Assembly (NCBI RefSeq): GCF_030028105.1
Contig: NC_092375.1
Location: 37,175,130-37,239,129 of the forward strand
DNA from: Mobula birostris
Lineage: Eukaryota
DNA: 64,000 nucleotides
Direction of reading: 5' to 3'
Below, one piece after another: positions 1-64,000 of this stretch. How positions within the stretch are numbered: position 1 is the first letter of the stretch; the number at the start of each line of letters is the position of its first letter. The position numbers and the translations under genes are program-made. The notes under the pieces were generated by a model that was given only the letters and a program-made list of their open reading frames with translations, was not told the DNA's origin and ran no database searches.

Positions 1-1085
1 GAGAAGTAAACTAGGTATCAGTTCCTGTATAATAATAGAGAAACTACAGAGTGACAAAGAGAACTGCTCAGCAGATGAAGACGATTTCAATAAATGGGTG
101 AGAGAGCACACACCAGAATCATTAAATAAATTATTTTACAATCATTTTATGAAAATGTGATAATGACCCAGATTAAGATGTTGCCAGTGAGGCACTCAAA
201 TTAATATCGACTAACAAAGCAAATTTGAGAATTTGCGAAATGAATCTGAGACATTACAGTATAGCAAAGCTCCTGAGCCATAAATGCCATTCCGTGGGAG
301 CCACTTCTAACGCAGCAGCAAGAAAGCTTGCGAAGGTTTTCCCTGTAGACAAGCTGTTAGCATATTTAATATGTTACAGTTTTAAAAGTTAAGATGCATA
401 TAATGATAAAGTGAATAAAAATCCTTAATTCTTTGCAGCTACTCATTGTTTATTTCAGTGGGGAAGATATCAGTGTATAAGAACTTACTCAAGTGGCGTG
501 AAATTCCTGTAGCTTTCCACTCAGCCTCTGGACTCTATATGGAAGTCAATATTGGAGCCCGTCGAAGAAATATCAAGAAGTTTGGATTTGTAGCATTTCC
601 CCACGCAATCCAGCCCATTAATGCTTTTCACAGTAATTTTTTAGGTCTACATTTAGGATAATTTTGTTGGTTATTTGCTTAACCTAACACCTCTGACAGA
701 CTCGTACTAGTTGGGAGTGTTTGATCCAATGGGTACATGATATTTCCTCCATAGTAATGGGTCCATACTTAATATTTACTGTTCAGCCTTTCACCTTCCA
801 ATAGGGCTCTTTGAGATTCTCTGGTTAGTGGGATCCTGTAGGAGACCAGAGTAGGCAATCCAAGAACCAAGGGCCCAAGATTGGGGTATCAGCTTAATAG
901 TTTAATCAAAGCTTCACTCACACACCTACCGTTGCATATGTACACATAGATCCAGATGCAGAAAGCTCATCAAATTGCAATAAATTGAGTCCCAAGGAAA
1001 TCTGGCCTTAGAATGCTACTAATTAAAACACTCCATCAATATTTATTTCTGTTGTGCTGATTCTCAGTTTATCTTTCATCTGCAG

Positions 1086-1173
1086 AGGCCAACATTCAGT
1101 TTCTCTGAACCACGATGGACAGCCCAAGGAAATGGCGCAAACGGCAGTACTTATCTCCTGTGCAGACCAATAA
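1086..1173 (+). CDS. Candidate terminal coding exon of an unidentified upstream gene (GQHSVSLNHDGQPKEMAQTAVLISCADQ*)
   Basis: Good acceptor tttatctttcatctgcag, short open frame to TAA, followed by kilobases of AT-rich UTR-like sequence. Protein not recognised. Confidence 0.2.
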
Positions 1174-4100
1174 TCTGTGATTGATTTGTATCCCAACAAA
1201 ACCTGCAACGCAGAGGGATGAATGCATAAGGCCTGATATTGACTGCATTGTGGGAACCTCACCTTTCCATGGCTGGACAGGGAGGCACAGTCTGAATAAT
1301 GTCCCATAAACTCAGAATATAAACGAATGGGGCTAATCCAGTTTCCTCAGCTGTTGCACCCAATCTGAAGACAACTTGGTTATATAAAAGAATCGCTGTT
1401 ACACAGAACAAAAGGCCATGAAATCTACTGGCAACTCTTGCAGTTGGACGCTGTGCGATTAGAGTGTGAGCTACTCAGATTTGCTGCAAATTTTAGCTTT
1501 TCTCAAGTAACACTGATGCACTGTGCTAGTGACTAGATATCGTCAAGTTCTCTTTATTTTCCCTATTTTTAAAAAAGAAGCACATTATGATTTAAGTTTT
1601 ACAAAAACTGTAATCATGAACTTCTACCTGATCACTGAAATGATGGTGGGAAGAAAATATATTATTAAAAATACTTAACATTTTGCTCATTACATTAAGA
1701 AATTTTATTTCAACAGCATCTACTTAGTTGAAAGTATCTCTTACTCTGTAGTTGAGTTTAAAAGCGAATCTGCCTCTGAACAGATGGTACATTTTTTTTT
1801 TACACACTGTTTTTGCTTGAGTTTTTTTTCCATTATGACTTCATACCTATTGTTTTCGCTTTATATTGCTAAACCTCACTGACCCTGCACTGGGCCAGTT
1901 TACTGGACATGACTGTTTTCCTATATACTGTCAAGATATGTAAAATAATTTGCTTATTTTTTTAAGCAATTAGGCACTAATAGTGGCATAAATCCTGTAA
2001 GCTTTTTAGGTCCCAACTGTTGCACTGCTGTGTTTTTTACAGTGAATGATTATTATGATGGTTGTAGGGTTACTAATTCAGCAAATTACTGAAGAGAAAT
2101 TCAGGTTTTGTTTCAGGTTGCAGAAGTATATCAGCACAAAGAAATCAACATCTTCTGTCAGACCAACAGCTAGAATTACTGATGTTTTGTACTACTTTGT
2201 TTAAATGCAAAATATTTTATCCTATTATAGTTGAAGATCATGTTACCAGAATGGGAAAACAACTGGGAATTACAAAGAACATTTCAAAGTAGTTGTTCAA
2301 ATTTTAAGGATATTATTCTACAGTCTCAAACACAGTTCTTATGCAGTTCAGTGAAGTCACAGTAATACAGATGTAATTATAAGCTATGTTGTATTTTATG
2401 GTTGTTAGTTCAACATCTTGATACCAGTAATCCTGAAAATAGATTAATACTGTGCAAGCAGTAGTCTTATTTTCAGGACATTCGCAAGGATCATTTAATA
2501 TTTAATAAGCACCACAGAATGGAATGGTACATGCTGTTCACAGCAATGAAACTTGGTTATTTTAGTAAATTTTTATTGGAATTTGCAATGAAATAGTACA
2601 GTTAAAATGAAACAAATTTTTCCAAAGCATTCCTACTGATTAAACACTTTTTTCTGGACTAGGTCTGAATTAATCTTAAATTTGGCGTGACACTTATAAC
2701 AGAGATGTTAACTGGGCTCATTGAGCCTTTGTACTAATTTTATACATCTTTTGACAAAATGATCATATGCCCTACAATTTACATTTGCAAAGTTAAAATT
2801 TAAACTTTCAAGATTTATATTTTAGATTGATGAGTAGAATTAGTGAATCAGACGAGTGACAGAATAGCAAAGAGCCATTATTTCAGAGTATGTGCCATTA
2901 CTTCAGAGTTCTAAAATAAGATACACTTAACAGTTACTTTAATAATAGATTCATTATTATAAATTCAAAAGTAATCTTGATTGTCAGGTTAATGTGCTTT
3001 TTCAAACTCAGTAAAGGAACTTGATTTGGCCTTGTGAACTAGACAGGTGCTTTGAAGATCTAAAGTGTTTGCCTCAAAGAAGATTTGTGGTAATGTTGGT
3101 CATTCTCAGGACTTCTAAAAGTGATATAAAAAGCTTTCAGTAACGCCTTAAATGGTACAAGCCATCATGATTCTGTTTTTATTTAAATTTGCACTCTTGT
3201 GCTGTTTTTGTTAATTATACTGACAGTTCTACATTGTATCTTTACCCCAGGTATAATCTGCTAGCAATGAGGAACAAATAAAACTATTGCTGAGGACTTG
3301 TACCAAATATATGACCAATGATGTCTTCCAACAGCATGTGCCACTGAACGTAATAGTATGTGGGCGGCAAATGAAACCAGAAGTAAGCTCACCATGTTAG
3401 TTCTGCAGTGAAATCATAGTGAAGAAGAGAGGCTGGGGATGCGTGGGGAAAATAGTAGCTGTGGTTATAGGAGCTGGTGGAGGAATCGGGAGGGGATTTG
3501 ATTCTCTACAGAATGCAAAGCACAGAAACCTGAATACATCTACTTGTATGACTCAGATAAGGGAAATAAATATATACTGCACTGTTCAAAGAAACTTCAG
3601 CTACTAGAGCATGTATTGTTTTCTTATTTGAAATGTACAACCAACTGCAGGATCCACTTAAATGTTGTGTTAGTTTATGGTTCATATTTCAACTTTGAAT
3701 ACATTGGGAAGATCATAAAAATGATTAGTAAGTTCTAAACATTGCCCAGATATATGAAACTGGTTCACCTGGATCTGCAAATATCATCCATCAAATCCTT
3801 TACCAAAGTGAATTTTTGGCTGCAAAGACACAATCCCTAGGATGAGTTTTGGAACTGGCACATCATCAACAGGGAAATTAATGTATCAGAATTGTTGATT
3901 GAATTGCAATACCAAACTAGCCACATATATTTTAGAAAGCTAAGGCTGTATTACTGTATTCTGGGCTTCGGTCTTAACTGCTGACACAGAAGATAGATGC
4001 ACTTTTCTCAACCAACAATATATGAAACTGTAAAACAAACATCCCGATTTTTCTTTGCGCGCAATTTGAAATTTGCCATTTATTTTTCCAGCCACGGAGT

Positions 4101-7100
4101 ACAGGCCATGATTAGGCATAAAGTAGCTGGAACACTCCATCCTGGTAACATGATCCTTTATACAATTGTATGCAGCTTTATACAATATTTTGTTTCTCTT
4201 TTCACTCTAGCTGTAAATAACATCTTGTTAAAGTTTTGTGAAATTGTCATCCTTCGCTTGTCATTAGAAATATCGTCTTTTCCTTGTTGTAGAAACCAGC
4301 TTCTGCCCAAAGTCTAGCTAATATTTAAAAATGGAGAAGTACACAAAAGTAACTGTATTTAAATGTTACAATGCTTTTTCACAAAAGTTGAGTATAATGA
4401 TAAAAATGTCTACTTTTTATGCCTGACCAAGTAGAATACAATTCATTGTATTTTTGCATTAATTTTGTTTGTTTTACTGTTAAGTGACGTTTCCATGACA
4501 TTGATAGGTGGGTATGGAGTTTAATAGTGAGCTCCTCCTTTGAATTATAGAAAGAGAGTGTGACTATTTTGAAGTATAGCTTATTGCACTTGATATCACT
4601 TTTTTAGCATGTGAAAAGACTGCAAAATTTGATCACCAATGTAGAGAAGTGTGAGTTCCTAAACCAGGTAATTGAATGCCTATCAGCTGTCCTGGTGCCT
4701 ATTCTGGAAGTGTACCCATTTGCTTACAAAGAGCTTTACTATTCATGGATTGAGCAAAGCAAATAACAGGGAGAATTGATGAATCATATCTGTATAATAC
4801 TGCTTCTGTTTTCACTACAGTAAATTGTTATGGGAGAAGCAGTGGAAATAGCAGGAGCTATTACAGAGTGAATGTACTGTTCTTGCCACCATTGTGCAGA
4901 AGTGGACAGTAGGATGGATATTGCTGAATTTTTCTTTGTGGCTCAATCTTTCCTTTCCTGAAGCATTAGCACACTTAAATTTTGCCCACTGTGCATATTT
5001 GAATGGACACATCGTGTGAAACTTGGGTCTGTGCCAGAAATCTCTCCAGGCTTCTGCTCCAATGCCAGAACCTTAGAAGTTGTTTGATGGATACCCTGTA
5101 AAAATACGTTCTGTGGGAGTGAATGTAGGAAGGCCCACAGTAGAAATTTAACAACCAGGCAATTAACCCTGATATGCATTCAACTTCATTACCATCTTTA
5201 AACAAACATATATCTTGGGGAGTTTGGTTTGTTGAAGATTTGATACTTGATATAACTATTGGAAAAATTCATAGAACATTTATACATTGGGATTACATAT
5301 TACCAAATTTTATTTTGATCATTTTTAAAAATGCTGAATCATTGAAAGTTAGTTATTAAATCAGTTCAGAGATTATTTCTACATAGAAAACATCCTATGA
5401 TTATATTTCTTTTAAGTGAGTTGCAATAATAGTTATGTAAGGCTTCTAATTTGTTCCTCCTGCTGGAATTGTTTGTGTAACTAAAATGATGTAATGATCT
5501 GCCAATCTACATGGTATTACAAGTTACACTTTTAGTTTTAGCAACCTAAGAATTTCCATTAATCTGCATGGGAATAGTCCAGGCAATTTCAGTCTGATAT
5601 GTACAGAAGGTTTATCTAATCCTTGATTTAAGTGTTTTATTTACAAAGCATCACATGCATAATTTATGGTAGCATATTTTAAATAGCTTTTGGTATTAAG
5701 AAATGCAATAACCAATCACTTTTTCTATTGTGAGTACAATGAAAGAGAGTTAAGGGTAGGATTGTATGTATATTTGGAGTTCATTCTCCTGTAGAAAAGG
5801 TAGAAAGCAATCGAACAGTCTTAAAGGCATAACTCTATTACCTGCATACAGAGACAAAAAAGACTAATTTTGATTGCAAACATTTAGCTCATTTAAATTT
5901 GTTGAAGACCAAGTTGATAAGTCACTCAATGTTTCAAAGCCTGTGCTGTAAAAATGAATAATAATTTGTTAAACTGAGCATTAATAGATTTATTGTTAAA
6001 GATTACTCTGAATTAGAATGGAGATGGCAGCAGATTATTATTGTCAAGTAACTAATAATCATTCAGACAAGAAATCCTGGGATATTGATCTAATTTCATT
6101 GTAGATGTGAAAATATGCTTTCTAGATGGAATTTCGTAATTCAGATATAACATGCACATCTTTATTGTAGATGTTTATTTTAAATATTAGAACTTTAACA
6201 GATAATATAATGTAATTTCTTTTTTACCTTCTATTGTAAGGCATAGCTTAAGAAACTGAAAATGTGCAGTGTCTAGAAGACAGTTCTCTGGCCTTAAAAT
6301 TACTTAAGTTTTTCTTAAATTGGAATTGAAAACAAAGACAGCTTTACAAAATTTAAACTTTTTAATATTGTTATGTCTTAGTTATAATTGCTGCAGTAAC
6401 AATGTAGCCAAAGGGTTCATTTGTAGTAGTATTTCTTACACATTGTTTGAAGTTGAATGAAGAAAATGTTTACTTTTTAAAATATATATATATTGAAAGG
6501 AAAATAAGTCTACTGACCTAGTTGTGTCGACAAACTAACATCTTTTATATTACACCCATTTGGTCAGGTTGAAGCCTTGGCCACAATAATTAGTCCAGTA
6601 GAAATTCCAAATAACAAGAGGAATACAATGATAAAACATTGTGTAATGTACCATTAAAAGCATGGAGTGTGGCCTAAAAAGGGAGGCGGGAAGCTGTAAT
6701 GCACCTAATCTATTGACCAAATGTATGATGCAATTTAATAATTTATAAATATTTGTTTTTGGCCAATTAAAATGATTTCAGTAGTATATTTGTAAATGAT
6801 GGCTCACCAAGTAGGCTGAAATATTTAATTTTTTTTTTGGAAAGGGGTAGAATGATGTAATAATGTACAGTTCATTTTAATTTTAATACCAAAAATGCAG
6901 GGATGTTTTCTGATTCACAAAAAAGTATTAAAGGAATTATATTTCATTAGAATAAAAAGCAAATTTATAAATACATAGACAGTCTGAATGATATTTACTA
7001 ACTTTGAAGACCAGCATTAATTTCTGTCACTATTCGAACCATTAGGGTTTAGTTAAAACAGTTAAAATGAAGATCAACACCTTGCGCACTCATTCCAGAC

Positions 7101-9289
7101 CAACAGGGAAATGTTTGGGCATACTTCTAATAATTGTCAATTGTTTTTGAACTTCAAATTAAAATTTCTAATGGTTAAATTAAACAAGGCTATTAACAGC
7201 AATGTTTGTTTAATGCTTGAGAAAATTAATATCAGACCATTTGAAATAAATAACTAAATTAAGAGCAGACTGCACACACAGAATTGCATTGTCTGCAGTT
7301 TCAATTTTACACATTCAAGGCACTTGTTGAAAGACAGAAAGTGTCCATTTTATCCTTGAGTTGATGAAATAAATCAATTATGGAGCACAAGAAAACTTTA
7401 ATTTAGTTTAATTGTTCATTCTCTTTCAAAAATGATCACATAGTAATTTTGATTCCAATTAAAAATTAGTTTGGAGGGCTTGTTTAAATAGTGCTATTAT
7501 AATATTCTTTCAAATGAAATGCCAACCATCTGGTTTTTAGAAGTTCCTGGAAATATTTGGACCACTCTCTTTTAACTGTTAGTTTGATTTGAATTTCTAT
7601 TCCTTCTCCTGAGAGGTGGAAAGAATGCATTGGTGAGCTTTGAGGAAGCTAGGTCACTGTCACTGAATGAACCAATAATTTTGATATTAACACTGCATTA
7701 GGAAAAGGCCATAATTTTTTGAGATAGACAGATCACAATCAACAATTCTTCCCTTCAGTGTTTGGAGGCCTTTGGTGATCCAGATACTTTAAATCGTTTA
7801 TACTGGTAAAATGTAAGTTCAGAGTTTCGGATGTGTCACTGCAATCATGAAACCAATAGAGCCATTATGGTAGTGTTTTGTTGGCAAATAATCCATTTAC
7901 AGTTTGAAAACTCATGAAGGGACTGATCAAATTCATTGAAGGCACTTTATATATACCTTCATTTATAAAAACATCTAAGGTCATTAAAAACATGATATTT
8001 CCTTTAATAATATTACTCATACAGACCCAAAGATCACAGTCTGAGCCTGACCACTCTGCTCAGTGCTGGTTCCTCCTCTATAAGCTTACTTAACAGGCAC
8101 TTTGGATGTTGTGTCTCTGTCAGTAGACTCCCAAAGAGCAGGACATTCAATGGCTAGTAATCCTCCCATCAGTTCTGAAGCACCAAGATACATTGATGTT
8201 TAAAAGAAAAACAGCTAACCGCCACTGTCATCTGTAATTTGATCCAAGTACAAAATCACAATGTTTGAAGGGGGCTAACTGTGGTTCCTAAGACGATGGC
8301 ATTTAAAATTGCTTGTAGGCTTGGTACACATTAGAAATGCACAGAGCAGTTATGATGATGGTGTTGATCCTCAGTATACTGAACTATTTGCCTTTTTTTT
8401 TACTCTTGTTGCAGGCAACAAAGTAGATGACGTAGCATTTAACTGCACCGTTTAATGGAGTACCACAGTTCATAATATTAATTGAAAGGGTTAATAGTAT
8501 GGCTGAAAGTCGTTGCTAAGTCTTGCAAGGCACTGTGGTTCTAAGCTATTCATTTAAACATACTTGTGGTAACTAGGAGACTGCTATAGGTTCCTGAAAG
8601 AGTAATGCCAGTGATGTATAATTTCAAAAACATGAAGCAAAATTCTTGGTGATGTTAGGAGATCCCTATTACATGAGAATTAGTTCTTGTTACAGAAGGT
8701 GCCTGTGTATATAGCTCCTTTGTATTGCTTTGAGCAGAGTCCCTTATATATTTCTTACTAATATGCTCTGTAGAAATTGAATTCAGAAATTTTACTACTG
8801 ATAATTAAGAGTTTAAAGCCACTAATTATATAAAAGTTGCATAATTTGACAGATGATCATTTTATATTGCGTACTGTTTATTGCCTGTCTGTTTAGTTTT
8901 GTGATTGAAACACAGTTTTCCTTTTCACTATGTTATAATGCTGTATGCTGCTGCAGTGTTATTCTCATTATTTCCAAGCAGGCAATAAAGCATATTGTAC
9001 AGTATTATACAATTGAGTAAGATTATTATTTATAGCAAAAAGTTGTCTTAATATACAACCAAAGTCAATCCCAAAGTTATTCAATCTACTGAATTAGTTT
9101 TACAGGAAAGTAAATGAACATGATGCATTCAATTCAGCTAATTGATTCTGGATGCGTAAATGTTCCAACTCCTTAGATATGTGTTTTCATTTAATAACTG
9201 TATCAAATTGCATTAAGTTACATTGTCGAGCCCCGTGTCTTAAAAATTAACTTGACTACGGGCATTGCTACAAATCCTCCCGGATTTGG

Positions 9290-10940
9290 AAAATTTAGAA
9301 TTGAGAAGTGATCAGTGAAGACTAGAGTTTCATGAGGTGTAACAAAAACTGGTCATTCTTACAGCGGATAAATCACCTGATCCAGATGGGATGTATCCAA
9401 ACTTTTTAAGGGAAATAACAATGAAAGTTGCAAAGAAATTGGCCAAAATCTTCCAAACACCTGTTAGTGTGGTCAAGCTTTAAATTGTAACCATTGGATC
9501 AGTGTTCAAGAAAAGTTACAGGGATAAATCCAGACTTGGTCTGTTTAACCTCTGATGTAGAAAGGATTAGCAGTGATTTGGACATTATAATGTAGATTGA
9601 TAGGGTAATTCAGAATGACAACTTGTGTTTAATGGAGGATTTTTTAGTGGGTTAATGGGTATGATGGGAGAAATGCAATTGATATGCGTGATGACCTTCT
9701 AAAGGCATTTGATAAGTTGACTAGCTTAGCATCAAAATCGAAAAACCATAGAACAAAAGGAGCAGTAACAACATGGGTGTAAGGTTGTATTGAAGAGGGA
9801 ACAGATTGGTAGTGAATAGGAGACACACGATTGCAGATGATGGAAATCTGGAGCAACACAGAAAAAGCTGGAAGAACTCTGCAAGTCAGACAGCGTCCTT
9901 GGACGTAAATGAATGGTCATTGTTTTAAGTCGAGACCCTCCATCAGGACTGGAAAGAAAGAGGGGAGATGGCCAGTATAAAAGGTGGAGGGAAGGGGTGG
10001 AGTAAGAGCTGCCAGGTGAGTGAGGGGTGAGAATTGGAATATATAAGAAGTTGGGGGGTGATAAGTGGAAGTGACAGGGTGCTGAGAAGATGGAGAGGTC
10101 ACTTGACCATGGAATAAAGGGAAGGCAGTGAAGAGGTAACCAATGGGAACCAATGCGTGGATGATAGGCAAATTGAGAAGGCAGGGAAGGGGAACGAGAA
10201 GGGAACTGGTTGGATGAGGGGAAAATGGGGACAGAGTGGAACGGTTAATGCAAGTTAAAGAGATTGATGTTTATGACATCAGGTTGGAGACTACCATTCC
10301 AGAATTTGAGGTGGTATTCCTCTAATCTGTCTAAGCCTCAACTCATCAGTAGAGGAGGCCGTGCATATACATGTTGGTGTCAAATGGAAAATGAAATTAG
10401 AATGGCTGGCCACTGAGAAATCTGACTTTTACAGCAGATGGAGTGAAGGTATTCAATGAAGCGATTTCCTCCCATCTGCATGCCGTTGTGAATAGTTGTT
10501 TTTTTTTGGATGAAGAATTGTGTACAGTGTATTCCCAAAGGGCAGACCTCAGATCATGGCTTAATATAATTGACTGGGACTGGTGTGTACAATGCCTAAC
10601 CAGCACGACACAAAACTTGGAATAGTAGTGAACTGTGAACAGGATAGTAATGAACTGTGTGAGGATATAAATGTGCTGGTAGAATGAGCAAATACAGCAG
10701 ATGAAATTTAATATTTAAAAAAAATTAAGTGTTTCATATATATGAAAGGGAAGCAATGCTATAAGGCATACTGGAATAGGGGTACAGATGCAAAGTTGTT
10801 GAAACTGGGGTAAATCATGCTCACAAACTTTTTTATGCTATGAACAAATATCATTAAGCAAGGGGTCCATGGACCCTAGGTAAGGAACCCCTGGGCTAAA
10901 TTGAGAAGATGGTTAAAAAAAAACACAGAAGCCTATGCTT
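9290..10940. mobile_element. Degenerate CR1 LINE (+) interrupted by a degenerate Penelope fragment (-, about 9835-10615)
   Basis: CR1 RT-like remnants (aaggcatttgataag, cagatgaaatttaat) flank a purine-rich Penelope 3' region and GIY-YIG-like sequence resembling the copies at 34.5 and 61 kb. Confidence 0.6.
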
Positions 10941-12399
10941 TGCAAAACATTTTATGCATTTCAATATTTTAACTGCCAAAAAAGCACGAGATCTTCAGGT
11001 TCAGCAACTTAACCAACTGCAGGTTCCCCTCCAGTAGTCTCTCATCATCCTGATTTGGAAATATATTGCTGGCCTTTCATAGATACCAAATCCAAAACCT
11101 GTAAGTTCCTCCCAGCTGCATTAAAAACATGCCTTCAACAGAAAGACTATAATGGTTGAAGAAGGTACCTTCTTCAAAGTTATAATGGTTGAAGAAGGAC
11201 AAGTTCACATACCTTAGCTGCATCCTCCCAAGATCAAAGTCAACAAGAGGATAGGAAAAATAGGCTCTGCTTTTGGAAAATTAGGAAATGGGGAAACAAA
11301 GAGGAATCATCTGAAGGTGTATGATGCTGTTATCATACCCACTCTCCTTATAAGATGCAGACAGGATACAACATCTAGACAACTTTGCTATTTCCACCTG
11401 TCCTGGGTGCACAGCATATTTAAGGTCAATTAGAAAGACAAGATTCTGGACACACAGATTCTATCCTAGACAAACATCCCCGGCATTTACATTTTGCTGA
11501 AAGAATATGTAATTGTGAACTTCAGTTAAAACATGTTTATTGAATTAGAAACCTCACTGATCATTTCACAAGATGTTTGGCTGATGATTTTGAGATAAAG
11601 ATGAGTCTCTTTAACTTGCACAATGAAGTACAAGTATAATTGTACATAAAAAATACAACTTCCAAAACAGTAACTGAACAGTAGCATGGTCACATGAAAT
11701 GTGACCCAGAAACAGAAAAATGCTGGATAAGCTCACATTTTCTTTTTTGTTTCAGATTTTCAGCATCAAAATTCAAAGTAAATTAATTATCAAAGTAATA
11801 TGTTACCTGAGAATCATTTTCTTGCTGGCATTTACAGGAAAAATAAAGGAATAGAATAGATAGTTTTTCTTAAATGCTAAGACTGTGAGCAACCGATGTG
11901 CAAAGGAAGACAGACTACAAATAACAAATATTGAGAACATTAATTGTAAACTCTCCTTGGAAGTACATCTGTAGGTCATAGAATGAGTTCTAGAGTTGTG
12001 GTGAGTGAAATTATCCACACCAATGCATCTGCAGGTTATTTTTAGATAAAATAGAAAAGCTCAGTGAACTGTGCTGCGTTTAACAACCGTATACACCAAA
12101 TAAACTGCAGTACAAAGAGGGGACAAAATAGGCTGCTAATAATCTACAGCAAGAAACAAATTGCAACTGTGCATTTGTAGAAGAAACTGGACAACTGGGT
12201 CTGGACCAGATCAACTCAAAACATTGACTGGCCATTTCCCTTTGAAGATGTTGCCTGTCCTGCTGAGTTCTTCCAGTAGTTTTATGCTATGCAACAAAAA
12301 TTGTGAATTGGCAGGGCTCTAATGCAAGTGGATGCAGCAAAAAATAACTTGAAAGGATGCAATAATAATTTTAAAAAACAAACAAATAAATACTGTAGC

Positions 12400-13255
12400 T
12401 TATATACATAGATTGATTTGTGTCCATAACGTGGTGCCAAGCTGTACATAAGGTGACTGACAGGAAATAATGAAGTAATGGTGGGGGTGTTGATCAGCCT
12501 CGCTGCTTGGGGAAAGTAACTTTTCGAGTCTGGTTATCCTGGTGTGGATGTGACATAGCCTGCTCCCTGAAGGGAGAGGGACAGACAGACCATGCACAGG
12601 GTGTATGGGATTCTTCATGATTTTACTGACCCTTTTCCAACACCTTTCTGTATACGCTATACAGTCTGTCCTTGATGCCAAGTAGGCTGGAGCCGATGAT
12701 GGGTTGGGCAGTCTTGACTACCCGTTGTAAAGTGTAGCTTGTCGAGTTGCTCTTTGCGGCACATTTGTAGAACGGTGAGAGTATGGATGTGCAAACTCCA
12801 GCTTTCTTCTGCCTGTTCAGAAAGTAGAGGCGTTGATGAGCTTTCTTGACTCTGTAGGATTTGTTCTGGGGCCAGGAGAGGTTTTAGTGTGATGTACCCA
12901 CCTAGGAATTGAAATTGCTTGCCAGTTTCAAAGGGTGTGTGGATGGTATGAGTTCTCCTGAAGACAACGACCATCGCTTTTGCGTTGTCGACATTGACAA
13001 CAAGGTTATTTATGTGGCAATAGACCTCAAGCTCTGCCACCTACTCTATGTAGGCTGCCTCATCGTTGGTGGTGATGAACCCCACCTCTGTTGTGTCATC
13101 AGCAAACCCGGTGATGTGTTTGCTCAGTTGTTTGGCTATGCAGTTGTGTGAGCAGTGGGATCAGTACACAGTCCTGGAGGGGACACCCGTGTTGAGGGTG
13201 ATGGGGAGGGAGGAGTGGTTGTGCATCCAGACTACCTGAGGTCTCAACAGGCCAC
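12400..13255 (-). mobile_element. Rex1/Babar-type LINE, 3' RT fragment
   Basis: Minus-strand translations LVVNVDNAKAMVVVFRR, FQFLGGYIT, PLPSGSRLCHIHTRITRL match the C-terminal part of this RT family. Confidence 0.7.
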
Positions 13256-14444
13256 CTTAGGTGTCAGATTTGTTCTCCCTCAATCTCAAATGTAACCATC
13301 TTACTTGAATCAATTGCTCCTCAGGTTGGTTCAGGTAATTCCTGCACTTAAATGTGGGCCTGAGTTGGAGACCAACCACAATGGCATGAAAGACATGCCA
13401 CACTTGAAATGCCCTTATGGAAGGTGAAGTTGGCACTGCTGTCCCAAAACCTGTCATATCTGATTTTGTATGTTTCTGACATTGATGGACAAATAGAAAC
13501 CGTAAAATTGAAAAGAATTTCAAAATACTTAATTAAAATACTAATACATTTTAAAAAAACAATTTTTTTTTCACTAAGCAACTTACCTCCCCTTTCCTAA
13601 TAAAATCACAGAGATGTACAGGACAGAAATGGGCCCTTCAACCCAACGTGTCCAAGCTGACCTTTTTGTACAAAAATACCAGTCCCAATCTACACTATGC
13701 CTCAGTCTTCTGCCTTGCCTATTCAAGTACTTACTTAAATGCCTTTTAAACATAGCAACTGAAATCAACAGAGATGCAGGATCTGAATGATGATTTGCCC
13801 AGCATAATGCCAGGAATCCCAGCCCAACCTCCACGTGAAGCCTAGCAACAGATCTGATGTGACTCTTCGACTTCCATATTTGAAGGTAAAAGTCTGAATT
13901 TTAACAGCCACTAGAACATCTGAGGGCCGATGATGGTTCTGGCAAAAGGTTAGTTACCTGTGACTTCCTGCACAGTTGCAACGCTGCCTGTCGTTAGCTT
14001 CATAAAGAGCATCTCCTCTCCTCAACACATTGCAGATTTCAAGATATTTTTCTGGAAATCAACAAGTCATAGTAACTTGCTTTCCTTGTCAAAGCAGGTC
14101 AGTTCTGAAGAAAGTTCTCCACGTGTCAGGTCTGAATTGTAGGTTTGCATCCTTCAGCTTTCCCTTTTCACTCTCTCTTTAATTACTCTCATCTTTTTAA
14201 CCAGACAACTCTATAAATAGTAGAATCACGTCAACAACCTGGGTCTCGGCCTATCAGAGTTATCTCCTTTGTCTTGTCCATTCCTCCCTGGCCCTCTCTG
14301 CAACTTAAAACTAACTTGTCTCCTCTGTCTCGCAGTTCTGCCAAAACAATTTCAACAGTGAAACTGTTTCATTTTCACTGGATTATGCCAGAAGAACTGA
14401 GAACTGAGTGTTTGCAATATTCTCCATTTTAATTCAGATTTCAG

Positions 14445-14448
<4 letters not shown>

Positions 14449-14477
<29 letters not shown>
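14449..14477. repeat. (AC)14 microsatellite
   Basis: Directly visible. Confidence 0.95.
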
Positions 14478-14482
<5 letters not shown>

Positions 14483-15208
14483 GTCTCAGTTTTTTGAATA
14501 TCAGAAGGTACATGACTTCATGAATACTTTAGACCTCAGTAAATTCAATGAGTTTTAATCTTAATACATTGTGGGATGACATTGAAATCAGTTAATTGAT
14601 TATTAATACTTTAACAATCCAAGCAAAAGCTGTTTTTTGTACACAAAGTCAATAAACACTGTAACATTATTAATCGTTCTTTTTATTTAACATTTGCATT
14701 CTAAGCCAAGCAGTAGCTTTCATGGTGATCAGTTGTACTTCAAAGCCTACATTTGAGTTGATCAGTAAGGACGCATCCACATTGGGTGCTATAATTTGGA
14801 CTGCGGCAAGAATTAGGCTGAGTTACCTCAGATTTTGCTATGCGAGTTGATTTTGTAAAGGTCCTATATTTAAATGATCCATTAATATTCAACATTTCTA
14901 AGTTCATGCCCAATCAAAGATGCACTGCAGATACAGTGCTCTCTACTCTTTTATATTTTTATTTTGCACTAATTTAATTTAGCTATTTATTACGTATATA
15001 CAGTTTTTTCTCTATTACTATGTATTGCATTGTACTACTGTCAAAAAGGTAACAAATTTCATGACAAATGCCGGTGCTATTAAACCTGATTCAGTGTAGG
15101 ATAGAAAGGTGCTTCTCTAAGCACGATGTAGATCATTTGTACAGCTCTTTTGTATCAAATGGATAGATCAGTAGCATTATGGCAAATTTTTGAACTAATA
15201 TTCTGAGT

Positions 15209-16805
15209 CCATAAGGCCATAAAATTTAGGAGCAGAATTAGGCTATTTGGCGCATTGCGTCTGTTCTGCCATTTCATCACAGCTGATCCAATTTTCCTCC
15301 AAGCCCCAGTCCCCTGCCTTCTCCCCATATCCCTTCATGCCCTGACCAATCATGAATCATCAACCTCAGCCTTAAATACACATAAAGGCTTGGCCTCCAC
15401 AGCTGCCTGTGGCAAAGAATTCCACAGATTCACCACTGTCTAGCTAAAGAAATTCCTCCTCATCTCCGTTCTGAAAGATCGCCCCCTCTATTCTTAAACT
15501 CTCCCACTATAGGAAACATCCTCTCCACAGCCACTCTATCAAGGCCTTTTCACCATTCGATAGGTTTCAATGAGGTCACCCCTCATTCTTCGGAATTCTA
15601 CTGAGTACAAGCCCAGAGCCATCAAATACTCTTTATATGACAAGCCATTCAATCCTGGAATTGTTTTTGAGAACCTCCTTGTAACTGTCTCCAGTTTCAG
15701 CACATCCTTTCTAAGATGAGGGGCCCGAACCTACTCACAACACTCCAAGTGAGGCTTCACCAGTGCTTTATAAAGTCTCAACATTCTAGTCCTCTTAAAA
15801 TGAATGCTAACATTGCATTCACCTTCCTCACCACAGACTCAATGTGCAAATTAACCTTTGGGGAATCCTGCACCTCAGATTTTTGTATTTTTTTCTCCAT
15901 TTTGAAAATAGTCAACCCTTTAATTTCTTCCACAAAAGTGCACAACCATACACTTCCTAACACTGCATTCCATCTCACCCATTCCTTACCCATTCTCCTA
16001 ATCTGTCTAAGTCCTGCTCTAGCCTCTCTACTTCCTCAAACCACCTGTCTTCATAATTGTCTGCAAACTTTGCAACAAAGCCATCGATTCCATGATCCAA
16101 ATCATTTACATATAATGTGAAAAGAATCAATCCCAACACGGACCCCATGGAACAGCACAAGTCACAGGCAGCCAGTCAGAATAGGCTCCCTTTATTCCCA
16201 CCCTTTGCCTACTGCCAATCAGCCACTGCTTTATCCATGCTAGAATCTTTCCTATAACACCATAGGCTCATAGCTTGTTAAGCAGCCTCATGTGGCATCT
16301 TGTCAAAGGCCTTCTGAAAATCCAAGTACACAACTTCACCTGATTCTCCTCTGTCTATCCTGCTTGTTATTTCTTCAAAGAATTCCAGAAGATTTTCCCA
16401 TGCTGAATATGACCTATGTTATCACGTACCTCCAAATACCCCAAGAACTCATCCTTAATAATCAACTTCAACATCTTCCCAGCAACTGAGGTCAGACTAA
16501 CTGGCCTATCATTTCCTTTCTTCTGCCTCTCTCCCTTCTTGAACAGTGGAGTGACATTTGCAATTTTCTAGTCTTAGGGAACTATTCCAGAATCTAGTGA
16601 TTCTTGCCTCCACAATCTCTTCAGCTACCTCTTTCAGAACTCTGGAGTGTACACCATCTGGTCCAGGTGACTTATCTTCCTTCAGACCTTTCCATTTCCA
16701 AACAGCCTTCTCTCTAGTTATGGAAACTTCATACACTTCATGCCCCCTGACACCTGGAACTCCCACCATACTGCTAGTGTCTATCACAGTGAAGACTGAT
16801 GCAAA
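15209..16805 (-). mobile_element. CR1 LINE, 5'-truncated and internally deleted
   Basis: KSPGPDGVHSRVLKEVAEEI, GSVLGLILFTLYVNDLD, FVAKFADN, KVNAMLAFILRGLE; CR1-type 3' end (ccataagg...ggagcagaattaggc). Confidence 0.88.
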
Positions 16806-17351
16806 GGAGTCTTGGACTATAAATCCAAATGGGAAATCAAATCACACTATGGCACTGGGACAATTGAAGTTTTGTTAGTTAAATAAATTTGGGACCAAGG
16901 AAACAAGGTATTGAAGCTTTAGGTCATTACCTCTCAAACACAAAGAACAGCTCGTGGTGAATTACAAGAATGAATAATAATCTGAATACAATAGCTATTC
17001 AAAAGAACTTGTATGTGAAATTTCATCTTTTGATCATGAACAATCTCTTCATCGATAGAAAGATTTCTCAAAGAAATATGGAAAATCATACACTTCAAAA
17101 GGTACTGTAAATTATTCTTATTTTAAATAGGAAACTCAAATTTGTAACCTTTGAATTAGGCACTTGTGGACCCCAAGGTCAAGTTTCCCATGCTTGTTGA
17201 ACTAATGAATGTTACAGTTGATGCTTGAACACTTGGCAGAGTTCAAATTCATCGTTAAGTCTAGAAAAAAAGAAAGAAACAATTAGCACATAATGTGCTA
17301 AAACTGAAATTCAAGATGGACTTAAAGAAACACATAAATAATTTAATTTTG

Positions 17352-17750
17352 ATTATTTTAAATCAATCAGTAGCCCCACATTCACTTTGGGCAGATGGGG
17401 CTCGTCAGCCGTGGTTGGCATCTCATCTAGAAGGAAAACTGATCTCACTCAAACCTCTGCTGCCACTCTTGGGGAAAGCTTCGAGAGTAAACCCCAAGGG
17501 AAGAATCCGGAGCTGGAGTCCCTAAGGCAGTCCTACATTGAGTTCAATGTTGACTGGCAACTCCCACGATGCTGCTGGTGCCAAACTGTATCGGTCCCTG
17601 CCGTTCCTTTGGGTCCGTCAGATGGGGGAGGGGGGGGGGTGCTTGCTACATGGGCAACAGCTTGCTCTCCATATCATACTGCCCTGGCTTGCGTATCCAG
17701 ACAGCGAGGAAGCAATATCCATGGTAGGCTCTGACCAATGGAGGCCTCAT
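17352..17750 (+). mobile_element. Non-autonomous element resembling an RTE 5' UTR
   Basis: GC-richer block resembling repeats I recall from ray genomes; no coding motif. Confidence 0.35.
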
Positions 17751-19422
17751 GAACCTCAATTCAATCATTTAACAATTAGCTATCAAATCCAGTAAGTACC
17801 AAACAATCACTTAAATACTTTTCTTTTAAATGCTAATTGTGCCCGGTGCTTTTACTGTTTTCATTTAATACAGGCAACTTTTCTCATTTTACTTATAACC
17901 TGCCACTTTTTAGAGTAAATTTTGCGGGGTTTCTCACCAACATATTTTTAAATAACATTTATAATTTTTTTAAGTAGCTGTGTATGCTTTATTTAACTCT
18001 TGCATACCCTTCAATTGCCTTTTGGTTCTTTGACCACTGACATAAACTCAGGGGAATTCTACCTATCAGGAAGAATTCTACCCAAGTTCAGGGGAATTCT
18101 ACCTACCGGATGTGGGAGGAAACTGGAGCTGAGAGGCCAGCAATGAGCCTGGGTCTCTGGAGCCTGTGGGAATTCTTCATTAACAGGTGACCCCTGCATT
18201 ACAGCCGTTCGGGTAACAAAATTCGCCTTCACAGAATTCAAAAAATAACAACCCAAGTGTTTGAGATACAGAATAAAGTTCTTGCTCAGAACTTGTGTGA
18301 AAAAGGTATATAAATCAACATAACTTTTTTGTTCAACCCACATTTCTTAACATAGGTGCAGATGACATGGGTTTTAGATGAGGAAAATCATGGCTCATAC
18401 TGCGGGGACCTGTAGGGGACAGACATGGGAATGAGGTGGGCAGTGTGCTCTGTCTGGTAAAAATTTTCATAGGTTTTTCCTAGTTTACTCAATTTCCCAC
18501 TGCAATAAAACTCAACCACCAAATGTATCCATTCTATGAGTTATCATTTATACCTTGTATTTGATCACAACTGTTTTTCCAGTTCAGTTTTAAAAGTGTT
18601 ATTCAGCATGGTAAGTTTATTAGTGTTGGAGAATATGGCCTTGTAATACTCACCTCACGCAGCTTCATTACATCAATCCTATTGAGTCAGCTGTTGAATT
18701 TAAGGTGCTGGGAGAACCTTATTTCCTTTGAAACTTAAACAAATATCTTCCCTTAAACAGCCAACACTTCCAAAATATAAAAAAAAACACAACTGATATA
18801 TCTGAACTCTGCCTACACTTCTTGCTGCCTCAGTAAAGCAGCCAACATAATCAAACACCCAACCAACCCCGGACATTCTATCTCCCCAGTCCCATAAGAC
18901 ACACAAGCCTGAACACACCTACCATAAGCTTAAGGACAGCTTCCATATGATAGCCTCTTGCCCTCACAATACCTTACGACTCAGCACCTCATTGCCTATC
19001 TCCACTGCTCTTTCTCTGCAACTGTAACACTTTATCCTGCACTCTGTTATTGTTTTACCCTATACTATACAGTACCTCAATGCTCTGTTATAATGAATTG
19101 ATCTGTATGAACAGAATGCAGGGCAAGTTAATCACGGTATCTGGGTACATGTGTCAATAATAAAACAAATTTCCAATTTAACTTAATTGAGAGTACATAC
19201 TTTTTGTTTTGAAGTACAGAGTAAGTCCTGTTATCACAATCAACGTTGCCACAGCTAAGGCAGCGACTCTTGTTTCTATTGCGCATGTAATATTCTCATT
19301 ATCTGTAAAATTATTGATAAGGCTTTAGATGATTATCCACCGATCAGCAGACATTGATAAAAACATTGTTCCATTATCTGCACATAGCTTTAAATGAACG
19401 ATTTTTGGTTTTATATATATAA

Positions 19423-20725
19423 TATCAGTAATCATCAGTCTTCCTAAGAAACCTGGAGCAATAGAATGTTAATTACATAGGACCATAAGTTTAATGAGTC
19501 ATATCACCAAGATACTTCTAAGAATTTTGATGACAAGAGCTAAAAGTAAGATACAAGCTGAAATAGGTAAAGAACAATGTGGTTTTGTGAAAGACAAAGG
19601 TACAAGAAACGCAATATTGATGTTAAGGATACTATCAGAACAAGCTATTCAAGTGCAAAAAGCATTTGATAAAGTGAAGCACAATAAGTTATTTGAAAAA
19701 TTACAGAAAACTCTAGATCTAGATTCGAAAGACCTCCGCCTAATCAGAAATCTGTACTGGGAACAAACTGTTGCTGTAAGAATAGATGGAAAAGTGAGTC
19801 AGTTCACGAAAATCAAGAAAGGCGTTAGACAAGGGTGTGTTTTCTCCCCTGATTTATTTAATGTGTACAGTGAAACAATATTACAAAAAATAGGAGACAT
19901 CTTGGGAATCAAAGTTGGCGGTGAAAACATCAATAATTTCAGATATGCAGATGACACTGTGTTAATTGCAAGTACGGAGGAAGAACTACAAAACTTAATT
20001 GATATAGTTGTTGAAGAAAGTGCAAAAATGGGTCTATCTATCAATTGCAAAAAGACAATGTATGGTGATATCCAAAAAGAAGGAGAATCCTATCTGCAGG
20101 CTGAAAATAAACGGGGAAGACATAAAACAAGTAAAGAACTTTTGCTACTTAGGAAGCTGGGTGATCAGATGGCAGATGCGACACGGACATCAAAAGAAGA
20201 ATAAGGATGGCAAAAGGCACCTTTACGAGAATGAAGAGTATGCTGACCAATACTAAACTAGGCATGACAACCCACCTCAGAGTACTGAAATGTTACGTTA
20301 ATCCAGTTATGTTATATGGATCAAAATGTTGGACAATATCTAGTAACATGAGGAAACAAATTGAAGGGGCAGAGATGTGGTTTTTGAGGAGGGTGCAAAG
20401 AATATCATGGAATGAATATCTAATGAGGATGTTATGAACAGAGCAAGCACAAAAGAGAAATAATGTATGAGATCATGAAACAGCAACGTAACTTCATTGG
20501 ACATGTGATTAGGAAAGAGGAGTTAGAATGCATGGTAATTATGGGAAAGATTGAAGGGAAGAAAGCAAAAGGAAGGCAAAGACAGATGATGATGGAGACA
20601 GCAGCCAGAGAACTGGAAACGAATACCAATGAATTGATCCACTTGACCCAAAACGGGAGTGTGTGGGCCATGGCAGTCAAAGCTCAAACTGGGCGGGCAC
20701 GGCACTTGATGATGATGATGATGAT
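19423..20725 (+). mobile_element. RTE-clade (BovB-like) LINE, 5'-truncated
   Basis: RT motifs EQCGFVKDKGTRNAI, GVRQGCVFSPDLFNVYSE, INNFRYADDTVLIA; ends in a (GAT)6 tail at 20708-20725. Confidence 0.9.
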
Positions 20726-20934
20726 ATCTGGCGGCAGCGATTCTGAATACAATTAAGCTTTGTTTTATTTAATCAGTAAAGCTTCTAGTTGCCGTTATTT
20801 TTTTTGCAACTGTTGAACTTTCATGGGGTTTGAGTTAAAATACACTGCCATCCTACTAAGTACGATCAAAGAGAGTGCTGCTTCGCAGTCCCTCTGTGTT
20901 CTCCAGTCTGAACACTCAGGGTACTCTCAGGCTG

Positions 20935-21400
20935 CAGGCTGTTGTGCCGGGAAGCCGGCGCAGACTCCTGCCATACGCGGATAGCCCCGCGGTTCTGTGC
21001 GGCGATGCTGCGCGGGAAGGGACGCCTTGAGCCCAAGCCGAGTGGCTACTCAGACGGGGGAGGTAAACCTTGCGCCCGCCGGCACAGTGAGTGTGAGCGT
21101 TACTGGGAATCCCTGTTCCTTACATTGACACAGGCCACCTGGATCCCCTTACAAATGCGTGGATCCAGAACGGCAACGGAACAGTACGAGCCACGGTACA
21201 AGCTGGGCAATGACTCGAGACCAAAAAAAAACATGCTCATTCCAAAGGTCGCGGAAAAAGAGCGAGCCCTCCGCGAAGAAGAGGCTCAATCAACTCGTGC
21301 GGGATCAATTGGCCGCATGCGCACTCGCCACATTCTCGCAATCAATCGGATACGGTTCACGTCCTACTGCCATTTCTCTCAGTAGTGCAATGGATTTCTG
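20935..21400. promoter_or_regulatory. CpG-rich island, candidate housekeeping-type promoter
   Basis: Abrupt CpG enrichment in otherwise CpG-poor DNA. NRF1-like GCATGCGCA at 21315-21323 next to ATTGG (CCAAT on minus) at 21308-21312. Confidence 0.55.
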
Positions 21401-22452
21401 GGAAGCTGCTCTCTCCCGTTACTCTGTGCTGGGGGGAGCTAGACGGCCAAACAAGGAGGGAGACGGCAGCATCTGTCACACCTAACCAGTGATGACAGAC
21501 ACTGTAAGTTCTGGGAACACATGATCAGGTACTGCCCGTTCCCATAGCGTTGGCCTGTACCTACTCTGCCGGCCAGGGTCCACTCCTGCACCCCCAGATC
21601 TCAGTCTGATCAGATGCACCAGTCTCCCTAGCCTGCCAGCAGCAGTACTCACAGGCGGGCTCTCCACACCCAACTGGTGGGGACTCGTCAATGAAGGTTA
21701 GAGGTTCACGCCAGTTCCCTGGTACCCAGATTCCTACACGGCATCCCAAGGCATGTCGCTCATCTCCGTAAATAGTACTTTTAGTGATGATTCTATCCAT
21801 GTTCTCGGGAATGCATCCTGAGCAGTGAGATGCTGGAATACACAATCGGATGTGCAAGAGAATCTCTTGCTCTTTCAAGCAAGTGCTTTCAATATCCGTA
21901 GCGTCTTCTGGCTCAACATTAAAACTGCCACTTGCATTTACACTGTAAATGGTGTCAGTGGAACGCTGGAGATGGTGCAGGGATCGTGCTTAAAGCACAG
22001 AGGGGAGATCTACCTGACATTTTGGTCACCGAATGAGAAGAAATAAGGGATAAAAAACAGGAATAGATGCAATTGCAAATTGAAATCAATGAATGAAAAT
22101 AAATATTCGTGGGCATAGAGAGAAAAAAAGAAATGCTTGTTCCTGTCTGCATCAAACAACAGTGACTTGGTGCTCATGCAAAATGGAGGGGATTTTGACC
22201 ATATAGATTGAAAAACAATCCTCTAGCGAGATTCAAGAGGCAGTTCAAATCATACGGGGGGGGGGGGAGGGGGGCGTGTCCTGAAATAGCAGCAGAGTGG
22301 GCGAGAGAGTGATACCCATTTACTGGATAGAAGCTGCTTGCCGAAATATTTTTTGCTAGTCACAACTGTTTTCAATCTAAATCAAAGTTGAGTTTATTGT
22401 CATTTGCACCTCCTTGGTGTATTCAATAATAACAATACAACATTATTCTTAC

Positions 22453-22758
22453 CTCCAAGTTGGACAGAAATGTATTGGACAATAGGTTTAGAGAGCCTTG
22501 AGTGGTTCACCTGACAGGAATAATTCCCACCATCACTCCAGTCAGATACAGACAGATTCAGGAAGCTTGCCATGGAGAACGAGCCGTCGCTATTAGAATA
22601 GAGGGGCCCATCCTCTGTCCCGTTGGTGATCAACTGCCCATCTCTAAACCAGGACACTTGAATGTTGCCCGGGTAGAACTCCACTGATGTGCAGTTGAGC
22701 TGTACGCTAGCGTTAGGGGCAGGCAGGGGCTCAGCTTTCAGGTAAACCCTTGGGAAAG
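22453..22758 (-). CDS. IgSF V-C1 gene, exon 3: C1-set domain
   Basis: Acceptor tttgtttttcag|CT, donor GGAG|GTAAGA, 306 nt, phase 1-1. C1 hallmarks: LNC, FYPGNIQVSWFRDG, NSDGSFSMASFLNL, YSCQVNHSRL. Confidence 0.93.
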
Positions 22759-23167
22759 CTGAAAAACAAATACAAAAATTAATTCCATTGTCCACGCTAC
22801 CTTGCATCGTTTCCCAGTGTTGCTTCAGTGAAGTTTACAAAATGCTCTGCAGTGAGATCATTATTCCAAATCCAACTTCAGAAAAAAGCAGAAAATATTG
22901 GAAATGTCCATAAGGTGAGTGAGCTCCAGTGAAGGAGGAAGGGACGAGAATCAATTGCTCAAGGGTAAATTGGGTACACTCACCAAGCACATTTCTAAAA
23001 GCTTCAGATTCATATTCTGTGCCCTGAAGATGGATTTTGCTGGCCAGGATTGCCCAGGGTCTGGCAGCAAGCCAACAATGATGACAGAACCTCTAGCAAC
23101 ATAACTGATGGATTTGGGCAGGCCTGTCCAGGAAATATTTGACAAACACAGTAGTACAACTAGTAAG

Positions 23168-23437
23168 CAACACACATCAAAGTTGCTGGTGAACGCAGCA
23201 GGCCAGACAGCATCTCTAGGAAGAGGTACAGTTGACGTTTCAGGCCGAGACCCTTTGTCAGGACTAACTGAAGGAAGAGTTAGTAAGAGATCTGTTAGTC
23301 CTGACGAAGGGTCTCGGCCTGAACCGTTAACTGTACCTCTTCCTAGAGATGCTGCCTGGCCTGCTGCGTTCACCAGCAACTTTGATGTGTGTTGCTTGAA
23401 TTTCCAGCATCTGCAGTATTCCTGTTGTTTGCGTTTT
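23168..23437. mobile_element. Penelope terminal fragment with inverted 5' copy (fold-back), in the V-C1 intron
   Basis: About 101-bp inverted arms (23168-23268 / 23294-23394) matching the Penelope ends at 35.3 and 62.2 kb, flanked by a 16-bp direct repeat TAGTACAACTAGTAAG (23152-23167, 23438-23453). Confidence 0.9.
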
Positions 23438-24827
23438 TAGTACAACTAGTAAGTCCACTGACTGACACGCTAGAGAACAAGTTTCAATCCTGATCTTGGG
23501 TGCTGTTTGGGTGTGAAGTTTGCACATTCTCCCCGTGAACACATGGATTTCTTCCAGGTGCTTTGGTTTCCTCCCACATTCAAAGCTCATGGTTCTGTAC
23601 ATTAATTAGCTACTGTAAATTGCCCTAATATATACAGTAGGTGAGAGAATCTGAGGGAAACTGAAGAAAATTTGCAGAGAATAAAAACGGAATTACTAAA
23701 GAATTAGAATAAAAGGGTGGGGTCAGCATGGACTCAATGGGCTGAAGGGCCTGCTTTCGGGCTGTATCTTTCCACAATTCTTTGACTCCTTTAACTCTGG
23801 CTTTTGCTGAGAGTTCCAATCCTCAACATTCAAAATCAGTTTTACAATTATTGAAATAAATAATTTGTCACAAAACTGTACGCATTATTTTAAATAATAC
23901 TTTAAACACATAAAGTAATTAAAGCATATAAGTTATGCAACTTACTTACTTACTTTTCTCTTCCCTTCCTTACTTTGCAGTCATGCTGAGTTTCAATAGG
24001 TGAGCAGATTCCATAATGTAAGCGCCATGGGATCTCAGCAAGCTTTTACTCTGCTATTGAACCCTGTGGGGAGCTGGGCTGCTGGGGACAGCTGAAAAGG
24101 TTTAGCAGCATTCAGCTAACAAGTTCATGACTCCAGGGACCCTAAACCTTACAGCCGTTAATGAATGGATGAGTGAGTAACTGGCAAAACCTTGCAATAT
24201 GGGCTAATGTAACCAGACGCTTGTTTGTCTAGTGTATTATGCAGTGAAAAGTAAGAAATTCATCTGGTATCCATTTGTCCCTCAGCTATGAAAAACTCAT
24301 TAACTAGCCCTCTATGCACTGTCATTGTGGGATCTTGCTTCATTTAATCTAATTGCTGCGATATCCTATACACAACAGAGATCACACTTCAACAGATGAT
24401 CCAAAGGATGAGAAGCACAAATGGGCACTTATACTCACAAGTCATTCTGATCACAAATCAAACTCACTGATTTAGCTGACTGAAAGAAAATTGTGGACAG
24501 ACTTTGACCCTGTGAGAAGTTTGGTGAAGCCGGGCATGAAGATTGCCAACTTGTTACCCTGGTGCATTTGGAGATTTGACTCTTGTGCTGGTTTCTCTGT
24601 ACATGAACAACCTGCCATCTCTGGGAGACAGGAATATTGGGCAACCTCTTGGCCAAGGAAAAGTGGGGCAATCATAGAGCAAAATGGATGGGGATCAGGT
24701 CTGGCTGATCCCGGAGGAGCAACTACCAGTGCTACAAAGAGGAGCATCAAATCACCTGTCCTTATTGTTACTCCTTTCAAATGTTTGTGTTACCTTGTTC
24801 TATGGGCTGTTAATCAGATAAACTCAC

Positions 24828-25193
24828 CTTCCACTGTTAAGTTGGTGCCTTTTCCCTCTACGCCTTGTACCGGAGGGGGTATTTGAAAGTAAACCCGGCA
24901 GAAGTAAATGTCAGAATCACTCAACTGAAGATTGTAGATTGTTAATATAAACAAATTCATTGAGGTGTCCAGATTAATGTTGGTACGTTGTATACAATGG
25001 CATTGAGTATAATTTATCATATTTCTATTGAAAATATAATCACAAAGCTTCTGTGCAGAGTTATTTCTTCGCCATTCAATCAACAATTGCTCATAGTTTT
25101 CATGGCTGTAGGAACAATTTATTTTCACTGTCTGTCCTTTCAGTGCGTTTATCATGAACGGTGTCTGGGAAACCATCAGATCTTGATATTTTC
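24828..25193 (-). CDS. IgSF V-C1 gene, exon 2: V-set domain with built-in J-like segment (CD28/TMIGD2/NKp30-like)
   Basis: Acceptor tttatctctgtctcaag|GA, donor GAAG|GTGAGT, 366 nt, phase 1-1. V-set hallmarks: QTP, VKINC, IEW, LTIYNLQLSDSDIYFC, then FQIPPPVQGVEGKGTNLTVE (GxGTxLxV). Confidence 0.93.
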
Positions 25194-25414
25194 CTTGAGA
25201 CAGAGATAAACAGAATTAATTTGTGTAGAAAGGCCAGCATTAATAATTTGTGTATTATATATTACTACATTTCAACCCACAGTGAGTTCATCTTCAGTAC
25301 AGCTCCTTGTGCTATGCCATGGTTGCACTTCAGCCCTGGGTCTAAGTGTCCCAGTGGACTGGCTGCAGCAGCTGTACAGCAAGGTGGTGTGGTGCAAGAG
25401 TATTTCTTATACCA

Positions 25415-27200
25415 AAGTAAACTTTATTCATAATATAAAGTATTTACAAGAATAAATAGTGTAATGCCTGTTCATTCTTACATTTCTAGTCAATGTGTTG
25501 AGTGGTGTTAATTTACATCTTCTTAACACCAATAGGATGGCTACCACTGATGTGGCCCTCTAGGGCGGAACTATACTACAATAATTGAGCGACTTCCTTA
25601 CCTGACCTGGGCCATCCCTGTCCAGCAGTGGAGGAACCCCACACTGTGGCCCTCCCCCACTGTAGAGGCTGCCCCAGGAAGTGTTCCTCAGCATATACTC
25701 CTGCAACCTGGAGTGTGCCTGCTGGAGGCATTCCCCCACAGACATCTCGATGTGCTGGCATACTGACAAGTTTCAGGTAGACCAAAGAGGGTCTTTTGTT
25801 GAGTTGCTGATCTTCCAGCAGCACCTGGTGTCGATCAGTAAGTGTCTCCCTGGGAACAGCCCGTAGATGAGAGCGTCCTCTGTCACACAGCTGCCCAGGA
25901 TGAACCGTGACTCAGGCCCTTGCATCTTCCTCCATACACTCTTCGCAAACCCACAGTCCACAAAGAGGCGAGCTACCTTCTCATCCCCACTAAAGCACAC
26001 AGTGAGAGCGATGCTCCAGGCATACATGAAGGGTCATTCTGGAAGGGACCCTCACTGTCAGCCGGGAAGGGTGCTGGTGCCTGTTGGTGAGGTCTAGCAT
26101 TGAGGCATTCTGTCAGATGGTCTGAGTCTCTGCTTAGGGAACCACCCCACTGAGTACTTCTGCAATGTCTGCAGGGCATTCCATTTTGGCTACTGCCTAA
26201 TTGCCTTGTAGTCAAAGGCATTGGTCTGGAAGAACTTTTCCACAAAGAACAGGTGGTGTAGCAGCATCCAGCTAACTGGGACATTGCACAGCCATGGGGC
26301 CAGACCCATCCTTCGACAGGTAGCTCTACTTGGCACCCACATACTTCGATTCCACATGTACCTGGATGCACACACACACATGAAACATAGAAACATAGAA
26401 AATAGGTGCAGGAGTAGGCCATTCGGCCCTTTGAGCCTGCACCGCCATTTATTATGATCATGGCTGATCATCCAACTCAGAACCCTGCACCAGCCTTCCC
26501 TCCATACCCCCTGATCCCCGTAGCCACAAGGGCCATATCTAACTCCCTCTTAAATATAGCCAATGAACTGGCCTCAACTGTTTCCTGTGGCAGAGAATTC
26601 CACAGATTCACCACTCTCTGTGTGAAGAAGTTTTTCCTAATCTCGGTCCTAAAAGGCTTCCCCTTTATCCTCAAACTGTGACTCCTCGTTCTGGACTTCC
26701 CCAACATTGGGAACAATCTTCCTGCATCTAGCCTGTCCAATCCCTTTAGGATTTTATATGTTTCAATGAGATCCCCCCTCAATCTTCTAAATTCCAACGA
26801 GTACAAGCCCAGTTCATCCAGTCTTTCTTCATATGAAAGTCCTGCCATCCCAGAAATCAATCTGGTGAACCTTCTTTGTACTCCCTCTATGGCAAGGATG
26901 TCTTTCCTCAGATTAGGGGAAGGTGGTGTGAGGGCAGCATTAGGTATGTCTTTGCCTCCATTGTCCATCGATGTGTGTTTCATGACCTGCCTGATTGGCT
27001 CCATCTTGGATCCCCAGGTGATTTCCAAGATGGATAAGCGGTGGATAGGTCACACCTGCGAGTCTGAGAGCACCTCACACATGATGACCAAATTCTTCCC
27101 CATTATTGAGAGGGAATGTACTCTCCACACTCTCAATTTCTGTTTTACCTTTCCAATCCACTCCAGCCAATTCTTCACCAGATCTCAGGCTTCACCCTGA
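25415..27200 (-). mobile_element. Tx1-type L1 3' fragment, interrupted by a CR1 insertion
   Basis: C-terminal ORF2 motifs (VARLFVDCGFAKSVW, DALIYGLFPG, CWKISNSTKDPLWS, AHSRLQEY) and a 3' AATAAA near 25422. Confidence 0.75.
26378..26921 (-). mobile_element. Young CR1 LINE 3' fragment
   Basis: Unbroken frame LRKDILAIEGVQRRFTRLI...LYSLEFRRLRGDLIETYKIL...RNFFTQRVVNLWNSLP and a (TTCTATGT)n-type tail. Confidence 0.92.
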
Positions 27201-27340
27201 GGACCACTGTGATTTCTTGTTGGAAGACTGCTGCTCTTAAATTTATTGAACTAGTTTTACATGTCCCTGAACAGAGGTAGGGTAACTGGCCTTGTTGCTC
27301 AGAGAGTTAATGTTTCAATAGTTATAATGCTTTTCAGTGA

Positions 27341-28150
27341 GATATAGGTCAGATGGAAAGTTGGGCAGACCATCTGCAGATGGAATTTAATCCTGACATG
27401 CATGAAGTGATGCACTTTGGGAAGTCAATTAGGGATAAGACATACACTGTAGAGCAATTGGTGGGTCTCTAAGAAACAGGTCTCTGAGATGTACAGAGAG
27501 ACCTTGGTCCAAGTCCTTAGTTCCTTGAAAGCGGCACCATAGGTCTTGAAGAAAGTACATGGCATGCTTGCCTTCGTAGGTCAGGGTACAGAAACATAGG
27601 GCTGGGACGTTATATAGCATCTTTACAAAATACTGCTTAAGCCACATTTGGAGTAGTGTTACCAATCTTTTGGAAGGAAGGATTTGATTGCATTGGAGAG
27701 GGTTTAGAGGAGACTCACCAGGATGCTCCCTGGATTGGAGGACTTTAGTCTGAGGAGAGACTGGATACAATGGGTTTATTTTCCCAGGAGCAAAAGAGGC
27801 TGGGGGTGGGGAGGTCAGCAGGTGGCCTTATAAAAGCATAAAAGATAATGAAAGGCATAGACGGGGTGTAGGCAATCAGACTTTTTTCCCTATTGTAAGG
27901 TATCAAAAACCATATGCCATTGTTTTAAGGGGAGGGTTAGAAGGATTAAATGGAATTTGAGAGGGAAGTTGTTCATACGGAGAGTGGTTGATATCTGAAA
28001 TATCCTCATTAAGGAGGTAGTGGAATTGCATATATTATATATGCAATAGTATAAGATACATTCACAATGAACTTTGAATAGGAAAAGCATAGAAGGATAC
28101 AGTCCTAATGCAGGCAAATGGGATTAGTGTGGATAGACACAAAGGCCAAC
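27341..28150 (+). mobile_element. CR1 LINE 3' fragment, degenerate
   Basis: cagatggaatttaatcctga, gtgatgcactttgggaag, ccacatttggagta, ggaaggatttgattgcattggagaggg are CR1 RT 3' motifs. Confidence 0.75.
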
Positions 28151-28456
28151 AAGGGCAGGATGGGAAGAAGTGTCTGTTTATGTGTTTCTTTTCTCTTTGA
28201 AATAGACTCTATGAAATGTTATTGACCTTAAGTTGTTTCTTCATCCACACCTGTTATCTGACCTGTTGAGAATTATTATCACCCCATCTGCTTAAATTTG
28301 TCATACTGACTAAAGTTTCTGAAAGAGTATCAGTCAAATGTTTCAGGTGGAGCTTCCACTTCAATGGAAAGCTTAAAGGAGTCAGTTTTAAAACATTCAT
28401 TCACAGTGTCCAAAACTCCACACACAGGAACCAGCTGACATTGTAAGCTCCCTTAC

Positions 28457-28514
28457 CTTCACTGAGAAGGGAATGTAGTAAAATAAGAAGCAATTGCTTT
28501 CCCAGTGCAGACAT
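28457..28514 (-). CDS. IgSF V-C1 gene, exon 1 (signal peptide) MSALGKQLLLILLHSLLSE-G
   Basis: ATG at 28514, 19 codons plus 1 nt with a hydrophobic core, then donor G|GTAAGG. Phase 1 matches the V-exon acceptor. Too short for the ORF track. Confidence 0.8.
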
Positions 28515-29029
28515 TACTGATGAGTTTTCTAAACAAAATAGAAAAGGAAACGATAAAAGCACAGAATTTAAGTTACATAATTACAGTGAAGATTGCCTGG
28601 GTGTATCTCAATTACCTAATACATTTTCACCATTAGAGTGCTGGAATGATTAATTCATCAGATGGAAGGAGACACTGTGACATAACACTGGAATCACAAC
28701 CCAGTTATTTGTTAGATGCTATAACATGATGTTAAATACTCATTTATTCAAATTGTAAATGGCAAATAAGTCATGGGACAAAGTGTCTCCTATCTCCTGT
28801 TTATTCTGCTTCTCACACCAAACATCTTTCCCCAGCCATAAGACATGGGAGCAGAATTAGGCAATTTGGCTCATTAAGTCTTATCTGCCTTATTTTCCCT
28901 CTCAGCACATGCCAGCACATCCTTTCTTAGATAACGGATCCAAAAGTGCTCGCAGCACTCCAAATGTGAACTGGCCAAATCCTTGCAAAGCTCAGCATTA
29001 CATCTGTTGCTCTTAGTGGCCTCATCATG

Positions 29030-30480
29030 AGAAGAGAAAGGTCATGAATTAAAGAAGTAAATGTATAAACACACGTACTTGTTGGAATCATGAAAATTCA
29101 CAAGGTCCTTAAAAATTCTACAAATGTGTAAAAGATAAGTGAATTCAAAGATAGGCTCTGTACAGTTAGAGAGGGAGGATTCATAATGGCAAAAAAAGAA
29201 ATGTTAGAGCATTAATTTTTTGTCTCTTTAGAAGGATATACAAATAACTTACTAGAAATGTTAGTGAATGATTAACTTGATGAGAAGAAGGAATTAACAA
29301 AAATGATATAAGTAAAATGAGTGCTGGAAAGATAATGAGTGAAAATCAGCAAATTCCGATCACCTATAATCTGCATCCCAGAAATGAACGAATTAACTAT
29401 GGGAATAGTAGATACAATGGTTGTCACCCTCCAAAATTCTAGAAGTTAAGCAATGGTTCCTGTAGATTGGAGGGTAACAAATGAAACCCAACTATTTAAA
29501 GAGGAAACGAGAAACTAAAGTACATTAGCCTTTCATCAGATGTAGAGAAACTTCTGAACTCTATTACAAAGAATGTGAGAGTGCAACACTTCAAAAAAAA
29601 CTGTAAGCAAAGTCAACATGGATCAACTAATGGATATCACATTTAATAAATAAACTAGCCTTTCTGAGGATGTACTTGTAGAACAGATAATGAGAAACCA
29701 GGAGAACTGGTGTATTTGGATTTTAATAAAATCCCATGAAGTATTTAGTGACTAAAATAACAGTGTACGGGGTTGGGGTTATATTCAAAATTAAAGATTG
29801 TTTATTGCTATTCTTCAGTACATGAGTGTAGAGGAGAACAAACTGATTGTTACTCTGAACTTGATGCACCTTGAAGAAACACAGTAAGCAAAAAACACAC
29901 AATACATGTAAAGATAAAGCAAAATTCTATAAAACACTGTGTACAAGTACCTGTATACAGACATGGATTCAGAATTGACAGACACATAAAAATAGAGTAG
30001 GAAAAAATGAGATATTTTCTGGGCATCCAGTGTTGACCACTTGGATCAGGACATGAATTTCAGCTTTTCATAACATGGATCAATACTTGTCATAGATGGC
30101 ATGGAGTTTCATCAGGCCAGTTCCTGAGATGACATCAGTGCCTTCTGAAGAGAGATTGAGTTGATTAGGTCTGTATTTGTTAGAGTTAGAAGAAAGAATG
30201 AGAGGTAATTGAGATGTACAAAATCCTGGCAGGTCTCAGCACACTAGAACCAGAGGTCACAGTATCAGAAAATGTGGTAAGGGCTGAAATAAGAAGAAAT
30301 TCTTTCACACATTGGATGGTGAGCCTTTAGGAATGAGCGATCAATTTACTAAATATGGTTAAGAAGAAGGCAGTCAGATAACTAGGCATTAAAAGCATTA
30401 AAGGGTAAGAGGAACATGGAATCGAGATAGGGGCACAACCACGATCTCGAAAGACCTACTCCTACTCCTCTATTTTTATG
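29030..30480 (+). mobile_element. Old CR1 LINE remnant
   Basis: Degenerate RT motifs (ccaaaattct...gttcctgtagattggagggtaacaaatg, gtgtatttggatttt, ccagaggtcacagt). Confidence 0.6.
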
Positions 30481-33400
30481 TTTCTTTATTGTACTGCTAG
30501 AGAACACATGAAGTTGAAATCATAATCTCCTTGTATTTTCATGTATTTCACCCTATTAATACTTAATGATCTTGGTGTAATGAATTAAGCTTTATTCAAC
30601 AATGAAGGAATAATTGCAAGTATCAGCAAATTCCCAAATCTCCCAAGCCAAAAGTTCATCACATGAATTACACATGCATGTACAGTGTGGTACAACACAA
30701 ACTGAATGTAAGACCTGATCTTGTATTAAAGGCTGATATGCTATGTTCCTACTCCATGACTGTGATGACATGGGATATGATTTTGCCACTCTGCCCTAGA
30801 CCATGGGTGGAACTAGATTTGTTATTTTAAAGTGTCTTTTTTCTAACCAAACAGTTCAGTGAAAATTATTCAACCAAACTCTGAAGGAATCCAATGGGCT
30901 ACGCAGACAGCAGAACAAATCAGGCATAGAACTGGGTCAAATTTAAATGTATACTACTGTTTTCTAATTCAGAGTTCTAAAATGGAATGAGTTTATCCGG
31001 TTCGCTAGCTTATTACATGCTATCATTCAGTAAAGACAGAAAAGGTGCTTTGACACTCGAGGCAAGCAATGAGATTAGTTGGTATTTGTCGATGCATAAA
31101 ATTATCAATGAAATAACTTTCAAATGAAGGTCTTTTGTTGGCAATACTGTAATACGGTGGAAGACTGCTTTGATTTATCCAGGTCACCAGGCAAAAGTGA
31201 TGGATTTCTGCAGTATGGCTCACCAGCAGGAAGAAGTTGCCATATTTATCTTAAGGGATGTAAAAAGCAACCTATGTTAAGCAGTTATTTAAAAAATGAC
31301 AAGTTTTGATTTGGAAGATGATGGCACACTTGAAAAAAATGGTTTTGAACAGGCTTTGGAAAACTCCAGTGGAGTTTCATTGAGGAGAAATCAGTGAAGA
31401 GGAAGCAGCACTATTTTAGTTTCATTAGACCAAGGTCAAGTTCACAAAACTCTTAGGTGAAACAGAAGCTGAGGGAAAATAGCCAGCTTTGAATCATTGT
31501 GAAAGGCAACAAAGTTGACCTGATGTTATAAAACATAAAGCTAGAAGCACTTAGCAGGTCAGGCTGTGCCCGTGGAAAAGAGAAAAAGAGTTACAATTTT
31601 GGGTCAAAGACCTTTCATCAGAACGCAGACCTAACACACTGATATTATAAGATATTATTAATCATGATTAAAATGCTTTATTAATATACAGAGGTTTATT
31701 AGTCTAATGATGTGATTTTGAAGCGCACCATGGCAGCAAGAGTGGCATGCAGTAAATGCTTGCTTTATCAGTCGTGTTCATATCCTCTTGGTGAATAAAA
31801 TACGGGAATGTATAATTAACTATTTAAATGTAATTCCTCACTATTTAACACCCTTCTTTAGGAAGAGTCAGCATTTAGTTCAAACTAATTTAATAGACTT
31901 AGGTGAATAAGAAATAGGCTTAATTGAATAGGAAAACTGTACAGAATATTTTTGAAGCTGCTACTTCAAGGTTAACACTGAATTTAAAGTAATCTCTATA
32001 GCAAAACTGCACCACCTCACTATATTTATGAATGTAGTGATTATAATATGCTTAGCAAAAGGTCTGATTAACAGGATATTGAGTACAAACTGCAAAAGAA
32101 TCTATTTTATATTTAATATCCAATGCATATAATATTTTAAAGTGTGTGTATATGCATTACCAGCAGATTCCCTTACCATCCCCACTAACCAACCAGAAGA
32201 TACACTTATTTGTAACAAAGGAACATTTATACTTTCTGAAACTATAATTTACATAACTAATTAAATAAATTCCATGTTTGAATTATATTCTGGGATGAAT
32301 ACCAAATATTTTGGATTGGTCCACGACTACATTCACTATAAATGTGTTGCTATTTTATATCCATTTCTTTATGATATATACTTGGATTTCAATTCCTTAT
32401 CCCGTTTTACTATTAAAATACTTTGTAAGATGGTAGACAAGAGAGAGTAGCAGAATTTAATATCTATTATTTTTATTTAGTGATTCTAAGATAGGATAAC
32501 CGCTGTGGAGTTTGGAAATAAACACTTCAAAACATTTCAAGTTCTCCTAAAAATAATTTTGAATCAAGCAGCAAGTAACTAAATTTGTATTAAGAGTCCA
32601 AAAGAGCCTCTTTGCCTTTATCAAGTTAAATCTGACTGATGCATGAAGTTTGGAACATGGCATGTTGTTACATTTCACATTATAACATCAGCTGACAGGC
32701 ACAGCTCTAGACAAAAATATGGTGATAATAACCAGGCTTTTGAGAAAATCAGAGGGATATTGATTTTTAATGATAATCATTAGAGGATATTATGATGAAT
32801 AAATTTGAAAAATAATACATAAAAAATAACATTTTAAAACTTACTGTTGATTAATATTTCAGTTATTTAATGATACTGTCATTTGAAAAAATATTTTGTT
32901 GGTGAATGTTTATAAATAATATAAAATTGCACAATTGATAGCAATGAATATTTGGTTGTAAATGTTCATGTTCTGTTCTCCTGTCTAATTGTTTAACGAT
33001 TTCTCATAACGAAAGAAGAAATGGGATTTTTCTACCATAGACATGAGATGACACAATTCATTTTTAAATATTGACAAAGAATGTAGTGCAACATTGTATC
33101 CCTAAAATTAGTTTATAATTAATGTTTAATTTATGTTTTCTTGTCAATACTGTGTATCTGATATTGTGTATGTGCCTGTGATGCTGCTGCAAGTAAGATT
33201 TTCATTGCACCTGTGCAGACATGTACTTAGGCATATGACAATCAACTTGACTTTGTCTTTAAATGTAGTTCACCTGAACCAAGTATTATTAGTCAAGCAC
33301 TAGTTAGGAGTATTTATCTGGTTGAAGAAATTTCTTTGCCCAAAATGAAGAAAATTCAAAATAAAAAACATTATATTTTTAAAACTAAATTTATCTATCA

Positions 33401-34480
33401 GGTTTTATAAAATGTCTGTTAATAATATTCCTGAAGATTGTGCTGATTAATCATATCAGAGATATTAACACTAATGTGACATGTTACATAATTTCTATAA
33501 CTATATATTTCCAACATTCCTTTGTTAGAGAAACAAGCCTCAACTAAATTCATATCAAGCTCTGATTTACTGCTTAACATAATATTTGAGCACAACTTGG
33601 TTTAATACCTTACATATGCTTTAACTCATAAGAAAAGTGCACCATTAAAAGAAACAACATTGATGTGGGAAGGAGCTGAAAGAGAATAAATAAAAGTCAA
33701 AAATTCTGTCCGTCTTACCAAATACGAGTAAAAAGTATCACAATCCTTATAGAATTCTGTTCAGAATGGGAAGTATCTGGAATACTGCTAACATCAGTAG
33801 TGAAACTGCAGCCACAGTTATTTCTACCTCTGGATCTGTTTGCCAGTTAGAATCATTCCCTGGATAGGTTTCATTGTGTGCTACTCCCGAATTGCAATTA
33901 GCTCGGAGAGTTTAGTATATACAGTAACGACATATTATATGTTTGTAAAGGATAATGAAATAAAGTACTTACATGAAATTGAGGACAAATATGTTTGTCT
34001 GCTGCTGAATGAGAGAGTAACTGTAGCTAGTGTCAGCACCTCCTTTTTTGGAAGAACACGATTACACCCGATATGCATCCTCTGTTTCGGGGAATTTCTA
34101 CCCACTGCAATAATTTGAATTAAAATTTAATTTGACACTAAAATGAATACTAAATTTTGTTGTACATAATGACATTATACAGTAGGTGCAATCTCTCATA
34201 GGTGCATCGCCATTGAATGAAGCGGTAATGCAGTTTTCTGTGGGGTAACCCCCGTGGTGTGTGGCACTGGGGAAAAGGCTCAGTTTTTAAATACAAAGGG
34301 TACATTGATCTGATCTGATTCCCCAGATTTTTCATTTGTAGCTATTTCAAAGTCTTTTGCAATAATATTATATTCAATTCACAAGTGTTTGCATGCTGTT
34401 TTTAGAGAAAAAATATTCTGCCTAAACCTAAATATTTCCTCACTCATTTCTGTGAAGATTCATCCTTTGGCTTGGGTGTA

Positions 34481-35461
34481 CCGCCACCTCCAACAGGATC
34501 CCACCACTAAGCACATCTTTCCCTCCCCCCCCCCCGCTTTCCACAGGGTTTGCTCCCTTCGCGACTCCCTTGTCCATTCGTCTCCCCCATCCCTCCCCAC
34601 TGATCTCCCTCTTGGCACTTATCCTTGTAAGCGGAACAAGTGCTACACATGCCCTTACACTTCCTCCCTCACCACCATTCAGGGCCCCAGACAGTCCTTT
34701 CAGGTGAGGTGACACTTCACCTGTGAGTCGGCTGGGGTGATATACTGTGTCCAGTGTTCCCAATGTGGCCTTCTATATATTGGCAAGACCCGATGCAGAC
34801 TGGGAGACCACTTTGCTGAACACCTACGCTCTGTCCGCCAGAGAAAGCAGGATCTCCCAGTGGCCACACATTTTAATTCCACATCCCATTCCCATTCTGA
34901 CACATCTATCCACGGCCTCCTCTACTGTAAAGATGAAGCCACACTCAGGTTGGAGGAACAACACCTTATATTCCGTCTGGGTAGCCTCCAACCTGATGGC
35001 ATGAACATTAACTTCTCTAACTTCGCTAATGCCCCACCTCCCCCTCGTATCCCATCCGTTATTTATTTTTATACACACATTCTTTCTCTCACTCTCCTTT
35101 TTCTCCCTCTGTCCCTCTAACTATACCCCTTGCCCATCCTCTGGGTTCCCCCCCCCCCACCCGTCTTTCTCCCTCGGCCTCCTGTCCCATGATCCTCTCA
35201 TATCCCCTTTGCCAATCACCCGTCCAGCTCTTGGCTCCATCCCTCCCCCTCCTGTCTTCTCCTATCATTTTGGATCTCCCACTCCCCCACCCGCTTTCAA
35301 ATCTCTTACTAACTTTTCCTTCAGTTAGTCCTGACGAAGGGTCTCGGCCTGAAACGTCGACTGTACCTCTTCCTAGAGGTGCTGCCTGGCCTGCTGAGTT
35401 CACCAGCAACTTTGATGTGTGTTGCTTGAATTTCCAGCATCTGCAGAATTCCTGTTGTTTG
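34481..35461 (+). mobile_element. Penelope-like element, 3' fragment (GIY-YIG endonuclease plus terminal repeat)
   Basis: IYCVQCSQCGLLYIGKTRCRLGDHFAEH...EEQHLIFRLGSLQPDGMN; near-identical to 61.4-62.36 kb. Confidence 0.92.
35327..35362 (+). ncRNA. Minimal type I hammerhead ribozyme in the Penelope terminal repeat (intact core)
   Basis: AGTC-CTGACGA-AGG gtctcgg CCT-GAAA-C-GTC-GACT: stem I AGTC/GACT, core CUGANGA, stem II, GAAA, palindromic ACGU in place of stem III, GUC cleavage triplet ending at 35358. Confidence 0.75.
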
Positions 35462-36339
35462 TAGAATTCCTTGAGTTAATTCAGAAATTACTGGACTCAA
35501 CTCCACAAGCTTTAGCTTCCTGAGCCACTCATTGTCCAGTTTTCATTTGTAAAGAGTTAATTTTTAATCCATAATGATATTTCTTCACAATTAGTCTATG
35601 AAGAGTTCATAATGCTTTTCATACTGTCTCCCTCTGATCACTGGTGAAAATCATCATTGGATCTTTCCTCCTGATATACACCATTTGTATCTTTCAAACC
35701 TCTTACACATTCTGTTATCTTATCCATGCAAAAATTTGTGGATATTTTACCCACAATTAAGATCTATTTAACTTTCTAAATGATGCAAAATTGTTTGATT
35801 TTCCAATGTGCATGTTCTCAGCGTGGACTCTTTTTCTAAAAACATATACGTGAAGTTGGTTTCCTCTACTGGCTTCTTCATAACAGATGTCTGTGTTTAG
35901 AACTTAATCACATACATCGTAACTGGAAATGGATATGATCTTCAACAATTATCATTCAATGCTTTCACTTATCTTAAGCATTTATACTTCCTCCTGTTTA
36001 TAACAGCCATGTTGGGGCTAACACAATTTGCTGGTGTGACTTGCTGCTGGCAAAATGGGACCAATAGAAGATTTGTTATTGAGTATTCTTCCTCTTCCAA
36101 TTCATTTATCTTATTTTCATATTTACTCCACCAGCATCCTTTGGATTATTAAGTGCTTTCTTCAGAACACACTGATACCGTGCAAGTAAAAGGAGTAATG
36201 TTGAAGAGAAAGATAGATGGAATGTGAGTAGATACTTGTCGTGGACATGAGATGAGATTGCAACAGAAATGGATGTCCTTGACATTGTATTTATCTTGCT
36301 CCTCTGCATCTTAGATTTCCAGCGCTCTCACATCCTTAT

Positions 36340-38088
36340 GGAAAACCAGCACAAACCCTCTCCGTCTGATTCACCAACTTCCTGGAAGTCCTACCTTTGA
36401 CATCCCCTCTGCATCACAGCCATTGACTGACGTTGATTAGGTCTGGGTTGATCAGAACACGAATGGCCTGTGCACTGAACATCAGGGAGCACATTCAGTC
36501 TACGGTCAGGCTTGGTAGTGAGTCCAAGTTGCACACAGTGTCAGACTAGAATGTTGCCTACTGTGCCAGAATCCAGCAGAGCCTCCTATGCATGTACACT
36601 GGAAAGTGGAGGAGGACAGAGAGAGTAAATTGGGCTATGGTGCTGGAACGAGGGGCTTGGAAGAGCTTACTAGATGGAAGACCCCTCATCTCTATCTAGT
36701 GGCGCTGTTGTCCCGGATGCAGGGAGCATTTGATGAGTGGGTGATTGGCGGGGCTCTGCAGTTAAGCGCAGAAGTTGTTTCTCCACCAATGCTTACGTCC
36801 CAGGTGGGGGTGGGGGGGGGTGGTGGTGTGCACAAGGGTCAAGGAAGTTCTCCCTAACTGCATGGGTGCTGAAGGTGTTGCTGATGAGGGGTTCTAGCAG
36901 TGGTCTGGAGTGTCAGCACGGACAGCCAGAGTGATGAGACCTTCAACGAAGGTGGTCACCTCTCGGGTAGACAGCTCATCTTTCGAACACTCCCCAAGGC
37001 TGTGATGTAACGGGCCAGCAACACTTACGCAGTCAGCCGGAGAGCCCTGAATTCCACAGTGCAATCCAACACAGAGCGTGAGCCTTGATACTGTGAAGTA
37101 TCCGATTCACTGCCTCCCTTCCACTTCTCAGATCATTGAAAATTTGGTGCATCTCAGCGGTGAATTCCACATGTTTATTGCAGATGGAGGTTCTGTTGTC
37201 CCAGTCAGTGACAGCCCAGGCCAGAGCTCGCCCAGTCAGGAGAGACATGACAAAGGCAATCTTGACTCAGTCTATAGAATACAGAGATGGCTGCAGTTCA
37301 GACGGTAAGATGCACTGGGGCAGGAAGTTACGGCATCGGGTTGGGATCCATTGAAGCATTTGCCCTCCAGAATCCGGGATCCTGAGGGAAGAGACTGACT
37401 GGCACAGGGTTGCTGTAACAAGATGGTGAGTTGATTGGGAGTGGTGAACAGATATGCAATGGTTTTCTGCTGCTTCTGAAACCGAGGCTATGGGCCTGCC
37501 CCGGCTGCTCCGCGATTCAGTCTATGGACTCAACTTGGTTTGCAATGCTGTCACTTGCTTTTATTGTTTGCATGATTTGTACTTTCCCCTCTTTCTCTGC
37601 ACATTGTGTGTTGGTCTTTTTTTTATTGGGTTCTTTCAGGTTTCCTGCTTTACAATCTCATGGTTGTACAATTTATACATACTTTGATAATTAATGTGCT
37701 TTGAACGTTGATGTACTTGTGTCAGTGGACAATTTCCTTTAGGCAAGAAAACTTTGCTGGATCAATTGCTGCTTCACCCATCTTGTCAAGAAGTGTAGAG
37801 GAAGCTTGACCCAATGCAAAGTAGTGGAGACAATTTAGCAGTGAGTGATCCTATTAATAATAAACTTCGAAATAACAAACCGGAGGAAGAGGGGAAGCAC
37901 GCAACAAGAGAGAATGGATACTTAACACAAAAAAATCAACAAGTGGCTGGCTGGTTCAATGGGTGAATAAGGACTGTGGATGAGAGTTGGGTTTAAATAG
38001 GCTGCAGGTGATGGGTTGGACATGAGTGGTAGGTGACTCCTCTTAGCTGGGTGGAGACTGGGAGGTGTCTGCCTGTGCAGGCCTGACA
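36340..38088 (-). mobile_element. Gypsy (sushi/chromovirus-like) element, 5' half: 5' LTR, gag, protease
   Basis: LTR 37784-38088; gag SLLTGRALAWAVTDWDNRTSIC; protease LLDSG-like motif near 36585. A LINE 3' fragment is inserted at about 37440-37720. Confidence 0.85.
37784..38088 (-). repeat. LTR-A (5' LTR), TGTCA...TGACA
   Basis: Alignable by eye along its length to LTR-B at 47905-48226 in the opposite orientation. Confidence 0.88.
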
Positions 38089-39729
38089 AAACCGTTCAAC
38101 ACTTAAAAAATGATGTTCAGGAACACCTGTTTAAGAATGTTTTCAGACTCTTTGCTGTGGGTATTTGCAAAAACTGACAACAGAGTTATCAGTGTAATAT
38201 TACTTATTGAAGCCAGTTAACTTTTGTCAAATACCTGTGTCTAATACAACAATACATTAGAAGTCCTACCACATTTCTTTTCTGGCACAAGAAAAACATA
38301 GAAACCGTTGACTATCCTCACACAAAATGATACTGTGAACTATCAAATGGAATAACTGGGAGGATGAGATGACTCATTAATGTTCCAGAATTTTCTCTAG
38401 CAAGATGCTCCCAGATATAAATTCAGTATGTCTGGAGTGTCTTGCTGGAGAAAAATCTAGAATGCAACAAAAAAATGGTAAGGATGTAGTCAAGAAAGAG
38501 ACTGGGAAAAATATTGCCAAATTGTTTTGGGAAAGGACAGAACACACAAGCTAAAGAATGCATTAATAAATCTGGGCTGGGTCAGAAATGAAATTAATAA
38601 GACAAATACAAAACATGAAAAATTGTGCAGAAAGTTCTATATTGTCTAATAATATTATCAAGACAACTATAAAGGTACTCTAGAGGGAGGCATTCAGAAT
38701 AAAGCAGAAGTAGCAGCATATATGGATGTTGTTGGGTGCAATTTAATTGCCATTATGGAAAGTAGTTACACTGTGACCAAGTCTAAAAAAAGGCCAAAAA
38801 TCTTAGGTCCATCTGGCACAATTCCGAGGAGGAGGATGAAGGAAAGAAAAGTGATAACCATAACTATCATCAGATGTCAACCTCTGGCTGGGATAATAAT
38901 GCAAGATTCACTTTGAACTTCACTAGCCAACCCCTGTCACAAGCAATAGCTTTTCCACATTACCCAATGGCTCTATTTCGGGTGATGCAAGATCTCAACC
39001 CTAGACGTCCATGATCCTTGTTCTCCTCCAGTTACTGCTTGACATGAGTTTATTATTTGCCTCGATTCTAGCATCTGCTGTCATTCTGCAGTCTTCACTG
39101 GTTCTGCTATCAATGATACCACGGTTACCGTCATTTCATGATACTCATGCACCATGCAAGCACTTAGAAGTCCATACGTTTCCCATTCTGCCTGATGGTA
39201 GACCGCGCCATTGGATGGTTGATTGGTGGCCTGTACCTGATGCTTCATGGTAGTATATTTCTGCTTAAGCATTCGTGGGGGAAGAAGTGTTGCTCCTGTG
39301 TGGAGGCTTGCCTGCAGGCAACACTTAGAAGTCCAAACAATACATGATAGTTTGCAGAAAGGAAAGCTCATGAGAGTGGTAGAGTACTCTCCCAAAAGAA
39401 GAAGAGTATTTAGGGTCAGAAACTGAATAAAATAATTCTATAAACTCTACAAGGCAGGGAAACGTTATCTCAACCTACGTACAAATTTATGTTAAGAGAA
39501 CCCAGCTAAGACATTCTCTTTTGTTTAAGAGAAAACAAAAGATGAAATGGAACAAGAACACAGGATAAACTTCCTTTCAAGATTTTCGTATTTGACCTGG
39601 TTTCAGCTACCTATAACATAATTAAGGTCAGGGGAAAAAAAATAAATGCTGCAATATTTCTCGTTATCACTAACTCTAGACCTAACGCTGATAACAAGTG
39701 GAACACTGCTGCTGTAAACACTCCTCCAC

Positions 39730-40630
39730 CCTAGGGCAGAGGCTGTGTGAGACTGAGATTGTGCAACAAGTCGCAAACCAGGCACAGCAAGGGAGATGAG
39801 GCTGAGTACAGGGCTACGGTAGGAAACTTTGTCACGTGGTGTGAGCAGAATTATCTGCAGCTTAATGTGAAAAAGACTAAGGAGTTGATGGTAGACCTGA
39901 GGAGAACTAAGGCACCGGTGACCCCTGTTTCCATCCAGGGGGTCAGTGTGGACATGGTGGAGAATTACAAATACCTGGGGATACAAATTGACAATAAACT
40001 GGACTGGTCAAAGAACAGTTTATTGTCAACAGAACTGAGGCTGTCTACAAGAAGGGTCAGAGCCGTCTCTATTTCCTGAAGAGACTGAGGTCCTGCTGGA
40101 CGATGCTGAGGGTGTTCTACGAGTCTGTGGTGGCCAGTGCTATCATGTTTGCTGTTGTGTGCTGGGGCAGCAGGCTGAGGGCAGCAGGCACCAACAGAAT
40201 CAACAAACTCATTCGTAAGGCCAGTGATGTTGTGGGGATGGAACTGGACTCTCTGACGGTGGTGTCTGAAAAGGGGATGCTGTCTAAGTTGCATGCCATC
40301 TTGGACAATGTCTCCCATCCACTACATAATGTACTGTTTGGGCACAGGAGTACATTCAGCCAGAGACTCATTCCACCAAGATGCAACACAGAGCGTCATA
40401 GGAAGTCATTCCTGCCTGTGGCCATCAAACTTTACAACTCCTCCCTTGGAGGGTCAGACACCCTGTGCCAACAGGCTGGTCCTGGACTTATTTCATAATT
40501 TACTGGCATAATTTACATATTACTATTTAACTATTTATGGTTCTATGACTATTTATTATTTATGGTGCAACTGTAACGAAAACCAATTTCCCCCTGGGAT
40601 CAATAAAGTACGATTATGACTATGACTATG
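39730..40630 (+). mobile_element. Rex1/Babar-type LINE 3' fragment
   Basis: WCEQNYLQLNVKKTKELMVDLRR, YKYLGIQIDNKLDWS, FYESVVASAIMFAVVCWG, SFLPVAIKLYN; (CTATGA)n tail. Confidence 0.9.
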
Positions 40631-41689
40631 TTGACAGTCGGGCAACACATACAAATTGCTGGAGGGAATCAACAAGTCAGGCAGCATCCACGAAGGGGAG
40701 TAACCAATTGATGTTTTGGACCTGACCCTTCATCTTTTCCCTCCATAGCTGATGCCTGGCTTGCTGAGATCCTCCAGTCTTCTACATGTCCTGCTCAAGA
40801 TTTCCAGTACCTACAGAGTCACTTGTGTTTATACATTTCGATACTCATCCTATCAAGTACTGAAGGACCCTTCCGAAGCAGCTGCATCATACTTTCATTT
40901 GTAGTTGTAGTCATTACTGTAGACATACTGGCCATGCATGCATGGTTGCACAGCGCTCTTATTTGCATATAACCTTGGTCATCTACTCACCAGCTAGTGG
41001 CCTGGCATGGTGCAGAGGATTATCTCAATACGGATATATGACACACAAAATGCTGCGGAAACTCAGTGGGTCAGGCAGCATCTATGGTATGAAAGAACAG
41101 TTGTTGTTTTGGGCTGAATCACTTCTTCAGGACTGGAAAGGAAGGGGGAAGATGCCAGAATAAAAACGTTGGTGGAGGGGAAAGAAGGATACCTATTTGT
41201 CAGCTGTTCATTTCACAGATGCTGCCTGACCTGCTGAGTTCCTCCAGCATTTTGTGCCTGTTACTTCGGATTTCCAGCATCCAATTCCTCCTCATTGACT
41301 AACCCAACACCCCTCTCATCTTGGGTTCCCCCAGCTCTGCAGTCACGACCCTCACTTGGCCTGGTCATCCAGTTCACTGCTGAATTGGGGACCTGTTTGC
41401 CTGTAACCTCAGTTGACTTCACCCCATAAATCTGTGGAGAAAAAGAAAAATATCTGGAGGCCTATCCAACCTAAACTGCCTGTGCTAGTTTCTGTATGCA
41501 CTATTTGAGGCAAGAACTGAGAAAGGCCCAGGGTTGCTAGTCCATGCCTTCAAGCTACACCCAAAAAATTGTAATAATAATCTGCGAGCTGCTAGCCTGG
41601 GGAAGTGCACAGAGACACAGACACAGCAGAGAAGTCAGTCAAACTCTCGGAGAGAAAAGAGGACTTTTGTAGTCCAAATAAATACGGGA

Positions 41690-42296
41690 GGAGAAGATGG
41701 CGGCACGATGCAGCGCACGCAACCTCTCCGGTGAAATGATATTGTATTTGTTAAATGGGGTACCGTGCACAATTCTGATTTGATGGAGACAGCCGTGAGA
41801 AGCACAGAGGAACATCCGGAGAAACTTCTGAAATGCCTGGTTCGCTACTGTGTGATTGAGAATCTCCGGAGGGAATGCCCCAAATCCTCGGCTTTGCCTG
41901 CTGCTGGCGGCCAGGGTTAGGGTCGAAGTGCTCGGCAGAGATGGTGCTCGGTGCTCGGTGTCAGAGGCTTGAAGTTTTTGGACGACTCAGAGTCGGACTG
42001 TGGTTGGGTATGGCAGGGAGAGTTTTCTTCCTTCTCCTGTCTGCGTGAGATGTGGGACTTTCGAGAGACTTTGAACTTTTTTTACTGTGCCCATGGCCTG
42101 TTCCTCATCAAGTTAAGGTATTGTTGCACTGTTGTAACTGTATGTTATAATTATGTGATTTTTGTCAGTTTTTCAGTCTTGGTCTGTCCTGTGTTTCTGT
42201 GATATCACATCGGAGGAATACTGTATCATTTCTTAATGCATGCATTACTTAATGACAATAGAAGAGGACTGCGTGTCCTCATAATCTAATCTAAAT
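41690..42296 (+). mobile_element. Non-autonomous SINE-like element with (ATCTA)n tail
   Basis: CpG-rich head (aagatggcggcacgatg), LINE-like 3' end, aatctaatctaa tail. Confidence 0.5.
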
Positions 42297-42539
42297 ATAA
42301 TAATAAACAAAGAAACAGGAAAATGGAGCAAATCCTGCAGTTCCTACATCTAGTTACCTAATAAAGCCTGCCTGAGTCATCTGATTTCTCTAAATGAGGG
42401 GACTTTGAGAGATGGGACTTTAGGGTTGCAAACAATCTCACTCAGGCTTCAGAAGAGCATCAAGTAAGCACACTGATATACTGCATGGGTGACAAAGCAG
42501 AGAGCATTGTGGGAGGATTAGGACTGACAGATGCTAAGG

Positions 42540-43290
42540 AAAAGGTGTACAAAACAGTGCAGGATAATTTCAAAGCATATTTCACAGGAAAGTGAAATGT
42601 GATATATGAAATGGCAAAGTTCAGAAAAGAGGAGCCAAATGTAAATAACATCAGCTCAACATTGTATGCCCCTTCAGACAACTGTGCATTTGGAAATCTG
42701 AGAGGTGAGCTCATTCAGGATAGGACTGCTATATGGCCACTGGACAGCAAACCGTCAGAAAGACCAGTTGCAGGCAGATCTCACACTGGAGAAAGCTATT
42801 ACTATAGTCAGGCAGATTGAGGATGTTCGTCAGCAATAGGCGGAACTCAGGCATGAAAACGATACCGAGGTAAAGCTAGAAGTTGTACAAGAAGAAGGGT
42901 GCAAACAAGGTGCAGTCAGAAAGACTACAGAAAAGGTGACAGTAGAGCTCAGTTCAAATAAAACAGGCAAGCGAAACAAAGGGCAGGTAAAATGTCCACC
43001 TGTAGGAGATGCAGCAGATCTTCATTCCATGTCAAAGAGCTCAATCCAGCAAAAGAATTGAAATGCCACCAATGCATAGAATTGGCCATTATAAAAGCCA
43101 GAAAGACAAGGCTGGTATACCGTGGTTTAGCTGAAAAATCAGACAGTGGCATTCAAAATGGAGACCGGGGCAGATGTCATAGCCATCGTTGAATGTCTGT
43201 TCATAAAACTGGTGAAGAAAACAGACATTACACTAAATCCAACAAAGAAAGTGGCCATGGGGCCAGGGAAAAATAAGTTCGTAAAATAGT
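42540..43290 (+). mobile_element. Gypsy gag-protease remnant (second family)
   Basis: NVIYEMAKF, ALYA..DNCAFGNLRGELI, zinc knuckles (CRRC..HVKE; CHQC..GHY), protease-like KMETGADV. Confidence 0.7.
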
Positions 43291-45408
43291 GTTAATAGTG
43301 TCACTCAGTTAGCCGCTCCCACATGGGAGGAGTTCACATACTCTACAAGGAGGGTTATCAATAAAGCTCACCTGAATATCCTGCATGCTGATGTCTTGGT
43401 GTGGTCTGCACTGTCCCTCAATATTGAATACAATTCCATGTACTCAACAAAATCACCATTAAGAAACACTACCCTCTTCCTTTGATTGATAGAATATTCA
43501 AACACTTTGCAGGACTCAGATCTTTGCCAAACTCGATTTAAGGAGTGCATACAACGTGATTTTCATCTGCTGGGGGTTGAGTGGAAGATGGCGTTCATAA
43601 CACCCACTGGCCACTACGAATACTTGATGATGCTTTTTGGACTTTCTCGCACTTCAGCTGTTTTCCAAGTCTACATTAAAGAGATCTTTTGGGACATGCT
43701 ATACAGATATGTCTTCATCTGCCTCCACGACATTCTCATCTTCTCCCAGGATCCCTAAGAAAACACCTGTCATGTCTGACCAGTCCTTCAGCATCTCATT
43801 AAAAAACAACTGTACTGCAAGTTAGAAAAGTGCCAGTTCACACCCCAGTCATTTCCTTCCAGGCTTACGTCCTGCCACCCCAGGGCATAACCAAGGAACC
43901 ACAGAAAGTGCTCACCATAGTTGAATGGCCCTGACCACACTCCCTCAAACAGCTACAGTGCTTGTTGGCTTTCTCCAACTTCTACTGCCATTTCATCAGG
44001 AACTGCAGCCGAGTTGCTGATCCTCTCACCTTCCTCACCAATTCCCTTCCTCATGGAAAACCTGGCCTGTTGCCATGGGCCACGTTTTCGAAGTCAAGGG
44101 ATGCTTCACCACTACTCCTGATCTTCACCATCCAGACCTCACGTGGTAGAAGTAGATGGATCTGACATGGTGTCGGGGTCATCCTTTCCCAGCGAGGACC
44201 AAATGGGAAGACATCCCTTGTGCCTTCTTCTCGTGCAAGTTGAACTCTACACAGCGCCTTTATAGAGTAGGAGACAGGGAGGTACTTGCCATTAAGTGGG
44301 CCTTGGAAGAATAGAGACATTGGCTGAAAGGAAATACTTAACCTCTTCACTAATCACCAGAACCTATATCTACACAAAAAAATCGCCAACTCAATTCATG
44401 TCAGGCTCACTGGGTCCTCCACTTCAAGCAGTTTGGCCCAGCTGAAATTTAGATTGGCTCTCAGTGTAGTAGTCCATACTTGCCGATCCTGGCCCAGAAC
44501 ACCTGGTAGATCCACCAGACGCTACAGCGTGAGCCTGCTCTGTCCACAACCACATGACTGTGCTGATGACAGTGTGGTCTGATGCATTCCAGTGGGCTCA
44601 CACCTCAAACCCCTCCAGCCTTCAATGAGCCCAGTCCAATTCCTCCAGCCAATGGCCCTCTGGGCTCCTGTGGTCACGAACAGCTGTGGCCCTACATCTC
44701 CATAGATTTCATCACTGGTTTGCCGACTTCTGATGGGGACATGGTGATCATGATGGTGGTGGGCTGGTTCTCTAAGCATCCAGCTTCATTGTCCTCTCCA
44801 ACCCCCCGTCAGCCATTGAGATGGTGGACTTGGTTCTGCAATGTGTAGTTCATCTCCACTAATTCCCTGAGGACATATTGTCTGACCAAGGCTCACAATC
44901 TGTCCCCTGCTTCTGGCAAGCCGTTGGTTCCCACCTCCACACCTCACTGAGTTTGTTCTTTGGTTATCAGCAGCTGCAGACCAATGATCAGTCCGAAAAA
45001 GCCAATCTGCAAATGGTGAGGTTTCTGCAATGCTTTGCTGCCTCAAACCTTTCCACGTGGAAGAAGCATTGATTCTGGGCCGAACTGTCCCACAACCTAC
45101 ACACCTCCACTGCCAGGGTAATCACCGGTTGAAGTTCTTCAAGACTACCAACCCCCACCCTTTCCCCACAGAGGAACACCGGTGAAAGTCCAGTCTTCCA
45201 GGGCCATTGTTTGCCACTGCCAGAATGCTTCAGAGGGAACAGAGGGCAATCCTAGCTGCCAACCACACCTACTGCTTCCAGGCCAACCACCCGTGGAGCC
45301 CAGCCAGACTATTCCAGCCTGGGAACCATGTCTGATTGAGCACCCAAAATAATCCACTCTTCATAAACTGTGAGCACCAGGTGATACTACTCATTAAAAA
45401 AATCAGAA

Positions 45409-47837
45409 ATGGCTGGCTATAAAGAAAAAATTAATGACTTTGGTTGCACAAAGGGTAAAAAGCTTATGTATACTGAGCTATTCAAACAGTATTTTGAAAT
45501 AACCAACAAGAAACGAGTGCTAATTTTGCTAAGTGTATTAGGTTTAAAGGTGTTCAGTTGCTTCGAAGTTTGACTGCCCCAACCAAACCGTTAGAAATGA
45601 GCTTGTAAAAAGTGATGCTGGAACACCTAGAACAAAAGCCATTGTTAATTGTAGAACACTTTACGTTTCATAAGCAGAATCAAAGAGTAGGGGCCTTCAT
45701 TTTAGCGTACGTGGCTGAATTGAAGAGATTGGTGAGCATTTTCAGTTTCTTAATAGTCTTAATGATACACTGAGAGATCATTTAGTTTGTGGAATCTTAA
45801 AAGAAAGCATTCAAAAACAACTCATAACTGAAGAACAGGTTACACTCAAATGAGTAATGGAAACCGCAGACGGAGGTGCAATTGAGTTGCAGTCAGGAAT
45901 GAAAGTGAGTGTGGCTAAAAATGCAGCGTCCAAACTGAAACCAGCCTGACTGAACAAATTGTGTTACCATTGCAAAAGGGGTCACGTTCATTAAACAAAT
46001 GCAGATTTAAAAGCGAAACTTACACAAAATGAAACAAAGTAGGACATGTACAAAGAATAAAATGAATGGTCTGCTCAGGGAAGAGAAAAAGATAAAACGT
46101 CAAGTTGCAGTTTCAAAAAGAGCACGATCTGTATACTGTTGATGAAAAATCTGATAATGATGAGAGTGACATAGGATTGCGTAGCCTTGAGATTTGCAGT
46201 TTGAAAACTAACAGACCAGCAATATGGCCTGCACCGGAAGTGCATGGAAAATTAATTAAAATGGAATTGGACACTGGCTCAGCTGTTTCAGACATTCCAC
46301 AATATGAGTTTCAAAAAGCATTTCAAAGATACTAAACTGAAGCCTGCAGTTATTCAACTGAGAACTTGTACTGGAGAAAAGATAACTTCTGTGGGAATGA
46401 CATTCGTGACTGTGAAATACAACAACCAACAAGCCACATTGTGCTTGTATGTGGTGAAAACAGAAGGACCAGCACTCTGGGGATCTGATTGGCTGAGACA
46501 ACTACAACTTGATTGGAGATCCATTAACCATTTGCGTGCCAAATCCCCTGCAATGAAGTCAACTGAAAGTGAACAAAGAAAGGAGCTGGATGATGCCACA
46601 ACTGTCTCCATGCCGAACATCATGAACCACTGCCCAGCAGAGAACAAACATGTGTTGGTGTCAACCTCTGTGCCTCTGGTTGGGAAGCATATTGGATCAA
46701 GGAAGGACCATGCTGCTTAGAGGAATCATGCAAGTGAAGAAAGTCGTGGTCTGCCTCCAACAGTTTTTGTTGGCAACATATCTGAGAAAGCTTCTGATAT
46801 GTTAATCAGGCAGTTATTTGTGAAATGTGGCTTGGTCTTAAGCTGGAAGAGAGTTCAAGGAGCTTCAGGAAAGCTGCAAGCATTCAGCTTCTGTGAGTAT
46901 AAACAACCAGAATCTACTCTGCGTGCTCTAAGGTTAATGCATGAACTTCAAGTGGGAGACAAAAAGCTGCTTGTAAAAGTAAATGCAAAGACCAAAGCCC
47001 AGCTGGATGAATGGAAGGCCAAAAAAAAGACAGGAGTTAATGGAAATACAAAACAAGATGATTCGTCAGATGATGTTGTGGATGAGGAAAGCAAGAAGAG
47101 AGATCAGATCGTAAAGCGAGCAATAGAAAGAATAATAAGAGAATGTTTCAGTGAACTAAATACTCCTTCCTAAGATCAAGATGCACAAACTAGAAGAAGA
47201 AAAAGGAGGAGGAGATGGAGAGAAAGAATGTGAACAAGAAAGAGAAAGATGTGAACGAGAGAAGGAATATGAGAAAGAAAAGGAAAGGGATCGAAGTAGA
47301 TCCAGAGAGAGAAAAGGAGAAAAAAATGTGTCAAGGGCCGTCAAAAACACTTCCTGCAGTCTCAGAGTCAAATCTTACAATCACGACAAAGGAGGCCCCA
47401 GAACCAGAGATTGTTTTCACAGCTACAAGCCTTATCTGGTAACCCTTGTCAGGAAAGACGTTATCCCACAAGAGTACAAAATCCTCCACAGAGATTAAAC
47501 CTTTAAGCCCGAATGGGACAATTTAAAATTTACTATGCTGCAGATGTCTGTGTATAATATGTGTATTATGTAATAAGCTGTGTATTTAATTATGATGCTT
47601 TCAGTACTGAGTTGGTGTTTATAGCTAAACAGGGAGGAGTGTTGTGTATTTAATATTTCAATAATGTTTGAGTAATCTTGTATATATATTGTTTGGTTAG
47701 TTAACTGCACATGTAATCATGCTACCATGTGATACGAGCGCACCTCGCTTGAAGTAAACTCAAACTACACTCATATTTTCGGACTCCCATGAGTTTCTTT
47801 GAATTAGTTTAATGTTTTGAAGTTACAAAACGTAACA
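45409..47837 (+). mobile_element. Nested Gypsy element (gag, protease, [RBM25 insert], integrase tail, polypurine tract, 3' LTR 47640-47837); 5' LTR missing
   Basis: gag from ATG 45409 (MAGY..., LRDHLVCGIL, zinc knuckles), protease IKMELDTGSAVS...GSDWLRQLQLDW, pol end EAPEPEIV...RRYPTR..NPPQRLNL*, tract aaacagggaggag, LTR TG...CA of 198 bp. Confidence 0.88.
46601..47315 (+). pseudogene. RBM25: Processed (intronless) RBM25 fragment: N-terminus, RRM and part of the RE/RD repeat
   Basis: VGKHIGSRKDH, TVFVGNISEKASDMLIRQL..KCGLVLSWKRVQGASGKLQAF.FCEYK.PESTLRALRL.H.LQVGDKKLLVKV.AKTKAQLDEWKAKKK match RBM25 as I recall it. In-frame stops near 46717 and 47171; no introns. Confidence 0.93.
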
Positions 47838-47904
47838 CAGTGGACCATCTGGGTAGACCTGGGCTGTCGGGTGCCAACTGTAAGGGGATAGGAGGGATGT
47901 GTCT

Positions 47905-48226
47905 TGTCAGACCTGCATAGACAGGCGCCTCCCAGTCTCCACCCAGCTAACAGGAGTCACCTGCCACACGTTTCCAACTGATCACCTGCAGCCTACTTAA
48001 ACCCAGCTCTCATCCATAGTCTTTGTTCATCCATCAAGCCAGCTAGCTTCAACCAATTGCTTTTAGCCTTCAGTTGCTTTGTTGCCTCATCATTAAGTAT
48101 TCATTCTCTCTTGTTTTGTGGCCCTTTCAAGGCTTGTTATTTTGCAGTTTATTATTAAAGCGATCACTCACTGCTAAATTGCTTCTGTTGCTCTGCATTT
48201 GGGTCGAGCCTTTACATTCCCTGACA
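47905..48226 (+). repeat. LTR-B (3' LTR), TGTCA...TGACA
   Basis: Homologous to LTR-A; followed by GGTTT (48227-48231). Confidence 0.88.
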
Positions 48227-48592
48227 GGTTTTATGTGCTACAAAACTTTAAATTGATTAAATTATGGTTAATTCTGAAAAATAGTAAAACTGTAGGAGTG
48301 ACAGTACCTAGTGTTAATATCATGAGTTATAACTGTCAAGAAACTGAGGAATACTCAAAGTAGATACTGCCAACACAGGTGCAATAATATTTGATTCATT
48401 GTTTAAAAGTAAAAGAAAGTAGCAAAAATATTAAGCTTCAGGGGGTAGACACTTGTAATAAGAGGAATTACTGGAAGCACTCTGCATGTTAGACCATAAG
48501 ACATAGGAGCAGAATTAGGCCACTCGGCGCATCGAGTCTGCTCTGCCATTCCATTCTGGATGATTTATTATCCATCTCAACCTCATCCTCCT

Positions 48593-51126
48593 TCTTTCTT
48601 TTTCAATCTTTTTATTGGTATCATAATGATAAAGATTAACATAACATAGTAATCATACAAAGTTATTGGGATTACATTGATGTAATTATCATATATAAAT
48701 ATAAACCCAATTAATACATGGATATTAAACCTCCCAATCTTACAGGATACAAATATTATATATAGACAAATTAACATGAAAAAGGAAAAAAGAAAAAACA
48801 CATATACCCCCCAAAAAACTAATGTAACAAGATAGACCAACTAAACTACAGAAAAAAAAAGACATGGGCAGTTGTGGAACATTAAAAAAAAGAATCATTA
48901 GTGTCGTTGACTCTGCTCCCCTCAACATATACTAAAAAGAAATAGCGTAGGTTTGGAAAAGGTCAAATTACATCATATGAAAGTATTGAATAAGTGGCCT
49001 CCAAGTCTTTTCAAATTTAATAGAGGGATCATAAATAACACTTCTATTTTTTTTCTAAATTTAAACACATAATAGTTTGAGAGAACCAATGAAATGTAGT
49101 AGGGGGATTGATCTCTTTCCAATTTAGAAAAATGGATCTTCCGGCCATCAGTGTAAGAAATACAATCATCCGACAGGCTGAAGATGTTAAATGATTTGGT
49201 TCTATCATTGGTAAACCAAAAATTGCAGTAATAGGGTACGGTTGTAAATCAATACTCAAAACAGTTGAAATAGTATCAAAGATATCTTTCCAGTATTTTT
49301 TTAAAAGAGGACATGACCAAAACATACGAGTTAAAAAAGATATCTCGGAATGACATCTATCACATATAGGATTTATATGAGAGTAATAACGAGCTAATTT
49401 ATCCTTAGACATATGAACCGTATGCACTACTTTAAACTGTATTAACACATGTTTAGCACATATAGAGGATGAATTAACTAATTGAAGAATGTTTTCCCAT
49501 TTTTCAATAGGTAAAGTAAACGTAAGTTCCCTTTCCCAATCGATCTTAACTTTAATAGATATGTCTGGATGTATTTTCATAATTATATTATAAATATTTG
49601 TTATTACTCCTTTCTGAAAAGGATTTAAACCTAAATTTTTTCCAAAATATCCGATGAATATAAATTTGAGAAGGTAGGAAGAACAATATTTTTAAAATTT
49701 CTAATCTGTAAATATCTAAAGAAATGGGATCTAGGCAAATTGTATTTGTTAGATAATTGTTCAAAAGACATGAAACAATTATCCAAAAATAGATCACAAA
49801 ACCTTAATATGCCTTTAGTTTTCCAAGCCAAATAGGCTTGATCCATGATAGAGGGTTGAAAAAACAAATTAAATATAATAGGACTTGCTAGAATAAATTG
49901 ATTCAACCCAAAAAATTTTTGAAATTGAATCCATATTCGTAAAGTGTATTTTACTATTGGGTTAACCATTTGTTTATGCAATTTAGAAAGAGAAAAGGGA
50001 AGCGAGGTCCCTAAAATAGAACCCAGTGAAAACCCTTGTAAAGATTTACATTCAAGTTTTATCCAATGTGGACTTGAAGTAATGTCCAAGTCCCATGACC
50101 AAAATTTTAAATATCAAATATTAATTTCCTAATAATAAAATCTAAAATTCAGCAATGCCAGACACCACCCTCCCACCGCCTTTTTAAATTTCTGTAAGTA
50201 TCTTTTATCTATCCTAGGACTTTTATTCTGCCATATGTATGAAGAGAATTGAAGATTTCTTCTAAAATATTAGCAGCTAGGTTAGAGAAGGTATTACCTC
50301 AAATTATCTTTGTGGACCAAACTGGATTTATTAAAAACCGTTATTCATCTTTTAATATTAGGAGATTAATTAATATTATTTATACTTCATCACTTACTAC
50401 TCCAGAATGTGTTATTTCACTAGATGCTGAGAAGGCTTTTGACAGAGTTGAATGGCTGTATTTATTTACTGTGGTTGAGAAGTTTAATTTTAGCCTAATA
50501 TTTATATCTTGGATAAAATTGATAAAATTGATATATTATACCCATGTAGCTTCAGTTTTTATCAATAATCAAAGCTCTCCCATTTTTCATTTATTTCAGG
50601 GTCTTAGTCCATTATTATTTGATATTGCCCTTGAACCTTTAGCAATTGCTATTCAAGATTCACCTGGCATTCTTGGTATTACCCGTGTGAATGAAATACA
50701 TAAGGTATCATTATATGCAGACGAGTTACTATTATATATCTCTAACCCTGAGAAATCTATTCCTGCTGTTTTATCCTTGTTGGCTCAGTTTAGTAATTTT
50801 TCTGATTATAAATTAAACCTTAATAAGAGTGAACTATTTTCCCTAAATACGCAGGTTCCAATTTATGGATGCTTACCATGTAAATTGGTTCCGATTTCTT
50901 TACATACTTAGGGGTTAAAATTACAAAAAAGCATAAGGATTTATTTAAGGCTAATTTTTTACCTCTAATTGATCAGATTAAACTTTTGTTTACTAAATGG
51001 TCACCAATGTCTCTATCATTGATAGGTCGGATTAATGCTATCAAGATGATTATTTTACTTAAATTTTTATATTTATTTCAAGCGGTGCCAGTTTTTATTC
51101 CGAAATCCTTTTTAGACTAGATTGAT
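48593..51126 (-). mobile_element. 5'-truncated L1 with inverted 5' segment (twin priming)
   Basis: Minus part (about 50190 to 48593) runs from KYLQK to the poly(A) tail; plus part (about 50200-51115) is the RT region ending at FIPKSF. TCCTCCT repeat at 48586-48592 and 51127-51133. Confidence 0.85.
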
Positions 51127-54100
51127 TCCTCCTGCCTCCTTCTTGTAATCTTTGACACCCTGATTAATCAGAAACCTATCAACCTCCACTATGAATATAC
51201 CCAATGATGATCTGTCTGTGGAGAGGAAACAATATTTCATGTAGGGGGCCCTTGATTAGAGCTCTGAGCAGTTGGTAATTCCTCTTCGCCTTTCAAACTC
51301 CCTCTATTCCTCTGAGGTAAGCCCTTTGGTGATTTGGTCTGACCTCTCTTTTTGTGCAATTCTGTACACAGTGCTACATCAGCGCAATTTGCTTTATCTA
51401 TGTCAGGGTTAAATTTTGTTTCACATTAGGGAGACTTGTATTAGATTGTTTATCATCTGTGGCTTTGCTTGCCATCAGATCACATCCTTCCGACTCCTAT
51501 TTCATCATTGCTATCACTTTCATCATCTGGTTTAGGTGTCCTTTTTTTAGAATCAGATATAACATGCAAACTTAAAGGTCACATGCTATCCGGTTTTTTC
51601 AGATTTTAGACTGTGCAGTCTGTCCATGGCACTTATCTTCACGATCAATTAGTAGTTAGAACATAATGTTTATTTGAAACACTTTCTGCAGGGATTAATG
51701 GTTTAGAATACCAGTATACAGGACTCTATTATCTTTATGCCCCGCCAGATATAGACTGGGTTAGAAATAGGTTTGAACTTATTCAAGAATTCTTAAAAAA
51801 AGTCCTTTGAATATAATGGGTGTCCAATTTTAATAGTTATCACTTTCCGAGAGCCTATTCCACTCCTGCTGTTCTCCAAGTTACAAATGCTTGACTTATT
51901 GCATAGAATGTACTTAGGACCAAAAATGTGGAGATCGATGAGATGGTTTAACTGGCGCTAAGAGGCTGCAGGCATCTTCCGCCAGTTGGGAAAAGGACAT
52001 TTCTACAGGCCAAGCCTAGCTGGGAGTGTTGGGGCTTAATCACTAAGTCACTGAGGCTGGTTGACGGCCAATATTCCTGTGCCTGCTTGCACTCCCATCA
52101 CGCCCATTTCTGTGGTCCTCTCCCATGTGATGTTTTCATTCATTTAGAATTTACAAACTGTTCGGATTATGGGCAGTTCTCTGGTACAGAAATAGACAGG
52201 TCCCTATCCAGACCTCCTTCCTGTTTACTCACCTGTCCTGTGTTATTTCCTAATGTAGAATTTAATTTGATGGTGCTTTACCATGTTAAGGGTGCTATAT
52301 AAATACAAGTTCTCATTGTGGCAAAAGTGGCAAAGGTAGTTATTTAGTGAGTCTGATTTCCTGATGTCTGGTTTGAAGAGTTTAGGAGCAGCTTCTGTTC
52401 CCATTCCAATTCTGGAGACTATTAAGTTTTATCATTAAAGTGAGATACATTAATATTCTTCCAAATTTTCCCCATTTTATAACAAAATACCAAACACTGA
52501 TCAAAAAGGGAAGAAGGGATGCCAAATGATAATATGGAAATAAACTTGAGATAGCCATCAAAACTGATACAAAACTTTGGAATTATGGTATTCAAGGGGA
52601 ATATGAATGCTTTGAAGAGAGATCAAAGCAGCATCTCAAATGAAAATAGGGAACCAAAGACTAATAGTTTAGAGGGTTGAATAGCCCATTTGTGTTCTTA
52701 TATTATTACATATATAGGCTATTTATGCTAGCTGTAGCTTGAAGGCATAGGTTAGTGTGTGTTAGGAGTCAATTACCCTCTGCGTCATGTTCCTGCTAAC
52801 TGCTTGGTGAATAATTTAACAGATAGCTGCTGAAGCACCTTGGACAGACAGAACTACACTCAAGATAGATAGTGAACTTTACAATTATTATGCCAAAGGA
52901 CCAAGATTTCCATGGGGTAATTACACACTGTAAGAGACTTTTGCCAATGACTGTACTCAGAATGTGAGGAGTAATTACAGATCTTCAAGACTTGCCTCTC
53001 GTATTCCTGCAGGATATTTGCCCTGACCGTTATCCTCACGAGGGTGGCCCCAGGACTGCATGGTCTTTAGTCCTAACGATTATCCTTTGCAAGATTTAAA
53101 AGGAACTTGGTAAGTACGTTGATAGGAGGGGTGGTATGGAGGGCTATGTTCCAGGTGCTGGTCGATGAGACTAGGTAGAATAATAGCTCGGCATGGACTA
53201 GATGTGTCTGTTTCTGTACTGCAGTGCTCTGTTACTCTAGGACCTCAAGGAAATGGATGATTCTGCCCCTTGGATCTATGCTGAATGACAACCTACCACT
53301 AGATGAAGACTAATGTGCACTTAATGAAAAGGTTGCTTCCAATCTCAGTGAGTTCTCTAAATCATTCATCGTTATGTGCCATGTTGTTATGACATGGACA
53401 CATGCCCTGCATTCTCAGAATATTTGTGTATTATGGCAAGTGTATGCATACATCATGGTCTTTCCTTGACCATGATTGTTTCTGGCAAATTTTTACACAG
53501 ACGTGGTTTACCATTGCCTTCTTCTGGGCAGTGCCTTTACAAGACAAGTGACCCCAGCCATTATCAATACCCTTCAGAGGCTGGCAGTGGTTGCATAACC
53601 AGGACTTGTGATGGACACCAGCTGCTCATACAGCCATCCACCACTAGCTTCCAAGGCTTCACGTGAACCTGATCGGGGGGCTAAGCAGGTGCTGCACCTT
53701 GTCCAGAGGCATATCTTCACCTCGCCACTCTAAATCTCAGACAAAATTGTGTATGTTGGCGAGCCATGGCCAATGCATACATATCAAAAAAAGCATCAAC
53801 AGCTTCCACCATAACACCCAACGACAAGAGAGAATCATCGACATGTGGTGGGCACCAGAGCTGACCTGTTGAATTCACCACTCGAACACTTGTATTTTGT
53901 AAGAGCAGACTGCAGTGGGAGAGGAAAGAGAAAGGATTTGGAAAATGTTCTCCAGAGTCAGAATCAGGATTAAGTTTACTATCAGCAACATATATCATGA
54001 AATAATGTTTTGTGGCAGCAATAGAGTGAAAGACATTAAAAATCACGATAAGTTGTAATAAAAATAGATAAATAAGTAGTGCGAAAGAGGATTAGTGAGG

Positions 54101-54580
54101 TAGTGTTCGTGGACCATTCAGAAGTCTGATGGCAGAGGAGAAGAAGCTGCTCTTAAAACTTTGACTGTGGGTTTTCAGGCTTCTGTACCTCCTTCCTATT
54201 GGTAGTAATAAGAAGAGAGCATGTTCTGGATGGCGAGGGTCCTACTTAATGGATGTCGACTTCTTGAGGCCTTTTGAAGATGTCCTTGAAGGTGAGGAGG
54301 CTTGTGCACATGATGGAGTAAGAACATCTACAGGCAGGGCGTGAACACTATTCAGAATGAACTCAAAACTAGGGAGACCTTATCTGGAGACAGAACAGAA
54401 TGGTACTCCCTTTTCACCCATGGAAACCAAAGTCAGGACAAGAGATAGTTACTTGACATACTGCCTTCTCAGTAGCCCCTTTCATCACGTACACAGATGA
54501 CCACTTTGTCAGGACCTGTGTGTATAACATCTGACTCCACAGGCATAGGGGAAAGCGTAGCATCAGATGTGAAGTAACTG

Positions 54581-57500
54581 GGACTCTCCAGGAGGCACTC
54601 GTGGCGTGAGGTACACATTGGCTTCGCTCCATTCCCTTTACCTCTTTTACCTGTAACCACCCTTATTTACTTTATCTATGCCTACACTAAAGGGTTTATA
54701 CCACAAATATATCTTTGAACTTCGATTTGAACTTACTGAAAATGCTGACCAGAGGACGAGATGTTAAAAATGGGAAAGATTCTGGCGGGACCGGGAAAAA
54801 AGGTGGCGATCCCAAAGCACCTAAGCAAATTCCATTAACTTTTGAAACAATGTTGAAACTTCTAGAGGATACACTTAACCAAAGGTTTGCTATGTTTGAA
54901 GAAGTTTTGAAGACGATTCAAGATGATGTTGAATCGTTTAGACGCGAAGTCGATCAAAACAGATTAGAATTTCAGAGCTGGATGAAGCCGGTCGGAAGAG
55001 AGACCGAAAAACTGAATCCTTGGAGAAAAATCTAGCTTCGACATCTCAGCAGTTAGAACATTATAAATCAAAGATTATCGATCTCGGTGACCGAATCTGT
55101 GAATAATCGGGCTTCCCGAAGATGTTGAGACAGGCAATCCTACTAAATACTTTTCTAAATTGTTAATGGATGTGTTTGGTCCAGAAGTCTTGGAGGCTCC
55201 CCCTTCCCATTGCTAGATCGTGCACATCGTACTTTATGCCCCAAACCTTCCAAAGAATTTAAACCGAGGCCTATTATTGTTTGGTTTCACTATGTTCATA
55301 TTAAGGATCGAGTGATACAAGCTGCTCGGCAGAAAGGTATGATCGAATTTCAAAGTTTCAGATTTCACATTGTTGAGGATTTCAACCAAGAAGTATTGAG
55401 GGAATGGATGGCTTTTAAATCACAGATATCAGAACTTTATCGTAAGGGCTTCAAATTAGCGTCGCTGTTCCCAGCGTGTCTGAGGATTGCTCTGGCGGAT
55501 AACTCTCATCGTTTGTTTAAGACTCCGGACGAAGCTCAAAGTTTTCTCGACAATCTGTCTTCCTCTGCTAAGGACTAATTAATGTACTGTTTTTTTTTCT
55601 TTTTTCTAACTTGCTTTTCGTTTTTTTAAAAAAAAGCTAATATCTAGCTTACAGATTTAGATTTCTATATTTTGAGGGTTCTTTCCTTGGTTTTGTAGTG
55701 TAGGTATTTTTCGTACTTTTGAATAAAAGTATTCTTTTTTTCTTTTTCGTTAGTGATTTTGTATTTTTCACTTCTAATCTTTTTCTTTTGAGAGTAATTA
55801 AGTAGTAGATTCAGTGTTTGATTTTCCTTTTCTTTGAAAATTTATTGGAGAAGTATTACATCTTAAGATGGTGGATTGCTCTCTCCTTCTTCTCAGAATT
55901 TATTTTTTCTTGCTGTGTCATTTCCGATCATTTATATATGAAAAAACTAATAATATGAGTTGGTGCTTGGTCTCTTTTTTTTTGAAATATGAGTAAGAAG
56001 AAACTATTTTATGTTTGTAATTGTTGTAATCTTTTCTTTACATTTATACTAATTGCTTTTTTTACTTTTTTGACCATGGGCAGTGTTTTTTAAGAAAATC
56101 ATTTCTTTTGGGTTGCCTTCTGGAGAGATGGGGTTAGATTTAGTATTAGATTTAGCATTGGCCACTTACTGGCTTTTTCTGGGTTTTTGTGGAAGGGGGT
56201 GGTATTTTTTGTTCTTACTTTTAATTTAGATTTTTTCTTTAAATGGGCTGACTTGAAACTACCAAAATGTCTGAAATGTTGTGACTTCCAGTTCCTCTTT
56301 GAACCTTTTTTCTTTTTCCGGGGTTATGAGTTTGTATTCTGGTTAACCCTTTACAAACCTTATGTTCAATTTCAGTACTATGGATAAGATTACTAATTTG
56401 ATTCCTTAGAATACAAATGGTTTAAACCACCCAATTAAACGGAAGAAAATTTTAAAAGTATTCCATAGGATGAATGCTGATATTATTTTCGTACAAGAAA
56501 CTCATGTGCAGAAAGAGGATAATCAGCGATTTTTTTAGGTTTTGGAAGGAACAACAGTACCATTCGAATTCACAAGCCAAAGTGAAAGGCGTTTCTATTT
56601 TTATAGATCCTTCAATTTCCTTTGTGCATTATGAGACTATTTCAGATCCGAATGGTAGTTTTTGTTAATTACTGGTTTGTTATTTAACAAAAAAGTTGTT
56701 GTGGTTAATGTTTACGCTCCAAATGTTGATTGTCCTGAATTTTTTAAACATCTCTTTACATCCCTTCCTAACTTAAATGATTATATGTTGATTATGGGTG
56801 GAGATTTCAACCGTTGTTTAAATTCTTTGATGGATAGATATATGTCTAATCAGGCACTTCCGAACAAATTGGCTACTCTTATTAACTCTTTTATGGTTGA
56901 CTCTGGAATTTCAGAAATTTGGAGATTCTTACACCTCAAAGATAAAGAGTTTTCACATGTATATCATCATTATTCTAGAACTGATTACTTCCTTATTGAC
57001 TCTCGATTAATTCCACTTGTTATTGACTGCAAATATGACTCCATTGCTGTCTCCGATCATGCGCCATTGAAACTATCTATTAAGTCAATGGATACATCTT
57101 CTAGTACTAGACAATGGCGATATAATACCACTTTGCTTCAGAACTCGGACTTTGTTAATTTTATTGAGGAATGGATTAATTTTTTCTTCACAACGAATTT
57201 TATGGAGGGTATTTCCAGCGGGGTACTATGGGGCACTTTTAAAGCATATATTCCTGGACTGAAAAAGTGAGCTAATAATGAAATACTTAAGCTGGTTGAC
57301 AAGATCAAAGAAATTGACAAGAAATATTCTATTGCTCTTAATCAGGAGCTTTATAAAGAGAGAGTCGAACTTCACATGGAACACAGTCTATTACTATCAT
57401 CTTCGATTGAAAATCAATTTATTAAAACTAGGAGTCAATTCTATATACATGGTGATAAAACTGGGAAACTACTAGCTAATCAACTGAAACCGGCTTCAGT

Positions 57501-60464
57501 TAAACACCAGATTGTTAAGATTCGTAAAAAAGATGGTAATCTGACGGTCGATCATGATGAGATAAACAAATCCTTTCAAGAATTTTATACCTCTCTATAC
57601 CAATCAAAATTTCCTGATGACTCCACTATAATGCACGAATTGAATATTCCAAAATTACCACCCAATAAACGTTTAAAACTAGATGTACCTATTATGGTAG
57701 AAGAAATAAAAAATGCTATTTTCTCGATGAATTCAGGTAAAACACCTGATCCAGACAGTTATACAGTAGAACTTTTTAAATCCTTCTCTACTATACTTTC
57801 TCCTTGGTTATGTAGAACCTTTAGGGATGCAGCATCTATAAGTAAATTACCACAATCTTTTTATCGAGCTTCTATTCCCCTAATTCTTATAAAAGATAAG
57901 GATCCTACTGAATGTGCATCTTATAGGCCTATACCTTTGCTAAATGTGGATTCTAAGATTTTTTCTAAAATATTGGCAACGAGACTGGAGAATGCATTGC
58001 CTCAAATTATTTCTGTCGATCAGACTGGATTTATTAAAAATCGTTACTCCTTCTTTAACATTAGGAGATTAATGAATATTGTTTATGCTTCCTCACCTAG
58101 AACTCCAGAATCCATCATCTTATTGGACACTGAGAAAGCTTTTGATTGGACATATTTGTTTAGTACGCTTGAGAAATTTAATTTTAGTCCGATATTTTTA
58201 TCTTGGATTAAATTGATATACCCTACTCCTTTGGCTTCAGTATTTACCAATAATCAAAGATATCCCATTTTTTCAGTTATTTCGTGGTACTAGGCAGGGT
58301 TGCCCTCTTAGTCCCTTATTATTCGAAATTGCCCTGGAACTGTTAGCTATTGATATTCGTCACTCTCCTTTGGTATTACCCGTGGGAATGAGATACATAA
58401 ATTATCACTATATGCAGATGATTTACTATTACCTGTATATATTTCTAACCCTGAGAAATCCTTTCCGGCAGTATTATCTCTGCTTGCTCAGTTTAGTAGT
58501 TTTTCTGGTTACAAATTGAATCTTATAGGCCTATATCTTTGCTGAATGTGGATTCTAAGATTTTTTCTAAAATATTGGCAACGAGACTGGAGAATGCATT
58601 GCCTCAAATTATTTCTGTCGATCAGACTGGATTTATTAAAAATCGTTACTCCTTCTTTAACATTAGGAGATTAATGCATATTGTTTATGCTTCCTCACCT
58701 AGAACTCCAGAATCCGTCATCTTATTGGACACTGAGAAAGCTGAGAATCAATGTTATTAAAATGATTATTCTACCTAAATTTTTATATCTATTTCAAGCG
58801 GTACCAATTTTTATTCCTAAATCTTTTTTTGATACTATTGATTCTAAAATTTCCTCTTATATGTGGCAGAATAAAAATCCCAGGTTAAGTAAAAAATATT
58901 TACAGAAGTCCAAGAAAGATGGTGGTTTAGCATTGCAGAATGTAAGATTCTATTACTGGGCAATTAATATTCGATATTTAATATTTTGGACACAAGATTG
59001 GGATATAATTCCAAGTCCACAATGGGTAAACCTTGAAGGTCACTCTGTCCAAGGGTTTGCATTGATTTCTATTTTAGGAACTTCACTTCCCTTTGTATTT
59101 TCTAAATTGAATAAACAAATTGTTAATCCAATAATTAAACATACATTACGAACATGGTTCCAATTTCGTAAATTTTTTGGCTTGAACAAATTTATATTAT
59201 CAAGCCCTATTATATCTAATTTTTTCCCAACGCTCTGTTATGAATCAAGTTTTTTTGATATGGAAAATGAAGGGTATAACATGTTTCCGTGATTTATTTC
59301 TGAATAACTGTTTCATGTCTTTTGAACAGTTATCTAATAAATATAACTTGCCCAGATCCCATTTTTTTAGATATTTACAAATAAGAAATTTTTTAAATAC
59401 CATGCTGCCTACCTTTCTGATATCACACTCTATTGATATCATGGACAAAATTTTGGGTTTAAATCCTTATCAGAAGGGATTAATAGCAACTATTTATGAT
59501 CTAATTATGAAAATACAGCCAGGTATATCCGATAAAATTAAAAATGAATGGGAAAGGCAACTTCAACTTCGCCTACCTATAGAGAAATGGGAAAAAATCT
59601 TTCAATTAGTTAGCTCTTCCTCTATATGTGCTAAACATACACTGATACAATTTAAGGAAGTGCATAGGGCCCACATGTCTAAAGATAAACTAGCTTGTTT
59701 TTACTCCCATATAAATCCTGTTTGTTGCAAATGTCACTCTGAGGTGGCTTCTTGGCCCTGTCTCGGGAAAATTTTGGAAAGATATTTTTGATATTATTTC
59801 AACAGTTTTGCGTTTTGATTTACAACCTTATCCTATTACGGCAATTTTTGGTTTGCCAATGACGGAACATAGATCTTTATCCTCTTCAGCTTGTTGGATG
59901 ATCGCACTTGTTACATTAATGGCCAGAAGATCCATTTTATTGAATTGGAAAGAGACCAACTCCCCTACTACATTTCAATGGTTTTCCCAAACTATATCAT
60001 GTTTAAATTTAGAAAAAATCAGAAGAAACATTTTTGATCCTTCGGTTAAATTTGAAGAGACTTGGAAGCCACTTATTCAACATTTTCATATGATGTAGTT
60101 TGACCTTTTCCGTATCCTTTTTATTAACTTAGAATATATGAATAGAGGTGCAGAGTTGACGACATTAATGAATGTATTCGATCTAATATATTGGTTCAGC
60201 CTTGTTTTGTTCTGTTTGCTTTTTTTTTGGGTTTAGCCATTAGTTTTTTTTTTAGTTTTTTTTTGTTTTGGGATTTTTTTCTTTGCAATATCCTTTTCTT
60301 CATGATTAACTATATTAAAAGTTTGGAAGTCTATTACACTTGTACTATTTGTAGTCTTTTTTGTATATGTTTATTAACAATAAGGTAATTCTAATCTCTT
60401 TGTATCACTATTGTTATTATGTTGATGAACTTGAAAATTAATAAAAAGCTTAAAAAAGAAAGAG
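54581..60464 (+). mobile_element. Full-length but mutated L1 LINE (ORF1 about 54743-55578, ORF2 about 56380-60098)
   Basis: ORF1 LDRAHRTL..KPRPIIVWFH; APE (DIIFVQETH, VNVYAPN, GGDFN, SDHAPL); RT; C-terminal zinc-knuckle region; AATAAA and A-rich tail; perfect 16-bp TSD AGATGTGAAGTAACTG at 54565-54580 and 60465-60480. Confidence 0.95.
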
Positions 60465-60660
60465 AGATGTGAAGTAACTGCAAGATCCATCGTCATGTTG
60501 ACAAATGGATACTAACAAGACCAGCAGAGCAGCTCTCAAATACTGTACAATTAATTGCAACATTTTTAGGTTCTGCTTCAGTTTGTTTGCATGCATGCTT
60601 ATTAGTTTAGAGGTTTTAAAATATTGTATCACAAATAGACAAATATGCACTGATGCATGC

Positions 60661-62360
60661 ACCACCACTCTGCTCCATCTAGTGGAATTAGTCCTTACTC
60701 TTAATAATTTCTCCTTTGGCTCCTCCCACTTCCTCCAAACTAAAGGTGTAGCTATGGGCACCCGTATGGGTCCTAGCTATGCCTGCCTTTTTGTTGGGTT
60801 TGTGGAACAATCTATGTTCCGTGCCTATTCTGGTGTCTGTCCCCCACTTTTCCTTCGCTACATCGATGACTGCATTGGCGCTGCTTCCCGCACGCATGCA
60901 GAACTCGTTGACTTTATTAACTTTGCCTCCAACTTTCACCCTGCCCGCAAGTTTATCTGGTCCATTTCCGACACCTGCCTCTCCTTTCTAGATCTTTCTG
61001 TCTCTGTCTCTGGAGACAGCTTATCCACTGATGTCTACTATAAGCCTACTGACTCTCACAGCTATCTGGACTATTCCTCTTCTCACCCTGTCTCTTGCAA
61101 AAACGCCATCCCCTTCTCGAAATTCCTCCGTCTCCGCCGCATCTGATCTCAGGATGAGGCTTTTCAAACTAGGACGAGGGAGATGTCTTTCTTTTTTAAA
61201 GAAAGGGGCTTCCCTTCCTCCACTATCAACTCTGCTCTTAAATGCATCTCCCCCATTTCACGTACATCTGCTCTCACTCCATCCTCCCGCCACTCCACTA
61301 GGAATAGGGTTCCCCTGGTCCTCACCTACCACCCCACCAGCCTCCGGGTCCAACATATTATTCTCCGTAACTTCCGCCACCTCCAACGGGATCCCACCAC
61401 TAAGCACATCTTTCCCTACCCCCCTCTCTCTGCATTCCGCAGGGATCGCTCCCTACGCAACTCCCTTGTCCATTCGTCCCCCCCATCCCTCCCCACTGAT
61501 CTCCTTCCTGGCACTTATCCGTGTAAGCGGAACAAGTGCTACACATGCCCTTACACTTCCTCCCTTACCACCATTCAGGGCCCCAAACAGTCCTTCCAGG
61601 TGAGGCAACACTTCACCTGTGAGTCGACTGGGGTGATATACTGCATCAGGTGCTCCCGATGTGGCCTTTTATATATTGGCAAGACCCAACGCAGACTGGG
61701 AGACCACTTTGCTGAACATCTACGCTCTGTCCGCCAGAGAAAGCAGGATCTCCCAGTGGCCACACATTTTAATTCCACATCCCATTCCCATTCTGACATG
61801 TCTATCCACGGCCTCCTCTACTGTAAAGATGAAGCCACAGTCAGGTTGGAGGAACAACACCTTATATTCCGTCTGGGTAGCCTCCAACCTGATGGCATGA
61901 ACATCGACTTCTCTAACTTCTGCTAATGCCCCACCTCCCCCTCGTACCCCATCTGTTACTTATTTTTATACACACATTCTTTCTCTCACTCTCCTTTTTC
62001 TCCCTCTGTCCCTCTGAATATACCTCTTGCCCATCCTCTGGGTCCCCCCCCCCCCTTGTCTTTCTTCCCGGACCTCCTGTCCCATGATCCTCTCGTATCC
62101 CCTTTTGCCAATCACCTGTCCAGCTCTTGGCTCTATCCCTCCCCCTCCTGTCTTCTCCTATCATTTTGGATCTCCCCCTCCCCCTCCAACTTTCAAATCC
62201 CTTACTCACTCTTCCTTCAGTTAGTCCTGACGAAGGGTCTCGGCCTGAAATGTCGACTGCATCTCTTCCTACAGATGCTGCCTGGCCTGCTGCGTTCACC
62301 AGCAACTTTGATGTGTGTTGCTTGAATTTCCAGCATCTGCAGAATTCCTGTTGTTTGCGT
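60661..62360 (+). mobile_element. Penelope-like element (RT C-terminal part, GIY-YIG, terminal repeat)
   Basis: QTKGVAMGTRMGPSYACLFVG, FLRYIDDCIG, SFLDLSV, DVYYKPTDSHSYL, GIY-YIG YIGKTQRRL. Confidence 0.93.
62223..62258 (+). ncRNA. Minimal hammerhead ribozyme copy with one substitution (GAAAT instead of GAAAC)
   Basis: Same architecture as 35327-35362; the change breaks the ACGU palindrome. Confidence 0.6.
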
Positions 62361-62699
62361 AATTATTTTTTTTACCTCATTTGCTCAATTCAACTGCTCA
62401 CCTCTGCATTTCTTCCTGCTATTTCAACTCAACATGTTTCTATTAAACAAATGTCAGTTAGTTGTAAATTACTTCAGATGCAAGTCAAGTCTGGAATGAT
62501 GAACTCTCATTATGGTCTTGCTATTCAAATGTTTAAGGATAATTTCAGATTCTTATCAATGATGTTGAATAATTAGTTCTGATAGATGTGACCTCCCTGC
62601 AGTGTTCTCAGTCAGATTTTCCCCATCTGTTTCTTCTGATGTTTTACTGTGTCAAATTCTTTGAAACAGTTTCAGACTTTCACTTCACCAGTACGATAT

Positions 62700-64000
62700 T
62701 GTAACTCTCGGTTTTGCTAGTGGTTTAATCTAGGGGAAGACAGCCCTTGGCCAGGCCAAACTTAAGAAATCATGTTTGGGTGAATGCTGCACAATATGTC
62801 CCCTGCTACAAATCAGTACCACAAAATAACAAACAGTACACAATATGCAATTAAATGATTGAGCTTTATAATTCTTAATTTGACTATATGTTTAGTAAAG
62901 AAACAAAGAAAGGGCCCATTCTCATGAAACAGTCTAATGTGCAATGTTAGAGCTCAATGATAAGGCCGTTCGTTCACCATCAACCTCCTCCGATCGTCAC
63001 TGACCATCAGACCCTCGCTCCAAGTCCACTCTGTCCTGCAGTCTACCAACTCTCTCCATTCACGTCTTCTCTCCTCATCTCTCCCTGGAAAAAGACCTTA
63101 AAATATCTGCTCCCAGACCCACAAGAAAGAACAATATCCCTCTCATTGGATAGCCCCACATTCCAAAGCCCCTGTTATCTCTAGTCATAACCCAAATATT
63201 ACTGCTACAGAGAAACAATTAAGTTAGCAGTGAGACATTACATTAGCAGTGAAACCTTACAGCGTGTTACACTCTCCCCCCCACCAAATTTAGTCATGTC
63301 TTCATGACATTGAGATAATTTGCCAACCCTTCCTGCAAAACACAAAGTCTAATCCAGGTGTAAAAGGCAGTGACATAGCTTCCCAACACAGTAGGGGTCA
63401 CACTCTTGTTCCCCTGGTGTTATGTAGGCCAACCTATCCGATGGTCTCCTAATTCTCTGAGACCTCCATACCCCCTCACCTAACTCTTCAGGCTCAGGCA
63501 CTACTGGGGATAATTCTGGTCTACCTGGTGAGGCCTCCCCCGACCTATCACTTGTTCCCACCTGCAACTCGGTCCCCTCTGTCCCGTGGCCAAGCCACAC
63601 TTCATCCCTTGCAAGGTCCTGCTGCAACCCAGGCTGACCACAGATAGTCACCCCACCCCCCCCCACTTCACCTGACTTAGCAGGAGAAGGGCTGGAAGTC
63701 TCTTCCTCAGTCAATGTGGAGTTAGCAAAAGGCAGCATACACCACACATCCAGGTCCTCATCCTCCGAATCAGTATCCCTCTCAGGGGTGGGGGCCGGCC
63801 TAACCTCACATGCTGTGGGCCCTGCAGTTGCCCCGTGTTTCTGCAGAGTCCTCTTACTAGGTGTAGGCTCCAAGTCGGGCTCTGGGTCTACCTGCACCTC
63901 TTGTCCCAGGGGCAACAGGTGGTTCCAATGCAGAATCTTGACAAGCCCCTTCCCCTCCTCTGGTTTCACCCAGAAAACTAGTGGGCTTGGCATTTGACTC
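62700..64000 (-). mobile_element. Gypsy-type element 3' end: integrase tail, polypurine tract, 3' LTR (62700-63271); continues beyond the window
   Basis: KPEEGKGLVKILHWNHLLPL, VWRSQRIRRPSDRL; tract ggggggagag; LTR termini TGTAAC...GTTACA. Confidence 0.82.

Follow-up and report, generated by a model that had tools for sequence, protein, structure and literature searches.

A dead Gypsy copy with a fragment of spliced RBM25 mRNA in place of its pol enzymes, and the family to which it belongs

The analysed window (the whole stretch of DNA studied, 64,000 nucleotides long, on G000:C7 of a 4.0-Gb genome) contains a chimeric Gypsy copy at 45360-47837 on the plus strand. We regard this element as a dead copy of a non-autonomous Gypsy family in which a piece of spliced RBM25 replaces the reverse transcriptase (RT), RNase H and the integrase core. 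The piece was likely captured once, by a double template switch, and the hybrid was likely mobilised by a sister family to an estimated 1,300-2,000 sites. We give this reading as a whole a probability of about 0.88.

Results

The chimeric copy in the window

The copy consists of gag, protease, an RRM-bearing insert, an integrase tail, a polypurine tract and a 3' LTR (Table 1). An earlier reading, made from the sequence only, set its start at 45409; other family copies align from farther upstream, and the start is moved to about 45360. The match of gag and protease to the polyprotein P0207 starts at 45466 and runs from residue 1 to about residue 392. Full copies elsewhere have an LTR of about 250 bp and a primer site upstream of the leader. 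The window copy has no 5' LTR, primer-binding site or target duplication; a deletion likely removed the 5' LTR, the primer site and the left target site. The RRM-bearing part contains stops at 46718-46720 and 47171-47173, and the exon H and I part was shaped by deletions of 119, 35, 180 and 8 nt. The window copy is old, decayed and dead.

Table 1. Coordinates of the parts of the chimeric copy (window positions)
Feature	Position	Strand	Basis
5' leader remnant of the element	45360-45408	+	other family copies align from 45360
Decayed gag and aspartic protease, K02A2.6-type Gypsy, with frameshifts and stops	45409-46593	+	tblastn, P0207 residues 1 to ~392, E 1e-84
5' switch point, 7-nt microhomology TGCCACA	46594-46600	+	common to element and RBM25 exon end, same frame
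RBM25 exon A, final 3 nt, followed by 48-nt cassette exon B	46601-46651	+	host exons with AG/GT ends
Entire RRM: RBM25 exons C to E and the initial 142 nt of F, spliced	46652-47186	+	
Arg/Glu-rich region of RBM25, remnants of exons H and I	47187-47325	+	ends in 3' microhomology (G)GAGAAGAAA
C-terminal integrase tail of Gypsy with its 3' untranslated stretch	47316-47626	+	RT-bearing copies align from 47316-47340
Polypurine tract	47627-47639	+	read directly; same motif precedes 3' LTRs of other copies
3' LTR, TG...CA, 198 bp, ~50 bp shorter than in intact pairs	47640-47837	+	

The neighbourhood is rich in other decayed elements. The copy lies within the 3' part of another Gypsy-like element, to which it is unrelated and whose flanks take up about 43390-45359 and the sequence from 47838. 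This second element gives a weak RT match (E 0.002); its RT, RNase H and integrase motifs were otherwise recognised by eye. The segment 47880-48227 resembles an LTR of this surrounding element, and an inverted 86% copy lies near 38000-38092. Inspection by eye also showed, at about 43000-43290, a gag/protease-like piece from a further LTR element. A decayed LINE occupies 49044-50113 on the minus strand, with a zf-RVT-like match at 49044-49691 (E 0.004).

The captured RBM25 piece and its parent gene

The insert is 74% identical to a named fish RBM25 (E 2e-61), its frame at 46721-47173 matches Pfam RRM_1, and its best match is sevengill shark RBM25 (82%). The host is therefore probably a cartilaginous fish. 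A PDB sequence search with the insert gave generic RRM matches only. The parent gene was found at one locus, near 154.48 Mb on G000:C1, with the C-terminal part of gar RBM25 as the query. A PWI-family search had led to two other genes, neither of them RBM25, which we take from their translations to be SRRM1 and DDX23; the protein query then located RBM25.

Nine parent exons with AG/GT ends were mapped and labelled A to I. The insert contains, in order, the last 10 nt of A, then B, C, D, E, most of F, pieces of H and the start of I; the joined exons span about 28 kb of the parent gene. Introns are absent at six splice junctions (A|B, B|C, C|D, D|E, E|F and H|I), and the insert is therefore a copy of spliced mRNA. 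The long blocks show 384/427 and 141/163 identities to the spliced host exons. The captured segment comes from within the coding sequence and stops well short of the 3' end of the mRNA. Thus the early description of about 715 bp of intronless RBM25 is right as to the introns but not as to continuity: internal deletions have removed about 342 nt relative to the mRNA.

Exon B is a 48-nt in-frame cassette exon (G000:C1:154450900-154450947, L080:900-947) that corresponds to 46604-46651 of the window. Sevengill shark RBM25 (P0121) matches the last 14 of its encoded residues exactly, and the exon is missing in the five other RBM25 proteins viewed (P0038, P0001, P0056, P0122 and P0123). The captured mRNA isoform included this exon.

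Junctions and the replaced part of pol

Among 29 loci picked by their protease alone, 16 run on into RBM25 and 13 into RT-like sequence. The alignment of the RT-bearing sister copies ends at 46600-46605 in all 13 cases and resumes at about 47316-47321, with the polypurine tract and the 3' LTR following. The sister copies thus place the end of the Gypsy protease sequence and its resumption in the integrase tail where the sequence-only reading had put them, about 46600 and near 47320.

Chimeric and RT-bearing copies part directly after TGCCACA, a heptamer also found at the end of host exon A. This heptamer stands in the same reading frame in the element and in RBM25, and so the 5' join is in frame. 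The 3' join does not keep the pol frame; here, host and element have 7-10 nt of (G)GAGAAGAAA in common in six of seven well-anchored RT-bearing copies. With random breakpoints the probability of at least 7 shared nucleotides would be 0.0008 at the 5' and 0.0003 at the 3' junction, under a null model that ignores the A/G-rich 3' context.

Between the junctions, five decayed RT-bearing copies hold 2195-2456 nt of pol, i.e., about 2.2-2.5 kb was replaced; two further copies hold secondary insertions and one is deleted. The replaced segment comprises RT, RNase H and the integrase core (Pfam RVT_1, RT_RNaseH and rve in sister copies), the three parts first noted as absent. Poly(A) and a target duplication are absent around the insert in the window copy, in agreement with the first observation, and a retrocopy flanked by such marks is excluded there, as is an assembly artefact. 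No poly(A) and no extra RBM25 beyond the common junctions was found in the copies examined. Long copies with exon G have the same junction pair as the shorter ones.

Double template switching on a spliced mRNA, proposed at the outset, gains support from the intron loss, the microhomology at both ends and the single junction pair at all copy lengths. RBM25 mRNA would have been packaged together with Gypsy RNA. RT would then have jumped onto the spliced mRNA at TGCCACA and back at (G)GAGAAGAAA, both switches being guided by microhomology, and the enzyme-less hybrid would have been copied in trans by the RT-bearing sister family. The founder may have encoded an open Gag-protease-RRM polyprotein. 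DNA-level microhomology repair with RBM25 cDNA would leave similar junctions.

Copy number, dispersal and the sister family

Both junctions are spanned in one alignment at 26 of 39 non-self places (78-83% identity) and in two pieces at 10 more. An exact 19-mer across the captured A|B splice junction has 252 matches in the genome, about two thirds of the 379 exact matches of the 19-mer at the sister junction; the two patterns differ slightly in degeneracy, and each reversed control gave 0. The estimate of 1,300-2,000 copies is extrapolated, not counted, from exact-match rates of 0.12-0.20 (0.12 in 23 test windows, and 9/46).

We sampled 60 of the 252 motif matches, namely the first listed on C1, C3 and C4, skipping three already in the set. 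Protease lies upstream in 51/60 and the integrase tail downstream in 42/60. Two sampled loci on G000:C3, L148 (126.80 Mb) and L149 (126.94 Mb), lie 132 kb from each other in opposite orientation yet give identical alignments, and represent a recent segmental duplication or an assembly duplicate; L149 was dropped, which left 59 motif-picked copies. Both ends could be located in only 11 of these 59, and 8 of the 11 have a 5-bp target duplication with at least 4/5 positions matching (1/110 in the shuffled-pair control). Seven LTR pairs of family copies differ by K2P distances of 0.18-0.26. Six copies of the shortest type (L120, L124, L130, L136, L138 and L155) have in common a changed sequence where the integrase tail begins. 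This sub-lineage implies that several source copies were active.

The RT-bearing copies share the LTR, gag, protease and tail with the chimera, and all those examined are decayed. The chimeric and RT-bearing proteases are separated by one diagnostic column in 338. The order PR-RT-RNase H-IN in one frame marks the sister copies as Gypsy of the K02A2.6 type, by likeness to P0207. The chimera is a non-autonomous LTR retrotransposon family with an RT-bearing partner. The suggestion of such a family is upheld by the LTR pairs with target duplications and by the hundreds of exact junction matches. The accompanying idea that it spreads an RRM domain holds for the DNA only, every copy examined being decayed.

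In four other organisms, the insert is densely covered by DNA contigs in which the joint of the short subfamily is also seen; the summed depth of these contigs does not measure copy number. A contig from organism B crosses the left edge of the window copy with 6 differences in 568 nt, and this insertion is therefore common to both organisms. The 5' junction is bridged by contigs in X15 (record 2) and X16 (record 9), from runs that we guessed to be RNA and that may be DNA or intronic. A literature search, with the repeat libraries (Repbase, Dfam) outside its scope, found no report of an RBM25-Gypsy family.

Deletions, burst and decay

Copies that hold exon G exist (369 first-look candidates, of which 40 were scored). 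They share both junctions with the others, so the original capture measured about 1,075 nt. It was likely captured once, as a single piece; nested deletions and a star-like burst came afterwards. The 59 motif-picked copies comprise 24 of the shortest type, 8 with exon G, 5 of the window type, 5 others and 17 without a located tail. The deletion from F to H is common to the shortest and window types, and the nested deletions fall in the purine-rich half of the insert. Splicing was ruled out as the cause of the F-to-H deletion, its donor side having no GT. One copy, L112 (G000:C1, 144.52 Mb), keeps exon G yet has in exon F the junction letters typical of the deleted subfamilies; possibly it is a recombinant between subfamilies.

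The tree of 95 copies is a star, with mean terminal and internal branches of 0.106 and 0.004 (about 11% divergence per copy) and only one clade at 0.95 support. No substitution in the insert is diagnostic of a subfamily at p<0.001 among 80 classified copies. Near-fixed differences between the family and the modern gene number 18, 17 synonymous and one non-synonymous, and at the latter the shark outgroup has the family residue. They are best read as changes on the host side. The synonymous change in the host since capture (17/126 sites) is near the divergence of the copies themselves, which suggests that the burst came soon after capture. We attempted to date the burst with a mutation rate of 7e-10 per generation, as reported in PMC10587355; the result, about 1.6e8 generations, is implausibly many and was rejected.

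The rates of non-synonymous to synonymous change for rare and private variants among the 59 copies are 1.21 and 1.01, which indicates neutral decay after insertion. With these rates, and with stops in the window copy, no purifying selection on an intact frame was seen. A search for a long fused protein found none among 1180 candidates, which is weak evidence.

Was the captured piece useful to the element?

The RRM is most likely a passenger. It is possible, though we judge it rather unlikely, that selection acted on the captured piece, i.e., that the in-frame Gag-protease-RRM fusion or an unbroken frame raised copying through RNA packaging, stability or escape from nonsense-mediated decay. Besides the in-frame 5' junction, this idea draws on the deletions. 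The anchor distance is 516 nt when undeleted, with modes of 174 in the window type and 63 in the shortest subfamily, and it is a multiple of three in 17/25 and 17/24 copies of the two main deletion subfamilies. Three of the four component deletions (119, 35 and 8 nt) shift the frame and the net frame is kept, while private indels are multiples of three in only 68/295 cases. Such keeping of the frame hints at more than a passenger role. However, chance alone would yield three in-frame outcomes about once in 27 times and the pattern was noticed post hoc, triplet-periodic repeats favour deletions in multiples of three, and exon-G copies are in frame in only 2/9 cases.

The remaining evidence is similarly divided. 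The RRM exons are retained in 80-90% of copies and the Arg/Glu half in less than 25%, but the coverage of the RRM is inflated by the choice of copies through a nearby 5' motif. The element side has no fixed amino-acid change by the 17:1 count; yet the star tree and the lack of diagnostic substitutions point to a founder that had no time to mutate, and with such a founder host-side change alone explains the pattern. No stop is common in gag-protease among 38 copies (the top site is 8/32), but the lengths from the gag start to the junction scatter evenly by frame (14/12/12), and the 3' junction leaves the pol frame. Any advantage of the open frame may have lain with the element's own Gag and not with a function of the RRM. 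A role for the RRM itself is unlikely at best. It is likewise doubtful that a translated Gag-protease-RRM fusion, kept open via compensating deletions, explains how the hybrid rivals its autonomous parent in copy number, which would make this a co-opted host RNA-binding domain.

By analogy with other captures, the insert might instead protect the element from silencing: small RNAs against the element would also strike the essential RBM25 mRNA, and the host would tolerate the element. A similar host-tolerance proposal has reportedly been made for gene capture in maize. Without enzymes, the hybrid attained 252 exact matches to the sister's 379, about two thirds, and the nxf2, aub and piwi captures by Drosophila telomeric elements, as described in PMC13534243, would be a precedent. 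Nevertheless we consider this quite improbable. Host synonymous change (17/126) is close to the copy divergence of 0.106 and gives no sign of accelerated escape, and shorter non-autonomous elements often spread well without cargo, according to PMC5131818. Accelerated host escape, considered separately, was rejected: 17 synonymous changes are not distinguishable from the 13 or so expected.

As to the origin of the insert, a LINE could have placed an RBM25 retrocopy in a Gypsy copy, with flanking deletions then removing pol, the poly(A) and the target duplication before amplification. LINEs are abundant here and would also yield an intronless insert. The insert, however, is internal to the coding sequence and shows none of the marks of an L1/LINE processed pseudogene (a 3' poly(A), a target duplication, the 3' end of the mRNA). 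Microhomology at both junctions and the absence of poly(A) or of further RBM25 in the copies examined also speak against this origin, which would require two extra precise deletions; we think it very improbable. Finally, an assembly chimera or chance similarity, to which only the low-complexity 3' half could lend any colour, is refuted by the 252 exact junction matches against 0 in the control and by the same structure in contigs of other organisms, one of them across the left edge of the window copy.

Discussion

Under the preferred reading, a template-switch capture copied in trans, one event in which an LTR element takes up an mRNA can give rise to roughly a thousand copies of a conserved host domain within a vertebrate genome, here about 1 Mb of RBM25-derived DNA. 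The copies preserve the host mRNA as it was at the time of capture, including the isoform with the 48-nt cassette exon, and polarise 18 later changes of the host gene. They provide an extensive natural set of deletions made by RT slippage, and the family is a testable case of whether cargo helps a non-autonomous element. In these genomes the copies will also confound the mapping of reads and the annotation of RBM25.

The mechanism is known (Tan 2016, PMC5131818); the scale and the in-frame architecture are unusual. The LTR-mediated animal retrocopies described there carry partial spliced mRNA in sense orientation in place of internal ORFs, with a median microsimilarity of 6 bp at the switch points and without poly(A) or a target duplication at the insert. 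The RBM25 family resembles them in all these respects and in its non-autonomous recopying. It differs in its estimated 1,300-2,000 copies, nested deletion subfamilies and in-frame fusion to gag-protease; the multi-site cases in that survey, in which cartilaginous fish were not included, are young and not numerous, with 18 sites for nine retrocopies. In maize Bs1 and the human HERV-K/FAM8A1 transductions a host mRNA fragment also replaces part of the coding region of an LTR element, but these are plant or retroviral elements, and amplification on this scale is not described for them in the account of PMC5131818.

Other comparisons concern the outcome. A bat Helitron with NUBPL, present in about 1000 copies according to PMC12001565, is likewise a vertebrate mobile element that multiplied a piece of a host gene about a thousandfold; it is a rolling-circle DNA transposon, whose spread involves no RT template switching on spliced mRNA. 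The captures by Drosophila telomeric elements (TART/nxf2, aub and piwi) are also host gene fragments fixed in a successful retrotransposon family, but these elements are non-LTR and their piRNA-pathway cargo comes with small-RNA evidence (as presented in PMC13534243). The nearest known counterpart on the element side is the K02A2.6-type polyprotein P0207 of Triplophysa rosa, which, like the sister copies, has Gag, PR, RT, RNase H and IN in a single frame. It is 39-64% identical to the sister copies and to the gag-protease of the window (P0207 was named K02A2.6 at 49% identity), and in the chimera everything from about residue 393 of P0207 onward is replaced by RBM25.
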